Shown here piece after piece: positions 1-64,000 of a stretch of DNA of 64,000 nucleotides; positions within the stretch are counted from its first letter, which is position 1; each line of letters opens with the position of its first letter. This stretch comes from Candidatus Latescibacterota bacterium (GTDB lineage: Bacteria; Latescibacterota; UBA2968). The DNA lies in contig OZ242311.1 of NCBI GenBank assembly GCA_965207885.1, forward strand, positions 5,568,001-5,632,000, in the 5' to 3' direction. The position numbers and the translations under genes were made by a program. A model generated the notes under the pieces. It had not been told where the DNA came from and ran no database searches. It saw only the letters and a program-made list of their open reading frames with translations.

Positions 1-61
1 CACCAGAGGGTATAACGATGCGGAAACCGTATTGGCCTACCTGCACGCCGCACTAAAATAA
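1..61 (+). CDS. possible 3' end of a gene entering the window (TRGYNDAETVLAYLHAALK*)
   Basis: Open frame 2..61 ending in TAA, convergent with the next gene; too short to identify. Confidence 0.3.
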   Translation, partial: TRGYNDAETVLAYLHAALK

Positions 62-122
62 AAAAATCCGCTATAGACCCTCTCGCATCTTACTTAGCGG
101 ATTGGACGGACTTAAAGCTAAC

Positions 123-728
123 CTATTCCCAGAGCCTGCGAACATCGAGGTCAAAATTGGGCAACAGGGGATCGCCAGAAATGGTTTCCGGATCAGACAG
201 ACAAACGACCTCTTCACCTGGACGATAGACATAAACATTTCGCTCTCTCGGATCGATAAGCCAGCCGAGTTGAGCGCCATTATCGATATATTCCTGCATC
301 TTATCTTTTATCGTCTCAAGGCGATCCGTACGAGAAAGCAGTTCGACGACAAAATCGGGACAAATCGGAGCAAACTCCTCCTGCTCATCTACTGAAAGCA
401 CCTCCCATCGCTCTTTTCGAATCCACGCCAGATCGGGAGCACGAACAGCGCCATTGGGAAGCGTAAAACCAGCGGATGAATCAAAACCAAAACCCGTTTC
501 ATCAGATTGCATCCAAATACCAAATTGGACAAGAAGTCCAAAATTCCGCTGCCCAGATTTGCTCCCCGTTGGTGGCATAATAATTATATCTCCATCGCAA
601 TTAAGTTCCATTCTTAAATCAGGATTGGCCTGGCAAAATTCAAAAAACTCATGCCTGTCCATGCGCAATACAGACCCGAAATGAAGCGTAAGAGCATCCT
701 GGCCTGTTTGTAATGCAACCGCACTCAT
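123..728 (-). CDS. Uma2/DUF820 family putative endonuclease
   Basis: Motifs GFTLPNGAVRAPDLAW, PDFVVELLS, GAQLGWLIDP; GGAGG SD upstream. Confidence 0.9.
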   Translation of the reverse strand: MSAVALQTGQDALTLHFGSVLRMDRHEFFEFCQANPDLRMELNCDGDIIIMPPTGSKSGQRNFGLLVQFGIWMQSDETGFGFDSSAGFTLPNGAVRAPDLAWIRKERWEVLSVDEQEEFAPICPDFVVELLSRTDRLETIKDKMQEYIDNGAQLGWLIDPRERNVYVYRPGEEVVCLSDPETISGDPLLPNFDLDVRRLWE

Positions 729-930
729 GGAAAATCCTCCGAATGTAAAAATTAAAAGGGTCTTTTCTGCTTATTCTAAAAAATACTCACAACCCGAACT
801 TTGTGCAACCCGATAAGCGTGTATTTCTCGTACATTCACACCACGGCGAACATCGCCTTGACATCCATAAGAAGTTTTGAAATATTAGGGAATTATATTT
901 CCAACCGAAAACGGGAAGGAGAGCGCAGAA

Positions 931-1296
931 ATGGCCGACCAAAACATACCGACACAAGATCAACAAAACGAATTGTTATTCATGCAATTGGTCATGATGT
1001 TTCAGGGCATGGCATTGCAAAACCTGGGCAAAGTGATGAACCCGGTAACCAACCAGATCGAGCGCAACCTGGAACAGGCCAAAAACATGATTGACATCCT
1101 GGGCATGCTGGACGAAAAAACAAAAGGCAACTTAAACGACAACGAGCAAAGATTAATGGAACACATATTATTTGAACTGCGGATGAATTATGTAGATGAA
1201 CTCAAAAAGGACGACGCATCAGAAGAGCAGACATCAGAAGAGCAAGCAGAAGATAATACCACTGAAAACGAAGCTCCTGAGGAGGAAAAAAATTGA
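931..1296 (+). CDS. DUF1844 domain protein
   Basis: LGKVMNP..NLEQAKNMIDILGMLDEKTKGNL..L.ELRMNYV pattern; acidic tail; AGGAG SD. Confidence 0.85.
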   Translation: MADQNIPTQDQQNELLFMQLVMMFQGMALQNLGKVMNPVTNQIERNLEQAKNMIDILGMLDEKTKGNLNDNEQRLMEHILFELRMNYVDELKKDDASEEQTSEEQAEDNTTENEAPEEEKN

Positions 1297-1805
1297 TCAC
1301 ATCCCAAAAGTGGTCGGCTTGCTGCTTACTCCTCATCATGTATCTACCCTTGAGTTGTGCTTATTACTCCACATCTGCCACGGGCAGTGGTGGCATCCGC
1401 TCCGTCGCTGTACCGCTGCTCGACAATGAAAGTCTCGAAGCCGGTATTCACCAGGCACTAACAGACAGCTTAATTCAGGGATTTGTCTCTGATGGTGCCC
1501 TGCGCGTAGTCGAAGAAGATCAGGCAGATGCCGTATTGCAAGGCACTGTCCTCGAAATCAAAGAAGAACCCTTTACCTATGGCGGTCAAGCGAGTGCCGA
1601 ACAATATCAAATCTCCGTCTATGTAAAAATGGCTTTCTACGACGCGCGGGAAAAACAAACACTCTGGGAAATTGAACGCATGCGCGGCTACGGCATCTAC
1701 GACGCGGCAAGCCAACGCGACCTCGCCCGCACGCAAGGCATCGGCGACGCGCTGCGAATGCTCTCCAAAGATGTCGTAGATCGAACACAAGTAGGAGGAT
1801 GGTGA
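1293..1805 (+). CDS. LptE-family LPS assembly lipoprotein
   Basis: Lipobox LSC; IRSVAVP..N, ADAVLQGTV and TLWE motifs of LptE-like proteins. Confidence 0.7.
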   Translation: MITSQKWSACCLLLIMYLPLSCAYYSTSATGSGGIRSVAVPLLDNESLEAGIHQALTDSLIQGFVSDGALRVVEEDQADAVLQGTVLEIKEEPFTYGGQASAEQYQISVYVKMAFYDAREKQTLWEIERMRGYGIYDAASQRDLARTQGIGDALRMLSKDVVDRTQVGGW

Positions 1806-1808
1806 CGT

Positions 1809-2747
1809 ATGCCTGAAGAAAACGTAATCGTCGATGACTTCATGCAATTGATCGGCGGTACGCCACTAATTCGCTTAAACAACCTGGCGACATCCGACAT
1901 GGCCGAAATCGTCGTCAAAATGGAATCTCTGAATCCGGCTCGCACGGTAAAAGATCGCATAGCCCTATCCATGATCGATGCCGCAGAACGCGACGGACAC
2001 TTAAAGCCCGGCATGACCATCGTCGAGCCAACCAGTGGCAACACCGGCATTGGTCTGGCAATGGTCGCAACCGCGCGAGGTTATCGCCTCATACTAACCA
2101 TGCCCGACTCCATGAGCCGGGAACGACGCGACCTGCTCGAAAGTTACGGCGCCGAATTGATATTAACACCGGGCGACCTCGACATGCCCGGCGCTGTCGC
2201 AGAAGCCGAACGAATCGTCAACGAATCACCCGAAACGACCTTTATGCCGCAACAATTCAACAACCCTGCCAACCCGGAAATACACCGCCAAACCACAGCT
2301 CGGGAAATATTAGAAGCCGTTGACGGTCACCTCGACGCCTTTGTCGCAGGCATAGGCACGGGAGGAACCATCACAGGCGTGGGCGAAGTCTTAAAAGCCG
2401 CATTAGACCATGTGCGCGTAATCGCAGTCGAACCCGCCAAATCCCCAGTCCTATCGGGCGGAGAGCCAGCACTACACGGCATCCAGGGCATCGGCGCGGG
2501 ATTCGTACCCTCCGTACTCAACCGCGACATCTTTGACGCACTTATATGCGTACGCGACGAAGACGCCATCAAAACGGCTCGCAAACTCGGTCGCGAAGAA
2601 GGCATTTTGGCCGGCATATCCGCCGGGGCAAATGTATTCGCCGCCCTGCAAATCGCCCGCGACCTGGGACCGGGCAAGCGGGTCGCAACCATAATCTGCG
2701 ACTCGGGCGAGCGGTACTTCAGCGTACCTGAATTCTTACAAGCATAG
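1809..2747 (+). CDS. cysK: cysteine synthase A
   Basis: IGGTPLIRL, VKDRIA (PLP Lys), EPTSGNTG, GIGTGGT, HGIQGIGAG. Confidence 0.93.
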   Translation: MPEENVIVDDFMQLIGGTPLIRLNNLATSDMAEIVVKMESLNPARTVKDRIALSMIDAAERDGHLKPGMTIVEPTSGNTGIGLAMVATARGYRLILTMPDSMSRERRDLLESYGAELILTPGDLDMPGAVAEAERIVNESPETTFMPQQFNNPANPEIHRQTTAREILEAVDGHLDAFVAGIGTGGTITGVGEVLKAALDHVRVIAVEPAKSPVLSGGEPALHGIQGIGAGFVPSVLNRDIFDALICVRDEDAIKTARKLGREEGILAGISAGANVFAALQIARDLGPGKRVATIICDSGERYFSVPEFLQA

Positions 2748-2776
2748 TTTGAACCCACTTACAACCGGAGATACTC

Positions 2777-3823
2777 ATGAGCAATATCCCCAATTATTTG
2801 AAAAATTACGCCGACCTCTACGCCGACAACCCGCGTGCTGCTGCACTACAATGGTTCCGCGAAGCGCGTTACGGCCTGTTCTTACACTACGGACTCTACT
2901 CTCTAATAGGGCGACACGAATGGGTACAATTGCGAGAACTCATACCCGTTGCCGAATACGCAAAACTCATAGACGACTTCACCGCTGAAAACTTCGATGC
3001 CGAGCGCATCGCGCAATTTGCCGTTGACTGCGAGATGAAATACATCAACATCACCACGCGGCATCACGACTCATTCTGCTTATTCGACACAGCGGAAACG
3101 GACTTTAACAGCACCAATGCCCCAGCGGGCCTCGACTTGATCAAAGAACTGGCCGAAGCGTGTGATCGACACGCACTCGGATTGTGTTTGTACTACTCCC
3201 ATGGACGAGATTGGAAACATCCACATGCCCCCAACAACGACGAATGGGGTGGACAGGCAAGACCCAAATACGACCCGCCCGAACCGAGCTATGCCACTGG
3301 CTCCGCGCACAACCTGCAAATATATCTCGACTTTATGCAGGCGCAAATCACAGAACTACTCACAAATTACGGACCCGTAGCCGCAATCTGGCTGGACGGG
3401 GTTGCCGTTCCCAACAACGGCGACAAAGCAAAATTTAAGAGTCAGGAACTCTACGACTATATCCACAGCGTACAACCACAGGTACTCGTCTCCTACAAAC
3501 AGGGCTTGCTGGGCACCGAAGACTTTCAGGCACCCGAACATCAGGCCGTAGAACAGGCAAACAAACCCATGGAAATCTGCACGACAATGTGTTCTGGACC
3601 AGGAGGAAAAGGCGTATCCTGGGGCTATCTCGCCGAAGGAGGCCACCACAAAACTGAGGAAGAAGTTTGGACGGCACTGACAGCAGCGCGGGAAAGCGGT
3701 TGCAATCTATTGTTAAACACCGGACCCCTGCCTGATGGATCACTCGACGAAAAAGATGTACCAGTACTGCTCGCAGTGGGCGAACGCATTCGCAAAGAGG
3801 GATTTCCCGGAGAAGGAGCCTGA
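2777..3823 (+). CDS. alpha-L-fucosidase (GH29)
   Basis: WFREARYGLFLHYG, TTRHHDSF, ELLTNYG..IWLDG (nucleophile Asp), NLLLNTGP; no signal peptide. Confidence 0.85.
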   Translation: MSNIPNYLKNYADLYADNPRAAALQWFREARYGLFLHYGLYSLIGRHEWVQLRELIPVAEYAKLIDDFTAENFDAERIAQFAVDCEMKYINITTRHHDSFCLFDTAETDFNSTNAPAGLDLIKELAEACDRHALGLCLYYSHGRDWKHPHAPNNDEWGGQARPKYDPPEPSYATGSAHNLQIYLDFMQAQITELLTNYGPVAAIWLDGVAVPNNGDKAKFKSQELYDYIHSVQPQVLVSYKQGLLGTEDFQAPEHQAVEQANKPMEICTTMCSGPGGKGVSWGYLAEGGHHKTEEEVWTALTAARESGCNLLLNTGPLPDGSLDEKDVPVLLAVGERIRKEGFPGEGA

Positions 3824-3827
3824 CTTT

Positions 3828-5783
3828 GTGTCAGTTCAAACAACCGACATACAGGAACCCCAACCCCTGACACAACGATCGCCCTGGTGGGCAATTGCAT
3901 TGGCTGTATTGATCACCGTATCAATCAACGCAATCATACCCTATACCCATCACTACATGCACACCATATCACTGGTCGAAGGCATGATACCGATGGGTAT
4001 TTTTATGCCATTTTTGGTACTGATCTTTATCGTAAACCCCGCGCTGCGCGCTCTGGGATATGCATTACAGCCCTGGGAATTGATTTTCATTTTTGCGGTA
4101 GGCTATGTGAGCATGTCCATCAATGAACTGCTCGGGCGCGTACTGGCAACCTATGCCGTAATGCACTACATGGCAACGCCGGAAAACCTCTGGGAAGAAT
4201 ACGTCTTTGGCCTCGTCCAACCCTATCTCGTAGTCGAAGATGCCAAAGATCAACTGGCCTGGTTTTACGAGGGCTTGCCTCGCAACGCAACGATCCCCTG
4301 GGCAATCTGGATACGCCCCACATTCTGGTGGCTGAGCTTTATCGCTGCGCTCGGCCTGGGATCAGTCGCACTGGCGACAATCCTGCGCCGGCAATGGGTC
4401 GAACAAGAACGATTGCCATTCCCCTTTGCGCAAGTAGCCGAAGAACTCGCCGAAACAGCGGGACCAAAGGGATTTCCCGAATACATGAAACAGCCGCTAT
4501 TCTGGGCTGGCTTTTCCATTCCCGCAGTTATCGTCCTGTGGTACATCATCGGCTACTTCGATCCCAGCTTCCCCGTAATTACCATAGGAATCCAAAATTA
4601 CACGATCTCATTGGGACGGTACGTACCCTTCCTGCACGGGCGGCTCAACTTTTTAATTATTGGATTTGCGTACTTTACCGATCTACAGGTCTTATTTTCC
4701 ATCTGGATATTCTGGGTACTCACCTGGCTTCAAATAGGGATGACCAATCGGCTGGGCCTGGCAGAGGGCCTAGGCGAATTTGCTGGCACGCGACAGCAAG
4801 CACTGGGGGGATTTATCGTCTTTTGTCTGTGGGGATTGTGGATTGCGCGAACCCACATAAAGGCAGTATTTCAACAGGCATTTCGTCAAACAAAAAACAT
4901 GGACGACCAGAACGAATTGATGTCCTACCGCACTGCAGTCGCCACATTTCTCGCCTGTGCTCTATTTGCCATGTTCTGGTTATTCAAAGGAGGGATGACA
5001 CCGTTTTGGGCCGTATTGGTCACGGTGTTCTGGTTTGTTTTTTACACTGGATTTGCCAAAATCGTAGCAATGACCGGACTCGTATTCCTGGAATCGCCCA
5101 GCAGCCTGGGCACCGGCATTATGGGATTCGCACCGCCCGATTCACTGTCGCCAAACACAATTGCCATGCGGCAACAAGTGGGCAGCATGTATCAAAATGG
5201 CAAAAGCTTCACCATGCCCGCTGCCGCCCATGCCGCCCGGTTGAGCATCAACCTGGGCAATCGGGCACGCGTACTGGGCTTGACCATCGCATTTGCATTT
5301 GTATTTTCGCTCATCGCCGCCGCCGCATCGACAATTTATCTGGGCTATACCGACGGCGCATTCAATTTTGGCTCGTACATGTTCCGAGTTGCCGCGCCGC
5401 GTTACTACGACGGCATTGTATCGTCCATCCGCGACATTGGCAAAGAGACCCACTACGGTCTTCGGATGGCATTTACGGCATTTGGCGCGCTGACAATGGG
5501 CATCTTAACCCTCTGCCAATACCGATTCACCTGGTGGCCTCTCCATCCCATCGGCTTTACAGTCGTAACCTTCTATTCGGCGCGCACCGCCATTTTATCC
5601 GTATTTCTAACCTGGCTGATTAAATTTATCATCTTCCGCCTGGGAGGAATCGCGCTGTATCGCAGGGCAAAACCCTTTTTCATCGGCATGATCGTGGGAT
5701 ACACCCTATCGCTCATCGTGAGCATGGGCGTCGATCTCATCTGGTTCCCCGGGCAAGGGCACAATCTGTATTGGGGGGACTAA
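3828..5783 (+). CDS. polytopic membrane protein, DUF6785/DUF6784 type (putative transporter)
   Basis: Many TM helices; RRQWVEQERLPFP, WWPLHPIGF, RRAKPFFIGMIVG; GTG start at 3828 just after the fucosidase stop preferred over 3735. Confidence 0.75.
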   Translation: MSVQTTDIQEPQPLTQRSPWWAIALAVLITVSINAIIPYTHHYMHTISLVEGMIPMGIFMPFLVLIFIVNPALRALGYALQPWELIFIFAVGYVSMSINELLGRVLATYAVMHYMATPENLWEEYVFGLVQPYLVVEDAKDQLAWFYEGLPRNATIPWAIWIRPTFWWLSFIAALGLGSVALATILRRQWVEQERLPFPFAQVAEELAETAGPKGFPEYMKQPLFWAGFSIPAVIVLWYIIGYFDPSFPVITIGIQNYTISLGRYVPFLHGRLNFLIIGFAYFTDLQVLFSIWIFWVLTWLQIGMTNRLGLAEGLGEFAGTRQQALGGFIVFCLWGLWIARTHIKAVFQQAFRQTKNMDDQNELMSYRTAVATFLACALFAMFWLFKGGMTPFWAVLVTVFWFVFYTGFAKIVAMTGLVFLESPSSLGTGIMGFAPPDSLSPNTIAMRQQVGSMYQNGKSFTMPAAAHAARLSINLGNRARVLGLTIAFAFVFSLIAAAASTIYLGYTDGAFNFGSYMFRVAAPRYYDGIVSSIRDIGKETHYGLRMAFTAFGALTMGILTLCQYRFTWWPLHPIGFTVVTFYSARTAILSVFLTWLIKFIIFRLGGIALYRRAKPFFIGMIVGYTLSLIVSMGVDLIWFPGQGHNLYWGD

Positions 5784-6271
5784 ACTTCAAACACCTGCGA
5801 CACCCAATCGGACAATCGGGTATTGAGCGGTTTTAACATCACCAGCGCATCTTCGCGAGGGTGTGTATAATACGCTTTTCTGATCGCTATAGTCTCAAAC
5901 CCCATCTTCTTATAGAGATCGATCGCAGCACAATTGGACATACGCACCTCCAAAGACACCACCTGCGCCATTTTCTCCAACAGATCAAATACAGCTTTCA
6001 GCGTTTTTCTGCCCAGCCCCTTTCTTTGAAAATCAGGCGCAATAGCCAAATTCACCAGATGAAATTCCCGACCAATCAAAAAACCCACAACATAGCCCGC
6101 AATCTCGCACTCGACCATAACCACCCGGCAAAAACTATTTTCGCGATTTCGCGCAAACTCAAAATCGCGGCGTTTCCATGGAGCGGGAAAAACAGCCTTT
6201 TCAATTTTTATAACCTGGTCGAGATGCGCAGGGATCATCTCCACCAGCACGGGTGTCATCGAATTATCCAT
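5780..6271 (-). CDS. rimI: ribosomal protein S18 alanine N-acetyltransferase
   Basis: LAIAPDFQRKGLG, LEVRMSN..AIDLYKKMGF..RKAYY..EDALVM; follows tsaB. Confidence 0.9.
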   Translation of the reverse strand: MDNSMTPVLVEMIPAHLDQVIKIEKAVFPAPWKRRDFEFARNRENSFCRVVMVECEIAGYVVGFLIGREFHLVNLAIAPDFQRKGLGRKTLKAVFDLLEKMAQVVSLEVRMSNCAAIDLYKKMGFETIAIRKAYYTHPREDALVMLKPLNTRLSDWVSQVFEV

Positions 6272-6968
6272 CACCACTCAACCGCGCTTCTCGCACGCGC
6301 TCTGCTTGTGTTCGCCGCAAATAAAAAGGCTCTGCTGTCTCCGCATCATCTACCTCTCCCCGTTCGCAACGCGCCTGCCCCAGCAGCGCAACAGCCCCAG
6401 CAGTGGGGCGACCCAGAGTTGCATTTGCAAAATACGCATCTCGTCCCAACGCATCGACAATAACATCGCGATAAGCCTGGGCACCATCTCCCACCACAGT
6501 CACGGGACGCGGCAGACGCGTGACCCAATTGGAAACCGCATCTGCGCGATCGGGCATTTTCGAAATCGGATCCCCCGCAACGAGATCATATACCCCCGCA
6601 TACACATCGCCTCGCCGGGCATCCAGCATCGGGCAAACGGGCATCCCTTCTACCCCTGTCCCAAAAGCCATACCCGCGAGGGTTGACACGCACACAAACA
6701 CAAGATCCGCACCGCGACACAACCCCTTTGCCAGACCCATACCGATACGCAACCCCGTAAACGAACCGGGACCAGCAGCCACAGCCACGCCATCCAGATC
6801 GCCAACACTTAAACCCACCTCCCGCAACACCATTTCAACCATCGGCTGCAACCGTTCCGAATGATGTGAACCCAATTCCAACGTGTATTCCACAACCACG
6901 CGGGCATCGCAGGCCAAAGCCACACTGCATACCGGTGTCGAAGTCTCAATACCCAAAAATTTTGTCAA
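6264..6968 (-). CDS. tsaB: t6A biosynthesis protein TsaB
   Basis: LGIETST, HSERL, GPGSFTGLRIG, DARRGDVY, EPFYLR; TTG start with GAGGT SD. Confidence 0.93.
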   Translation of the reverse strand: MTKFLGIETSTPVCSVALACDARVVVEYTLELGSHHSERLQPMVEMVLREVGLSVGDLDGVAVAAGPGSFTGLRIGMGLAKGLCRGADLVFVCVSTLAGMAFGTGVEGMPVCPMLDARRGDVYAGVYDLVAGDPISKMPDRADAVSNWVTRLPRPVTVVGDGAQAYRDVIVDALGRDAYFANATLGRPTAGAVALLGQARCERGEVDDAETAEPFYLRRTQAERVREARLSGDG

Positions 6969-7050
6969 CTTGCAATACCTCAAAACAACTTACGTTGCGA
7001 CCCATCTTCCGGCGGAGTCTTCCCCAAATGCAAATACGCCCACGCCGTCG
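6937..7050. repeat. direct repeat copy A of the ruvB 3'/tsaB 5' junction
   Basis: 114 nt matching 7497..7610 with 8 mismatches. Confidence 0.95.
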
Positions 7051-7061
7051 GTGGTGGCGCC

Positions 7062-7457
7062 TCAGGGTTGACCCTTCTCCTCTGCAATCTGGATCAGGTT
7101 GCCGCATGAATCGTCGAAGACTGCGGTAATGACAGTCCCGAGGTCCGTTGGCGGCTGAACGAAGCGCACACCTTTGGCCACGAGGCGCTCGTACTCGGCT
7201 TCGACATCATCAACTGCAAAGCTGGCACTGGGGATCCTGTCCTCCACCATCGCCGTCCTGAATGGACCGACTGCGGGGTGTTCTTCGGGTTCAAGCAGCA
7301 ACTCCGTCCCCTCCGGAGCTTCCTCGGATACGACGGTGATCCAGGCGTTCTTTCCCAGCGGGATGTTGTGCTTGACGCGGAAACCAAGGATCTCCGTGTA
7401 GAATCGAAGCGCCTTCTGCTGGTCGTCCACGAAGACGCTGGTCAGGTTGATTCTCAT
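7062..7457 (-). CDS. VOC/glyoxalase/bleomycin-resistance family protein
   Basis: SVFVDDQQKALRFYTEILGF, FAVDDVEAEYERL, FDDSCGNLIQI. Confidence 0.9.
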   Translation of the reverse strand: MRINLTSVFVDDQQKALRFYTEILGFRVKHNIPLGKNAWITVVSEEAPEGTELLLEPEEHPAVGPFRTAMVEDRIPSASFAVDDVEAEYERLVAKGVRFVQPPTDLGTVITAVFDDSCGNLIQIAEEKGQP

Positions 7458-7496
7458 TTCCCCATGCCCTCCTCTGTTGGGTGTGAAATGTCCTCG

Positions 7497-7610
7497 GTCG
7501 AAGTCTCAATACCCAAAAATTTTGTCAACTTACAATACCTCAAAACAACTTACTTTGTGACCCATCTTCAGGTGGCGTCTTCCCCAAATGCAAATACGCC
7601 CGCGCCGTTG
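7497..7610. repeat. direct repeat copy B (real ruvB end plus a dead tsaB start)
   Basis: Matches 6937..7050. Confidence 0.95.
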
Positions 7611-8565
7611 CCTGACGCCCCCGAGGCGTGCGCACCAGGAACCCCTCCTGAATCAGATAGGGTTCATACACTTCCTCCAGCGTGCCTGTCTCTTCACTCA
7701 GCGCAGCACCCAGATTATTTAAGCCAACGGGACCACCTTCGAATTTATCGATCAGCGTTTCCAACAATCGGCGATCCATTTCATCCAACCCCTTTGCATC
7801 CACCCCCAACAATGCCAGCGCCTTAACCGCAACTTCTTCTGTAATCACCCCATCGGCACGCGCCTGTGCATAATCGCGAGACCGCGACAACTGACGCCCG
7901 GCAATGCGCGCTGTTCCCCGCGACCTGTGGGCAATCACGCGCGCGGCATCCTCTTCAATCTCAATACCCAAAATACGCGCAGCCCTCATCACAATGGCCT
8001 GCAACTCATCCGGAGCATAAAAATCCAGCCGCTCCATCAACCCAAAGCGCGATCGCATCGGCGCTGTGAGCAGTCCCAATCGCGTTGTTGCGCCCACCAT
8101 AGTAAAGGGTTCAAGCGGAATTTGATACGACCTGGCACTCGGGCCGCTATCGATCATAATATCCAGCGTAAAATCCTCCATTGCCGAATACAAATGTTCT
8201 TCTACCACCCGATTCATGCGATGGATCTCATCGATAAACAGCACATCGCGCTCATTCAAATTCGTCAAAATCCCCGCCAGATCAGCCGGGCGCTCAAGCA
8301 CCGGTCCCGATGTCACATGAATTTCAACCCCAAGCTCGTGCGCTATCACATAAGCCAGAGTGGTCTTACCCAGACCGGGAGGCCCGTGCAACAAAATGTG
8401 ATCCATAGCCTCATTGCGATGACGCGCAGCCTCCACGGCAATACGCAAATTCGTCTTCGCCTTTTCTTGCCCGACCATATCGTCAAATCGAATCGGACGA
8501 ATCCGTTGATCGCGCTCAAGTTCGTCACCATCATGAAACTCGGGATCGGTAAATCGTTCATCCAT
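7540..8565 (-). CDS. ruvB: Holliday junction helicase RuvB
   Basis: [42 protein letters not shown]. Confidence 0.97.
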
Positions 8566-8582
8566 AAAATAGCCTTATGCTG

Positions 8583-9179
8583 CTAAATACTCCTCAATGC
8601 CCGCTTAATCACTTCCTCAATCGGCGCATCGTCGCCTATCTCCTGCAAGACCGTTGCAACAACTTTGCGCGCCTGTACTGGATTCGCGCCCAAACCCGAT
8701 AGAGCAGCAGCGGCTTCGTCTAATACATCGGGATCTGCATCCCCCACGGCATCGGATGTAAAATCTTCTGGCGCAATATCGCCAATTTTATCCTTCATCT
8801 CCAGCACCAGACGCTGCGCGAGTTTTTGACCAATGCCTTTGATGCGCGTCAACCCCCGGGCATCTTCTGCGGCAACCAACCGCCTGAAATCGGCAATGGG
8901 AATACCGGACAAAATTTTCAATGCCATCGGTGGCCCAATACCCGAAACCGCGATCAGGCGCTCAAACAAATCGCGCTCGGACACCGAGGCAAACCCGTAA
9001 AGCGTCATCGCGTCTTCTCGTACATGCAAATGCGTGAGAACTTTTACGCGTCCATCCTCGACCAAAAGCGATTCATAGCTCGACAGTGAAATATTGACGT
9101 GATACCCCACGCCCTGAACATCGACAATAACATGGGTCGGGTGTTTTTCGACCAGTTGCCCTTGTAGAAACGCAATCAT
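8583..9179 (-). CDS. ruvA: Holliday junction binding protein RuvA
   Basis: MIAFLQG, VQGVGY, HLHVRED..LYGF, VSGIGP, IKGIG. Confidence 0.96.
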   Translation of the reverse strand: MIAFLQGQLVEKHPTHVIVDVQGVGYHVNISLSSYESLLVEDGRVKVLTHLHVREDAMTLYGFASVSERDLFERLIAVSGIGPPMALKILSGIPIADFRRLVAAEDARGLTRIKGIGQKLAQRLVLEMKDKIGDIAPEDFTSDAVGDADPDVLDEAAAALSGLGANPVQARKVVATVLQEIGDDAPIEEVIKRALRSI

Positions 9180-9183
9180 TGTA

Positions 9184-9807
9184 TCATCTTCCCCTTCGAT
9201 TCAGACGCCGTCGCAACCTGGCATCCACGCCGATCTCCTTGAGTTTTTCATCAAATCGACTCTGTTCCCTACCGCCCTTTTTCAACGCTTCAATCTTCTC
9301 TGCCAATTTATTTTGCCGTATCCCAGGCCCTCGCACAGCAACCTTCTGATGCGCGTGGCACAGGGCAATCGCCACGGCATCTGTCGCATCAAATCCCTGA
9401 CCCACTGCTTCTTTCCCCAGCAATCGCTGAATCATAAATTGCACCTGTTCTTTGGACGCACTCCCCCGGCCCACAACCGCTCTTTTCACTTCGCGGGGCG
9501 CGTATTCAAAAATGGGCAAATCGGAATTGGCCAGCGCCGTCACAATAGCCCCTCGCGCCTGACACAACTTAATCAACGATTGCGTATTGACACCGTAAAA
9601 AACAGATTCAAGCGCGACTTCATGCGGGCCTGCATCCGCGACCAGCGCGAGCAAGTGGTCGTAGATATAGAGCAAGCGCTGGGGGAAAGACAATTTATTA
9701 CCGGGCCGAATACAGCCGCATTGCAGCAACCGATTTTTTCGGTTCTGGTGCTCAACCAGACCAAAACCGGTTACCACACTGCCCGGATCAATACCCAGAA
9801 TGATCAC
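9184..9807 (-). CDS. ruvC: Holliday junction resolvase RuvC with basic C-terminal extension
   Basis: ILGIDPG, ALE, EYAPREVK..G.GSASKEQV, DATDAVAIALCH; GTG start 9807 with AAGG SD. Confidence 0.93.
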   Translation of the reverse strand: MIILGIDPGSVVTGFGLVEHQNRKNRLLQCGCIRPGNKLSFPQRLLYIYDHLLALVADAGPHEVALESVFYGVNTQSLIKLCQARGAIVTALANSDLPIFEYAPREVKRAVVGRGSASKEQVQFMIQRLLGKEAVGQGFDATDAVAIALCHAHQKVAVRGPGIRQNKLAEKIEALKKGGREQSRFDEKLKEIGVDARLRRRLNRRGR

Positions 9808-9902
9808 GCGAGCCACCTTTTTTGAAGTGTGGAATGGTGTACAACTGGTCGCAGTCCAGACCAGTTCACGAGGAAGTAGGAAGTGTGAAGGGGGAGGGGA
9901 AA

Positions 9903-10652
9903 TCAAGCTGTCAGGGCTGATAGTTCTCTATCGTCAATCTCAAAATTGGTATATACCCGCTGCACATCGTCATTGTCTTCGAGCATTTCCATCAAAGTCA
10001 ACAATTGCTGCGCGGTTTTGCCTTCAACGGGCACAGTACTTTGCGGAACGCGCGTCAACTCAGCGCGCTCAATTTCAATACCCGCATCTTCAATCGCTTT
10101 GCGAACGCTTTCAAAATCGGGCAAAGATGCATAAACTTCGTAGATATTCTCTTCTTCTACAATATCCTCGGCGCCAGCATCTAAAACGATCAGCATCAGT
10201 TCTTCTTCTTCCACGCCCTCTTTGGACACAGAAACCAGGCCCTTTTGCTCAAACACCCACGCCACGGCACCACTTTCGGCCATACTGCCATTGTATTTGC
10301 CAAACAAATGCCGCACTTCAGATACCGTGCGATTTCGATTATCTGTCAGAGTTTCAACAAACATGGCCACACCACCCGGTCCGTACCCCTCGTAAATCGC
10401 ACCTTCATAAGACTCGCCTTCAAGCTCTCCCGTACCCTTTTTAATCGCGCGGTCAATATTGACCATAGGCATATTTTCAGCCTTCGCACTCAGAACAGCC
10501 GCACGCAGACGCGGGTTATTCGCTTCATCGCCGCCACCCTCGCGGGCAGCCACCGTAATCTCTCGGATCAATTTGGTAAACGCCTTGCCTCGAGCCGCGT
10601 CCTGACGGCTCTTGCGATGCTTGATATTTGCCCATTTAGAATGTCCAGCCAT
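9903..10652 (-). CDS. yebC: YebC/PmpR family protein
   Basis: MAGHSKWANIKHRK, YEGYGPGGVA, TDNRNRT, DDVQRVY. Confidence 0.96.
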   Translation of the reverse strand: MAGHSKWANIKHRKSRQDAARGKAFTKLIREITVAAREGGGDEANNPRLRAAVLSAKAENMPMVNIDRAIKKGTGELEGESYEGAIYEGYGPGGVAMFVETLTDNRNRTVSEVRHLFGKYNGSMAESGAVAWVFEQKGLVSVSKEGVEEEELMLIVLDAGAEDIVEEENIYEVYASLPDFESVRKAIEDAGIEIERAELTRVPQSTVPVEGKTAQQLLTLMEMLEDNDDVQRVYTNFEIDDRELSALTA

Positions 10653-10737
10653 CCTGCCATACTCCTTTATTTATAAGTCTCCTATTACCTTGATCCAAAT
10701 GTAGTCAGAACCCCGCCATTGTGCAATAGGAAATACG

Positions 10738-12165
10738 CTACTTACGAACTTGCAACAAATCCATAAATTCCCACACGGGCATAGTATCCAAATCTGACCC
10801 TTCAAACACAGCCAACACATCTCGAACCTGACGCATCTCGAACCGCGTCGTCATATTTTCCACAAACTTTTCCACCAGCAAGGGCGCGGCCTCCTCCCGC
10901 CTGCTCCGATGCCCGATGGGATATTCCACCGTCACGGCCTCTGTCGCCGACCCATCATTGAAAAACACCTGCACAGTATTGGCAATTGACCGCTTGTCAG
11001 GATCGTGGTAATCCCGTGTAAACCGAGCGTTTTCAGTCACCACCATCTTTTCTCTCAACATATCAATACGCGCGTCCCCTGCACGCTCCTCTTCATAGTC
11101 ATCTGCGGTCAAATCGCCAAAAATCAGCCCTATAGCCACCATATACTGCAAGCAGTGATCCCGATCTGCCGGATTGTACAGCGGACCGGTCTTATCGATA
11201 ATTTTTACGGCAGCTTCGTGAGTCTCAATCACCACCCGCTCAACAGCCTCCAAACGCGGTGCCACCTCATTGTGCAACGCAAACGCGGCTTCTACTGCTG
11301 TCTGTGCGTGAAATTCAGCGGGAAAAGACACTTTGAATAACACGTTTTCCATCACATAAGAACCGTACACGCGCTGAAACTGAAACCGGTCGCCATTCCA
11401 CAAGCGGTCGTAAAAACCCCAAACGGGTGCAGATAGAGCCGTTGGATATCCCATCTCGCCGCGCTTTGTCTGCAATGCCAAAAATACGGCACGCGCTGTC
11501 GCATCTCCCGCCGCCCAACTCTTGCGCGATCCCGTATTGGGCGCGTGCCGATAGGTTCGCAAAGGACCCAAATCGCACCACACCTGTGACAATGCATTGA
11601 CAACCTGCCCCTCATCACACCCCAACAGCCCAGCAGAAACCGCCGCACTCGCCAACTTCACCAAAATCACATGATCCAGCCCCCGGGCATTAAAACTGTT
11701 TTCCAATGCCATCACGCCCTGAATCTCATGCGCTTTGATCATCGCCACAAACACATCCCGCATCACCAGTCCTTCTCTCCCCTGTGCCCGCTGCGTGCGC
11801 GACATCCAGTCCGCCACCCCGAGAATTGCACCCAGATTATCCGAAGGATGTCCCCACTCCGCCGCCAACCACGTATCGTTAAAATCCAGCCACCGCACCA
11901 GTGTCCCAATATTAAACGCGGCAGTCACCGGATCGAGTTCGTAATCAGTACCCGGCACCCGCGCACCGTGCGGTACAATGGTTCCAGGCACCACGGGACC
12001 GAGCATCTTCGTACACTCAGAAAACCGCAATGCCAACACCGCACACCCCAAACTATCCATCAGACACAAACGAGCCGTCTGAAAAGCCTCCTCGGAATTC
12101 ACTTTACAATCCAGCACGTACTGTGCGATAGCCACCAGTTCTCTATCCGGTACCCGATCATCCAT
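10738..12165 (-). CDS. prpD: 2-methylcitrate dehydratase
   Basis: [55 protein letters not shown]. Confidence 0.95.
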
Positions 12166-12209
12166 GGCAGTCCTCAAGCTATTAGCAATCAGCGATCAGC
12201 TAAAAACCC

Positions 12210-12241
12210 CTGGATCGCGGCTTTAGACATGCCGCGATGAC
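12210..12241. repeat. palindromic repeat CTGGATCGCGG-N-CCGCGATGAC, copy 1 of 4
   Basis: Related copies at 29712, 32863, 63689. Confidence 0.85.
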
Positions 12242-12265
12242 GGGCGAAGCATGCCTCGCCCCTAC
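12242..12265 (-). repeat. GTAG-type REP palindrome
   Basis: Minus strand GTAG-GGGCGAGGCATGCTTCGCCC: GTAG foot plus GC-rich hairpin. Confidence 0.7.
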
Positions 12266-12294
12266 GGTTGTTCACACTTCCTACTTCACACTTC

Positions 12295-13398
12295 TTAGCC
12301 CCTGTCTTCTATTGGCACATAATCTCGCGCCTCTACCCCCGTGTATTCCGCCAGAGGCCGAATCAGTCTATTATCCGCCCGCTGCTCCACCACATGAGCA
12401 GCCCAACCACTGCAACGACTGAGCACAAATATGGGCGTGAAAAGCGCCGTCTTAATACCGGCCATGTGATACGCTGTTGCCGAATAAAAATCCAGATTTG
12501 GAAACAACTTCTTCTCATCCCACATAACCCGCTCAATCGCTTCAGAAATCTCGTACAGACGCATATCGCCCATTGCTGCACTCACCTGACGCGCCCAATC
12601 TTTAATAATCGCATTGCGCGGATCTCGCACGCGATAAACCCCGTGCCCAAACCCCATAATCAATTCTCTGCGCGCCAGCATCTCTCGCACACCTGTTGCC
12701 GCGTCTTCGGGCGTCTCGAACTGCTCGATCAATTCCATTGCCCGCTCATTTGCGCCCCCGTGCAAAGACCCGCTCAAAGTGCCAATAGCCCCGGTAATAC
12801 ATCCATAAAAATCGGCAAGCGTAGAGGCGCATACCCTCGCCGTAAATGTCGAGGCATTAAACTCGTGCTCGGCATATAAAATCAACGACGCATCCATCAT
12901 CCGACATTCCAACTCCGAAGGCGTCTCCGATTTGAGCATATGCAAGATATAAGCCGCGTGATCATCCACATCCACATCCAAAACATCGGCACCTATATGC
13001 CAGACCCCCAGCATAGAGGGCAATGCACCCATAAGCCGCACAGCCACAGCTACGCCATCTCCCAAATCCCGCTCAGGCTCGGCAATGCCAAGTGCCGATA
13101 CACCGGTTCGCAAAACATCCATCGGATGTGCGTCTGAAGGCAGCGAACGCAGAATCCGCACAACCAAATCTGGCAACTGCCGGTGCGCTCGCAACTGCGT
13201 TTTCAACGCATCCAATTCTCTCTCAGTGGGCAACTTCTCCCACAACAACAAATGCACGATTTCCTCAAAACAGGCATATTGTGCCAGGTCTTCAATCGCA
13301 TAGCCCCGATAGTGCAAACCGTGACCTTCTGCGCCTACAGTACAAATCGACGTACTGCCAGCCTTAACCCCTCTCAAACCTGTCGTCTGTTTGCTCAC
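12295..13398 (-). CDS. prpC: 2-methylcitrate synthase
   Basis: LHYRGY, HPMDVLRT, YAEHEFNASTF, LHGGANE, IMGFGH, PNLDFY; between prpB and prpD. Confidence 0.92.
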   Translation of the reverse strand: MSKQTTGLRGVKAGSTSICTVGAEGHGLHYRGYAIEDLAQYACFEEIVHLLLWEKLPTERELDALKTQLRAHRQLPDLVVRILRSLPSDAHPMDVLRTGVSALGIAEPERDLGDGVAVAVRLMGALPSMLGVWHIGADVLDVDVDDHAAYILHMLKSETPSELECRMMDASLILYAEHEFNASTFTARVCASTLADFYGCITGAIGTLSGSLHGGANERAMELIEQFETPEDAATGVREMLARRELIMGFGHGVYRVRDPRNAIIKDWARQVSAAMGDMRLYEISEAIERVMWDEKKLFPNLDFYSATAYHMAGIKTALFTPIFVLSRCSGWAAHVVEQRADNRLIRPLAEYTGVEARDYVPIEDRG

Positions 13399-13412
13399 AG
13401 TATCCTCCTCTC

Positions 13413-13449
13413 AAAAAAAGGCCGTGAGCATTTTTACTCACGACCTTTT
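13413..13449 (-). terminator. terminator-like hairpin between prpB and prpC
   Basis: Minus AAAAGGTCGTGAG-taaaaatg-CTCACGGCC-TTTTTTT directly before the prpC SD. Confidence 0.6.
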
Positions 13450-13472
13450 CCCGTAAAATCTCCTCAGGCGAT

Positions 13473-14342
13473 TCACGCGCCATAAAGTCGATTGACCTGC
13501 GCCTCATACCCGTAATAATCCAGCAATTCGTAGAGTTCTTCACGCGTCTGCATCTCGTTTATCAACGCGCCCTGCACGCCCTGTGTCCGCAGCGTTTTAT
13601 ACGCCCGATAAGCAGCTGCATTCATCATTCTAAACGCCGTGAGAGGATACAACACCATGGCGACATCCGCACCTCTCATCTCGTCCAGATCAAACAGAGG
13701 CGTTTGTCCAAACTCGGTGAGATTCGCCAGCACAGGTACAGAAAGCCTTTGGGCAAAGGTGCGGAAATCCTCCAACGAACACAGTGCTTCTGCAAAAATC
13801 GCATCCGCACCCGCGGCAATGTATTCCCGGGCGCGATTGAGACCGCACGCCAAACCCTCATTGGCCACAGAATCCGTTCGCGCCATAATCACAAACCCGC
13901 TGTCTGACCGCGCATCGACCGCTGCTTTGATTCGGTCGCACATCTCCTCGGCAGGTACCACCTGTTTTCCCGGGCGATGTCCACACCGTTTTTGCAATAC
14001 CTGGTCTTCAATATGAACAGCGGCAACGCCAATTTTTTCCAGCGTCTTTACCGCGCGACCAATCGAAAAAGAAGTGCCGCCGAACCCGGTATCGATGTCA
14101 ACCAGCAGCGGTAAATCCACCACATCTGTAATCCGCCGGGCATCCTCGACCACATTATCCAGCGTTGTAATGCCCAAATCGGGCAAACCATAAGAGGCAG
14201 CAGCCACGCCCGAACCAGAAAGATAAAGCGCGCGAAAGCCCGCTTGTTTTGCCATAAGCGCAGATACGGCATTGATAGTACCCACAATCTGCAAGGGTCG
14301 TTCTGCGCCCAGTGCCTCCCTGAACCTGCGCCCGGCTGACAT
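13473..14342 (-). CDS. prpB: 2-methylisocitrate lyase
   Basis: LYLSG, GLPDLG, VDIDTGFG, HIEDQ..KRCGHRPGK, MARTD; second ATG (14342) fits the AAGGAG SD. Confidence 0.95.
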   Translation of the reverse strand: MSAGRRFREALGAERPLQIVGTINAVSALMAKQAGFRALYLSGSGVAAASYGLPDLGITTLDNVVEDARRITDVVDLPLLVDIDTGFGGTSFSIGRAVKTLEKIGVAAVHIEDQVLQKRCGHRPGKQVVPAEEMCDRIKAAVDARSDSGFVIMARTDSVANEGLACGLNRAREYIAAGADAIFAEALCSLEDFRTFAQRLSVPVLANLTEFGQTPLFDLDEMRGADVAMVLYPLTAFRMMNAAAYRAYKTLRTQGVQGALINEMQTREELYELLDYYGYEAQVNRLYGA

Positions 14343-14356
14343 CGCCATCTCCTTAT

Positions 14357-14600
14357 CAAATAGCCCGTAAAACCCATTGACGGTATTCTCTCATTAAAAT
14401 ATATTATAATTATAATTTAGGTATGAGGTTCTGCACAAAATGATACCGCCCGTGTAGGTAAAACCTGGGGGTCATCCCCTTTTTGGGATGCTTTCACCCA
14501 GTGAACATGATACATTGCTTTGCCCATTGGTCCAGGACGATGTACCAAGGCGGGGTTAATCGCCGAGAAGCCCAACTCGTTCACGGTTGGGAGTCGTCAC
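14357..14600 (+). mobile_element. 244-bp non-autonomous IS200/IS605-family mini-element (left-end remnant, promoter, reRNA-like scaffold, right end)
   Basis: CTTAT|CAAATAGCCCGTAAAACCCA resembles the left end at 28475; right end GAAGCCCAAC-tcgttcacg-GTTGGGAGTCG-TCAC; removal gives fusA GCA TAA overlapping the prpB SD. Confidence 0.75.
14377..14405 (+). promoter_or_regulatory. sigma70-like promoter inside the mini-element
   Basis: TTGACG-N17-TATATT. Confidence 0.6.
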
Positions 14601-16678
14601 GCTTCTACCAATTCGCGATCGTGTTCGGACGCCTCAATAACCTTTTGGGTCACATCGTGGGGAGCAGACTCGTAGTGTGAAAACTCCATGGTATAATCGC
14701 CTGTGCCCTGCGTCATAGAACGAAGGGAGGTCGAATACTTGTAAAGATCGGCCAGTGGAACCTCAGCGTGAATGACCTGGAAATTGCCTTCGGGATCCAT
14801 ACCTTGAATGCGCCCGCGTCGCCCATTGAGATCCGCCATCACATCCCCCATATAGGAATCGGGAACAACGACGTGAACTTTATAAATAGGCTCTAACAAA
14901 ATGGGCCTAGCATCCATAAATGCATTTTGAAATGCGAAGGAACCGGCCAGCTTAAAAGCCATATCAGAAGAATCAACCGGATGGAAGGACCCATCGTAAA
15001 CCGTGACCTGTGTATCGACAACGGGATACCCGGCGAGCACACCGCGTTGCATGCATTCCACGACCCCCTTTTCAACAGCCGGAATAAATTTCCCGGGAAT
15101 CGCACCGCCTACGACCTCGTCAATAAATTCAAAGCCATCACCGCGCTGCCTGGGCGCAATGCGCAAATAAGCTTCGCCATATTGACCGCGTCCACCGCTT
15201 TGTTTTCTGTGCCGATACTGCGCTTCTGCACGCGATTGGATGGTCTCGCGGTACGGTATTCGCGGTACGGTCACCTCTACATCCACGCCAAACTTGCTCT
15301 TCAACTTGTCAAACACAACCGTCAAATGCAACTCGCCCTGTCCCTGGGCAATAATCTGACGCAATTCCGCGTCATACCCGGCGACAAAGCTCGGATCTTC
15401 TTCGTGAATGCTTTGCAATCCCGTGCTAATTTTGTCTTCGTCGCCACGCGATTTGGGTTCTACGGCCACGCGAATCAAAGGATGTGGAAATTCGACCGAC
15501 TGAATTTGCAAACGCGTGTTTCTGCTGCAAAGCGTATTGCCCGTATGCGTATCCTTTAGCTTGATCAACGCGCCAATATCGCCCGCGCCCACAACGTCCA
15601 TATCCTCGCGCTTTCCGCCACTCATCGAATAAATTTGACCGATGCGCTCATTGGCACGGCGATTGGGATTAAAGACATCGTCGCCAGATTGGACACTGCC
15701 GGAATACACGCGCAAAAATGACAGATCACCCACAGACTCGGAAATCGTTTTGAACACCACGGCAGCCAAAGGATCATCATCGCTTACAGTAAGTGCCACT
15801 TCTTCTTCAGACCCTTCTTTATATGCCGTGGGAATTGGCAGGTCGAGCGGACCCGGCGCAAAGGAAGACAAAAAATCGAGCAATAAATCAACACCGATAT
15901 TTTTGCTGGCAGCACTCACAAAAATGGGAAACAAGGTGCGATTGCCCATCCCGTTTTTTAATCCTTGTGCGATCTCTTCATCTGTCAATTCCCCTTCTTC
16001 TAAATAGCGCTCAATCAAATCGTCGTCACTTTCGGCAGCCCCTTCAACCACCTGTTCCCTCAAGTCCTCAGCCTGATCTTGCCATTCCTCGGGAATCTCC
16101 GAAGCCTCAGCTTTGCCATCGGTATAGGTTACCAATTTCATCTGCAAAACATCGATGATCTGATTAAACCCTTCACCGGCATTGACCGGAATCTGAAAGG
16201 GAACAGCCCCATTTCCAAAATGCTCCTGAATTGCTGAAACCGCACCATCGCAATCGGCAAATTCTCTATCGACGTGATTGATTAAAAACACAGTTGCGCG
16301 ATTAAATTCATCGGCAAAACCAAATGCCTTATCCGTCCCAATCTCCACACCACTGGCCGCATTGACCAGCGTAAGGGCAATATCAGATGCCCAAATCGCG
16401 GTTTTTGCATCGCCAATAAAGTCGGCATAACCAGGAGCATCCAGAATATTTATTTTGGTGCCCTTCCAATCGCAGTGCAACATGGATGTACTGATAGAGA
16501 TTTTGCGCTCAACCTCTGCATCGGTATAATCCGACAGCGTATTTCCCTCATCCACAGACCCGAGTCGATTGGTCGCACCGGCAGAAAACATCACGGCTTC
16601 GGCAACGGACGTTTTGCCCGTGCCGCCGTGTCCCGACAGGGCGATGTTCCTGATATCTTCAGGTGTGTATCTATTCAC
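14597..16678 (-). CDS. fusA: elongation factor G paralogue (EF-G2-like)
   Basis: GHGGTGKTS, LDAPGYADF, GELHL, PYRETI, KQSGGRGQYG; GTG start with AAGGAGG SD; not in an rpsL-rpsG-tuf operon. Confidence 0.9.
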   Translation of the reverse strand: MNRYTPEDIRNIALSGHGGTGKTSVAEAVMFSAGATNRLGSVDEGNTLSDYTDAEVERKISISTSMLHCDWKGTKINILDAPGYADFIGDAKTAIWASDIALTLVNAASGVEIGTDKAFGFADEFNRATVFLINHVDREFADCDGAVSAIQEHFGNGAVPFQIPVNAGEGFNQIIDVLQMKLVTYTDGKAEASEIPEEWQDQAEDLREQVVEGAAESDDDLIERYLEEGELTDEEIAQGLKNGMGNRTLFPIFVSAASKNIGVDLLLDFLSSFAPGPLDLPIPTAYKEGSEEEVALTVSDDDPLAAVVFKTISESVGDLSFLRVYSGSVQSGDDVFNPNRRANERIGQIYSMSGGKREDMDVVGAGDIGALIKLKDTHTGNTLCSRNTRLQIQSVEFPHPLIRVAVEPKSRGDEDKISTGLQSIHEEDPSFVAGYDAELRQIIAQGQGELHLTVVFDKLKSKFGVDVEVTVPRIPYRETIQSRAEAQYRHRKQSGGRGQYGEAYLRIAPRQRGDGFEFIDEVVGGAIPGKFIPAVEKGVVECMQRGVLAGYPVVDTQVTVYDGSFHPVDSSDMAFKLAGSFAFQNAFMDARPILLEPIYKVHVVVPDSYMGDVMADLNGRRGRIQGMDPEGNFQVIHAEVPLADLYKYSTSLRSMTQGTGDYTMEFSHYESAPHDVTQKVIEASEHDRELVEA

Positions 16679-16792
16679 TGTAACCTCCTTAATATCATTA
16701 TCAAATACTCGTTTTGAAATTCGGAAAATAAGGCGCGTATAATTGCAAAACAAACGGGTTTTGTCAAGTACTCTTTTGATCTTGTATAACAC

Positions 16793-16828
16793 AAAAAAAA
16801 GCCCGGATATAAAAATCCGGGCTTTTTA
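16793..16828 (-). terminator. rRNA operon terminator (bidirectional)
   Basis: A8-GCCCGGAT-loop-ATCCGGGC-T5. Confidence 0.85.
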
Positions 16829-16833
16829 AAATT

Positions 16834-16950
<117 letters not shown>

Positions 16951-17019
16951 AAAATTTAATTGAATACGAATTGAGCACCAAACAAAGCACAGAAGCGATC
17001 TGCTGAAAAATGTATAAAA

Positions 17020-20050
<3,031 letters not shown>

Positions 20051-20185
20051 AAACAAGTTTTCAGCAGATCACTACTGTGCTCTGCAAAGAATCCATACTT
20101 CAGTTTGGCGAATTTATACCCAATTCATATTCAATTGTCAAAGAGCAGTCGGGAAATTCCCGAAAGTTCTGTAAAAATACAACTT

Positions 20186-20261
20186 TGGTGGAGATAACCG
20201 GGATCGAACCGGTGACCTCCGGCTTGCAAAGCCGGCGCTCTCCCATCTGAGCTATATCCCC
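20186..20261 (-). tRNA. tRNA-Ala(TGC)
   Basis: GGGGATATAGCTCAG..TTGCAA..GGTTCGATCC..CTCCACCA. Confidence 0.96.
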
Positions 20262-20276
20262 AAATATTTTGTAATT

Positions 20277-20353
20277 TGGTGGGCCTAAGTGGAGTTGAAC
20301 CACTGACCTCGCGCTTATCAGGCGCGCGCTCTAACCAACTGAGCTATAGGCCC
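20277..20353 (-). tRNA. tRNA-Ile(GAT)
   Basis: GGGCCTATAGCTCAGTTGG..CTGATAA..GGTTCAACT..GGCCCACCA. Confidence 0.96.
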
Positions 20354-20443
20354 GCCTTAAAAACCAAATAACGTGCACATGCCAAACCTGGTATTGACCT
20401 TAGGAGTAGATGTAAGCGCCTGTAGCCTTACATCGCGTCTCCC

Positions 20444-21993
<1,550 letters not shown>

Positions 21994-22100
21994 AAAAATG
22001 AGAGTGCCCATATATTATGGGCTTTTTTTTGCAAATACTGAATTCCCAAGAAACCTTGAGAACCTACCAAGCTTTTGAATAACACATGCACGTTATTTGA

Positions 22101-22113
22101 TTTTCAAAGAACA
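22101..22113 (-). promoter_or_regulatory. rrn leader boxA antiterminator
   Basis: TGTTCTTTGAAAA on minus strand; second copy TGCTCTTTGACAA near 20135-20147. Confidence 0.7.
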
Positions 22114-22217
22114 AAATAGGCACTCTTGACTTACAAAGTGCCGGTGAAGAGTAAATCTATCAAATCGACTTTCGCAAGTCAAGCAAAATTCTGCACCATT
22201 TTGGGTGCAGAGCGCGA

Positions 22218-22246
22218 AATATATAAAATAGAACCTCAAATGTCAA
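22218..22246 (-). promoter_or_regulatory. rrn promoter
   Basis: TTGACA-N17-TATATT followed by a GC-rich discriminator. Confidence 0.75.
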
Positions 22247-22252
22247 ATCTTT

Positions 22253-22735
22253 TCAGAAAAACTCCCCTCTCACACGACCTTCTTCAACATCTGCTTCGCC
22301 ATCAAACTGCTTCAAATAGCGCACTGCCCGCTCCATATCTTTTTTTACCCATGCATCGGATTCAGACGCCATAGCGCGTTCGAGTGCTAAAATGGCTTCC
22401 GGCTCTTCAATTTGCATCAATGCCCAGGCAACAATCTGGCGCACATCCCGATCTTTGTCTCCAAGCATTCGGATCAGATCGCGCAATGCCTCCTTCGCCC
22501 GCAACATTCCCAACGCCCAGGCGGCTTTTGTGCGCACAGATGTGACAGAGTCGCGCAAAGCAGCGCGCAAATGGGGAACAGCCTCAAAAACTCGCTGTGC
22601 ACCCAAAAAGGCAGCCGCATCAACGCGCTGATCAACCGTCCCCGATCGCAATTGCCGAAGATAATCGCCATGTGGAGAGCTACAGCCACATAAAAAAAGC
22701 AAAAGTACTGGCAGTATTTTTTTTATCGAATACAT
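22253..22735 (-). CDS. HEAT-repeat lipoprotein
   Basis: Lipobox LCGC; repeats L.D...VR..AAWALG. Confidence 0.8.
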
Positions 22736-24012
22736 GCTTTCAGAGCTTCGTAATTTGCCTTTATAGTCTCGTCAATATCCGCGTCAGAATGAGCCAGAGA
22801 GACAAACGCAGCCTCAAACTGCGACGGAGCCAGATAAACACCTCGATTGAGCATCTCCCGAAAATATCGGGCGAACAAATCCTGATCACACGCATTGGCG
22901 GCATCGAATGACGTCACAGGTACTTCCGTAAAAAACAAGGTCATAATCGACCCCACCCGATTGGTCTGATATTTCAATCCCAGAGCTTTTAAGTTTTCCG
23001 AAATACCAGTCTCCAGAGCCTGCGATTTTGCCTCCAACACCTCATAAACACCCGGTTCTTGCAGGCGTTTGAGCATCTCATATCCCGCTGTCATAGCCAG
23101 GGGATTGCCCGACAATGTGCCAGCCTGCGACACCATTTTTCCCAGAGGTGAAATATCTGACATAATTTCTCGTCTGCCACCAAAAGCACCAACGGGTAGC
23201 CCACCGCCAATAATCTTCCCCAGAGTCGTCAAATCAGGCGTCACCCCATAATGCTCCTGCGCACCACCCTGACTGACGCGAAACCCTGTGATCACCTCGT
23301 CAAAAATCAGCACAATGCCCATTTCTGCCGTTATATCTCGCAAACCCTGCAAAAACCCCGGCGCTGGCGGAATCACCCCCATATTGCCAGCCACAGGCTC
23401 AACAATAACAGCGGCGATCTCATCCCTATTTTCCACAACGGCTTTTTTAACAGCTTCCAGATCATTAAAAGGCACAGTAATCGAATCCGCTGCAGTTCCA
23501 GGTGTAACCCCCGGACTGCTCGGCGCGCCCATCGTAAGTGCTGAAGACCCCGCCTGAATCAGAAAACTATCGGCATGCCCGTGCCAGCATCCCTCAAATT
23601 TGACAATTTTGTTTCGCCCCGTGTGTCCGCGAGCCAGCCGAATAGCCGACATCGTGGCTTCGGTACCCGAATTTACCATCCGCACCATTTCCACGCTCGG
23701 CACCATTTCAGTGACCAATTGGGCCATCTTCACTTCGATTTCTGTCGGCGCGCCAAAACTCGTGCCCCCAGCAGCCGCTGCATTCACAGCCGCGACAATT
23801 TCCGGATGTGCATGGCCCAAAATAAGCGGTCCCCAGGACCCCACAAAATCGATATAAGATTTTCCATCGGCATCGACAATTCGCGCCCCCTTTCCTTTCA
23901 CAATAAAGAGCGGATCACCACCTACGGGGCCAAATGCTCTTGCGGGACTATTCACACCGCCGGGAATCACCTGTTGTGCTGCGTCAAATAGCGTTTTTGA
24001 ACGCGTATTCAA
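22723..24012 (-). CDS. hemL: glutamate-1-semialdehyde 2,1-aminomutase
   Basis: [48 protein letters not shown]. Confidence 0.96.
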
Positions 24013-24100
24013 ATTACACCTCCGTGAGAAGACAAATAGAATTTCGAGACAACATCTTAATTACACCTCTCACTGTATCCTGTCAAGCTAATTCCTCCGC

Positions 24101-24129
24101 TTGCAAAACACGATCACAATCCGTATATT
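24101..24129 (+). promoter_or_regulatory. promoter for tRNA-Arg (and possibly uvrA)
   Basis: TTGCAA-N17-TATATT. Confidence 0.65.
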
Positions 24130-24138
24130 ATCTGCACA

Positions 24139-24212
24139 GCGGCAGTAGCTCAATTGGACAGAGCATCTGGCTTCGGACCAGAGGGTTGGGGGTTCGAGTC
24201 CTCTCTGCCGCA
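24139..24212 (+). tRNA. tRNA-Arg(TCG)
   Basis: Acceptor GCGGCAG/CTGCCGC, D arm GCTC/GAGC, anticodon arm TCTGG-CTTCGGA-CCAGA, GGTTCGAGTC; CCA not encoded. Confidence 0.92.
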
Positions 24213-24267
24213 CTTTATTTTTCAGGCACTTAAATTTTAAGTGCCTGAATTTTTTATCATCACACCT

Positions 24268-27015
24268 ATGAGCGATACAATCACCATCAGAGGTGCGCGT
24301 CAGCACAACCTCAAAAACATCGATCTGGACATACCGCGCAACTGCCTCGTCGTCATCACCGGACCCTCAGGGTCGGGCAAATCGTCCCTGGCCTTCGACA
24401 CCATCTACGCCGAAGGACAACGCCGTTATGTGGAATCGCTATCCGCTTATGCGCGGCAATTTCTCGATCTCATGGACAAACCCGATGCCGACAGCATAGA
24501 AGGTCTCTCACCTGCTGTGGCAATCCAACAACGCGGCATCCCCCGCACACCGCGTTCAACAGTCGGCACCATAACCGAAGTCTATGACTATTTGCGTCTC
24601 TTATTCGCCAGAATAGGCACGCCGCATTGTCCGATATGCAGCCAGCCCATTGTGCGCCAGAGCGTCGCGCAAATTGTCGATCGCGTACTCGCACTGCCCG
24701 AAGGACAACGCCTTCAGATCCTCGCGCCCCTGATCCGAAATACCAGAGGCACCCACCTGAGTGTTTTTAACCAGTTGCGCAAGGAAGGCTATCTCAGGGT
24801 GCGCGTCAATGGCGAAGTTCTATCACTGGATAGCGATATCGTTCTCGATAAAAACACAGCGCACAACATCGAAGCCGTCATCGACCGCCTCGTCGTGCGC
24901 ACGAACATGGCCGCGCGCCTCGCGGACTCACTCGAAACAGCCCTCGACCTTGCCAACGGCACAGCCACACTCGACATTATCGACGATGGGGAATGGACGT
25001 TTTCCACGCGCTTTGCCTGCACAGAAGGCCACTTTGAAATCGAAGAAATAGAACCCCGTCTCTTCACCTTCAACAGCCCGCACGGTGCTTGTCCCACTTG
25101 CAGCGGTATGGGCACTGTTTTTGAAGTCGATCCCGACCTCGTCGTGCCCGACCCTTCAAAATCCATCCTCGAAGGCGCGATTGCGCCCTGGGGCATCCCC
25201 AAGGGCAAACGCCAGGTAGAACAACTTCAACGCCTATCGCGCAACCTCTCATTCGATCTCTCAGCGCCCTTTTCCAAACTCTCCAAAACCGTCCAAAGAG
25301 TAATACTCAGAGGAAAAACAGGCGTCATACCCGATCTCCAGCACCAATACAAAACGGCTACATCCGACGAAGCGCGGGAAAAAATCGAGCTTTTTATGCG
25401 CGAGCAAACCTGCCCCGACTGCCAGGGCGCGAGATTGCGGCCAGAAGCTCTTGCCGTCACAATTTCCAATTGTACAATAGCCGACATTGCCAGCATGCCC
25501 ATTGAAAAAATCAGGCACTTCTTTCAAACCCTGGACCTCAAAAATAACGCAGCTGAGATCGCCGCCCCCCTCACACGCGAAATCGAAAACCGCCTCGCAT
25601 TTCTCGTCGATGTCGGTGTGGGGTATCTCGCGCTCAACCGCAGAGCCGCAACGCTTTCAGGTGGTGAATTTCAGCGCATTCGCCTCGCCACACAAATCGG
25701 AACCCGCCTCGTCGGTGTTCTCTACGTACTCGACGAACCCAGTATAGGCCTGCACCCCCGCGACAATCGCAAACTCATCGACACCTTCTGCAACCTGCGC
25801 GACCTGGGCAACACGGTCATCGTCGTCGAACACGACCGCGAAGCCATGCAAATGGCCGATCATCTCATCGACCTGGGCCCGGGCGCGGGCGAACACGGCG
25901 GCAAAATCATCTCACAGGGACCGCCAGAAACCGTAATCGCAGACAAAAATTCTCTCTCCGGCAATTATCTCGCCGGTCGAAAAACCATCCCCCTCCCCCC
26001 CGACATTCGCCACCCCCGCGGGCATCTCTCAATCAGAGGCGCCAGCGGACACAACTTGCAAAACGTCAATATCGATATTCCCCTGGGCGTCTTTGTATGC
26101 GTTACCGGCGTATCTGGCTCGGGCAAAAGCTCGCTCATCAATCACACCCTGTATCCCGCGCTCGCCCGACAACTCCACCGCGCCAGCACAGAACCATTGC
26201 CTCATAAATCTATCGAAGGCGTTGAACAAATCGACAAAGTCATTCGCATAGACCAATCCCCAATCGGGCGCACCCCGCGATCAAATGCCGCCACATACAC
26301 GGGACTCTTCACAGCCATACGCGAACTCTACGCCCAATTGCCCGAATCCAGAGTGCGCGGTTATGGCGCCGGGCGCTTCAGCTTCAACATCAAAGGCGGG
26401 CGCTGCGAAGCCTGCCAGGGCGATGGCGTGCGCCGCATCGAAATGCACTTCCTCCCCGACGTATTCGTCACCTGCGACGTATGCGGTGGCAGCCGATACA
26501 ACAGAGAAACCCTCGAAATCCGATACAAAGGCAGTTCAATAGCCGATGTCTTAAACCTCACAGTAAATCGTGCCCGCTCCTTCTTCCGCAACATCCCGGC
26601 GGCGCAGCGACAACTCAAATCACTCGCCGACGTGGGCCTGGGTTATTTGCGCCTCGGTCAACCGGCCACATCCCTCTCTGGCGGCGAGGCACAGCGCGTC
26701 AAACTCGCAACCGAACTGGCGCGAACCGCCACGGGCAAAACGCTTTACCTCCTCGACGAACCCACCACGGGATTGCACTTTGACGACATCCGCGTCCTCA
26801 TCGAAGTCCTCGACCGCCTCGTTGACCGCGGCAACACTGTTCTCATCATAGAACACAACCTCGACGTCGTCAAACGCGCAGACTGGGTCATCGACCTCGG
26901 ACCCGACGCAGGCGAAAAAGGCGGCAACATCGTCGCAACCGGCACGCCAGAAACCATCGCCCAAAATCCATCTTCCCACACGGGCCGTTTCCTCAAAGAA
27001 ATTTTAACCCCTTGA
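24268..27015 (+). CDS. uvrA: excinuclease ABC subunit A
   Basis: GARQHNLKN, two Walker A (GSGKSS), two LSGGE signatures, zinc fingers. Confidence 0.97.
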
Positions 27016-27117
27016 CGTACTCCCAAAGCTAAAGCATTGGGATTATAGAATCTTGTAGCTTCAGCAGGGATTGTGGTATCAACGGTAGTTGCTTGCTTCC
27101 CCGAAGTTCGGCAAGTC

Positions 27118-28224
27118 TTACGCTACCTCCGCCAGAGGTGGACGCCCCCACCTGTGAATGTTTATCGCCGCGTTGAGGTCTCTGTCTATTTCAAGACCAC
27201 ATTCGCAACAATGGAATGTTCTCTCTCGCAATTCGAGGTCGTCTTTAACAGTGTCACAAGCAGAGCATGTCTTTGACGTGGGTAGCCATTGGTCAATTTG
27301 TTTGACAGCCTTGCCAGTCTTTTGTGCCACATACTTGAGTATGTTCAAGAAGTCTGAAAAGCCCAAATCGCTAATCTTTTTGCCCCACAACGCTTTCATG
27401 GCGTCTATGTTCAGCGTTTCAAAATACATGACGTCATATTCTTTACAGAGTTGATGGGCAAGTTGCCAGTGATAGTCTCTGCGCTGATTGGCAACGCGCC
27501 TATATTCTCTGGCAAGACTTACTCTCGCTTCATGACGGTTATGGCTACCTTTCTTCTTACGAGAAAGATTGCGATTAGCCTTTTTGACTTTCCGCGAATT
27601 ACGATTGAAGAACAATGGCGATTGTGTCCTTGTGCTGTCTGAGGCTGTTAGATATGTTTGCAAGCCAAAATCAAAACCTGCGGTTTTACCGTTCTTGATC
27701 ATGAATGACTTGATACCCTCAGCCTTTGCAACAACACATAGCCACAAATCGCCTACGCGGTCACGTTTGATTGTGACCATCTTGATACGCTCTACATCGA
27801 ACTTTCTGCTCTTATGGTATCTGAATATACGCTTGCCAATACGCACCTTGTTACGCTCAAGGAATTTATATCCTGCTTGCTTCAGCGTATAGGACTGATA
27901 TCGAAAGCGAGACCTGAATGTGGGCGGACGCTTATTATCTCTGGCAAAGAATTTCTGATAGCCAAAGTCTATACGCTCAATCACATTTTGCAATGCCTGT
28001 GACGGCAACAAACGCCAATGTGCAAAGCGTGTTGTTCTTTTCAGCTTTGCCAAATGGTTAATCATTGTGAACTTACTCGGATATTTGCCAAAACGCCGAT
28101 AGTATCGCTTATGCAAAGCAATGAAATGATTATACACCTCAGCAAAAGCGTCTATCTCATAGTGCAGATACTTATTGCGGTCACAGAGACTATACATTTT
28201 GTATTTGTATGTCAAGTATTCCAT
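27118..28224 (-). CDS. tnpB: RNA-guided nuclease TnpB
   Basis: RuvC D (GFDFGL), E (FETLNI), D (DRDLNAAINI); Zn ribbon CSAC..CCEC. Confidence 0.93.
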   Translation of the reverse strand: MEYLTYKYKMYSLCDRNKYLHYEIDAFAEVYNHFIALHKRYYRRFGKYPSKFTMINHLAKLKRTTRFAHWRLLPSQALQNVIERIDFGYQKFFARDNKRPPTFRSRFRYQSYTLKQAGYKFLERNKVRIGKRIFRYHKSRKFDVERIKMVTIKRDRVGDLWLCVVAKAEGIKSFMIKNGKTAGFDFGLQTYLTASDSTRTQSPLFFNRNSRKVKKANRNLSRKKKGSHNRHEARVSLAREYRRVANQRRDYHWQLAHQLCKEYDVMYFETLNIDAMKALWGKKISDLGFSDFLNILKYVAQKTGKAVKQIDQWLPTSKTCSACDTVKDDLELRERTFHCCECGLEIDRDLNAAINIHRWGRPPLAEVA

Positions 28225-28230
28225 AATGTA

Positions 28231-28259
28231 AATATACATAAAAACAGTAACTTATGCAA
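28231..28259 (-). promoter_or_regulatory. tnpB promoter, probably giving a leaderless mRNA
   Basis: TTGCAT-N17-TATATT with only 6 nt to the ATG at 28224; no SD. Confidence 0.55.
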
Positions 28260-28400
28260 TTTTTATGTGGTCTATGAACGGATGATTTTAGTTGATGAAG
28301 TGCTGGCGCACTTGTACACCGCTCCACCGGCCACATTGCCTTGAGCAATGTGCCACCATGCTAAGCATGTTCCGTGATGATTTTACACGGAAGCAACCCC
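28250..28400 (+). pseudogene. possible deleted IS200 tnpA remnant
   Basis: Fragments ILVDEV and HL..APP resemble Y1 transposase; no intact HUH or catalytic Tyr. Confidence 0.35.
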
Positions 28401-28536
28401 CCATAAATTCTATGCGCTTCGCCATGCGACCCAACGCTAAAGCTCTCTGCTATTGGGTTTTACGCGCAGTTTCTGATAAAAAAAAGCGCTCCATAACTTA
28501 CTGGAACGCTTCTTTTATTCTATAGATCCCCACCAC

Positions 28537-29550
28537 CTATTTCCGCTCATCGTATTGCCGTCTGTAATACTCTCGATAACCCGCGCTATCCCGAATTTTT
28601 CGCCACCAATCTTCATTGCCCAAATACCATTCAACCGTCAGGCGCAATGACTCTTCAAAATTGTACTTTGGCTTCCACCCCAGCGCCATAATTTTCGACG
28701 CATTCAGAGAGTACCGCATATCGTGCCCGGGCCGATCGGCCACATGCTGCATTAAATCTTTCGGCTTCTCCAAATACTCCAGAATCTTTTCCGCAACAGA
28801 AAGACCATCCGCTTCATTCTCACCCCCCACATTATACGCCTCACCCTGCGCGCCCTTGTGCAGCACCAGATCAATCGCCTCGCAGTGATCCGTCACATAA
28901 AGATGATCGCGAATTGCCGTCCCTGCGCCATACACGGGCAATGCAAGATCATCCATCGCATTGGTAATATAAATGGGCACGCGCTTCTCGGGATATTGAA
29001 ACCCCCCAATATTATTGGACGCGCGCGTAATCACCACGGGCAAACCATACGTAATGGCAAACGCCCGCGCCATCATATCCCCCGACGCTTTCGCCACCGC
29101 ATAGGGATTGCGCGGTGCAATTGGTGCATCCTCCGTCCACGGATCTTCGTCCTCTTCCAGAGACCCATACACCTCATCTGTACTCACCTGCAAAAACCGC
29201 TCAACACCGCAATCTCGCGCTGCAGCGAGCAACGTGTACACACCCAGTGCATTGGACTTCATAAACTCCTCGGCACCCATAATGCTCCGATCAACATGGC
29301 TCTCCGCAGCAAAATTCACCACCAGATCAACCCGCTGCATCAAATCATTCACCAACCCGGCATCGCAAATATCCCCCCGCACAAATTCATACCGGGAATC
29401 GTCCACAACATCCAGCAGATTGTCCAGATTGCCCGCGTACGTCAGCTTGTCCAAATTGATAACTCGATAATCGCGATACGCATCGAGAACATATCGCACA
29501 AAATGGCTGCCGATAAACCCGGCACCTCCTGTAATGAGCATTGTCTTCAA
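28537..29550 (-). CDS. rfbB: dTDP-glucose 4,6-dehydratase
   Basis: TGGAGFIGS, DKLTYAGN, FAAESHVDRSI, VSTDEVYG, Y..AK, DRPGHD.RY. Confidence 0.93.
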   Translation of the reverse strand: MKTMLITGGAGFIGSHFVRYVLDAYRDYRVINLDKLTYAGNLDNLLDVVDDSRYEFVRGDICDAGLVNDLMQRVDLVVNFAAESHVDRSIMGAEEFMKSNALGVYTLLAAARDCGVERFLQVSTDEVYGSLEEDEDPWTEDAPIAPRNPYAVAKASGDMMARAFAITYGLPVVITRASNNIGGFQYPEKRVPIYITNAMDDLALPVYGAGTAIRDHLYVTDHCEAIDLVLHKGAQGEAYNVGGENEADGLSVAEKILEYLEKPKDLMQHVADRPGHDMRYSLNASKIMALGWKPKYNFEESLRLTVEWYLGNEDWWRKIRDSAGYREYYRRQYDERK

Positions 29551-29570
29551 ATTTGTCTCCTAAAAGCATC

Positions 29571-29599
29571 CGCAGATGAACGCAGATAGACGCAGATGA
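29571..29599 (+). repeat. 10-nt tandem repeat CGCAGATRRA x3
   Basis: Related inverted array at 38551..38580. Confidence 0.75.
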
Positions 29600-29711
29600 T
29601 GTGGGGGCAGTGTGTGAACGGGCCTGGATAGAAACCGCTCGTGCCTGCCCATCAGATGAACACAGAGTAAGGAGCGATCAGCTTTCAGCTTTACTACGTT
29701 AAAATGAGAGT

Positions 29712-29744
29712 GTCATCGCGGCATGGTGTTGAGCCGCGATCCAG
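29712..29744. repeat. palindromic repeat copy 2 (inverted relative to the other three)
   Basis: GTCATCGCGGCATGGTGTTGAGCCGCGATCCAG. Confidence 0.85.
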
Positions 29745-29780
29745 GAGGCTTTTCGCTGACTGTTTATTTTCTAAACATTC

Positions 29781-30005
29781 TCATGAAAGGTCAAGTTCTC
29801 GTCTCACTTCAGCATCTGAGTACACCGCCTCTGTACCTTTTCGGACGCCCTCCAATAAGTCTGCGGCAAGATAATAGTCCTCTACATCTTCAACGCCGCG
29901 TTTGATAATCTCTCCGAGAAAGAAATCCTTGCTGCGCCCTGTTCGCGCCACGAGGGAATCAATTCGTTTCTCAGCTTCGGGAGCCAGTTGAATAGTACTC
30001 GCCAT
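29781..30005 (-). CDS. RelB/CopG-like ribbon-helix-helix antitoxin, orphan
   Basis: IQL..E.EKR...L.ARTGRSK..EDYYLA..EVRRELDL; GAGGAG SD before ATG 30005. Confidence 0.75.
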   Translation of the reverse strand: MASTIQLAPEAEKRIDSLVARTGRSKDFFLGEIIKRGVEDVEDYYLAADLLEGVRKGTEAVYSDAEVRRELDLS

Positions 30006-30101
30006 GTTGTCGTCTCCTCTAAACGCCGTAAGATAGACACGATACCGATCTGGTATCGCCATCATTTCATACACGTCTTCTTCCAGTTGGTTCGATATAA
30101 A

Positions 30102-30462
30102 CTAACTATCATCCTTTGGCACTTCTGGCATGGCTTTCTCATATTCAGCAATCCATTTTTCAGCCTCTTCTTCAGTATAGGCTCCGGTAATCGCATCACT
30201 GTCTTCCGGCAGTCCATAGCTCATCGGCTTGCCAATGTGCGGCCTCAAGCGCTCTCGTATCAGCTTTTTCTTTTCATCAGACACACCTTCGAACACTAAG
30301 TCCACACCTGCCGGTTCTATGTCTCCGAAGACCAATCTCGACACATCAGATTCTTTATTATTCGAAGCACATGACGACCACAAAAACAATCCCCAACAAG
30401 ATGAGCAGAATGATAAGCAAGCTCAAAAGAGGATTCTCTTTGATTTTAAAAAAGAAATTCAT
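30102..30462 (-). pseudogene. probable frameshifted membrane/lipoprotein gene
   Basis: ATG 30462 hydrophobic leader stops after 34 aa; the neighbouring frame continues LFLWSSC.. to 30102. Confidence 0.35.
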
Positions 30463-30525
30463 TGCAGATTTCCGGACGAAAAAAGTTGGTTTTAGCAAAT
30501 GATCTAAGGGGATTTTCAGATTTAA

Positions 30526-30795
30526 TCAATAAATGGGTTGTACACGCAATACGTCTTCTGGATCACTTTGCTGGAGTTGTTCGCTATAGGCTGTCTTGCG
30601 GCGTTGCCAGGTTTCGTAAATACCTTTCCACCGACTGAAATCCGTTCGGGTCTCGTCAAAATCGTCGTGGTGCGATAGTTTTCCCGCCATTAAAATGTCG
30701 TAAAAATCCTGGCTGAGAATTCCGTATTTTTCTTCGTAAAGCGTAAGCCGCCGTTCAAGCTGCTTCATTTCAAGGACGAGTTCGTAAAGTTCCAT
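30526..30795 (-). CDS. putative antitoxin (type found beside DUF6516 toxins), orphan
   Basis: L..YEEKYG..S.DFY...G.L..DF..W..Y pattern. Confidence 0.6.
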   Translation of the reverse strand: MELYELVLEMKQLERRLTLYEEKYGILSQDFYDILMAGKLSHHDDFDETRTDFSRWKGIYETWQRRKTAYSEQLQQSDPEDVLRVQPIY

Positions 30796-30851
30796 TGTGA
30801 TTTCCCCACAACATTATTGACATTGTAGGCTTTTAATAGCTATATTTTCCA

Positions 30852-31008
30852 GTACCAATACTTCTTTTAAGGAGGAACAAAAACATCTTCAAGGCTTTCA
30901 GTCAGTGTATCTTGTACTATGCTTTCGACTTCACAAGGAGTATATTCTTTGACAGGTAGCGTATCCTTTCTCCTGCACCTGAGTCATTAAAGGATACGCT
31001 CTTTTTTT
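30852..31008 (+). ncRNA. candidate sRNA or leader RNA
   Basis: TTGACA(30817)-N18-TATATT upstream; AGCGTATCCTTT..AAAGGATACGCT hairpin plus T run; no ATG-initiated ORF of note. Confidence 0.4.
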
Positions 31009-31043
31009 AAATATACCTCATTAAATCCGGTAGGAGCTAAAAC

Positions 31044-31277
31044 ATGAAACACATTATTTCAGATCCAGGGATTCTAGGTGGTAAACCAGTTATTGAAGGA
31101 ACGCGATTGAGTGTTGAACATATTTTAGGCTTACTCGCGCGCAATATGTCACAGCGAGAAATCGTGGAAGCGTATCCAGTATTAACAGTTGAAGACGTAA
31201 ATGGTGTTTTGGAATATGCTGCAAAGGCATTGCAAAACGATATTGTGATTGATGTCAAAATGGCTTCAGGAGTCTAA
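31044..31277 (+). CDS. DUF433 antitoxin
   Basis: DPGILGGKPVIEGTRLSV..EIVEAYP.LT.ED. Confidence 0.9.
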   Translation: MKHIISDPGILGGKPVIEGTRLSVEHILGLLARNMSQREIVEAYPVLTVEDVNGVLEYAAKALQNDIVIDVKMASGV

Positions 31278-31280
31278 CGT

Positions 31281-31640
31281 ATGTTGCCACCTCTTGTGGC
31301 GGATATGAATATCGGGATTCCTGTTATTCAGTTTCTGCGTGAAAGCGGAATTGATATTGTGTCCTCTATGGAACAGCAATGGGGACATTTAAGCGACGAA
31401 CAAATATTGGCTCGGGCATACGCAATGGACCGATTTGTCCTGACGCACGATTCCGATTTTGGAACATTAGCCGTTTTTAGTGGTTATCCCCTAACAGGCA
31501 TTATTTATTTGAGGCCAGGTGGGCGTCTTCCCTCTGAAGTGATTGCGGACTTGGGCGATCTCCTGACAGCCTCAGTTGATTGGACGCCTCCCATGATAGT
31601 CGTGTATCGTTCAGGTCGTTTACGGATTCGAAGGCTTTGA
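31281..31640 (+). CDS. DUF5615 PIN-like toxin
   Basis: ADMNI, SDEQIL..A, LTHDSDFG, GIIYLR; follows DUF433. Confidence 0.85.
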   Translation: MLPPLVADMNIGIPVIQFLRESGIDIVSSMEQQWGHLSDEQILARAYAMDRFVLTHDSDFGTLAVFSGYPLTGIIYLRPGGRLPSEVIADLGDLLTASVDWTPPMIVVYRSGRLRIRRL

Positions 31641-31666
31641 GCCTTTCTATTCCATTCATAAGCACC

Positions 31667-31849
31667 TTAATCAACCAGTTGCTGGACTGGAGAAGAAAGA
31701 ATCTTTCTACCGCTCTTTCCCTGTTTCAGCCTTGCATCTTTCAGAATGCGATCAATGTCAAAATCCATACACTTTGCCAGAGCTTCTTTGACCCTTCTTG
31801 TCTCCTGAATAACCTCATCCGTGGTCTCTTTATCGTTTAGTTCTTTCAT
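31667..31849 (-). CDS. small protein of the type that follows PIN toxins (putative antitoxin)
   Basis: DEVIQETRRVKE.LA..DFDID.I..Q..SGRK; preceded by a toxin-like stub ELPILCTPKELLGE* (31855..31900). Confidence 0.6.
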   Translation of the reverse strand: MKELNDKETTDEVIQETRRVKEALAKCMDFDIDRILKDARLKQGKSGRKILSSPVQQLVD

Positions 31850-31954
31850 AGCGATCATTCTCCAAGTAATTCTTTGGGTGTACAGAGGATCGGCAGTTCA
31901 TTTTTTTAATATACAAAAGCATTTCAATTATCGCACCACTTCAAAAACGCATTC

Positions 31955-32053
31955 TTGACATAAGAGGCTTTTAAGAACTATATTCGGGTATTGGACTGGG
32001 GTTGTTCCCGGTCGGCAGCAGGTCCTGGGATCTCTCGGGACCTTTCGTTTTTT
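31955..32053 (+). promoter_or_regulatory. promoter with structured leader and terminator ahead of the dioxygenase gene
   Basis: TTGACA-N18-TATATT; hairpin GACTGGG/CCCGGTC; AGGTCCTGGGA/TCTCGGGACCT plus T-rich tail. Confidence 0.55.
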
Positions 32054-32064
32054 CGAGGTGTATT

Positions 32065-32850
32065 ATGAAAAACCCAATTCCATCCCTAATGCTCAGTAGA
32101 GAACAGATCGAAGCATTCTTTGAAACCGGATTCGTCATCGTACCGGACGTTTTCACACCCACCGAAATCGAAGAAATGCGAGCCGGATTTGACCGTCTGC
32201 AAAAAATAGCCTACTCGCTATCGGAACCCGGGATCCACAACGGCTCTGATTTTGCCATTGAGAAAACGGAATCGGGGCGGGTCATCATTCACCGCATCTC
32301 CTGGTGCGGGGCAGCCGAACCCGTGCTACTCGCATACGGCAAAGACCATCGCCTCCTCGGAATGGCGAGCCAGTTGCTGGACAGCAACGAAATGAACCAG
32401 TTAATCAACCAGGCCCACTTCAAAATACCCGGCGACAACGTGGCATTTCCGTGGCATCAGGACAGCGAACATCGCGGATATGGAAAACCCTGGTGGAAGG
32501 ACGTCAACGGACGCGGCAGCTTTGTCCAACAAGCCATCGCCATTGACGATGTAACCGAAGAAAGTGGACCTTTGAAATTCATCCCCGGAAGTTGCAAATT
32601 GGGGCATCTGGGTCTGCTGAGTCGCAGCGAAGAAGAATACCCGGCACTCTTCAATCCCGACGACGCCATTACGGGGATCATGAAAGCTGGCAGCGTAGCC
32701 CTATTCAACCCATACGTCATCCACGGCAGCGAACCGAACCGCTCGCAGAAACCGCGGCGCGTCTTTATAAACGGCTATGCTTGCCCCGGCGCCAACTCGA
32801 GAACCTATCCTGGAAAGGGTGCTGGCAGACTCTTAAAAATCACCGACTAA
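32065..32850 (+). CDS. PhyH-family Fe(II)/2-oxoglutarate dioxygenase
   Basis: FPWHQD, AIDD...SGPLKFIPGS, IHGSEPNRS..RR; ATG 32065 with GAGGTG SD. Confidence 0.88.
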   Translation: MKNPIPSLMLSREQIEAFFETGFVIVPDVFTPTEIEEMRAGFDRLQKIAYSLSEPGIHNGSDFAIEKTESGRVIIHRISWCGAAEPVLLAYGKDHRLLGMASQLLDSNEMNQLINQAHFKIPGDNVAFPWHQDSEHRGYGKPWWKDVNGRGSFVQQAIAIDDVTEESGPLKFIPGSCKLGHLGLLSRSEEEYPALFNPDDAITGIMKAGSVALFNPYVIHGSEPNRSQKPRRVFINGYACPGANSRTYPGKGAGRLLKITD

Positions 32851-32862
32851 CAACCAAACCTT

Positions 32863-32894
32863 CTGGATCGCGGCTAACACCCTGCCGCGATGAC
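32863..32894. repeat. palindromic repeat copy 3
   Basis: CTGGATCGCGGCTAACACCCTGCCGCGATGAC. Confidence 0.85.
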
Positions 32895-32940
32895 GACACT
32901 GTTGATAGAGTTGACAGAACGCCTAAGGTTGATCCATTGC

Positions 32941-34398
32941 TTAATTGAAAGACCTCTCCGCCTGCTTAACAATACCCTTCAACATGCGCTTGAAAATGAG
33001 ATAGTGGATGGGATAAAGGCCATACCAGTAAAGCAAGCCCCCCAGACCCAGAGGATCGAAAATAGCCGTCTGGGTTATCTGGCTACCCCCTTCCACGGGC
33101 TGGACCTCAAACTGAAGCCATGCCCGACCAGGCACCTTCATCTCTGCCTGCAAGCGCAGAAGGCGATGTTCTTCAAAAGCCTCAACGCGCCAGAAATCCA
33201 GGGGATCTCCCGGCCGCACATCAACCGGGTGTCGTCGCCCTCGCCGCATACCCACCCCACCCAGCAGCAAATCCACAAAACCGCGCAAATACCAGAGCCA
33301 TGTCGCAAAATACCAGCCCTGATCCCCCCCAATGCGCTGAACAGGATCAAAAGCTCGGCCGGGTTCCACACTCGCAAAAGCCTGCTGGCGATCAACAAGA
33401 CGAGAACCAAAACGCCTTCCACCCCATAAAGGCTCCTCACCGCTTGAAGACACCGCATCGCTCCAGCGGGTCTGAGCCATCTCCCGGTCCTCCTCCTCAA
33501 GCGCACGGGCCATCGCCTGACGCACATTTAGAGGACGGACGGGAAAACGCTCGCGCGCACCATCATCTCGGACAATCGTCTCATTCCGCAAACTATCGAT
33601 AAGCTTCTTACCCACCCGCGCATAAAGAGGCGTCACCAGCCCCAACCACAAACTGGAAAGACGGGGACTCAAAAAAGGCACCGGAATCATAAGACGTCGC
33701 ACGGCAATCTGACGGGCATATTCGCGCATCAACCCGCCGTAAGATAATTGTTGAGGACCCCCAATCTCAAAAACCGCGCTACCCTCCTCCTCCACATCCA
33801 GACCCCGGATCAAATAAGCAATCACATCCCCAATCGCAATCGGCTGGGTTGGCGTGCGGACCCAGCTCGGCGTAATCATAATCGGCAACTTATTGACCAG
33901 ACTCCGCACCATCTCAAAAGACAGCGAACCCGAACCAATAATAATAGAAGCGCGAAACTCCAGCGTCGCAGGTCCCTCGGAAGTTAGAATAGCCCCCACC
34001 TCCCGGCGACTCGCCAGATGGGAAGAAAGCTCACGATCCCCAACCAGACCCCCCAAATAAATAACGCGCCGAATCCCCTGCTGCAGCGCGACGCGAGCAA
34101 AATTTTGTGCCCCAATGCGGTCCTGCTCCTCAAAATTGGCTCTGGACCCCATAGAATGCACCAGATAGTACGCCGTATCTATCCCCTCCAGAGCAACCCT
34201 CAGCGAATCCCGATCCAGCACATCACCCGCGACAATCTCAGTATCGGAACAAAACCGACCAGCCAGATACTGGGGATTGCGAGCCAGGCAACGCACGCGC
34301 GCTCCTATTTCTTCAAGCGCCGGAACCAGCCGCCCACCAACATAACCGCTGGCTCCCGTCACCAGTACGAGCTTGTCTTTTCCCTTATCCTGAGACAT
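32941..34398 (-). CDS. YbjT-like NAD(P)-binding SDR with DUF2867
   Basis: TGASGYVGG, YYLVHSM, IGG..GWY, DFWRV, AEMKVPGRAWL. Confidence 0.88.
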   Translation of the reverse strand: MSQDKGKDKLVLVTGASGYVGGRLVPALEEIGARVRCLARNPQYLAGRFCSDTEIVAGDVLDRDSLRVALEGIDTAYYLVHSMGSRANFEEQDRIGAQNFARVALQQGIRRVIYLGGLVGDRELSSHLASRREVGAILTSEGPATLEFRASIIIGSGSLSFEMVRSLVNKLPIMITPSWVRTPTQPIAIGDVIAYLIRGLDVEEEGSAVFEIGGPQQLSYGGLMREYARQIAVRRLMIPVPFLSPRLSSLWLGLVTPLYARVGKKLIDSLRNETIVRDDGARERFPVRPLNVRQAMARALEEEDREMAQTRWSDAVSSSGEEPLWGGRRFGSRLVDRQQAFASVEPGRAFDPVQRIGGDQGWYFATWLWYLRGFVDLLLGGVGMRRGRRHPVDVRPGDPLDFWRVEAFEEHRLLRLQAEMKVPGRAWLQFEVQPVEGGSQITQTAIFDPLGLGGLLYWYGLYPIHYLIFKRMLKGIVKQAERSFN

Positions 34399-34405
34399 CG
34401 CCTGC

Positions 34406-35440
34406 CTAATGCATATCTATGGACAGCACATAACTGAGCAGAGTCACCAAAAGCCACGTCGCCACCAGCACAACCCCAAAAGGGCGCTTCATCGCATTGC
34501 CCGACACAAAAATGCCGCAGCGGAAAACAACGAGAATAAACACCATTGCCGGAAACAAAAATTGGAAAAACTGACCATCTGCTTGCAAGCCACCTGGTGT
34601 TGCCGCGGCCGAGACACCAGCGACAAAGAGCACATTGAGAATATCCGCGCCGATAATATTGCCAACCGCCAGCTCGCCGTGCCCGCGTCTAACAGCGGTG
34701 ATCGCCGTCACGAGTTCTGGGAGCGACGTGCCAAACGCGACAAGCGTCGCCGAAATAATGTGCTTTGGCACGCCAATTCTCTCTGCCAAAATACTCACAC
34801 TGGGAATGAGAATTTGAGCCGAAAGAACAATAACCGCAATCGCCAGGATCAACTTGACAAGCACGAGGGACGCGTTACTCTCCTCCGCATCGGTTGCATC
34901 TTCCTGCTCAGCATCCGACATAGTCGCAGCCCATCGGATCGACTGCCAAATATAGAGCCCCAAAAGAACAACAAAAGCGAACCCGGCGAACTGTGGCAAA
35001 ACCCCACCCTGACTAAACAATTTCGCGGGAGACGCCCACGGAAAACAGGCGAGCACCAGAAGAATACCAGCCCCCACCTGCACATTAGACAACCGCGACG
35101 CCAACTGACGGTTGAGAGGTAGGGGAGCAATCAGAGAAGCCAGACCAATGATAAGGCCCGTATCGCAAATAATCGAACCGACGGCATTCCCAAGCGCAAG
35201 CCCCGGTTTCCCCTGAAGCGCCGAAAACACGGACACCGCCGCTTCCGGCGTCGTCGTACCAATACTCACAATCGTCGCACCGATAACCGCTTTCCCCAGC
35301 CCCCAGCGCACCGAAAGCGTCACAGCTTCATCGACGAGCCAATCCGCACCTTTGCCGAGCGTGTACAGCGTCACCGCAATAATCACAAGCATGTACGGAC
35401 TGGCCAATCCCATCACAAGCTCTTCAATCCACTTTTCCAT
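34406..35440 (-). CDS. Ca2+/Na+ antiporter (YrbG/CaCA family)
   Basis: GTTTPE and GTSLPEL alpha repeats, GNAVGS, GNIIGA. Confidence 0.9.
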   Translation of the reverse strand: MEKWIEELVMGLASPYMLVIIAVTLYTLGKGADWLVDEAVTLSVRWGLGKAVIGATIVSIGTTTPEAAVSVFSALQGKPGLALGNAVGSIICDTGLIIGLASLIAPLPLNRQLASRLSNVQVGAGILLVLACFPWASPAKLFSQGGVLPQFAGFAFVVLLGLYIWQSIRWAATMSDAEQEDATDAEESNASLVLVKLILAIAVIVLSAQILIPSVSILAERIGVPKHIISATLVAFGTSLPELVTAITAVRRGHGELAVGNIIGADILNVLFVAGVSAAATPGGLQADGQFFQFLFPAMVFILVVFRCGIFVSGNAMKRPFGVVLVATWLLVTLLSYVLSIDMH

Positions 35441-35456
35441 CTTCTACCTTTCCCAA

Positions 35457-36230
35457 TCAAATAACAAAAATATCACTCGGACGATCCTGCTCTGCCACAC
35501 TCATCGGAAAAGACCGAATACCCTGACCCTGCAACATATCTGCACATGTCTCTCGCGCCAAATCCGGCCGATTATTTTTCTCACTCAAATGCGCCAGAAC
35601 CGCCTGCTGCAACCCCTCTCGCGCCAGATCGCACAACGCCTCGGCAGCCCCATCATTTGACAAATGACCGTGCGTACTATTAATCCTCTGCTTCAAAACC
35701 CAGGGATAAGGCCCATCCATCAGCAATTGCCGATCGTAATTCGACTCAATAATCAACAGATCAGCGCGGCGCATATGCTGATAAACCAACTGCGTCACCG
35801 TACCCATATCTGTAGCAATCGTCACATTGGCCTGCCCATCCGTCACAGAAAAATTCACGGGATCAGCGGCATCGTGAGGCAATTGAAACGCCTGAAAAGA
35901 CAAATCGCCAATTGAAAAAGCCTCATCATTTTCAAACACCCGAATCTTTTCAGTCCCTCGAAAAATCTTCTTCGACGCATTCAGCGTACCCTCCGTCATC
36001 CAAACGGACAACCCGTACCGCCGCGCCAACACCCCCACCCCCTTAATATGATCGGAATGCTCGTGACTCACCACAACAGCCTGCAAACCCGCTGGATCAA
36101 ACCCAACACCTCGCAAACGCTCTTCGATCTTCTTACCCGTCAAACCCGCATCGATAAGCACACTTGAAGAACCATTTTGAACACAAATCGAATTGCCACC
36201 GCTACCACTTGCCAACAAACAAATCTTCAC
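35457..36230 (-). CDS. MBL-fold hydrolase (YycJ/WalJ-like)
   Basis: LASGSGGN, SHEHSDH, HDA, ESNYD, GHLSN, HLSEKNN. Confidence 0.9.
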   Translation of the reverse strand: MKICLLASGSGGNSICVQNGSSSVLIDAGLTGKKIEERLRGVGFDPAGLQAVVVSHEHSDHIKGVGVLARRYGLSVWMTEGTLNASKKIFRGTEKIRVFENDEAFSIGDLSFQAFQLPHDAADPVNFSVTDGQANVTIATDMGTVTQLVYQHMRRADLLIIESNYDRQLLMDGPYPWVLKQRINSTHGHLSNDGAAEALCDLAREGLQQAVLAHLSEKNNRPDLARETCADMLQGQGIRSFPMSVAEQDRPSDIFVI

Positions 36231-36248
36231 CGGTAACTCCTCTATTCA

Positions 36249-38543
36249 CTACTCATTCACAATCCGCGCCACCCAAATACTAATCTCGTACAAAACTACG
36301 AGCGGCAGCGCCATCAAAACCTGAGACAGGGGATCGGGAGGGGTCAAAATAGCGGCGAGTATAATCCCGAACACAAGCGCATAACGCCGTCCCTTTCGCA
36401 TCCGATCGCGTGTTGCAATCCCCATCTTAGCCAAAAAAAACGTCAACACGGGCAACTCAAACACCAGGCCAAAAGCAATCAGAAGGCGCAGCACAAAACC
36501 GATATACTCCCCAATATCAAACTGCGGCATCACAATCGTATCAGCAGCCATACCAACAAAAAACTTCATCGCCAATGGGATAACCAGCCAGTACGCCAAA
36601 ACAGCACCAACAACAAAACACACAGTAGCCGAACCAATCACAAACGTCACAAATCGCCGCTCGCTGGCAAACAGACCGGGCGCGACAAACATCCAGATCT
36701 GAAAAATCAAAAACGGCAGCGCCAGAATCCCCCCACCCACCAGCGCGATCTGCAACTTGACCATAAACATGCCCATCGGTCTTAAGGTCTGCAATATCAT
36801 TTTATCTTCCAGTTCGCGGGTAGGGTGGATCAACACATCCAAAATCTCATTGACAAAAATTCCGCAAAAAACCGCGCCTATAATAATCGCGGCCAACCCC
36901 TTCAAAATGCGCCACCGCAACTCCTCCAGATGATCGAGAAAAGGCATCGGCTTGCCTTCATCGGGCAGATCTTCTTCATCGCGGTCTGGCATAATCGCCG
37001 GCACCGTACCCTCAGGCGGTGCAACATCCTCCTCCACCTCTCGCGGTCGCCGAATAGCCGACACCGCCAACCCCATCAACGCGATCACGCCGCACAACTG
37101 AGAAAACAAATCGCCAAACCGCATATAAAGCGTCTGCTCATTGCTCGGTGCAATAGTCCCTGCCACAACAGCCTCGTGAAACAAACCCGTCTTTTGCTCT
37201 TGCCGCCCATAGGGATCGATAAACATCGACACACCCGTATTGGCACAGCGCACCACCCAACGCCTGTTCTCAACAGCCCTGAACGTCGCAATATCCGCGT
37301 GCTGATAAGGTGCTGACGTGCGCCCGTACCACCCATCATTCGTAATCACCACCAAAAACTCGGCACCCCGAACCATCATATCGCGCGCAAGCCAGGGAAA
37401 CACCGAATCAAAACAAATCATCCCGGAAAACTTTCCACCCGGCACCTCAAAAACCGTAAGCGCAGTCCCGCTCTCAAAATCGCCGCTGATATACCCACCG
37501 CCACTCCATTGAAAATCGCGCAAAAACCCGAGCAACTTGGGAAAAGGCGCCCGCTCTCCAAACGGCACCACCTTCACCTTGTCGTAATGCGGCAAATCGC
37601 CCCCGCCAGGCTCCAACAAAAAAGAAGAATTGTAATAGCGATCCCGCGCCGCGGCCTCGAAGCGATTCGCCCCCATATACAGATAAATCCCCAGCGAATC
37701 GACCAGCGCCTGCACCCGCGCCTGATACGCCTGTTGCGATGCATCATCACGCTTCAAATACGCGGGCAAAGCCGCCTCTGACCACACAACCAACCGCGTC
37801 CCCGACTCCGCGGCCTGAATCGTCAAAGGCTCCAACTTGTTAAAATTGTGATCAAAACCCCAGTAAGATTTCTCAACAGGCGGCACATTTTGCTGCACAA
37901 TGGCAACCTTCAAATCGCCCTCGGCAACCGGCTCTGCCATACGCCACAAACCAAATCCCGCTGGCAGTGCAAAAGCCAGAACCAGAGCACCAACCATCAA
38001 GTCTCGCCGCGCACTTTCCAATGCCTTAAACGCAATCAGATTAACCACCACCACCCAGAACGACACCCCGTAAACCCCTGTCGCCTCTGCAATCTGGATC
38101 AAAGGCAAATAATCCACCTGGCTATGCCCGAGGAGCATCCACGGAAAACCCATATCGCCCAGCGTATTAAAATATTCAAACCCCACCCACAAAAAAGGCA
38201 CCATCCACAACCCCAGCCTGCCAACGCGCGCCATTGCAAACGCCCACAACCACACAAACAGCCCCCGAAAAAGCGACATATACAAAATTGCCCCCGCCAT
38301 ACCCGGGGGGGTAATCCACGCAATCCAATAAACACTCGCACCGTAAAAAACCACACCCTGCAAAAAACCCGCGCCAAAAGCCACGCGCCCACGCAGATTT
38401 TCGGCAACGGGAATCAGAGGCAACAAACTGATACAAGCCAAAAAACCGAGCGGCAAAGGAGGAAAAGCCGCTGCCATCAGCAGACCCGACAAAATCGGAT
38501 ACCCGAGCACCAACCGCCAACCCCACGTATTGTCCTGCGCCAT
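36249..38543 (-). CDS. lnt-tatC: fusion of apolipoprotein N-acyltransferase Lnt and Tat translocase subunit TatC
   Basis: Lnt GFPW, WSE, YDK..VPFGE, ICFD, TNDGWY, RAVEN, ANTGVS; then in frame TatC HLEELR, FVAPGL..ERR, FGLVFELP, TPPD..SQ, LYE. Confidence 0.9.
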   Translation of the reverse strand: MAQDNTWGWRLVLGYPILSGLLMAAAFPPLPLGFLACISLLPLIPVAENLRGRVAFGAGFLQGVVFYGASVYWIAWITPPGMAGAILYMSLFRGLFVWLWAFAMARVGRLGLWMVPFLWVGFEYFNTLGDMGFPWMLLGHSQVDYLPLIQIAEATGVYGVSFWVVVVNLIAFKALESARRDLMVGALVLAFALPAGFGLWRMAEPVAEGDLKVAIVQQNVPPVEKSYWGFDHNFNKLEPLTIQAAESGTRLVVWSEAALPAYLKRDDASQQAYQARVQALVDSLGIYLYMGANRFEAAARDRYYNSSFLLEPGGGDLPHYDKVKVVPFGERAPFPKLLGFLRDFQWSGGGYISGDFESGTALTVFEVPGGKFSGMICFDSVFPWLARDMMVRGAEFLVVITNDGWYGRTSAPYQHADIATFRAVENRRWVVRCANTGVSMFIDPYGRQEQKTGLFHEAVVAGTIAPSNEQTLYMRFGDLFSQLCGVIALMGLAVSAIRRPREVEEDVAPPEGTVPAIMPDRDEEDLPDEGKPMPFLDHLEELRWRILKGLAAIIIGAVFCGIFVNEILDVLIHPTRELEDKMILQTLRPMGMFMVKLQIALVGGGILALPFLIFQIWMFVAPGLFASERRFVTFVIGSATVCFVVGAVLAYWLVIPLAMKFFVGMAADTIVMPQFDIGEYIGFVLRLLIAFGLVFELPVLTFFLAKMGIATRDRMRKGRRYALVFGIILAAILTPPDPLSQVLMALPLVVLYEISIWVARIVNE

Positions 38544-38550
38544 ACTATCA

Positions 38551-38580
38551 CCTGTGTTCATCTGTGTCTATCTGTGGTTA
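38551..38580 (-). repeat. 10-nt tandem repeat CACAGATRRA x3
   Basis: Same family as 29571..29599. Confidence 0.7.
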
Positions 38581-38676
38581 AAAATCCCTATTGCAAAAAA
38601 CACAAAGATTACGGAATATAAAGACGGGTCAAATCCCTGTCAATTGCCGTCCAAAAAAACAAACCCGGTCTATAAC

Positions 38677-39891
38677 ATGTTACCCGACCTCAATACAGAA
38701 CTCCAGGCATTGCGCGAACAAAACCTCTACCGCTCGGTGCGAAGTGTGGAAACCAGCCAGGAACCCCGCATCCGCATCAAAGGGCGAGAACTCATCCTCT
38801 TTTGCTCAAACAACTATCTGGGCCTCGCCAACCATCCCGTCCTCAAAGGTGCAGCAATCGAAGCGCTCAACACCTATGGAAGCAGCACCGTAGCATCGGC
38901 ACTCATCTCGGGATACATGCCCCCACACGCCGACCTCGAAAGCAGCATGGCACAATTCCTCGACACAGAAGCAGCCATCGCATTTCCCACGGGCTACACG
39001 GCCAACCTCGGCGTTATACCCGCCCTCATCAACCGCGACGACATCATTTTTAGCGACCAATTAAATCACCGCAGCATCATTGATAGCTGTCGCCTCTCCC
39101 GCGCACAAATCGCCATCTATAACCACTGCGACATCGCCCACCTCGAAACCCAGCTCAAAACCTCATCCGCCCATCGCCGTCGCCTCATCGTCACCGATGG
39201 CGTCTTCTCAATGGACGGAGACATCGCCCCACTGCCCGAACTCGTCTCCCTCGCCGAACAACACAACGCCATCCTCATGGTCGATGACGCCCACGCAACC
39301 GGGGTCCTCGGACCTGGGGGTCGCGGCACCTTCGAACACTTTGGCCTCTCTCCCGAAGCCATCGACATCCTCATGACCTCCGGCAGCAAAGCCCTCGGCG
39401 CATCCGGCGGATTCATCTGTGGCAGCCGCGACCTCATCGACCTCATACGCAACCGCTCGGCAGCGTACATCTACACCACCGCAATGCCGCCCGACGCATG
39501 TGCATCCACCACCGCGGCACTCGACCTCATCCAGCGCGATACCAGCTTGCGCCAACGCCTGTGGCACAACACAACAACCATCAGCCAGCACCTTCAAGCC
39601 CTCGGATTCGACCTCGCCCAATCCCAAACCCACATCATACCCATACTCGTTGGCGACGCCCAGAAAACCGTTGAAATATCCGAACACCTCTACAACCACG
39701 GCATCTACCTCTACGGCATACGCCCCCCCACCGTACCCGAGGGCCAAAGCCGTCTGCGCCTCTCCGTCATGGCAACCCATACCGACGACGACATCGCACA
39801 ATTATTAGACGCCATGGCCGAAGTCCGACACAGTTTTTTTGGAGACCACCAGGTCCAACCCCCTCGACCACATCCGAATCGTCCTGGTTGA
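38677..39891 (+). CDS. bioF: 8-amino-7-oxononanoate synthase
   Basis: SNNYLGLA, SDQLNH, DGVFSMDGD, DDAHA.G, SKALG, IRPPTVP..RLR. Confidence 0.88.
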   Translation: MLPDLNTELQALREQNLYRSVRSVETSQEPRIRIKGRELILFCSNNYLGLANHPVLKGAAIEALNTYGSSTVASALISGYMPPHADLESSMAQFLDTEAAIAFPTGYTANLGVIPALINRDDIIFSDQLNHRSIIDSCRLSRAQIAIYNHCDIAHLETQLKTSSAHRRRLIVTDGVFSMDGDIAPLPELVSLAEQHNAILMVDDAHATGVLGPGGRGTFEHFGLSPEAIDILMTSGSKALGASGGFICGSRDLIDLIRNRSAAYIYTTAMPPDACASTTAALDLIQRDTSLRQRLWHNTTTISQHLQALGFDLAQSQTHIIPILVGDAQKTVEISEHLYNHGIYLYGIRPPTVPEGQSRLRLSVMATHTDDDIAQLLDAMAEVRHSFFGDHQVQPPRPHPNRPG

Positions 39892-40618
39892 ACCCAAAGA
39901 ACCCGGCAACATCGGCGCCGTGGCTCGCGCGATGAAAAACACGGGCTTATCGCACCTCTACCTCGTCAATCCCCCCGATCACACCAGCGGCGAAGCCCGC
40001 GCAATGGCGCATGGATCGGGCGACATCCTCTACGGTGCTACCGTCGTATCCTCACTACCCGAAGCACTCGCAGACGTATCGCTTGCCGTGGGCACATCCC
40101 ATCGCAAACGCCGCGAATTCGACATCGTACACCCACCTCAAACCGCGACAGACAAACTGTTATCCCTTCCCGAAAATCACAAAGGAGCCATCGTTTTTGG
40201 CCGGGAAGAAAACGGACTGACCAACAACGAAATCCAACTGTGTCAGCTAATCTCCCGCATTCCTTCAGCCGTGCGTTACCCTTCCCTCAACCTGTCGCAA
40301 GCCACCCTCATCTATGGCTACGAACTCTTTCGCGCAACCCATTCCGAAACCCCCTACAAACCATCGGAACTCGATCTGGCTACGCACCGCGAACTCGAAT
40401 CCATGTACGACCACATCCAAACCGCACTCGACAAACTCGGCTTTGTCTCGCGGCACCGCCCCCAGACCTTTATCCGATCCATCCGCCGAATCTTCAGCCG
40501 CATCGACATGGAACACCGCGACGTGGCGACCATCCACCGCGTCTTCCGCCAGGTCGATCGCTTCATCGCGCGGCACGGCCTCAACCCCATCCCATCACCC
40601 GATAAAAAAACAGAGTAA
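39839..40618 (+). CDS. trmJ: TrmJ/LasT SPOUT RNA methyltransferase
   Basis: IVLVEP..PGNIGAVARAMKN, FGRE..GL, YPSLNLSQA; start uncertain. Confidence 0.85.
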   Translation: METTRSNPLDHIRIVLVEPKEPGNIGAVARAMKNTGLSHLYLVNPPDHTSGEARAMAHGSGDILYGATVVSSLPEALADVSLAVGTSHRKRREFDIVHPPQTATDKLLSLPENHKGAIVFGREENGLTNNEIQLCQLISRIPSAVRYPSLNLSQATLIYGYELFRATHSETPYKPSELDLATHRELESMYDHIQTALDKLGFVSRHRPQTFIRSIRRIFSRIDMEHRDVATIHRVFRQVDRFIARHGLNPIPSPDKKTE

Positions 40619-40634
40619 CCGATCTCTGCGGTAG

Positions 40635-41984
40635 TCACCCCCCAAACCCCAGCGTCTCCAAAAGCGACAGACTCAAAGACTCCATTGCCGGCACTGTACC
40701 CACACCTCCCAAAGACGACAGAGATGCCCACGTCTCATACCCTCCCTCTTGCGCCAATGCCTCATCTGTACACACATAACCGATATACCCATTCGCCAGA
40801 CTCACCAGCATCAACGGCGAAACCGACGTCTGCGCCTTAATCCGAAGGCCAGTCTCCACAAAAATCTCCCCCGGCAACGCCAGAATCGCCGCATCGCCCA
40901 ACCGGATCGCTTGCACGGGTGCCGTCATCTGTTCGGGCAACGCCGCCAACCGCTGGCACTGCCTGGCATACACACCTACCCGATCCTTCCGCACCGGTTG
41001 TCCCACCACCCAACTGAATGGACCCTCCTCGTATTCGTATCCACCTGCGAGAATCTGTTCGGCAATATCGAGATCCGTCTCTGTAATCACTTTCCTCGAA
41101 AATTCCAGCGTCCCCGTCACAGCCTCCAATGCCAATTCCTCATCCAAATCCATCAACTGAATCTCTGTCAAAACATGCCCTGCCAGAACATTTGCCATCC
41201 GCCGCGCTCTGGGGTGCCCCCGATCCCGCCAAATCCGCTCGCCACTATAATCGTTGTTATTAATCTGTCCAGACGCCGCATTCCACAAAATCGGCACACA
41301 GTTCCCACCTATATAATGCCGCATCAAATTGAAAAACTGGCCAAAATAATCCGCCGACACCTCCCCGACACTGCCCGTTCCCACATAGTGCAGTGAAAAA
41401 CTCGCCACCACCGAAATCGGCGTACCATCTACCCCCTCCACATACATCATCGCCAACTCCGGATCGATCTCGCCCATCGGCCGCACGAGATCCGGATTGT
41501 TCAAACCCGGATTCATCCGCACGGTCCCATCCTTCATCAACCAGCGCCGATAAAACGAAATACGATCCTCCATCACACTGGCAAATCCCGCCCGGGCAGG
41601 CTGCATTCTCTTAATAGCCAACTCCACTGCATCGGCCACTTTCAGCGGGAGCCAGGTCGTGTACCCCTCATCTTCACCCATACCCAGAAGATTGCTCACC
41701 CCTGCCCCTGAATGCGTATGTGTCGCATTCACCATCACGCACTCAGGAGATATCCCACACCGTTCTTCAATACGCGCCTTCACGGCATTCGCAATCGCTT
41801 CTGGCACCGCGATCAAATCGCAAGTCACCATCGCAATCCTGACATCTCCATTATCGATCACCAGTGCCTTGGCCAGAAGCTCATCGTGTACATCCTCTCC
41901 GTATCGCGGCTGAAAACTTCCCGGCATCGTAACCCCCAGCCAGGGTGTAATATTGGACGTAGCAGCCCCTGCTTGCAATTTCAT
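40635..41984 (-). CDS. neutral/alkaline ceramidase-like hydrolase
   Basis: VHDEL.AKAL, ATHTHSG, SADY.G, LPGEIF, LANGYIGY, GGYET. Confidence 0.75.
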   Translation of the reverse strand: MKLQAGAATSNITPWLGVTMPGSFQPRYGEDVHDELLAKALVIDNGDVRIAMVTCDLIAVPEAIANAVKARIEERCGISPECVMVNATHTHSGAGVSNLLGMGEDEGYTTWLPLKVADAVELAIKRMQPARAGFASVMEDRISFYRRWLMKDGTVRMNPGLNNPDLVRPMGEIDPELAMMYVEGVDGTPISVVASFSLHYVGTGSVGEVSADYFGQFFNLMRHYIGGNCVPILWNAASGQINNNDYSGERIWRDRGHPRARRMANVLAGHVLTEIQLMDLDEELALEAVTGTLEFSRKVITETDLDIAEQILAGGYEYEEGPFSWVVGQPVRKDRVGVYARQCQRLAALPEQMTAPVQAIRLGDAAILALPGEIFVETGLRIKAQTSVSPLMLVSLANGYIGYVCTDEALAQEGGYETWASLSSLGGVGTVPAMESLSLSLLETLGFGG

Positions 41985-42097
41985 AATAATCCTCCCGTGT
42001 TAGATTTCACATCTTTTCTGTATTATATACCTGATATTTTCGCAACAGTAAAAGAAAAATGGAAACAGGGCGTTTTGTCGAATGAAGTTCAATGCGG

Positions 42098-42126
42098 TTG
42101 ACAGTGGTTCAGGGAACGCTTATTCT
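42098..42126 (+). promoter_or_regulatory. pdxA promoter
   Basis: TTGACA-N17-TATTCT. Confidence 0.55.
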
Positions 42127-42146
42127 TTGAACAGGAGGTGGTTTTT

Positions 42147-43172
42147 GTGGCCGAATTGACAAAACGCCCCGTGATTGGCGTAACCGTGGGCGACCCGGCG
42201 GGAATTGGACCAGAGGTCGTGATCAAGGCACTGTGTGAACCCGCGCTTTATAACGACGTAAAGCCACTGGTCTTTGCCGACCGATCGATTTTGGAACAAA
42301 CGGTCAAGATGCTGGGTGTGGATATGGATCTGCACACCGTAAACAATCCACACAACGGGCATTATGAAGTCGGGTGTATCGACTTTATTGACGTTGAGAG
42401 TCTGTCTGAGCCAATTGCCTATGGCCAGATCTCTGCCGAAGGTGGTCGGGCGGGATATCAATATTTGGACCGGGCAATTGATGCGGCTCTATCAGGTACC
42501 GTAGCTGGCCTATCCACAGCGCCATTGAACAAAGAATCGTTGCAGGCTGCAAAGTTACCTTATATTGACCACACGGCGATGCTCAATGCGCGAGCGGCAT
42601 TGCGAGTGCCGATGACGCTATTTTTGGTAAAAAATTTGAAAATCTTCTTTCTCACCCGACATATTTCCTTTCGGGAAATCCCAGATGCCATTACAAAAGC
42701 GGGAATTCTGGAAGCATTGCCGCTCTGCGACCTGTATTTGCGGCAACTGGGAACGGAAACACCGACCATAGCTGTGGCCGGCTTAAACCCACACGGCGGC
42801 GAACAGGGTCTGTTTGGACGAGAGGAAATCGAAGTAATCAGCCCCGCTGTAGAAGAAGCGCAAAAACGCGGATGGCTGGTACAAGGACCAATACCAGCGG
42901 ACTCGGTATTTCATCTGGCGCTGGAAGGGCGTTACGATGGGGTATTATCGCTTTACCACGACCAGGGGCATATCGCATCCAAAACGCTGGATTTCCACGG
43001 AACAGTAAGCCTGACAATGGGACTGAAATTTCTGCGCACATCAGTAGATCACGGAACCGCCTTTGACATTGCCGGACAGGGAATAGCGTCAGAACGGGGC
43101 ATGGTAGAAGCAATTCGCGCGGCCGGAAAATATGCGGTGCCAGTACGCGAGCGATTGGAAATGAGTCGATAA
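42147..43172 (+). CDS. pdxA: PdxA-family dehydrogenase (probably PdxA2-like)
   Basis: GDPAGIGPE, TAPLNKE, GLNPH.GE.GLFG.EE, YHDQGHI, RTSVDHGTAFDIAG. Confidence 0.9.
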   Translation: MAELTKRPVIGVTVGDPAGIGPEVVIKALCEPALYNDVKPLVFADRSILEQTVKMLGVDMDLHTVNNPHNGHYEVGCIDFIDVESLSEPIAYGQISAEGGRAGYQYLDRAIDAALSGTVAGLSTAPLNKESLQAAKLPYIDHTAMLNARAALRVPMTLFLVKNLKIFFLTRHISFREIPDAITKAGILEALPLCDLYLRQLGTETPTIAVAGLNPHGGEQGLFGREEIEVISPAVEEAQKRGWLVQGPIPADSVFHLALEGRYDGVLSLYHDQGHIASKTLDFHGTVSLTMGLKFLRTSVDHGTAFDIAGQGIASERGMVEAIRAAGKYAVPVRERLEMSR

Positions 43173-43173
43173 A

Positions 43174-43632
43174 ATGCCGTCAAACTACACCATTGCAAAA
43201 GAATTGAAGCGCGTGGCGGATTACCGTGAAATATGTGGTGAGGATCCAGCAGATTATCTCAATGCCGCCTGGATGGTCCAGTCGTTTTCACGCGGCAGGC
43301 TGGACGAGTTGTACCCAGTTGAAGGCAGGGAACTGCTGGAACGCACAAACGAGTTTAGCGACGAAGTGATAGACACAATCGTCGAAGTCATTGAAGGCAA
43401 AGAGATCCGCGCGTTGCAGGAGCGGCAGGGCGTTCCTTTGACCGTGCTGGAATTGGTCGAAATTCGGGGGATCGGTGGCAAAATGGCCAGGCGCCTTTTT
43501 AGCGAGCTGGGCGTGGTTGATTTGCGGGGCTTGCGGGCTGTCGTCGTGAACGGACAAATCAGCCAGGTAAAGGGCTTCAGGACAAAGACCATCGAGAAAA
43601 TCACTGCTTTTCTGGACGAAAAGGGAGTGTAG
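43174..43632 (+). CDS. stand-alone helix-hairpin-helix protein resembling the PolX N-terminus
   Basis: N..IA..L..AD..E..GE..Y..AA, IRGIGGK.A..L..ELG, VKGF..KT.EKI; no palm or PHP domain. Confidence 0.6.
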   Translation: MPSNYTIAKELKRVADYREICGEDPADYLNAAWMVQSFSRGRLDELYPVEGRELLERTNEFSDEVIDTIVEVIEGKEIRALQERQGVPLTVLELVEIRGIGGKMARRLFSELGVVDLRGLRAVVVNGQISQVKGFRTKTIEKITAFLDEKGV

Positions 43633-43734
43633 ATTTATCTGTATCCACTTGATTTATTTGTGTAAGTATATATACTTATTGCAGTATTAACTTTTTGCAT
43701 CTCGAAACTCACCTCTCCTTACGAGGACCGCGCT

Positions 43735-46041
43735 ATGGCGATCAAAAAAGAAGACTATTTGGGAATTGAAAATTACAAAGTAGTGGGCACGCGACCCATT
43801 CGGCATGATGGAACGGATAAAGTAACGGGCCGCGCGGTATATGGTCCAGACTTTCACTTAACCGGATCGCTATACGGCAAAACACTGCGAAGCCCTCATG
43901 GACATGCGCGGATCAAATCCATCGACACCAGCAAAGCCGAAGCACTCCCCGGAGTAAAAGCCATAGTACTCGGAAAAGACCTCGTCCAAAATTACGAAGA
44001 CAAAGTCTCCGACCTCGGTGAGGGATCGGTCGATCTGCGATTCTTAATTGCCAATGTACTCGCCGGAGACAAAGTCCTCTACGACGGACACGCCATCGCA
44101 GCCGTAGCAGCCACCTCTGCACACATCGCAGAAGAGGCATTAAACCTGATCGACGTAGAATACGAAATACTCGAACCCGTACTCGAAGTCCGCCACGCAA
44201 TGGAAAACGACGCACCGCTATTGCACGACGATCTGAAAATGAAATCCCTCGGCGAAGAAACAGACCAGGCGAGCAACATCGCAAACCACTTCCAGCACAA
44301 ACAGGGAGATATAGAAAAGGGATTTGAAGAAGCGGACGTAGTCATAGAGCGGGAATTTGCAACCGGAACAGTACACCAGGGATACATCGAACCCCACAAC
44401 GTAACCGCGCACTGGAGCGAAAACGGAAAGCTCACAATATGGTGCAGTACGCAGGGACCATTTGAAGTGCGGGGCCAGGTCGCCGACGTACTCGGCCTCG
44501 AAGTGGGTGACATACGCGTAATCCCGCAGGAAATTGGAGGTGGATTTGGCGGAAAATTCCGCGTCTATGAAGAACCGACCGCAGCCCTGCTGGCCCAAAA
44601 AACCGGAAAACCCGTCAAAATGGTCATGTCCCGCACAGAAGTATTAAAAGCCACCGGACCAACGCCCGCATCCTACATCAAAGTCAAAATGGGCGCAACG
44701 CGGGACGGCCTGCTAACAGCGGCACAAGCCTACATGGCGTATGAAGCCGGAGCCTATCCCGGCTCTGCCGTAGGCGCTGGTGCGGGATGCATTTTCTCGC
44801 CCTACAGCATCCCAAACTCGCTCATCGACGGCTACGACGTCGTCGTAAACAAACCCCAATCGTCCGCCTACCGTGCACCCGGCGCGACCAATGCGGCATT
44901 TGCATCTGAAACAGTAATAGACGAAATATGCGAACAGATCGGAATGGACCCGCTCGAATTTCGATTGAAAAACGCGTCCAAAGAAGGCACGCGACGGGCA
45001 GATGGACCGGTCTTCTTGCGGATTGGTCAGGAAGAAGTCGTAAAAGCGGCCATGGCGCATCCACACTACAGCGCCCCCCTTGAAGGACCGAATCGGGGAC
45101 GCGGCGTCGCCGCTGGATTCTGGTTCAACGGCGGAGGCACATCAACAGTGGTCGCCAGTGTAAACCCGGACGGCACAGTAGCACTCGTCGAAGGCTCCCC
45201 CGATATTGGAGGAACGCGCACCTCAGTCGCCATACAATTTGCCGAAGTCCTGAACCTTCCCATCGAAGACATCAAGCCAAATGTCACGGACACCGACGCA
45301 ATCGGACAAACCGATGGAACGGGCGGAAGCCGCGTGACATTTGCAACCGGCTGGGCGAGCTATGAAGCCGCGCAAGACGTAAAGCGACAAATGATCGAAC
45401 GCGCGGCGACATTATGGGAAATATCAAAAGACGACATCGTCTTTGAAGACGGATCGTTCCGCTCCAAATCGGACGCATCCAAAACAATGACATTCAAAGA
45501 ACTCGCCGGTAATGTCAATCGCGCGGGTGGTCCCGTCGTAGGACGCGCTGCCATAAGCGGCAAGCAAGCCGGCCCGGCATTCGCCCTCTTAATCGTAGAT
45601 GTCGAAGTAGATCCTGACACGGGCAAAGTAGATATCTTGCGAGCGACCATTGTTCAGGACGCTGGCAAAGCCATTTATCCCGGCTATGTAGAAGGGCAGA
45701 TGCAGGGCGGCGTAGTACAGGGAATCGGATGGGCATTGAACGAGGAATTCGTGTACAACGACCAGGGCGTAATGGTCAACGCCTCTTTCCTGGATTATCG
45801 GATGCCCACAACACTCGACCTCCCCATGATAGAAACCGTCATCGTAGAAGTGCCCAACCCGGGCCATCCTTATGGCGTGCGGGGCGTGGGCGAAGTGCCC
45901 ATTGTCCCACCCCCAGCCGCAGTTGCCAACGCGATTTACCGCGCTGTTGGCATACGGCTAAACGAGCTGCCGATGTCGCCATCGCGAGTCCTGAAAGCAC
46001 TGTGGGAATCAGATGGCAGCCATGGCCAGGCGGCGGATTGA
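43735..46041 (+). CDS. xanthine dehydrogenase family molybdopterin-binding subunit
   Basis: KVTGRA.Y, LRSPH.HARI, IGGGFGGK, AYRAPG, GQ.QGG..QGIG.AL.E, GVGE. Confidence 0.92.
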   Translation: MAIKKEDYLGIENYKVVGTRPIRHDGTDKVTGRAVYGPDFHLTGSLYGKTLRSPHGHARIKSIDTSKAEALPGVKAIVLGKDLVQNYEDKVSDLGEGSVDLRFLIANVLAGDKVLYDGHAIAAVAATSAHIAEEALNLIDVEYEILEPVLEVRHAMENDAPLLHDDLKMKSLGEETDQASNIANHFQHKQGDIEKGFEEADVVIEREFATGTVHQGYIEPHNVTAHWSENGKLTIWCSTQGPFEVRGQVADVLGLEVGDIRVIPQEIGGGFGGKFRVYEEPTAALLAQKTGKPVKMVMSRTEVLKATGPTPASYIKVKMGATRDGLLTAAQAYMAYEAGAYPGSAVGAGAGCIFSPYSIPNSLIDGYDVVVNKPQSSAYRAPGATNAAFASETVIDEICEQIGMDPLEFRLKNASKEGTRRADGPVFLRIGQEEVVKAAMAHPHYSAPLEGPNRGRGVAAGFWFNGGGTSTVVASVNPDGTVALVEGSPDIGGTRTSVAIQFAEVLNLPIEDIKPNVTDTDAIGQTDGTGGSRVTFATGWASYEAAQDVKRQMIERAATLWEISKDDIVFEDGSFRSKSDASKTMTFKELAGNVNRAGGPVVGRAAISGKQAGPAFALLIVDVEVDPDTGKVDILRATIVQDAGKAIYPGYVEGQMQGGVVQGIGWALNEEFVYNDQGVMVNASFLDYRMPTTLDLPMIETVIVEVPNPGHPYGVRGVGEVPIVPPPAAVANAIYRAVGIRLNELPMSPSRVLKALWESDGSHGQAAD

Positions 46042-46058
46042 GCAGATAGGAGAACACA

Positions 46059-46433
46059 ATGGACTGGTTTTCGCAATACGGATTTCTCGGTGCCCTGCTC
46101 CTCTCGGGCATCGTTCTCGGTGCAATCCCCGTCGTACTGCCCTTAATCATATCCCCTCGCGCGCGCGGTCGCAAAAGCCGCGAGACCTACGAATGCGGCA
46201 TGGACACAATCGGCAGCGCCTGGGTGCGCTTCGATATTGCCTATTACCTATTTGCACTCATCTTTGTCGCATTTGAAGTCGATGTACTGTATATTCTTCC
46301 CATCGCCGTAATCTACGATTCGGGTACCTACGCCTGGCGCGACTTCATCGAACTCACAATCTTCGTCGGCATTCTTTTTCTCGCCATCATCTACGCCTGG
46401 AGCAAAGGCGTTTTGCACTGGAGAAGTCGATAA
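46059..46433 (+). CDS. nuoA: complex I subunit A
   Basis: [21 protein letters not shown]. Confidence 0.92.
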
Positions 46434-46966
46434 TGGCACAAATAGAACTCCCTCTCGTGAAAAGCGATCCCAAAGACATTGAAGAACTGCGTGAAGAGGT
46501 CGGTCCTCTGGTACACATGGACCTGCTGGAAAACCTGCTCAATCACGCCCGGTCTCGATCCCTGTGGCCCCTCACATTCGGCCTGGCCTGTTGCGCCATC
46601 GAAATGATGGCCGCAGGCGCAGCGCGCTTTGACCTCGACCGCATTGGCGCGGGCGTCTTTCGCCCGAGTGCGCGACAAGCCGATGTCATGATTCTCGCAG
46701 GCACAATCTCCCGCAAAATGGCACCAGCCATCAAAACGCTCTGGGATCAGATGCCCTCGCCCAAATGGGCCATAGCCATGGGGGGTTGCACCATCGACGG
46801 CGGCCCCTTTAAGTATCCCGGACAATATGCCATTGTCGAAGGCGCAGACAAAATTGTGCCCGTTGATGTGTACGTACCGGGCTGCCCCCCGCGCCCCGAA
46901 GCGCTCTTCGCCGCACTGTTCAAACTCGAAGAAAAAATCCGAGCCGGAAAGAAATTCAATAAATGA
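46433..46966 (+). CDS. nuoB: complex I subunit B
   Basis: [33 protein letters not shown]. Confidence 0.95.
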
Positions 46967-47424
46967 TCGCCGACAAACTCTCTACGCTCGTGATCGACGC
47001 GACCGAGGTCACATACGACGCGCATGGTTTTCATGTACAACACACCGCTTCAGCCGACACGCTCCCTCAGATCGCAGATGCCTTCCTGTCCGAAAATTTT
47101 CACCTCGAAATGATAACCTGTCAGGATCGACGTGAAAACGACAATACTTTTCGTCTGATTTACCAGTTTAACCAATACGGCATTCCCCAACGGCATATCA
47201 TCCACGCCGACATAGCACCCGATACAGCCGCACCCAGTATTGCCACAACCTTTCCCGCTGCCGACTGGTACGAACGCGAAATTTTCGACATGTATGGCGT
47301 CAGCTTTGAAGGCCATCCCGATTTGAAACGCATCTTAATGGAAGAAGACTATTTTGGTCATCCCCTGCTCAAAGACTTCGTCGATCCCCCCAATCCCTAT
47401 CGCAGTGAGGACGACGCGTCATGA
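46963..47424 (+). CDS. nuoC: complex I subunit C
   Basis: [31 protein letters not shown]. Confidence 0.92.
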
Positions 47425-48548
47425 ATCGATTTGAGGTCGAACAAGACCCAAAAAGTCGAGACACCTATTATCTCAACATGGGGCCTCAGCATCCCTCTAC
47501 CCACGGCGTCATGCGGATCAAACTGCACCTGGATGGCGAACGGATAATTTCAGCAGAACCCATCATCGGATATGGGCATCGCGCACACGAAAAAATGGCC
47601 GAAAACCGCGACTACATCCAGTTTTTGCCCAACCCCAGTCGCGTAGATTACCTCGGCGGCATGATCTACAACATAGGCTACTGCCAGGCCGTAGAGCGCG
47701 CGATGGACATCGAAGTGCCAGAACGCGCCGAATACATCCGCATCATCTGCAATGAGCTCAACCGCATCTCCAGCCACCTGCTCTGGCTGGGCACCTTTTT
47801 GATGGATCTGGGTGCATTTACCCCATTTCTCTACGCCTTTGACGACCGCGAAAAAATCCTCGACATCCTGGACCGCATCACCGGATCGCGCCTCACCTAT
47901 TGTTACGCGCGATTTGGCGGCGTCATTCTCGACATCGACGATATATTCCTCGACAACGTCTCCAACTTTTGCACCTACTTTGTCGAACGCTTAAAAGAAT
48001 ACGAAAGACTCGTCATCGGCAACGTCATCTTCCGCGAACGCACCATCGGCGTCGGCATCTTCGCGCCCGACCTCGTTCAAAAATACGCCATAACAGGTCC
48101 CTGCCTGCGCGCCATGGGCCACGAACACGATGTCCGCAAAGACGAACCTTACGGCATCTACGACCGCTTTGACTTTGACGTACCCACACAAACAGAAGGC
48201 GACTGCTTTGCCCGCACACTCGTTCGCGTGGAAGAAATGCGCCAGAGCATTCGCATCATCGAACAAGCCGTAAGCGACACGCCCGACGGTCTCTTTCTCG
48301 CAGCCCGGGTGCCCAGACGCATCCGCCCGCCCGAAGGCGACTATTACTTCTGTGTTGAATCACCCCGTGGCAACTTTGGCATGTACATCGCAAGCGACGG
48401 CAGCGACATTCCCTTTCGCCTCAAATTGCGAACCCCATCGTTCTCACACATCTCGACCATGCCCGCCGTCATGGCCGGCACCATGCTCGCAGATGCCGTG
48501 GCAATCCTCGGTAGCATCGACATTGTCGTTCCCGAAATAGACAGATAA
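47421..48548 (+). CDS. nuoD: complex I subunit D
   Basis: [31 protein letters not shown]; no NiFe CxxC. Confidence 0.95.
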
Positions 48549-48555
48549 CGCACTT

Positions 48556-49530
48556 ATGAAAACAGACGTCATCCAACTCTTTGAAAACCCCTATCTCGCG
48601 CTCGGTGTAACCATTGCCGTCATCATGGCCTATTTGAGCGTCAACGCCATCATGTTGATCTGGCTCGAACGCAAACTCAGCGCGCGCATACAGCGCCGCA
48701 TTGGCCCGCAACGCGGACCCTTTGGCCTGATGCAGCAAATTTTTGACATGGGCAAATTGCTCAGCAAAGAACTCCTCACACCCGAACACGCCAACAAACT
48801 GCTCTATGTCATTGCGCCCATCCTGGTCTTTGCACCCGTGGTCGCCCTCTCGTCCCTCTTTCCCATAACGAGCACCTACATATTCCACGACTTCAACATC
48901 GCCATTGTCCTGATCCTCGCCATCAGCGGCATCAACGTAATCGGCATATTCTTAGCAGGCTGGGGATCCAATAACAAATACGCCCTGCTCGGTGCCGTGC
49001 GCTCAGTCGCGCAAAATATCTCCTACGAAATCCCCCTCATCCTATCGGTCATCCCCATCGTCATGATAACCCGCACCATGTCGCTCTACGACATCACCCT
49101 CGCACAGGAAACCTATCCCTTTATACTGGTACAGCCCATTGCCCTGATCATCTTTATCATATCAGCCACAGCCGAAACCAATCGCGCCCCCTTCGACATC
49201 CCCGAAGCGGAATCCGAACTCGTCGCCGGATTCCACACCGAATATTCCGGCATGCGCTTTGGGCTATTCTTCTTTGCCGAATACTCCAACATGATCTTTG
49301 CATGCGCATTGGCAACCGTGCTCTTCCTGGGGGGATGGCGCGGGCCTCTCTTGCCAGACGCCGTATGGTTCTTCATCAAAGTCTATGCACTCATCGTCCT
49401 CATGATGTGGTTCCGCTGGACTTTTCCACGGCTCCGTTTTGACCAACTCATGAAATTCGCCTGGGTGGTACTCGTCCCCCTCTCGCTGATCAACCTGCTA
49501 ATCACAACACTCATCTTGAAAATCGTATAG
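48556..49530 (+). CDS. nuoH: complex I subunit H
   Basis: ERK..ARIQ.R.GP, SNNKYALLG, AETNRAPFDIPEAESELVAG, PRLRFDQLM. Confidence 0.95.
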   Translation: MKTDVIQLFENPYLALGVTIAVIMAYLSVNAIMLIWLERKLSARIQRRIGPQRGPFGLMQQIFDMGKLLSKELLTPEHANKLLYVIAPILVFAPVVALSSLFPITSTYIFHDFNIAIVLILAISGINVIGIFLAGWGSNNKYALLGAVRSVAQNISYEIPLILSVIPIVMITRTMSLYDITLAQETYPFILVQPIALIIFIISATAETNRAPFDIPEAESELVAGFHTEYSGMRFGLFFFAEYSNMIFACALATVLFLGGWRGPLLPDAVWFFIKVYALIVLMMWFRWTFPRLRFDQLMKFAWVVLVPLSLINLLITTLILKIV

Positions 49531-49555
49531 AACTTTCAGCTCACAGGAAAATCCC

Positions 49556-50095
49556 ATGGCACTTATCAAAGAAATCCTCGACGGCACCAAAACGCTCCTG
49601 ACCGGCATGAAAGTCACACTGGACAACTTTCGCAAACCGCCCGTCACCTCGCAATATCCAATGGAAAAAATCGAGATGTCGGAAGCGTTTCGCAATGTCA
49701 TCGTCCTCATCGAAAAAGAAGACATCGGCTCGCACGACTGCATCGACTGCAAACTCTGTGAGCGCGTGTGTCCCTCCTTCTGCATTTACCTCGACGGGGA
49801 ACGCCCCGAAGGTTTAAGGCGCAAACGCTCGACCAAATTTGAAGTCGATTTTGCCCTTTGCAGCGACTGCGGACTGTGCTTAGACGTATGCCCCACAGAC
49901 ACCCTGGGATACAGCAAAGTCCACGACGAAGCCGGATACAATCGCAGCGACTTTCTCTACGACTTACTCGAACCCTGGGCAGACAAAGAAGAAGCCGCGC
50001 GCGAACGCCTGAAAGAAATCGAAGCCGAACAAGCAGCAGAACGCGCCAAAAAAACCGCAGCAAGAAAAGCGAAAAAGGTGAGACGGAAGAAGTAA
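49556..50095 (+). CDS. nuoI: complex I subunit I
   Basis: T.QYP; two CxxCxxCxxxCP motifs. Confidence 0.9.
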   Translation: MALIKEILDGTKTLLTGMKVTLDNFRKPPVTSQYPMEKIEMSEAFRNVIVLIEKEDIGSHDCIDCKLCERVCPSFCIYLDGERPEGLRRKRSTKFEVDFALCSDCGLCLDVCPTDTLGYSKVHDEAGYNRSDFLYDLLEPWADKEEAARERLKEIEAEQAAERAKKTAARKAKKVRRKK

Positions 50096-50108
50096 ACGGA
50101 GAACAACA

Positions 50109-50621
50109 ATGCTCGAGCAGGCTGTCATCTACACATTTGTAGCCCTCGTCCTCATCGGTGGAGGCCTGGCGGCATTTTCTCGCCAGATACTCTACGCCAT
50201 TATCGGCCTGGGCATCAGTCTCTTAGGGCTGGCGGGACTATTTCTCAACCTCGGCAGTCCATTTGTCGCGGCAATGCAAGTACTCATCTACATTGGCGGC
50301 ATAACCGTTGCCATTGTATTTGCCATGATGCTCTCAATAGCCATGTCCATTCGCCCGCCCGATCCCGACAACCGAAAACTCGGCTTCGCCATTGCCTGTG
50401 CCGTCATCTTTTTTGGCGCAGTCGCCCATCTAATCCGCGGCGCGCAATTCCAACAAATCGCGCCCCAGACATCTGAAAAAGCCTGGTCTGTGGGCGCATT
50501 GGGCCATGCATTGCTCACGCATTACAACGTCGTCTTTGAAACCCTCTCCCTCGTTTTGCTCCTGGCCATCATCGGTGCCATCTTGATCGCTCGCAAGGCT
50601 TTGCCAAAGGAAAATTCGTGA
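50109..50621 (+). CDS. nuoJ: complex I subunit J
   Basis: QVLIYIGGI, FE..S..LL.AIIGA. Confidence 0.9.
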   Translation: MLEQAVIYTFVALVLIGGGLAAFSRQILYAIIGLGISLLGLAGLFLNLGSPFVAAMQVLIYIGGITVAIVFAMMLSIAMSIRPPDPDNRKLGFAIACAVIFFGAVAHLIRGAQFQQIAPQTSEKAWSVGALGHALLTHYNVVFETLSLVLLLAIIGAILIARKALPKENS

Positions 50622-50923
50622 CCCTCGAATTTTATCTTCTCGTGGGCGCTGCCCTGTTTTCTCTCGGTTTGATCGGCGCACTATCCCACCGCAACCTCAT
50701 AGCCCTGCTCATCGGCATCGAACTCATGATGAATGCCGCCAGCTTAAACCTGATGGCCTTTAACCGGTTTGTCGTCACCGATCCAACGACCGGCCAGATC
50801 TTTGTCCTCATCATCATTGGGCTGGCAGCCGCCGAAGTCGCTATCTTTTTATCGATCATCCTGCGCATCTATCGGGCGTATCACGAGATAGATGCGGAAA
50901 AACTCACCAAACTGAGCGGTTGA
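50618..50923 (+). CDS. nuoK: complex I subunit K
   Basis: IELMMNAA, GQIF, AAAEVAI. Confidence 0.92.
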   Translation: MTLEFYLLVGAALFSLGLIGALSHRNLIALLIGIELMMNAASLNLMAFNRFVVTDPTTGQIFVLIIIGLAAAEVAIFLSIILRIYRAYHEIDAEKLTKLSG

Positions 50924-52746
50924 TGGACACTCTCTCACTCATACTTTTAACCACAATCTCCCCTCTGGCGTGTTTTGCCATCGCCATCATCTTTCTCATA
51001 CAACAACCCAAAGCCGCTCAGGGATTGGTCCTATTCGGCAGCGCGGTATCCCTCTTGAGTGCCATTGGCCTTCTCGTACAGGGACCTGTTGAACCCCTGC
51101 GATTTTTGTGGTTTCAAAGCGGTGCAATACAACTCCAATTTGGCTTCATCCTCGACGGTCCAAGCCTCCTGTTTGGCGTCGTCGTCGCCTTCATCACCGC
51201 CTGCATCATGCTCTATTCAATCGGCTACATGGCGCAAGACCCGGGCAAAACGCGCTATTTCGCAATGCTCAGTTTCTTTGCCTGGTCCATGCTCAGCTTT
51301 GTCTATGCCGTCGATCTCTTGCAATCTTTCATCTTTTGGGAACTCGTCGGCCTGTCTTCGTTCTTCCTCATCGGTTTCTGGTTTGAAAAACCCGAAGCTG
51401 CCGGGGCTGCGCGCAAAGCCTTTCTCATGACCCGCGTGGGCGACGTCGGCCTCTTTATCGGCATTTTGCTCATCCTCCAACTCGTTTCAAACTTCGATAT
51501 CCCCAGCCTCTTAGACCCTCAAACTGGCCTCTCAACACAGATATCGCCCAACCTGCTCAACGCAATCGCGCTACTCATCTTCATCGGCATCATGGGTAAA
51601 AGCGCGCAATTCCCCTTGCACACCTGGCTGCCCGACGCCATGGAAGGCCCCACCCCGGTCAGCGCCCTGTTGCACTCTGCCACCATGGTCGCCGCGGGCG
51701 TCTTTCTCATGATCCGCCTACACCCGCTCTTTATGGCGGCGCAAGACACAGCACTCATCGTCCTGAGCATCGCCACCTTCACCGCAATTCTCGCATCGAC
51801 CATTGCAATGGTCGATACCGACATCAAAAAAGTACTCGCCTATTCGTCCATCAGCCAACTCGGCTTCATGCTCATGGCACTCGCTGCTGGCAGCCTCTTC
51901 GCAGGCGTATTTCACCTGATCACCCACGCCTTCTTCAAAGCCTTGCTCTTCCTCTGCTCGGGCATCTACATCCACGCCTATCACACCAACAGCATGGCCG
52001 AAATTGGTCGCAGTGGAGGCCGCCGCCTCAAAGCAGCGACCCTTGGCCTCCTCATCGGTGGCGCTGCCCTATCGGGCGTTCCCCCACTGGCGGGATTCTG
52101 GAGCAAAGAAGAAATTTTTGCCCAACTGGGTCACAATGGCTTCAACATCTACATGGCCGGTGCATTTCTCGCGGCCTTTCTCACGGCCTATTACACATTC
52201 CGCATGATTTTCCTCATCACAAAACCCGATCAGGCACCTGCCACCGACCACAGCCATCCCGAACCCCTGAACATGAAAGTCCCCGTCTTGCTCCTCACCC
52301 TGGGCGCAATCGCACTCGGCTTTTTTGGCGCCAGCATCGCCGAGGGCCTGGGCCTCACAACACAGCACCACAGCGTCATCTTGATGATACCCACCGTAGG
52401 CGTCGTCATCCTCGGCATCCTGATCGCCTATTTCGACTACGGACGCGACAACGCGCCGCGCACGGGATTCATCAGCAAAATCGCACCACTCAATACCCTG
52501 TTCACAAACAAATGGTACATCGACGAAGTCTATCGCGTCACCATCGTCGCCATCACCCACGCACTATCTCGCATCTTGCACTGGATTGAAAACCACGTCC
52601 TCGACGGAAATTACGACCGCTTTGGCCTCGGCATCTTGCGCACGGGCGCAAAATCAACCCGCGTACAGGGCGGCTGGATGCAACTTTACCTGGGCTGGGC
52701 AATCATCTTATTGGCCGTTGTCGCGCTTTATCTGGGATTGCGATAA
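50923..52746 (+). CDS. nuoL: complex I subunit L
   Basis: WELVGL.S..LIGFW, KSAQFPLHTWLPDAMEGPTPVSALLH, THAFFKALLFL. Confidence 0.95.
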   Translation: MDTLSLILLTTISPLACFAIAIIFLIQQPKAAQGLVLFGSAVSLLSAIGLLVQGPVEPLRFLWFQSGAIQLQFGFILDGPSLLFGVVVAFITACIMLYSIGYMAQDPGKTRYFAMLSFFAWSMLSFVYAVDLLQSFIFWELVGLSSFFLIGFWFEKPEAAGAARKAFLMTRVGDVGLFIGILLILQLVSNFDIPSLLDPQTGLSTQISPNLLNAIALLIFIGIMGKSAQFPLHTWLPDAMEGPTPVSALLHSATMVAAGVFLMIRLHPLFMAAQDTALIVLSIATFTAILASTIAMVDTDIKKVLAYSSISQLGFMLMALAAGSLFAGVFHLITHAFFKALLFLCSGIYIHAYHTNSMAEIGRSGGRRLKAATLGLLIGGAALSGVPPLAGFWSKEEIFAQLGHNGFNIYMAGAFLAAFLTAYYTFRMIFLITKPDQAPATDHSHPEPLNMKVPVLLLTLGAIALGFFGASIAEGLGLTTQHHSVILMIPTVGVVILGILIAYFDYGRDNAPRTGFISKIAPLNTLFTNKWYIDEVYRVTIVAITHALSRILHWIENHVLDGNYDRFGLGILRTGAKSTRVQGGWMQLYLGWAIILLAVVALYLGLR

Positions 52747-52749
52747 AAT

Positions 52750-54225
52750 ATGCCACTTCTCTCATCCATACTTCTCACGCCCGTCATCACGCTCATCATC
52801 CTTTTACTCATGCCCCAAAGGGCCGTGCGGGGTATCCGGCTAATATGCGCCTTCAGTGGCTTATTGACCTGTGTGTTGAGCCTGCAACTCTGGATGAGCT
52901 ATGATCCCACAACCAGCGGTATTCAATTTGAAGAAATAATCCCCTGGGTCGCAGCCATTGGCATCTCCTATCACCTCGGCGTTGACGGATTTGGCGTCAT
53001 CCTCGTCATGCTCAACGCCATCGTCTATTTCACCGGGGTACTCACCATGTGGGACCTCGAAGAGCGCGTCAAAGAATATTTCGCCTTCATGGTACTCCTC
53101 GTCATCGGCGTCTTCGGCGTCTTCATGTCGCTGGATCTCTTCTTCTTTTTCTTCTTTTACGAAATCGCTGTCGTCCCCATGTATCCCCTCATCCTGATAT
53201 GGGGCAGCGGCAACAGAGCTTATGCCGGCATGAAACTCATGCTCTTCCTCCTCGCCGGCAGCGCGCTCCTCTTTCCCGGCCTACTCGCCATCTATCACCA
53301 CGCGGGCCTCAACACCTTTGACATCATTGCCCTGTCCGCACACACATTCGATCCCCAATTCCAAATATTTGTCTATCCCTTTATCTACGTCGGCTTTGGC
53401 GTCTTGGCCGGCCTGTTCCCCTTCCACGGCTGGTCGCCCACAGGCCACGTTGCCGCGCCATCTGCTGTTTCCATGCTACACGCGGGCGTCCTGATGAAAC
53501 TCGGCGCATTTGGCATACTCACAGTCGGCATTCGCCTGCTACCCGAAGGCGCTGCGTACTGGGCACCGACCTTTGTGGTATTGGCCGTCATCGGAATCAT
53601 CTACGGAGCTTATGTCGCCATGCGACAGACCGACTTCAAATTTGTCATCGGCTTCTCATCTGTATCTCACATGGGCATTGTCCTCCTCGGCCTCAACCTC
53701 GCAATCCTCGGCCAGGTCGCTGCAACCGACGCCCTCAACGGCGCAGTCTTCCAGATGTTTGCCCACGGCATCATGACCGCCCTGTTTTTCAGCACCGCGG
53801 GATATATCTACGACAAATCCCACTCAAAAACCATTGGCGACTTTGGCGGTCTTGGCGTGCAGATGCCCCGCGCAGTCTCCATCTTCATCGTCGCGGGCCT
53901 GTGTGGTGCCGGTTTGCCCGGCCTGGCGAGCTTTTGGGCTGAATTACTCGTCTTCCTCGCCGCTTTGAAAACGTACCCCATCGCCGGCGTCATCGTCATC
54001 CTCGGTCTCGTACTCACCGCGGTTTACATCTTGCGCGTCTTCAACCTGGCCTTTTTTGGCGCACCAAATCCGAAATGGGAAAATCTGAAAGCACAGGACA
54101 TGTCTGGCCTGCACCTGATACCGCGCGCCATACTAATCGCCGTACTCGTGATCTTCGGCTTTGTACCCCGCCTCATGCTCGACCTGATCAACAGCACGAC
54201 CATAGCTTTCTTGGGTAATTTCTAA
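52750..54225 (+). CDS. nuoM: complex I subunit M
   Basis: LGVDG, FFYE, PFHGW, LMKLG, SSVSHMG, GLPG..F..E. Confidence 0.93.
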   Translation: MPLLSSILLTPVITLIILLLMPQRAVRGIRLICAFSGLLTCVLSLQLWMSYDPTTSGIQFEEIIPWVAAIGISYHLGVDGFGVILVMLNAIVYFTGVLTMWDLEERVKEYFAFMVLLVIGVFGVFMSLDLFFFFFFYEIAVVPMYPLILIWGSGNRAYAGMKLMLFLLAGSALLFPGLLAIYHHAGLNTFDIIALSAHTFDPQFQIFVYPFIYVGFGVLAGLFPFHGWSPTGHVAAPSAVSMLHAGVLMKLGAFGILTVGIRLLPEGAAYWAPTFVVLAVIGIIYGAYVAMRQTDFKFVIGFSSVSHMGIVLLGLNLAILGQVAATDALNGAVFQMFAHGIMTALFFSTAGYIYDKSHSKTIGDFGGLGVQMPRAVSIFIVAGLCGAGLPGLASFWAELLVFLAALKTYPIAGVIVILGLVLTAVYILRVFNLAFFGAPNPKWENLKAQDMSGLHLIPRAILIAVLVIFGFVPRLMLDLINSTTIAFLGNF

Positions 54226-54226
54226 C

Positions 54227-55651
54227 ATGGAAAACGCTATCCTCTTCGCACCAGAACTTATTTGCCTGCTCATGGGCCTCGTGCTCTTTTTTGCCACAGT
54301 GCTCAACTGGTCCTATCGCACAACTCGGGGCATTGCCATTGCATCCGGCATAGCGATGATCGCCGCCTGTCTCTGGACCCTATCCCTTGAAGGCGAACCC
54401 TTCTTCCCGGGCATATACGCGGTTGACTTCTTTTCCCAATTGATCAAAACAGCTCTCGCAGTCGGATTCCTATTTGTCGTCATTGCCAGCGCCAACCCCC
54501 TCACAGTTGACCGCAATGGTTGGCTCGAGGTCCCCCTCTTCTTCATATTTTCCACACTCGGCATGATGATGATGGTCAGCGCGACCGAACTCCTCACCCT
54601 CTATGTCGCCATGGAACTGGCTGCCTATCCCGTCTATATCGTCGTTGCCCTTCACCGCAATACCGACATCGGCGGGGAAAGCGCCACCAAATACATGGTA
54701 CAGGGCATGGCAGCCTCGGCCATCTCGCTCTACGGCATGAGCTTTCTCTTTGGCACATTTGGCTCCACCTACTTCTCTGCCATCAGCATCCCACACGCCG
54801 CCGCGCAGCCCATCTTCTACCTGGGCCTGTTGCTCACACTCGCCGGCTTCTTCTTCAAACTCGGCGCCTTCCCCTTCCACTTTTGGGCACCCGACACGTA
54901 TGAAATCGCGCCCCATCCCATCATCACATTCATCGCCACCGTTTCCAAAATCGCCGCCATCGGCATCCTCTGTCGCCTGTTATCCCTCGCCATGCCCGGT
55001 GGCTGGGAATCGGGCCACGCCCAAACCGCGCTCATGTGGGCAAGCGTCATCGCAATGAGCCTGGGCAACCTGGCCGCACTCGCGCAAAAAGACCTCAAAC
55101 GCCTGCTCGGATATTCCACAGTCGCCCACGCCGGTTACGTGCTCCTCGCCCTTCAAACCTTCGCCGAATGGGGTCTTACCGCTGCCCTCTTTTACGCCAT
55201 TGGCTACTTTGCCATGTCCTTTGCGTGCTTCCTCGTCATCTGTGAAGTCGGTCGCAGCGAAGACCGCATCACCATCGACTCCGTATCTGGCCTTTACAAA
55301 CGCGCGCCATTCCTCTCCTTCACCTTGCTCATCGGCCTGTTTGGCCTCATTGGCCTCCCCCCCACTGTGGGCTTTGTCGGCAAATGGTTCCTCTTTTCTG
55401 CCGCCCTCCAGCGCGGTCAATTCTATCTCGTCCTCATCGCAGCCATCAACGCCGCGATCGCCCTGTATTATTATCTTCTCATCATTCGCCAACTCTACTG
55501 GGTAGAACCCACCACACAGAACACCATCAAACCCACGCCCCTCATCGCCGTCACCGCAATGGCGACCATCATCCTCGTAGTCGCAATGGGCACGGTCCCC
55601 GGACCCTTCTGGGACATGGCCGCACGCGCCGCACGCGCACTGATCAGTTGA
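54227..55651 (+). CDS. nuoN: complex I subunit N
   Basis: FKLGAFPFHFWAPD.Y, KRLLGYS..HAGY, GLPPT.GF.GK. Confidence 0.93.
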   Translation: MENAILFAPELICLLMGLVLFFATVLNWSYRTTRGIAIASGIAMIAACLWTLSLEGEPFFPGIYAVDFFSQLIKTALAVGFLFVVIASANPLTVDRNGWLEVPLFFIFSTLGMMMMVSATELLTLYVAMELAAYPVYIVVALHRNTDIGGESATKYMVQGMAASAISLYGMSFLFGTFGSTYFSAISIPHAAAQPIFYLGLLLTLAGFFFKLGAFPFHFWAPDTYEIAPHPIITFIATVSKIAAIGILCRLLSLAMPGGWESGHAQTALMWASVIAMSLGNLAALAQKDLKRLLGYSTVAHAGYVLLALQTFAEWGLTAALFYAIGYFAMSFACFLVICEVGRSEDRITIDSVSGLYKRAPFLSFTLLIGLFGLIGLPPTVGFVGKWFLFSAALQRGQFYLVLIAAINAAIALYYYLLIIRQLYWVEPTTQNTIKPTPLIAVTAMATIILVVAMGTVPGPFWDMAARAARALIS

Positions 55652-55742
55652 TGAGCGCGCGAAAAAAAGAAAAAATATTCACCAAAATTAAATTTGTCTT
55701 ATATTCTATTACGCAATCATTCAACTAAAAGGAGATATGGCA

Positions 55743-56051
55743 ATGGAAACGATTGCCAAAAATAAAAACGCCACTGCTAAACAGGATCAACCAAAAGGAG
55801 ATATAGCAATGGACGCTGACACCACAAATAACAACACTGAACAGAGCCAACGGATAACAACCCTTGAGACAAATTTGGAATTTATCAAAGAACAGCTTTC
55901 AGATGTGAAACAGGACTTAAAAGACCTCAAGCAAGGGCAAGAAAATATTGAAACGCGGCTCAATACCCGGATTGACGATTTGATAAAATGGTATGTCCCC
56001 ACAACGGTTGTTGCGCTATTGCTTTTTGCTGCTGTCATGAAATTTTTATAA
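55743..56051 (+). CDS. small coiled-coil protein with C-terminal TM helix
   Basis: Heptad repeat then hydrophobic tail; AAGGAG SD; second in-frame SD+ATG at 55809. Confidence 0.7.
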   Translation: METIAKNKNATAKQDQPKGDIAMDADTTNNNTEQSQRITTLETNLEFIKEQLSDVKQDLKDLKQGQENIETRLNTRIDDLIKWYVPTTVVALLLFAAVMKFL

Positions 56052-56077
56052 AAGGGCATTATAGACATTAACCTTAT

Positions 56078-56124
56078 AAAAAAAAGAACCCGCAATCGTT
56101 CGGTGATTGCGGGTTCTTTTTTTT
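56078..56124. terminator. bidirectional terminator
   Basis: A-run GAACCCGCAATC-loop-GATTGCGGGTTC T8 between convergent genes. Confidence 0.88.
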
Positions 56125-56169
56125 CGTGCAAATTCGCTTTCACACATCCGATGATTTTGTCATCAAGAC

Positions 56170-56712
56170 TCAAGGCATCGGCTTGTACGGAAATGACGAA
56201 TGATGCACATTGATACGCAACTTGCCATTCTCGTCCTTAAAATAGCCAAACGTGAACTCCACCTTGGCTTCTTTTTCGGTATTTGCGTCTGTAAAATAGT
56301 AATTACCCATGGCAATGGCCGAGTCGCCGTTAATAATAATATCAGCGTTCTCAAATCGGACTTTGCTCCACGGCTGGATAGCAAAACCGCGATCTTCAGG
56401 TACAATACCAGTCACAAAATAAGATATAGCCTCTTCTTTTGTTAAACGAAATTGTTTTTCTGACGCCTTCGTAGGCTTAAACAGAACCTCGCCTTCATCA
56501 TAACCATATAACGTATTGACGGTCTCTTCGGCCAATGCCTTATAGTCCTTTTTTTGCGTATATGCTTCACCGATAGCGACAATTGCTTCGCCCCAAATTT
56601 TTTGGGCCTCCATAACCTCTCTCTCAACAATACCATTATCCTTCATAACATCCTCTGCATATCCCGTCGCCACAACCACCAGCGTTGCCAATATTGCCAA
56701 TTGAATCTTCAT
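56170..56712 (-). CDS. secreted NTF2/SnoaL-like conserved protein
   Basis: Signal peptide; VLFKPT, D.GFA..PW..VRFEN, AMGNY.F, KVE.TFGY, HHSS.PY. Confidence 0.75.
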   Translation of the reverse strand: MKIQLAILATLVVVATGYAEDVMKDNGIVEREVMEAQKIWGEAIVAIGEAYTQKKDYKALAEETVNTLYGYDEGEVLFKPTKASEKQFRLTKEEAISYFVTGIVPEDRGFAIQPWSKVRFENADIIINGDSAIAMGNYYFTDANTEKEAKVEFTFGYFKDENGKLRINVHHSSFPYKPMP

Positions 56713-56931
56713 TTTTTGCCCCTCCTATTTAAGCAATCGTATCCGATTGCATCGCATTATTTCTTTCTCTTGTATTCCACATATAAAAAAAATTCTCTTT
56801 AATGTCAAATCAATTTTATGCTTTAATCTTCCTGACAAACGGTCTTTTTTTTGTCAAAAAAATCCGTTTTGTGTATCTTTTGCCCTATCGTAACAACTCC
56901 TGCTCCTCTGTGCAAACATTAAGGAATTTTC

Positions 56932-57858
56932 ATGCTCAATAAATTAATCGACAAACTAAAAAAGGGACTGACCAAAACCCGCGAAGGCATGGTACAAAAA
57001 ATCCGCGAAGTCATTCGGCGGCACCCTAAAATCGACGAAGAAACCCTTGAAGAAATTGAAGAAATTCTCATCGAAGCAGACGTTGGCGTAGAACCCACCC
57101 TTCGCATAATTGACCAATTGCGCGAACGCTTTGAAACCGGCGAACCCGTTGAAAATCCGGAAACCGCAGTCCAGGAATTTCTCGAAGAAGAAATCCGCAA
57201 AATCCTCCTGCCTTCAGACACGGCGCCATCTATCGCAATCACAACCAAACCCCACATTATCCTCGTCGTAGGTGTCAACGGCGTGGGCAAAACCACCACC
57301 ATTGGCAAAATGGCTCACAAACTCAGCCGCGAAGGCAAAAAAGTACTCTTTGCCGCGGGAGACACATTTCGGGCAGCAGCCATTGACCAACTCGGCATCT
57401 GGGCCAACCGCACGGGATCTGACATCGTGCAACACCAACCGGGCGCAGACGCAGCATCCGTGGCATTCGACGCCATTCAGGCAGCCAGAGCACGCGACAT
57501 CGACGTCGTACTCATCGACACAGCAGGCCGCCTGCACACCAAAATCAACCTCATGGAAGAAGTCAAAAAAATCCGCCGCGTCGTCGCCAAAGCCATGCCC
57601 GGTGCCCCCCACGAAACCCTGCTCGTACTCGATGCAACCACCGGACAAAACGCCGTCATACAGGCAAAACAATTTCACAGCACCGTTGAACTCACGGGCC
57701 TTGTCCTGGCAAAACTCGACGGCACCGCCAAAGGAGGCGTAATCATCGCCATCGCCGATGAACTCGACCTCCCCGTGCGCTATGTTGGCCTGGGAGAAGA
57801 CATTGAGGACCTGGATGACTTTGACCCCGCAACCTTTGTCCAGGCTCTATTTGAGTAA
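56932..57858 (+). CDS. ftsY: SRP receptor FtsY
   Basis: [34 protein letters not shown]. Confidence 0.96.
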
Positions 57859-57892
57859 TTGACGCCAATGCGAAATCGGGTATATTTTTTTT

Positions 57893-59053
57893 ATGTCCAT
57901 TCAACTGCCCATATATCTCGACAACAACGCCACCACACCCATAGATGAACGGGTACTCAACGCGATGTTGCCCTATCTCAAAGATCGCTTTGGCAATGCC
58001 GCCAGTCGCACACACACCTTTGGGTGGCATGCCGAAGATGCCGTTGATCTCGCGCGGGAACAAATAGCCAGCCTCATCAACGCACAGCCCAAAGACATCG
58101 TCTTTACCAGTGGCGCCACAGAATCCGACAACCTCGCCATCAAAGGCGTGGTCGCCGCAGCCAAAACTCCGCACATCATCACACAAGCCACCGAACACCA
58201 CGCCGTACTCGACTCTTGCCGCGCCCTGGAACGCGACGGCGTCTCAGTCACGGTATTGCCCGTAGATTCACACGGTATTACCGACCCATCAGACATCGCA
58301 AACGCCATCACAGACAAAACCGCACTCGTCTCCATCATGGCGGCCAACAACGAAATCGGCACCTGCCAGGCCATTGAAGAAATCGGGGCAATATGCCGTG
58401 AAAAAAACATCTATTTTCACACAGATGCAGCACAGGCCATTGGCAAGTACCCGATCGACGTCGAAGCCATGCATATCGACCTGCTCTCCATCTCCGCCCA
58501 TAAACTCTACGGACCCAAAGGCGCGGGCGCACTCTATGTACGCAGCCGTCCGCGCGTTCGCCTCGTCGGCCAAATAGACGGCGGGGGCCATGAAAAAGGC
58601 ATGCGCTCTGGCACGCTCAATGTACCGGGCATTGTGGGCCTGGGAGAAGCCTGCGCGCTCGCACAAAAACACATCGAAACCGAAGCAAAACACAGCCAGA
58701 ATTTGCGCCATCGCCTGCAAAACCACCTCTTCAACGCGCTGCCCCAGATACAACTCAACGGCCACCCCGAACAACGCCTGCCGGGCAATCTCAACATCAG
58801 CTTTACCGGTGTAGATGGTGAAAGCCTGCTCATGAGCTTGCGGGATGTAGCCCTCTCATCTGGTTCAGCCTGTACATCCGCATCTCTGGAACCATCCTAC
58901 GTACTCAAAGCCATTGGTGTCAGCAATGACATGGCACAGTGCAGCATACGCTTTGGCATTGGCCGATTCAACACCGAAGCAGAAATTGATTATGTTGCAG
59001 AACGCGTGATTAAAGAAGTCAATCGCCTGCGCGAAATATCGCCAAACTACTAA
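57893..59053 (+). CDS. iscS: cysteine desulfurase
   Basis: [36 protein letters not shown]. Confidence 0.94.
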
Positions 59054-59070
59054 ACATCCCCGGAGCCACC

Positions 59071-59880
59071 ATGCCAACACCAGACCGACCCCAACGCCCC
59101 GAAATCTTACCCGAAGTCAAAAACATCGTCGCAGTATCCAGCGGCAAAGGCGGCGTGGGCAAAACAACAGTTAGCGTGAACCTCGCGGTCTCACTCGCCA
59201 AACAGGGCGCAGCGGTTGGCTTGCTCGACGCGGATATTTACGGACCCAATGTGCCCATCATGATGGGCAGCACGGCGCAACCCAGGGCAATGGGTCAAAA
59301 AATACTGCCCCTTGAAAATCACAATGTCAAATTCATGTCTCTCGGCCTTATCGCCGGAGAAAATGCCCCCATAATATGGCGCGGTCCCATCGTGGGCAGA
59401 ATGATACAGCAATTCATAGTTGACGTGATATGGGGCGCACTCGACTACCTCGTCGTCGATCTTCCCCCCGGCACGGGCGACGCACAACTCACCCTTGCCC
59501 AAACCGTGCCCCTCAGCGGTGCGGTCATAGTCACCACCCCGCAAAATGTCGCATTGGAAGACGTACATCGCGGCATAGAAATGTTCCGCAAAGTCGAAGT
59601 CCCCATCCTCGGCATTGTCGAAAACATGAGCTATTTTCTCTGCCCGTGTTGCGGAGACCACACCCCCCTCTTTGGCGAAGGCGGAGGTCAACACATCGCC
59701 GATGCATTTGGCCTGCCCCTACTCGGACAAATCCCCATCCAGCCCAATATTTGCGAAGGCGGCGACACGGGTGCGCCCATTGCAACAGGTGAAAACAATG
59801 CTTTCCCCGAAATCGCCCGGCGCATTGCCAACGCACTGGAAGAAAGAGAAAGCGACCTGCCCGAAATCACAATTGTCTAA
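59071..59880 (+). CDS. mrp: Mrp/ApbC Fe-S carrier ATPase
   Basis: SGKGGVGK, DADIYGP, DLPPGTGD, VENMS..CPCC. Confidence 0.92.
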   Translation: MPTPDRPQRPEILPEVKNIVAVSSGKGGVGKTTVSVNLAVSLAKQGAAVGLLDADIYGPNVPIMMGSTAQPRAMGQKILPLENHNVKFMSLGLIAGENAPIIWRGPIVGRMIQQFIVDVIWGALDYLVVDLPPGTGDAQLTLAQTVPLSGAVIVTTPQNVALEDVHRGIEMFRKVEVPILGIVENMSYFLCPCCGDHTPLFGEGGGQHIADAFGLPLLGQIPIQPNICEGGDTGAPIATGENNAFPEIARRIANALEERESDLPEITIV

Positions 59881-59966
59881 CTTTTCGGGCTTGCGAATGA
59901 AAAAAAATACCTTACATTAAATTCCCGTGATCACTCAAATCCAAACACCAACCCGAAAGGTGTGCC

Positions 59967-61145
59967 ATGAGTACAACGTATGAAACGCTCGTCGCACAGG
60001 CAGAGGCCAACAACACAGGGCTTTCTCCAGAACGCGCACAGGAGAAAATCAACGCAAATGGAACGCTGCTCATAGACGTGCGCGAGCGCGAAAATTATAT
60101 CGAAGGATATATCCCCGGCGCAGAAAACGTACCGCGTGGCTTTCTCGAACTCCGCATAGAAAGCATGGACAATGACCGCGACCGCGCAATCATTGTCTAT
60201 GGTGCTCAGGGCCAGGGCGCATTGGCCGCACAGGCACTTCAAGACATGGGCTATTCCGACGTCGCGTATATCCAGGGCGACATTGACGCGTGGCAAAATG
60301 CCGATCTCCACATTGACCGCGACCGCGCGCTCAACAAAGCCGAAGTACAGCGCTACTCCCGTCACCTCCTCATCCCCGAAGTGGGAGAACGCGGACAGGG
60401 CAAACTCCTCGACGCCAAAGTGCTACTCATTGGCGCAGGCGGATTGGGCAGCCCAACCGGACTTTATCTGGCCGCGACTGGCATTGGGACACTGGGAATC
60501 GTCGATGCCGACATCGTCGATGTCACCAACTTGCAACGCCAGATACTGCACGGCACATCTGACCTGGGTCGTCTCAAAGCCATCTCGGCTTACGAGACCC
60601 TCAAAGAAATCAATCCCGGCTGCGATGTGGTGCCACACACCGACTATCTCACATCCGACAACATCATGGACATCCTTCCCCAATACGACATCATCGTCAA
60701 CGGATGCGACAACTTCCCAACGCGCTATCTCGTCAACGATGCGTGTGTCTTCTTAAAAAAACCCATCGTGGATGGCAGCATCTTCCGCTTTGAAGGTCAG
60801 GTCACGGTGTACACGTGCGACGGTGAGGGGCCTTGCTACCGCTGCCTCTACCCTGCGCCACCGCCGGCAGACCTGGCACCGTCGTGAGACGAAGCAGGCG
60901 TGCTGGGTGTTCTGCCCGGCACAGTTGGCCTCGTGCAGGCTACAGAAGTTGTCAAACTCATACTCGGTCAGGGGGATCCACTCATCGGCCGCTTGCTGAT
61001 GTACGACGCCCTGCAAATGAACTTCAACACATTTAAAATTCGCCGCGACAAAAATTGCCCTGTATGTGGCGACAACCCGACCATCACCGAACTCATGGAC
61101 TATCAGGCATTCTGCTCCATGGATCACAGCGACGCGGCGGATTGA
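59967..61145 (+). CDS. moeB: rhodanese-MoeB/ThiF adenylyltransferase, predicted selenoprotein (TGA 60885-60887)
   Basis: RYSRHL, GAGGLGSP, NLQRQ, PCYRCL..PS*DEAGVLG..CPVC; the two listed ORFs share one frame. Confidence 0.88.
60900..60922 (+). promoter_or_regulatory. candidate bacterial SECIS
   Basis: GTGCTGGGT-GTTCT-GCCCGGCAC hairpin 12 nt after TGA; loop begins with G. Confidence 0.7.
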
Positions 61146-61165
61146 CCGTCGCAACACAAAAACAC

Positions 61166-61206
61166 AAAGGGGTGAAACCGATTGGTTTCACCCCTTTTAT
61201 TTTTTC
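61166..61206. terminator. terminator between convergent genes
   Basis: AAAGGGGTGAAACC-gatt-GGTTTCACCCCTTTT. Confidence 0.88.
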
Positions 61207-61218
61207 CTTTTTGTGCAT

Positions 61219-62286
61219 TCACCTCTGATAATGCCCCCTATCTCTATCCTCCACCACACTATCATCTACAGGCACTTTGAGGCGATCTGCCCATTCGCCA
61301 ATTTGCTCGTTAATCGTACCGGGTATCTCAATACCATGTTTGAGGCGGTGCTTGCGGTTGCGGTACTCAAAATCCCCCGGAACCAGAACTTCATCTACCC
61401 CATCGGCGGGTTCGGTCGTCTTCATCGCATCTAAAAATGCGCGAATATCCTGCTGATAACTGTCCAAATCTGTAAACGCGCTAATATCGATAACCTGCAT
61501 AAACGCGCCTCCAGAACGCCGGCCCTCCCTTTGGGCTCCTGAAAGCAGCCCCATCAAACAGACCATCAGCGAAAGCGCGTAGCCCTTGTGCTCTCCAAAA
61601 GTACGCAAAAATCCACCATCGTAAAAATCGAGGGGATTGGTTGACGGCTTGTTATTCTTATCCACAATAAAAGTATCGGGAATCGACGCATTCTTGCTTC
61701 GCGCGACCTGGAGCTTGCCCTCGGCGACCATAGAAGTGGCAAAATCGATTACAAAAGGTGCCTCATCGCCCGTGGGAACGCCCACCGCAATGGGATTGGT
61801 ACCCAGACTCCCTTTCTTCCCCCCAAAAGGCAAAACTTTCATCGTATTGGGCGAACCCCCACCAACCATGCAAATACCGATAAAACCCCCGCGCGCGGCA
61901 ATCTCGACATATTCTCCCAGACGCCCAATATGGGCAACCCGCGTGAACGAAACCGAACAAATTTCAGAAGTTCGCGCTTTTTCCATCGCCTGATGGACAG
62001 CGCGATAAGCCGTAAGATGCCCCACCCCCCCGTTGCCGTCCAGAACCAGTGTAGTAGCCGATTCCCGCACCGTAGTCGGTTCAGCCGCCGGATTCATACC
62101 CCCATCAGAGATATGAGAGAGATACATGGGAATACGGAGAACACCGTGAGAATCGTGACCGGCGAGATTGGCATTCACCAGAATCTTCGCCACAATACAT
62201 GCGATATCAGGTGTCGCACCAGATGCTTCGAACAAACATCTCGTAAGCGCGTGAAGATGCGCGGGTTGATACGTGTGCATTTGCAT
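61219..62286 (-). CDS. Ldh2/ComC family oxidoreductase
   Basis: G.DSHG..R, HIGRLG.Y, GTNPIA, D.ATS, HKGYAL, V.VPG. Confidence 0.88.
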   Translation of the reverse strand: MQMHTYQPAHLHALTRCLFEASGATPDIACIVAKILVNANLAGHDSHGVLRIPMYLSHISDGGMNPAAEPTTVRESATTLVLDGNGGVGHLTAYRAVHQAMEKARTSEICSVSFTRVAHIGRLGEYVEIAARGGFIGICMVGGGSPNTMKVLPFGGKKGSLGTNPIAVGVPTGDEAPFVIDFATSMVAEGKLQVARSKNASIPDTFIVDKNNKPSTNPLDFYDGGFLRTFGEHKGYALSLMVCLMGLLSGAQREGRRSGGAFMQVIDISAFTDLDSYQQDIRAFLDAMKTTEPADGVDEVLVPGDFEYRNRKHRLKHGIEIPGTINEQIGEWADRLKVPVDDSVVEDRDRGHYQR

Positions 62287-62296
62287 AAGAAATCTC

Positions 62297-63238
62297 CTAA
62301 AGCCCTGCGGCGAAAAATTCTTCGAACACCTCATCGGAAACCGTTGCACACGCCGCGCGCACATTGGCTTCGAGTTGCGCCTTATTCAGACTACCGAGCG
62401 GATTGCCGTGGATGCGGGTCTCACGAATACAGAATTGCAAAGTCAGCTCGAGCAAGTCGTACCCGCGATCTTCGCACCACAGGCGCATATTCTCAGCGCG
62501 CTCGTGATCTTCTCGCCAGCGATCGCGGGGCAAAAAATTTTCCACTGGCACACCCGTGAGATAACCGCGCATAATCGACCAGCCATTCATCACGCCCAGA
62601 TCGCGCGCCGCCGCAGCGGGCAAAATATCTTCGCTAATGGTCTGCCGCAAAAGATTGTGATCCCCAAAACACAGAAAACAATCCGTGCGCCCCGATTCGA
62701 TCTGCGCCAGGTGAAAATCGTGGGGCCGCATCCCGTATCCAATAAAATTGACCCACCCCCGTTCCCGCGCCTTTTCCAATCCCTCGAGCGTACCCCCCGA
62801 AACCAGCGTAGCCTCGATACTCCACGGATCGTGAATAAAAAGCACATCGAAGTGATCAATCCCCAGAATCTCGAGCTGGTCTTCTATATCGGCAAGCGCG
62901 TGCTCCGTTGAGTAATCCGGGTCTCCATCTCCATAGCCCCCCCACTTCGCGGCACTATGGCAACAAACGCGCCCGCTAATAATGATTTCATCGCGCTCGA
63001 CAACGCCCTGCTTAATCGCAAGACCGAGCTTTCGAAGCGAATCGCCATAACACCGCGCACAATCGAAGTGATTAACCCCAATATCCACCGCAAACCGAAT
63101 GAGATCTGCGGCTTCATCATCGGTAACAGAGCCAAAATTGTTGCCAAACCCCTGCGTACCAAAGGGAATAACGGGAATAGAAAGTTCTGTTTTGCCCCAG
63201 CGACGACGCGGGACTTGAAGAGTGGCTTTTTCAATCAT
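62297..63238 (-). CDS. aldo/keto reductase
   Basis: R.GKT.L, G.NHFD.AR.YG, LG.D..D...IHD. Confidence 0.8.
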   Translation of the reverse strand: MIEKATLQVPRRRWGKTELSIPVIPFGTQGFGNNFGSVTDDEAADLIRFAVDIGVNHFDCARCYGDSLRKLGLAIKQGVVERDEIIISGRVCCHSAAKWGGYGDGDPDYSTEHALADIEDQLEILGIDHFDVLFIHDPWSIEATLVSGGTLEGLEKARERGWVNFIGYGMRPHDFHLAQIESGRTDCFLCFGDHNLLRQTISEDILPAAAARDLGVMNGWSIMRGYLTGVPVENFLPRDRWREDHERAENMRLWCEDRGYDLLELTLQFCIRETRIHGNPLGSLNKAQLEANVRAACATVSDEVFEEFFAAGL

Positions 63239-63618
63239 GTCAAAGGATCTCCATCATCCAGTGCATATTCCTTCAGCGTGTCCAAATCGACAAACTCAAG
63301 CGTGGAAATATGCGTCCCCGAAAGATAAACGGGAGGAGCAAAACCCGCATTGAGAGCTTCAACCCAGCGCTGAACACACAAACACCAGCGGTCGCCCGGC
63401 ACAAGGCCGGGAAAGCGCAATTCGGGCACAGGCGTACTCAAATCATTGCCCGCAGACTGGGAAAAAGCCAAAAACTCTTCCGTCATCTCAGCACATAGAA
63501 TATGCAATCCCAAATCACCCGGACCCGTGCGACAACATCCATCTCTAAAAAAACCCGTCATAGGATCGGTACAACAATCATCGAGTTCTTCGCCCAAAAC
63601 ATTTTTCCCGCGGTTCAT
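63235..63618 (-). CDS. DUF2237 protein
   Basis: NVLG..L..C..DPMTGFFRDGCC, GNDLSTP, GDRWCLC..RW. Confidence 0.92.
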   Translation of the reverse strand: MNRGKNVLGEELDDCCTDPMTGFFRDGCCRTGPGDLGLHILCAEMTEEFLAFSQSAGNDLSTPVPELRFPGLVPGDRWCLCVQRWVEALNAGFAPPVYLSGTHISTLEFVDLDTLKEYALDDGDPLT

Positions 63619-63688
63619 TTTCACTCCAAGGGTTAAGCGAATCAACGAATCTGCGAATCAACGAACCCCGCCCATCCTCCCAAAACCT

Positions 63689-63720
63689 CTGGATTGCGGC
63701 TTTAAGCATACCGCAATGAC
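63689..63720. repeat. palindromic repeat copy 4
   Basis: CTGGATTGCGGC..CCGCAATGAC with a compensated stem pair. Confidence 0.8.
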
Positions 63721-63771
63721 GGCTTTCATATACATTACCTGTTTCATTGATTCGTCTATTCGTCCTTCAGA

Positions 63772-64000
63772 TTAATTTGTATATGGCACAGTACCGCTCT
63801 CATTCACCGTATATCCCCATTGTCGAATATAGTCCGCCCCAGGCAGAAATTCATCGCCCCCCTCATCGAGGCGGCGCTGGAGATAGGCATCCAACTCGTT
63901 GCGCAAATCCGCGCATTCGGGATCATCAACGAGATTGTTCAACTGAAAGGGATCGGCATCGTTATCATAGAGCAACCACGGCCCATCAAGCGAGCGAACA
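63772..64000 (-). CDS. sulfatase C-terminus (partial)
   Basis: GPWLLYDN..DPFQLNNL. Confidence 0.7.
   Translation of the reverse strand, partial: VRSLDGPWLLYDNDADPFQLNNLVDDPECADLRNELDAYLQRRLDEGGDEFLPGADYIRQWGYTVNESGTVPYTN

Follow-up and report, generated by a model that had tools for sequence, protein, structure and literature searches.

The window, a stretch of 64,000 nucleotides from the genome of a Candidatus Latescibacterota bacterium (G000), contains two IS200/IS605 elements, which lie at the 3' ends of uvrA and of a gene coding for an EF-G-family GTPase (Table 1). Both are inserted 3' of TTAT and end with TCAA or TCAC, which read on the opposite strand as A-TAA and as T-TGA or G-TGA, respectively. 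In both host genes the TAA stop codon has been lost and an element-derived TGA gained, with the last residue of the protein remaining the same.

Table 1. Genes and element features at the two insertion sites (window coordinates; hairpins are predicted from the sequence).
Feature	Position	Strand	Remarks
PEP-mutase/isocitrate-lyase-family gene	13473..14348	-	originally 8 nt downstream from the stop of the EF-G-like gene; 244-bp element now between
Target TTAT	14353..14356	+	- strand A-TAA: stop used by the EF-G-like gene before the insertion, then GGAG and the next gene's ATG
244-bp non-coding derivative (PATE/MITE)	14357..14600	+	same family as the 1464-bp element; right end B-type-like
Right subterminal hairpin, 244-bp element	14571..14591	+	
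Right cleavage tetranucleotide TCAC	14597..14600	+	- strand G-TGA: new wobble base and new stop
EF-G-family GTPase gene (fusA-like)	14597..16792	-	longest ORF; five EF-G domains; now ends GCG TGA
5S rRNA gene	16833..16949		directly upstream of the EF-G-like gene
uvrA, 924 aa	24241..27015	+	now ends CCT TGA
A-type IS200/IS605 element (IS1341-like, tnpB only)	27012..28475	-	1464 bp; left end 28475, right end 27012
Right cleavage tetranucleotide TCAA	27012..27015	-	+ strand T-TGA: new wobble base and new stop of uvrA
Right subterminal hairpin CCCAA...TTGGG	27022..27041	-	10 nt from the cleavage point, IS608-like
tnpB, 373 aa, intact	27118..28239	-	OrfB_IS605 (PF01385), Cas12f1-like_TNB (PF07282)
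Left subterminal hairpin, 1464-bp element	28430..28457	-	
Target TTAT (left cleavage site, outside the element)	28476..28479	-	+ strand A-TAA: former wobble base and former stop of uvrA

Stop exchange at uvrA and at the EF-G-like gene

The product of uvrA contains UvrA_inter, UvrA_DNA-bind and ABC_tran domains, and its T-TGA is followed by bases that fit the right end of the family (...TTTGGGAGTACGTCAA as reverse complement). At position 28476 the plus strand continues with ATAAAAAAAAGCGC, and removal of the 1464-bp element restores CCA TAA at the end of the gene. This empty allele, TTAACCCC joined to ATAAAAAAAAGCGC, is found in the same-genus genomes G007 and G010 and in a near-identical form in G004, and around the target all three read CCCC/ATAAAAAA (slashes mark insertion points). 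Also, in one metagenome contig (run X5) position 27011 is fused to 28476, with exactly 1464 bases absent. The tnpB gene of the element has no internal stops, and the encoded protein matches the ISDra2 TnpB structures 8bf8, 8exa and 8h1j over its full length (E 8e-35).

The 244-bp element starts with the family left end and finishes with the family right end, and a related copy, at G000 5999009..5999300, aligns with it over 182 bp at 84%. Removal of the 244-bp element gives GTAGAAGC joined to ATAAGGAG, in which GCA TAA precedes the GGAG ribosome site belonging to the next gene. The same junction is present in G008, where the target is flanked as GTAGAAGC/ATAAGGAGATG, and the same-genus genome G014 has GTAGAGGC joined to ATAAGGAG. 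All 19 relatives that carry this gene end lack the element. The initial annotation, which had described the exchange at these two genes and predicted both empty alleles, is therefore borne out by the sequence, by the family right ends and by the alleles of the relatives. It had named the second gene fusA; the gene is an EF-G-family paralogue located just downstream of an rRNA operon and not necessarily the canonical fusA, and the true start of its ORF is probably further in. The GTGA with which the EF-G-like gene ends in G020 and G010 might be taken for a footprint of excision, but this reading was rejected, because relatives show ATAA, ATGA, ATAG, GTAA and GTGA, for which point mutations suffice, and because excision by TnpA would bring back TTAT.

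The element family and recognition of its ends

Both elements are new members of the known IS200/IS605 family (IS605 and IS1341 groups). G000 encodes 20 intact tnpB copies belonging to two subfamilies and one truncated copy; seven other full-length copies of the A type are 91-94% identical in DNA to the 1464-bp element, and two more are about 80% identical. A single intact Y1_Tnp gene (G000 1450928..1451281; PF01797, 125 bits, 142-aa open frame) is located within an 1810-bp copy containing tnpA and tnpB. Neither window element contains TnpA and both would need it in trans. The 244-bp element is a PATE/MITE derivative, since it is bounded by family ends and found at several sites, and terminal-only copies of 47 and 52 bp lie at G000 5438596 and 886362, respectively.

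Element boundaries were set by the empty alleles and 27 family right ends in G000, all of which end with TCA(A/C); two further ends read ATCAC. Subterminal hairpins of the form CCCA...TGGG are set back from the left end by about 17 nt and from the right end by 9-10 nt, and there are no terminal inverted repeats. Left-junction targets are TTAT in 19 of 22 cases, the rest being TTAG, TTAC and CTAT, and in the empty alleles and the metagenome contig bases are neither gained nor lost at insertion. Hence, insertion 3' of (N)TTAT without duplication and a right end TCA(A/C) that provides N-TGA, both proposed in the initial annotation, hold for the family.

In IS608 (ISHp608) from Helicobacter pylori, which serves as the mechanistic model for IS200/IS605 elements, a single strand is inserted 3' of a tetranucleotide without duplication, the right cleavage site, TCAA, is located 10 nt beyond the foot of a subterminal hairpin, and cleavage sites are read via 4-nt guides located 5' of the hairpins, as described in the available part of PMC3201880. 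The present family has the same end geometry and a matching covariation of the fourth base. Among 135 right ends, the base 5' of the hairpin foot and the last base of the cleavage site form T:A in 75, G:C in 51 and other combinations in 9; the guide GAAT accompanies TCAA 56 times and GAAG accompanies TCAC 48 times, and the fourth bases are complementary in 126/135. At left ends, the guides AAAA, AAAG, AATC and AAGT adjoin the targets TTAT, TTAC, TTAG and TTAA, respectively. This covariation suggests that cleavage sites are recognised by pairing with guide tetranucleotides beside the hairpins. Only the fourth base of target and right end changes between family variants, with TTA and TCA constant. 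The target of IS608 is TTAC, whereas here it is mostly TTAT and most copies contain tnpB only or no gene.

An Rfam scan of 13000..29500 (E <= 1) returned no RNA family, including no ribozyme, on either element and hence gave no position for the right-end guide RNA (omega RNA) of the IS200/IS605 family, whose guide comes from the flank, and a terminator scan of the host-gene strand gave no terminator-like site at either right end. Terminator-like and promoter-like matches occur at about shuffle level inside the 1464-bp element and are few inside the 244-bp element. The contigs of RNA runs X15 and X16 come mostly from other copies and give no evidence of transcription, transcript ends or read-through.

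Frequency and origin of stop exchanges

Six unique copies out of 28 in G000 exchange a stop codon, namely those at uvrA, the EF-G-like gene and genes for an HtrA-like protein, an NAD-binding protein, a glycosyltransferase and a BrnA antitoxin; three stop exchanges lie within tight operon junctions. For the HtrA-like gene, 7 of 20 relatives have the empty site AAA AT/A TAA, and at the glycosyltransferase G009 has the exact empty allele and A-TAA is present in 18/20 relatives. Other genomes contribute 11 exchanges among 77 unique junctions, and pooling gives 17/103 (16-21% of copies across the two counts), at 17 different genes. The neutral expectation, the proportion of TTAT sites falling on the TAA stop of a gene among all non-coding and stop sites, is about 6.4-7.0% (two gene callers, 7.0% and 6.4%); it comes from a crude home-made gene map of G000, applied unchanged to the other genomes. 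Thus, the genome-wide comparison put forward in the initial annotation reveals a modest, 2.6-3.3-fold excess over the non-coding TTAT expectation, with binomial P = 0.008 for 6/28 and a rough, pooled P = 3e-4 for 17/103 against 6.4%. With the first gene map, use of 5/575 stop sites versus 15/7679 gives odds of 4.5 (Fisher test, P = 0.010). When convergent long ORFs ending -300 to +120 nt from a junction are aligned, 18/67 end exactly at the element TGA and no other offset has more than three. Small numbers per genome and the home-made null leave some room for two chance matches with no real excess, but the independent 6/28 and 11/77, the agreement of the two gene callers and the spike at the exact stop position make coincidence very improbable.

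Several decisions define these counts. ORFs of 110-124 aa ending at an element TGA at G000 4549500, 5999300 and 5400550 were not counted as genes because they have no Pfam match and an odd composition; also excluded were L093 (105 codons, no Pfam match) and L102, whose flank fell short of the filter. In the wider sample left ends were found at some loci only; the search missed elements exceeding the 1700 bp retrieved and those whose left-end sequences differ, and synonymy was scored without L061, L094 and L106, whose left end and original last codon were not recovered. The TTAC boundary of L034 and L105 was inferred from the AAAG guide.

A probable origin of the excess lies in known chemistry. 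The Y1 transposase TnpA, supplied in trans, would paste the top strand of the element 3' of TTA-N, here mostly TTAT, and this single-strand 'peel-and-paste' transposition would yield both features, with the element ending in TCA-N (TCAA or TCAC). As TTA and TCA are the reverse complements of TAA and TGA, insertion at the complement of a gene-end N-TAA puts an in-frame TGA in place of the stop and alters nothing in the last codon but its wobble base. The exchange would then be an automatic by-product of the cleavage-site motifs, over-represented among surviving copies because it is nearly neutral, whereas coding or regulatory DNA contains most of the other TTAT sites. Other copies are indeed less harmless: one splits an ABC-transporter (ABC_tran) gene in two, another splits the TGA of a GFO_IDH_MocA gene as TTAT/GA and adds 12 aa, and in two or three the host reading frame runs a few codons into the element. 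In G000, one of 64 split-stop sites is used compared with 5/595 stop-swap sites. We consider a by-product of the cleavage motifs combined with survivorship probably the best explanation, and infer that the excess arises through survivorship and not through design or intrinsic targeting.

Some observations speak against the by-product reading. Stop-swap sites are used about 3-fold above their share of non-coding and stop TTAT sites. Survivorship alone would require the purge of a large share of non-coding insertions, yet several copies survive in divergent promoter regions. Also, for the three exchanges in tight operon junctions the polarity cost should equal that of an intergenic insertion.

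The excess over non-coding sites could alternatively reflect an intrinsic bias, in which TTAT sites at gene 3' ends are favoured by single-strandedness or context during replication or transcription and the TGA is incidental. The family needs single-stranded targets, as known for IS608 and ISDra2 (PMC3201880, available part), and T or C is mildly favoured as the base preceding TTAT. However, this fifth-base preference is similar at stops and elsewhere, the data indicate no specific accessibility mechanism, and the GC-skew and gene-strand profile of the genome has no clear origin or terminus and is thus unusable for mapping replichores. We regard this alternative as improbable.

The initial annotation had gone further and proposed that target motif and right end together form a safe-harbour strategy at gene ends, that is, that selection on the element keeps a TTA-N target and a TCA-N right end in order to swap TAA for TGA. 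A compact genome would thereby offer thousands of nearly neutral landing sites, with tunable fourth bases keeping the last codon synonymous. The motifs, the empty alleles and the recurrence stand, but co-evolution of target and right end does not follow from them, as the excess could come from survivorship. In favour of selection are the size of the excess, its sharp spike at the stop position, the constancy of TTA and TCA with variable fourth bases, and the synonymous last codons at all six G000 exchanges; TCAC entails an A-to-G wobble change, which by the genetic code is synonymous for 13 of the 14 sense NNA codons. The six synonymous cases, which the design reading also predicts, compare with a chance of 9/14 to 13/14 per site. 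On the other hand, base-pairing and structural recognition by the transposase, as far as the available text describes them, predict the same conservation with stop codons irrelevant, stops are used by just 16-21% of copies, other copies break or lengthen genes, and L034, a likely exchange with an inferred boundary, changes Met to Ile. Moreover, selection on element motifs and selection on individual insertions look alike in these data. An evolved safe harbour is hence unlikely, and by-product plus survivorship fits the data at least as well.

Related elements and consequences

The TTAC/TCAA pair of IS608 would give the same register, G-TAA to T-TGA, although the available part of PMC3201880 does not mention a stop-codon swap. 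In group A IStrons (CdISt1-like), whose insertions follow TTGAT, ATTAT or TTTAT, the end is TCAG, again a TGA complement in the same register, and the available text of PMC4227781 notes in-frame stops at their insertion point; unlike the present elements, in which no ribozyme was found, IStrons neutralise their insertions by RNA self-splicing. This shared register can be counted in favour of a safe harbour, but since TCA and TTA recur in the IS608 cleavage sites and IStrons inserting after TTTAT or ATTAT end with TCAG, the motifs look inherited from transposase recognition chemistry. It is doubtful that the IS608-like clade as a whole has a common 'stop-for-stop' design, in which TTA and TCA are held by selection as TAA and TGA complements. 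If it did, the guide-set fourth bases would coincide with the wobble base of the final codon of the host gene, and stops would be the preferred neutral landing pads of the family, which would help to account for how abundant it is in compact genomes.

ISGst2 of Geobacillus stearothermophilus (TnpB2), with TTTAT as transposon-adjacent motif and target (bioRxiv 10.1101/2023.03.14.532601, available part), is likewise, by description, a TnpB-carrying IS605-family element, from another host phylum. The 244-bp element and the 47- and 52-bp copies resemble the haloarchaeal PATEs of another lineage, terminal-only IS605 derivatives with non-coding fused ends down to about 50 bp, for which the available part of PMC3119063 reports no stop-codon link. 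A partial precedent for element ends that supply gene ends comes from Borrelia lipoprotein genes, where an IS605 flank forms the last 8 nt of the coding region including TAA and the authors compare IS605-derived stem-loops with further small repeats that overlap the 3' ends of genes (PMC2775950, available part). However, there the left flank overlaps the gene, and the case involves no stop-for-stop replacement, empty-site proof or frequency estimate. Tn7 at glmS and 3'-end-rebuilding integrases recognise one conserved gene end or carry a copy of the gene 3' end. The present family is not of this site-specific safe-harbour type, because 17 genes serve as sites, four bases are recognised and no host coding sequence is carried beyond T/G-TGA. 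A TAA-to-TGA swap by IS200/IS605 elements was not found stated in the full-text literature searched, a corpus without subscription journals and supplements.

On present evidence the stop swap is a corollary of known chemistry, modestly enriched, and the elements themselves are routine. As a rule, an IS200/IS605 element with target TTA-N and right end TCA-N fits any N'-TAA stop at almost no cost to the protein, which may help explain how TnpB elements can number in the tens in a genome of which about 89% is coding, and annotators should expect element-derived TGA stops. Were the excess intrinsic or adaptive, it would represent a new principle of target choice in the family that gave rise to Cas12. 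In copies at exchanged stops the predicted flank-derived guide region would be antisense to the last codons of the host gene.

Empty alleles at uvrA and the EF-G-like gene

At uvrA, an A-type member (one of two tnpB subfamilies) of an IS200/IS605 family abuts the gene, and the forward strand from 27012 reads directly as the reverse complement of the conserved family right end ...TTTGGGAGTACGTCAA. At the left junction (28475/28476), the minus strand reads ...TTTTTTAT|CAGAAACTGCGCGTAAAACCC. Excision of the element in silico restores ...ACC CCA TAA AAAAAGCGC, and an empty allele is found in two same-genus relatives, G007 and G010, as TTAACCCC|ATAAAAAAAAGCGC followed by the window's own downstream hairpin. 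The uvrA end of G004 is near-identical to this empty form, and in the remaining 17 relatives the gene has a different 3' end. Among the public metagenome runs, a single 469-nt contig of X5 connects 27011 to 28476 (depth 4.2; shorter side 89 nt), and a contig of X1 spans the uvrA/right-end junction by 30 nt. Most relatives (L149, L152-L160) carry a different sequence with tandem-like ..GATGACGCGGATTAA.. repeats and a TAA in each unit, so that, independently of the transposon, the uvrA C-terminus and stop region varies within the genus.

Excision of the second, 244-base element yields GTAGAAGC|ATAAGGAG, followed by GGAG and the ATG of a PEP-mutase-family gene. Empty alleles are present in G008 (GTAGAAGC|ATAAGGAGATG) and G014 (GTAGAGGC|ATAAGGAGG), other relatives having ATGA, ATAG, GTGA or GTAA at the stop position, and none of the 19 relatives retaining this gene end has an element there. 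The initial annotation had described uvrA as ending in CCT TGA and the EF-G-like gene in GCG TGA, with excision giving CCA TAA and GCA TAA and both protein sequences unchanged; this description is correct, and the alleles of the relatives agree with the empty sites it predicted, as does the uvrA join in the X5 contig. It had also named the second gene fusA. The product does have all five EF-G domains, but the gene adjoins the 3' side of a complete rRNA operon lying directly upstream and hence need not be canonical fusA. Its longest open reading frame begins only ~40 nt past the 5S gene, and the true start is therefore probably further in.

In G003, G015, G017 and G004 (L179, L180, L184 and L186), two to four tandem 8-mers ATAGACGA, with a TAG in each, lie at the EF-G-like stop, and this array is another small repeat seated on that codon. 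The promoter-like match on the host-gene strand of the 244-base element could, judged from its sequence, feed the downstream PEP-mutase-family gene.

Features of the two insertion sites and of selected copies in the source genome (G000, contig C1)
Feature	Position	Strand	Remarks
244-base element	window 14357..14600	+	starts CAAATAGCCCGTAAAACCC immediately 3' of CTTAT; ends GGGAGTCGTCAC
Sigma-70-like promoter, 244-base element	window 14377..14405	+	10/12 consensus match only
Hairpin, 244-base element	window 14467..14479	+	top strand; short, G+C, then TTTTT; consensus match only
Promoter-like site, 244-base element	window 14534..14507	-	host-gene strand; weaker consensus match
EF-G-family gene	window 14597..16792	-	
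rRNA operon	window 16833..21993	-	16S, two tRNAs, 23S, 5S
uvrA	window 24241..27015	+	UvrA_inter, UvrA_DNA-bind, ABC_tran domains
A-type element	window 27012..28475		
tnpB	window 27118..28239	-	373 aa; OrfB_IS605 + Cas12f1-like_TNB
B-type copy	G000 253728..255099		in ABC-transporter ATPase gene
A-type copy at HtrA-like stop	G000 676771..678032		left end lost; similarity from element position 203
Terminal-only copy	G000 886362..886413		52 bp; left-end hairpin fused to right-end tail
Terminal-only copy	G000 5438596..5438642		47 bp; left-end hairpin fused to right-end tail

The element family and its cleavage sites

The source genome (6,228,721 bp, one contig, 51% G+C) has 27 family right ends at 26 unique sites, because one sits in a segmental duplication, and two copies with a slightly different right end bring the family to 28 unique elements. 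A-type copies (~1.46-1.51 kb) encode the window's TnpB, nine being intact (80-100% protein identity) and one truncated, and the eleven intact B-type copies (~1.28-1.40 kb) encode a TnpB 27-30% identical to it. Non-coding derivatives measure 235-292 bp, apart from the two terminal-only copies, which are like the ~50-bp PATEs of haloarchaea as portrayed in the available portion of PMC3119063. Both the A- and the B-type TnpB gave full-length alignments with structures of ISDra2 TnpB (E 8e-35 and 2e-51, respectively), and the only intact gene for a Y1 transposase (PF01797, 125 bits) is carried by an 1810-bp tnpA+tnpB copy; no Rfam family matched at the element ends. Both window elements are thus additional members of a known family. 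Several 1-8 kb blocks are shared between ~66-108 kb and ~6.155-6.207 Mb at 95-98.5% identity; they contain a B-type element whose flanks are the same at both places (84177 and 6165585) and reflect either a genuine segmental duplication or strain variants assembled together.

The left target is TTAT in 19 of 22 junction rows and otherwise TTAG, TTAC or CTAT, with TTAA at one further copy, and the right-end tetranucleotide is TCAA in 13 and TCAC in 14 of the 27 tabulated copies, the two extra copies ending ATCAC. A hairpin of CCCA...TGGG form lies ~17 nt inside the left end, and cleavage at the right end falls 9-10 nt beyond the hairpin foot. This geometry matches that of IS608, where, in the excerpted text of PMC3201880, a left TTAC and a right TCAA 10 nt from the foot are each paired by a 4-nt guide. 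Among the 135 right ends in the matches listed, the tetranucleotide before the right hairpin is GAAT with TCAA (56) and GAAG with TCAC (48), and the fourth bases are complementary in 126; left guide-target pairs are AAAA-TTAT, AAAG-TTAC, AATC-TTAG and AAGT-TTAA. The guide sequences of IS608 are AAAG and GAAT. The covariation of guides and cleavage sites indicates that each site consists of a constant part, TTA or TCA, and a fourth base dictated by its guide. On the complementary strand the constant parts spell TAA and TGA, with the variable base at the wobble position of the host codon.

Recurrence and excess of stop swaps

In the source genome, an element-derived TGA replaces the TAA of six real genes after insertion at the complement of N-TAA (a stop swap), and the last codon is synonymous in all six: uvrA (CCA>CCT), the EF-G-like gene (GCA>GCG), and genes for an HtrA-like protease (490 aa; ATA>ATT), a NAD-binding protein (244 aa; target TTAG; GAC>GAT), a glycosyltransferase-like protein (365 aa; AAA>AAG) and a BrnA antitoxin (86 aa; GTA>GTG). 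The HtrA-like gene has its empty form, AAA AT|A TAA GGAT..ATG, in 7 of 20 relatives, and the glycosyltransferase gene reads TGG AA|A TAA in 18 of 20, with G009 matching the left flank exactly. Loss of the left end of the copy at the HtrA-like stop, together with a downstream neighbour in relatives that is no longer adjacent here, points to deletion or rearrangement after insertion.

A right-end motif scan of a wider sample, one genome per species, gave at least 115 stretches, at least 80 of them with 1700-bp flanks. The matches listed (L031-L110) belong for the most part to MAGs with the titles Candidatus Poribacteria and Latescibacterota, and some to Chloroflexaceae and Caldilineaceae. Among the listed junctions, 79 have 1000 nt or more of flanking sequence, and 77 of them are unique with respect to the source genome. 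Eleven of the 77 represent swaps at genes that are long or supported by Pfam, namely those for a MoxR ATPase, RecQ, an HTH protein, a PMT-like protein, DUF4340, a TSP3-repeat protein, nadC, Gcw_chp and PhyH, and two ORFs (503 and 295 codons) that lack Pfam hits. At 67 junctions among the matches listed, a convergent ORF with 120 codons or more ends between -300 and +120 nt from the junction; 18 of these stop exactly at the element TGA, two of them apparently spurious, and every other offset occurs at most three times. Part of the window is contained in 20 public runs, ten labelled sponge metagenome, two marine and one coral; the contig comparison covered runs with a share of the stretch of at least 0.2. 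The occurrence of the motif across MAG groups and the sponge-labelled runs hint that the family is shared among members of one community.

For the null, two versions of our own gene caller gave 4885 and 5066 genes in the source genome (89% coding). Of its 44,118 TTAT sites, 575 or 595 lie on a gene's TAA stop, depending on the gene map, and an additional 7,679 or 8,639 are non-coding, stops making up 7.0% or 6.4% of the sites where insertion would leave genes uninterrupted. The enrichment over the TTAT background anticipated by the initial annotation is seen, with 6 of 28 elements against 6.4% (P = 0.008); pooling with the other genomes gives 17 of 103 among the matches listed (P = 3e-4, with the source-genome null carried over to them). 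With the first gene map, use per site is 5 of 575 for stops and 15 of 7679 for non-coding sites (odds ratio 4.5, P = 0.010). Stop use is 2.6-3.3 times expectation, an excess that is real but modest, and the related genomes are only partly independent.

Probable survivorship and the safe-harbour proposal

The initial annotation had read these insertions as a safe-harbour strategy. Stop use does exceed background, but the strategy itself is unproven, and other copies split or extend genes. The B-type copy in the ABC-transporter ATPase gene separates ABC_tran 1-48 from 56-137, and a copy at 2663357, inserted at TTAT|GA, removed the TGA of a GFO_IDH_MocA oxidoreductase gene and added 12 codons from its left end. 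Such split-stop sites number 64 in the source genome, with 1 used, against 595 stop-swap sites with 5 used. Right-end sequence is read for ~20 nt by two or three more genes. In three cases the swap falls within a tightly packed operon, with 8 nt, 13 nt and, in most relatives, only one base ahead of the following start codon, and these insertions are not obviously free of polar effects; a terminator scan found no terminator-like site on the host strand at right ends.

Known IS200/IS605 chemistry accounts fully for how the swap arises, and the simplest account of the excess is survivorship: among the non-coding TTAT sites are the -10 boxes of promoters (TTAT lies in their complement), ribosome sites and terminators. 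That TTA and TCA were retained because of stop codons is unlikely, even though stop codon and wobble base coincide neatly with the constant and variable positions of both cleavage sites and stops show the highest use per site. We favour the view that the pair is a by-product of the cleavage chemistry, because a TTA-N/TCA-N pair also occurs in IS608 (PMC3201880), IStrons with TTTAT/ATTAT targets have the right end TCAG (PMC4227781), and the known motif of ISGst2 is TTTAT (bioRxiv 10.1101/2023.03.14.532601). The stop swap is a recurrent, verified corollary and apparently unreported: the full texts searched contained no statement of a TAA-to-TGA swap by such elements. The nearest precedent is an IS605 flank that supplies the last 8 nt, including the TAA, of a Borrelia lipoprotein gene (PMC2775950).

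Follow-up and report, generated by a model that had tools for sequence, protein, structure and literature searches.

The 64,000-nucleotide window (the whole stretch of DNA that was analysed) holds one open reading frame that probably encodes a single bifunctional inner-membrane polypeptide, in which an apolipoprotein N-acyltransferase (Lnt) and a TatC protein each keep their ordinary housekeeping role and which would have been born from a coupled lnt-tatC gene pair; we give this reading a probability of about 0.75. TatC is the signal-peptide receptor of the twin-arginine (Tat) translocase. In the layout that we propose, an N-terminal Lnt, with eight helices and a periplasmic nitrilase-like domain that carries an E-K-C triad, would end in the cytoplasm, from where a flexible acidic linker of ~35 aa would lead into a six-helix TatC. 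The Lnt half would follow Lgt and LspA and supply every lipoprotein with its third acyl chain, and the TatC half, together with a TatA encoded 4 Mb away, would export all folded Tat substrates.

The fused reading frame is genuine

The frame lies at 36249..38561 on the (-) strand, with its stop codon at 36249-36251, and encodes 770 aa from the first ATG. A second ATG at 38543, from which the product is 764 aa long, may be the better start, since it is preceded by an SD-like AGGTGAT and ATG 38561 has no SD-like match. Upstream of the frame, a promoter-like site (TTGACA-17-TATATT, 38615..38643, (-) strand) is a consensus match only, and the promoter and terminator scan gave counts equal to the shuffle expectation (2 promoter-like sites versus 2.5 expected) that carry no weight either way.

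The Lnt-TatC frame is genuine and is not an assembly error. A contig of metagenome DNA from another run, independent of the window, spans positions 36100-38700 with 11 substitutions and 0 gaps. Contigs from RNA libraries, which belong to ~95%-identical relatives, run across the junction, and their only gaps there are 3-base deletions at 36970 and 37034; such contigs attest presence in RNA libraries and are not proof of transcription, of a 5' end or of a level. In X16, positions 37492-38535 are uncovered, a gap of no evidential value. The preliminary description of this locus had called for read support at the junction and for a domain-architecture search, and both come out on the side of a real fusion: the independent contig and the RNA-library contigs keep the frame open, and the LNT_N, CN_hydrolase and TatC architecture recurs, at 38-93% identity, in 113 of 120 database clusters among the matches listed. 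It is extremely improbable that the single frame reflects a mistake in assembly or sequencing, or a gene pair in decay. The MAG is a single contig with 5% contamination and has a ~59-kb inverted near-duplicate elsewhere, which makes local errors conceivable, but the same frame stands on the independent contig, the architecture is common to the 113 clusters (among those listed) and to 52 related genomes, the indels in the linker are all multiples of 3, and the catalytic and binding residues are unchanged.

Domain composition and predicted topology

The two halves, all features of which lie on the (-) strand, were delimited by profile matches. In the Lnt half, the N-terminal membrane domain LNT_N (38037..38489, residues 25-175; PF20154, 110.5 bits), which is helical in the structural model, is followed by the periplasmic nitrilase-like CN_hydrolase domain (37143..37910, residues 218-473; PF00795, 121.2 bits), and the lnt equivalog TIGR00546 is matched over model positions 10-394 of 395 with 327.4 bits against a cut-off of 132.9 (NCBIfam). 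The TatC domain (36252..36947, residues 539-770) matches PF00902 at residues 543-753 with 223 bits, over model positions 1-208 of 208 (Pfam search), and the tatC equivalog TIGR00945 with 212.6 bits against a cut-off of 132.7 (NCBIfam). By these matches both halves are complete and score far over the curated cut-offs, and we assign putative Lnt and TatC activity to them from conservation. The triad residues E262, K328 and C383 (codons 37776-37778, 37578-37580 and 37413-37415), which we take to be the equivalents of E. coli E267, K335 and C387, are unchanged in every one of the 114 fused sequences, whose identity falls as low as 38%. M539 (codon 36945-36947) and E634 of the TatC half are likewise unchanged in all 114, and E546/E547 are present in at least 90%; the conserved glutamates presumably correspond to E. 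coli E15 and E103 of the signal-peptide/twin-arginine binding site. Against solved structures, the Lnt half aligns over residues 21-506 (E ~1e-33) and the TatC half is aligned with Aquifex aeolicus TatC (4b4a) over residues 1-230 (E 4.5e-43), M539 pairing with Met1 of the Aquifex protein. The Pfam and NCBIfam matches agree with the preliminary description, which had read here one 764-aa frame made of a full Lnt, a linker of ~35 aa and a full TatC, and the E-K-C triad that it had assigned to the Lnt half is the one conserved across the fused sequences.

An AlphaFold2 model of the fusion has a mean pLDDT of 85.7, with disorder confined to linker residues 510-534 (pLDDT <50). In its Lnt part, helices extend up to residue 208 and a beta-rich domain spans residues 217-470; the last Lnt transmembrane helix (37053..37109, residues 485-503) is predicted to bring the chain back to the cytoplasm and is followed by RRPR. 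The acidic, Pro-rich disordered linker (36948..37052, residues 504-538) then leads to a six-helix TatC core (helices 541-568, 595-626, 635-671, 683-712, 725-739 and 744-769). The model is thereby consistent with the earlier argument that the two topologies are compatible, as helix 485-503, RRPR and a disordered linker precede a TatC that aligns from Aquifex residue 1. A complex prediction of Lnt (residues 1-510) with TatC (residues 539-770), run without controls, returned ipSAE values of 0.00 and 0.00 and has no bearing either way.

No second TatC or true Lnt in the genome

The host is an uncultured sponge-associated member of the Latescibacterota, and its genome is a single contig of 6.23 Mb; sequencing runs with small shares (X16-X20) were left out of the habitat assignment. 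The preliminary description had noted no tatA or tatB nearby and had proposed a count of other tatC copies. A genome-wide profile search yields one TatC match over the cut-off, the fusion itself, and none besides; the one Lnt match over the cut-off is again the fusion, with 5 further matches to the Lnt model under it. A single TatA/B-family match passes the cut-off, an 84-aa TatA at C1:1597004-1597153, ~4 Mb from the window, and the TatA/B-family profile search found no separate TatB in this genome. TatA, Lgt and LspA occur once each, all unlinked to the fusion. Directly downstream, three genes on the same strand (32941..36230, (-) strand) are spaced by 7-18 nt, are syntenic in close relatives and encode an MBL-fold hydrolase, a Na/Ca-exchanger family protein and an NAD-binding + DUF2867 protein. 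This trio, a possible operon, is context and does not belong to the fusion.

Distribution and origin of the fusion

The fusion is kept throughout the window's order: a single TatC sits in an open frame of 713-841 aa in 31 of 31 genomes of the window's family and in 21 of 22 genomes of the sister family. Another order of the class has the two as separate adjoining genes, with lnt directly upstream of tatC (17 distinct unfused loci). Relative to the lnt stop, the closest in-frame start of tatC overlaps by 4 nt (six loci) or 8 nt (four), lies 3-4 nt past it (six) or follows a gap of 37 nt (one). A stop between the domains in close relatives, which the preliminary description had named as evidence against a fusion, is absent from the same order and present in another order of the class, where the stop-bearing relatives carry genuine, translationally coupled lnt and tatC genes. 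All 17 unfused loci encode an extension of 14-48 aa, mostly acidic, ahead of MPFLDHLEELRWR. The stand-alone TatC encoded next to mnmA has a similar N-terminal extension, which is a trait of this phylum's TatCs, stand-alone ones included. Sister lineages show all the intermediate states (unlinked genes, overlapping genes, a single in-frame stop and fusion), and at least three changes are needed for the fused state on an Lnt tree (93 rows, FastTree) that is unrooted and has long outgroup branches, so that gains are indistinguishable from losses on it.

Judged by these gene arrangements, the loci show that the fusion grew from two overlapping or abutting neighbours, an lnt-tatC pair. A tatC start that overlaps or abuts the lnt stop would amount to translational coupling, and loss of the stop or a change of frame would have fixed the 1:1 co-production that coupling already gave. 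The fusion would have arisen more than once in the class and then have been retained across the window's order. The linker (residues 504-538), in whose 35 translated residues we count 12 D/E, 5 K/R and 7 P, differs among relatives in sequence and length. As far as sequence comparison goes, it corresponds to the acidic N-terminal TatC extension of the unfused relatives, and it would be TatC's own extension; M524 (codon 36990-36992), which lies inside it, looks like a former tatC start.

Products of the gene and coupling of the two functions

The frame could also give rise to separate proteins, and one route would be initiation inside it at M539 (or M524), yielding free TatC, with the fusion perhaps a minor species. 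The M539 codon is ATG in 32 of 33 fused loci, the Met is unchanged in all 114 fused proteins despite an unconserved linker around it, and it matches the natural Met1 of Aquifex TatC; the weak GAAGG that the preliminary description had pointed out before MPFLDH is indeed present at window positions 36955-36959, an AAGG-type SD 7 nt upstream of the ATG at 36945-36947. However, the same Met is found in 20 of 20 adjacent-unfused loci, in both loci where lnt lies at a distance of 1.9 kb and at 6 of 7 stand-alone tatC genes; since an upstream start with an N-terminal extension is likely in unfused and stand-alone tatC genes, the Met is not necessarily an initiation site. An SD-like motif is not conserved at this position either: only half of the window's near clade (6 of 12 rows) has GAAGG, and the second fused clade carries ccccgagaagccaacATG in its place, in a genome that favours SD motifs (1500 of 3075 starts versus ~304 background). 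The 3' part of lnt holds no promoter-like site, a result made weightless by scan counts that equal the shuffle expectation. On balance we think internal initiation rather unlikely. The other route would be post-translational, a cytoplasmic protease cutting the linker so that the fusion serves co-translation and co-insertion only. The low pLDDT over residues 510-534 (<50), the variation of the linker in sequence and length and the fact that unfused relatives manage with separate Lnt and TatC would suit such cleavage, but a conserved cleavage motif was not seen in the linker and we consider this route very unlikely.

Whether the two activities are functionally linked bears on the Tat substrates. 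The window genome has 12 TAT_signal_seq matches (E<=0.1), of which 2 end in a lipobox-like Cys, as counted with a short HMM plus our own rule; an example of a Tat signal with a lipobox cysteine is RRDFIKKAGLAGGAALLAGC, at genome position 750676, which belongs to a TRAP-type binding protein. VAGC after RRDFLKK is a clear lipobox case. By a crude rule, ~106 N-termini in this genome are lipoprotein-like, most of them without a twin arginine. A regex census of Tat signals gave 211 matches, mostly membrane proteins, and was dropped as too loose for counting; it added one further candidate, a 965-aa protein (GRRKFLQVMGASLAFAGLTSC). A lipobox-like Cys ends 15 of 41 Tat signals in six fused genomes of the class; for two of its genomes in which the genes are unlinked the figure is 5 of 8, and for three that belong to other classes it is 1 of 22, with G011 represented by the best 13 of its 81 matches; across the class, the lipobox-ending share is ~1/3 of recognisable Tat signals.

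These counts speak against the translocon dedicated to folded lipoproteins that the preliminary description had envisaged. The fusion cannot be dedicated, because it is the sole TatC and the sole true Lnt of its genome; among its 12 best Tat signals, just 2 have a lipobox-like Cys at their end, and most of the ~106 lipoprotein-like N-termini (crude rule) lack a twin arginine. We rejected a lipoprotein-only exporter, which needs either a second general TatC or Lnt or Tat substrates that are all lipoproteins, neither of which was found in the genome. A looser functional link is possible because the lipobox-like share is ~1/3 across the class: the tether would set Lnt beside the Tat translocon, folded Tat lipoproteins would be N-acylated where they emerge, and selection for proximity would have driven lnt-tatC linkage and the repeated fusions. 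Adjacency of lnt and tatC is limited to one class, with no tatC at 39 Lnt-only loci that are mostly from other phyla (at least 1.3 kb of downstream sequence was searchable in 34), and on the Lnt tree it turned into fusion more than once. Lipobox-ending Tat signals are frequent in the class (15/41 and 5/8, versus 1/22 in other classes), and a precedent exists in mycobacterial Lnt, which is fused to, or interacts with, its pathway partner Ppm1 (PMC3460810). Yet Lnt performs the last of three steps, and Lgt and LspA, which act first, are both unlinked; the fusion, being the only TatC and the only Lnt, is not dedicated; the window's own genome has just 2 of 12 lipobox-like Cys; the number of Tat lipoproteins is as high in the class's two unlinked genomes as in the fused ones; and the difference between classes is one phylogenetic contrast, to which G011 contributes the best 13 of 81 matches. 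We regard coupling of this kind as improbable. The TatC N-terminus adjoins the signal-peptide binding site, and in this class Lnt and the Tat receptor could even form one physical machine that matures folded lipoproteins as they leave TatC, its tether beside the twin-arginine site, a proposal that we find doubtful and decidedly unlikely. Were it true, the repeated conversion of gene pair to fusion would reflect selection for proximity, and TatC would be able to function while its N-terminus carries a membrane protein of 500 residues and eight helices.

Comparison with known systems

The union of Lnt and TatC appears to be undescribed, though each half is a textbook protein. Full-text literature searches found no publication on an Lnt-TatC fusion, those on Tat-dependent lipoproteins and Lnt turned up only unrelated uses of LNT, and 'fusion' and 'fused' were not found in the accessible text of a 2013 survey of TatC diversity. 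Public records label these fusions apolipoprotein N-acyltransferase only, and this label conceals the organism's only TatC from annotation-based surveys.

With Lnt of E. coli and P. aeruginosa (5n6h, 5n6m, 5vrg, 5xhq) the fusion shares the LNT_N and CN-hydrolase domains and the E-K-C triad, its equivalog score is 2.5 times the cut-off and residues 21-506 align with known Lnt; unlike these enzymes, it carries a C-terminal addition of 266 aa (linker plus TatC). The Lnt-Ppm1 precedent that the preliminary description had mentioned is valid: Lnt forms the N-terminal domain of the two-domain Rv2051c in Mycobacterium tuberculosis, and related species encode its two halves as separate ORFs next to each other (PMC3460810). 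On that account the evolutionary pattern is the same, with the partners fused in some organisms and encoded by adjoining separate genes in relatives. The partners differ, however, that of Lnt-Ppm1 being a cytoplasmic polyprenol-monophosphomannose synthase in a different phylum and the one here a membrane translocase subunit. A glycosyltransferase family match is absent from our fusion (Pfam) and its C-terminal domain is TatC, so it is not of the Rv2051c type.

Streptomyces and haloarchaea have Tat-dependent lipoproteins and, as in these organisms, twin-arginine signals ending in a lipobox cysteine occur in the window genome; in neither group do we know of a TatC that is linked, physically or genetically, to an acyltransferase. 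The range of states in sister lineages makes spatial coupling of Tat export and lipoprotein maturation testable, because these lineages show unlinked, overlapping, single-stop and fused states. The closest likeness of the TatC half is to TatC of the minimal TatAC translocases (Aquifex aeolicus, 4b4a and 4hts), which it matches at full length from Met1 to the C-terminus, and like these systems the window genome has one TatA and no separate TatB. In contrast to Aquifex TatC, the N-terminus here is not free, since an acidic extension ties it to an eight-helix enzyme; this is a natural experiment for the Tat field, in which a whole order depends on a TatC whose N-terminus is attached to a large membrane enzyme.

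The fusion is a single, conserved reading frame

The Lnt-TatC ORF (window 36249..38561, minus strand) is a single open frame of 770 aa when counted from its first ATG, the numbering used here. A second ATG at 38543 gives the 764-aa protein of the preliminary description, and this start is probably the true one, as it is preceded by AGGTGAT, which is complementary to the 3' tail of 16S rRNA, and the first ATG has no such motif. Pfam places LNT_N at residues 25-175, CN_hydrolase at 218-473 and TatC at 543-753 (model positions 1-208 of 208), and both halves belong to their families by NCBIfam equivalog tests (lnt, 327.4 bits versus a cut-off of 132.9; tatC, 212.6 bits versus 132.7). In sequence alignments, residues 21-506 match Lnt proteins of known structure, among them 5n6m and 5n6h (E about 1e-33), and residues 539-768 match 4b4a, the TatC of Aquifex aeolicus, starting at its Met1 (E 4.5e-43). 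Residues 504-538 (35 aa; 12 D/E, 5 K/R and 7 P), which follow the final Lnt helix (485-503) and precede TatC, form the only long low-confidence part of an AlphaFold2 model that is otherwise confident (mean pLDDT 85.7, pTM 0.70), with pLDDT <50 over residues 510-534. The ORF call, Pfam, NCBIfam and the model thus bear out in every particular the earlier observation of a full Lnt, a linker and a full TatC in one frame.

The junction is supported by independent assemblies among four public runs compared with window 36100-38700. A 6412-nt contig from a sponge-metagenome run of another study covers this whole interval gap-free, with 11 substitutions. The junction is also bridged in two RNA libraries, by contigs (X15 record 1, 36102-37265; X16 record 5, 36805-37091) that attest presence in those libraries rather than transcription; the contigs come from relatives that are ~95% identical, and their only differences in the linker are 3-base deletions (36970 and 37034), which keep the frame. 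When residues 440-770 were searched against a protein collection, 314 clusters had E<=0.001, and the 120 listed comprised 113 with all three Pfam domains, five short fragments with CN_hydrolase and TatC, and two with TatC only; named sources label these clusters apolipoprotein N-acyltransferase (Latescibacteria or Gemmatimonadetes MAGs). In an alignment of the 113 three-domain clusters and the window protein (n=114, the fragments and TatC-only proteins excluded), E262, K328, C383, M539 and E634 are among the many residues that never vary (114/114), with identities as low as 38%. The fusion is real, and it is conserved.

Distribution and origin of the fusion

TatC (PF00902) was found in 162 of the 168 genomes searched in the phylum, nearly always in single copy. 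Among the matches listed, which are all but 16, the TatC frame spans 713-821 aa in 31/31 genomes of the window's own family, its own genome included, and 769-841 aa in 21/22 of the sister family, where the remaining 506-aa frame lies at a contig edge. Family f4, from another order of the same class, is mixed: again among the matches listed, frames measure 801-866 aa in 24/29 genomes of genus g25, 889-983 aa in g30 and most of g31, and 295-450 aa in most other genera. Listed frames in families f3 and f5-f14 measure 250-464 aa. MAGs named 'Gemmatimonadetes' at NCBI that carry the pair fall in this same phylum by the taxonomy of the scan, and one such locus (L033) is identical to L093 of genome G116. 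The fusion is kept across an order.

Among 20 fetched tatC loci with short frames, lnt lies directly upstream on the same strand in 12 (all f4) and 1.9 kb upstream in one (g23), and is absent within about 3.5 kb in seven (f3, f8, f9, f10, f13, f14 and g21 of f4). Eighty named loci divide into 32 fused, two with a stop in the same frame, six adjacent in another frame, one whose genes lie 1.9 kb apart, and 39 that show Lnt alone. Most of the last bear names from other phyla (Zixibacteria, KSB1, Calditrichaeota, Eisenbacteria, WOR-3 and others), a few are named Latescibacterota or Gemmatimonadota MAGs, and a tatC is absent from all 34 of these 39 that have at least 1.3 kb of downstream sequence. 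Together, and with duplicates removed, the two sets contain 17 distinct loci with lnt directly upstream of a separate tatC. In 6/17 the lnt stop and the nearest in-frame start of tatC share 4 nt (ATGA); the overlap is 8 nt in 4/17, and the start follows the stop by 3-4 nt in 6/17 and by 37 nt in 1/17. At all 17, this start opens a mostly acidic extension of 14-48 aa (M-T/S/A-D/E...) that runs into an invariant MPFLDHLEELRWR, and four g25 loci are a single in-frame stop apart from their fused congeners (…KLD* A M…). The stand-alone TatC of f3, which is encoded behind mnmA and adjoins the same BioF-like gene as the fusion, has a 29-aa extension (MPEESDQ…). Since unfused and stand-alone TatC proteins carry acidic extensions of their own, the 'linker' of the preliminary description is the N-terminal extension of TatC, and M524 (AIMPDRDEED) looks like the former tatC start. 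At one f3 locus (L100, genome G037, 941-4370), the BioF-like gene faces mnmA-tatC rather than lnt-tatC; the neighbourhood is the same, but another gene occupies the lnt position.

On a FastTree phylogeny of 93 Lnt parts, the fused state requires three changes, and the starred branches force three likewise. The window's clade (23 rows, support 100) is entirely fused, 10 further rows form a second fused clade nested within unfused g25 forms, and a third fused row, L051, stands among unfused g31 forms. These three changes suggest that the fusion arose recurrently, with gains and losses inseparable because the tree is unrooted, contains some long outgroup branches and omits one Lnt fragment of short coverage. 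Intermediate states are present in sister lineages.

The preliminary description had also raised the possibility that free TatC is made from an internal start at M539, the methionine at the TatC domain start, which is preceded by the SD-like motif GAAGG. The M539 codon is ATG in 32/33 fused loci (L051, with ATA where the alignment is uncertain, is the exception), but the same Met is equally kept in 20/20 adjacent-unfused loci, 2/2 loci with a 1.9-kb gap and 6/7 stand-alone loci, where translation likely starts upstream of it. GAAGG is retained in only 6/12 rows of the window's near clade, and an SD-like motif is absent from the second fused clade, although this genome makes wide use of such motifs (at -20..-5 in 1500/3075 long ORFs, versus 303-305 in control positions). 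With the Met equally kept where there is no fusion, and the motif patchy, internal initiation is an unsupported but possible route to free TatC.

Genome setting

The window's genome is a 6.23-Mb single contig (C1), and its closest named relatives are Candidatus Latescibacterota MAGs (91-95% identical at the fusion protein). A whole-genome search for further tatC copies returned none besides the fusion, which is also the only Lnt over the cut-off; five weaker matches are other CN-hydrolases. Whole-genome searches also located one 84-aa TatA (C1:1597004-1597153) and no second TatA/B over the cut-off; Lgt and LspA are each encoded once, elsewhere in the genome. Downstream of the fusion, on the same strand and with gaps of 7-18 nt, lie genes for an MBL-fold hydrolase, a Na/Ca-exchanger family protein and an NAD-binding/DUF2867 protein, and the BioF-like aminotransferase class I/II gene and a SpoU methylase gene lie upstream in divergent orientation. 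This neighbourhood is conserved among close relatives.

Strand skew is very strong over window 33000-42000 (plus strand GC skew about -0.3, AT skew +0.2 to +0.3) and spans genes of both strands, e.g. BioF-like (plus) and Lnt-TatC (minus). Genome-wide, skew in 100-kb bins reaches +/-0.15-0.22 with many sign changes along the contig, a pattern that matches neither two simple replichores nor an effect of coding strand alone. About C1:1-59000 is an inverted near-duplicate of C1:5838486-5892858; the matching blocks measure 2.7-15.6 kb and are 97.2-99.7% identical. In this MAG, whose contamination is 5%, the duplication may be an assembly artefact of strain-level or fold-back origin. At window about 20460 (genome 5588460, minus strand) lies GGATCACCTCCTTTCT, a motif characteristic of the 3' end of 16S rRNA, which suggests an rRNA operon in the window.

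Tat signals and lipoproteins

TIGR01409 identifies 12 Tat signals over the cut-off in the window's genome and 21 at E<=10. By a lipobox rule of our own (a Cys 13-36 residues after RR, preceded by G/A/S, with no D, E, K, R, Q, N, H or P in the eight residues before), 2/12 end in a lipobox-like Cys: a TRAP-type binding protein carries LLAGC, and an MsrP-like protein IGAGC. Among the few further candidates, below the cut-off or found by regular expression, are LAGC at genome 2553328 and, in a 965-aa protein, LTSC. Lipoprotein-like N-termini of all kinds number about 106 by a crude rule. The proposal of a translocon dedicated to folded lipoproteins is at odds with these data, as the fusion is the only TatC and the only Lnt, and only 2/12 Tat signals are lipobox-like. 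By the same rule, the Cys occurs in 15/41 signals of six fused genomes (own 2/12; others 0/1, 2/5, 4/10, 5/8 and 2/5), in 5/8 of two genomes of the same class with unlinked genes, and in 1/22 of three genomes of other classes (0/13, 0/3 and 1/6, the first being the best 13 of 81 matches in G011). A softer link between the fusion and Tat lipoproteins is only hinted at, since this is a single phylogenetic contrast drawn with our own rule, and within the class the lipobox share does not track lnt-tatC linkage.

The f10 genome G011 has 81 TAT_signal_seq matches at E<=0.1, versus 1-12 in ten other genomes examined, with no lipobox-like Cys among the best 13; its TatC lies in a longer open frame, like those of other f10 genomes (406-464 aa among the matches listed). 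An MsrP/YedY-like family recurs (genome 5701992 and 2553328; loci L129, L131, L133, L126, L143, L148, L158 and L159), and many of its signals end in a lipobox-like Cys. Its frames extend upstream of the twin-arginine with a conserved '...PEREATPEDVY(M/L)NRR(R/K)F', and such conservation before RR is unusual for an n-region.

Proposed function and comparison with known fusions

The evidence best supports a bifunctional polypeptide whose two halves retain their separate housekeeping roles. By sequence, both domains are complete with conserved catalytic or binding residues, and partner genes are present in the genome; each half is presumably active. Lnt generally has its two termini in the cytoplasm, as TatC has its N-terminus. 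The helices of the model and an RRPR after helix 485-503 are consistent with the same predicted topology here, and a flexible 35-aa tether would leave TatC oligomers unhindered. The fusion would then hard-wire the 1:1 co-production that translational coupling already gives, and it provides a clean natural setting in which to ask if a tethered lipoprotein-maturation enzyme is tolerated by TatC or of benefit to it.

The fusion is built from two known protein kinds. We found no report of it in the full-text literature searched, a body that leaves subscription journals and about 1.7 million PMC articles beyond reach, and the words 'fusion' and 'fused' do not occur in the available portion of a 2013 survey of TatC diversity (PMC3827258). 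In PMC3460810, Rv2051c of M. tuberculosis is described as an N-terminal Lnt domain fused to the PPM synthase Ppm1, and Lnt and Ppm1 are adjacent ORFs in other mycobacteria and corynebacteria. As described there, this Lnt-Ppm1 protein is the closest precedent for the Lnt-TatC architecture.
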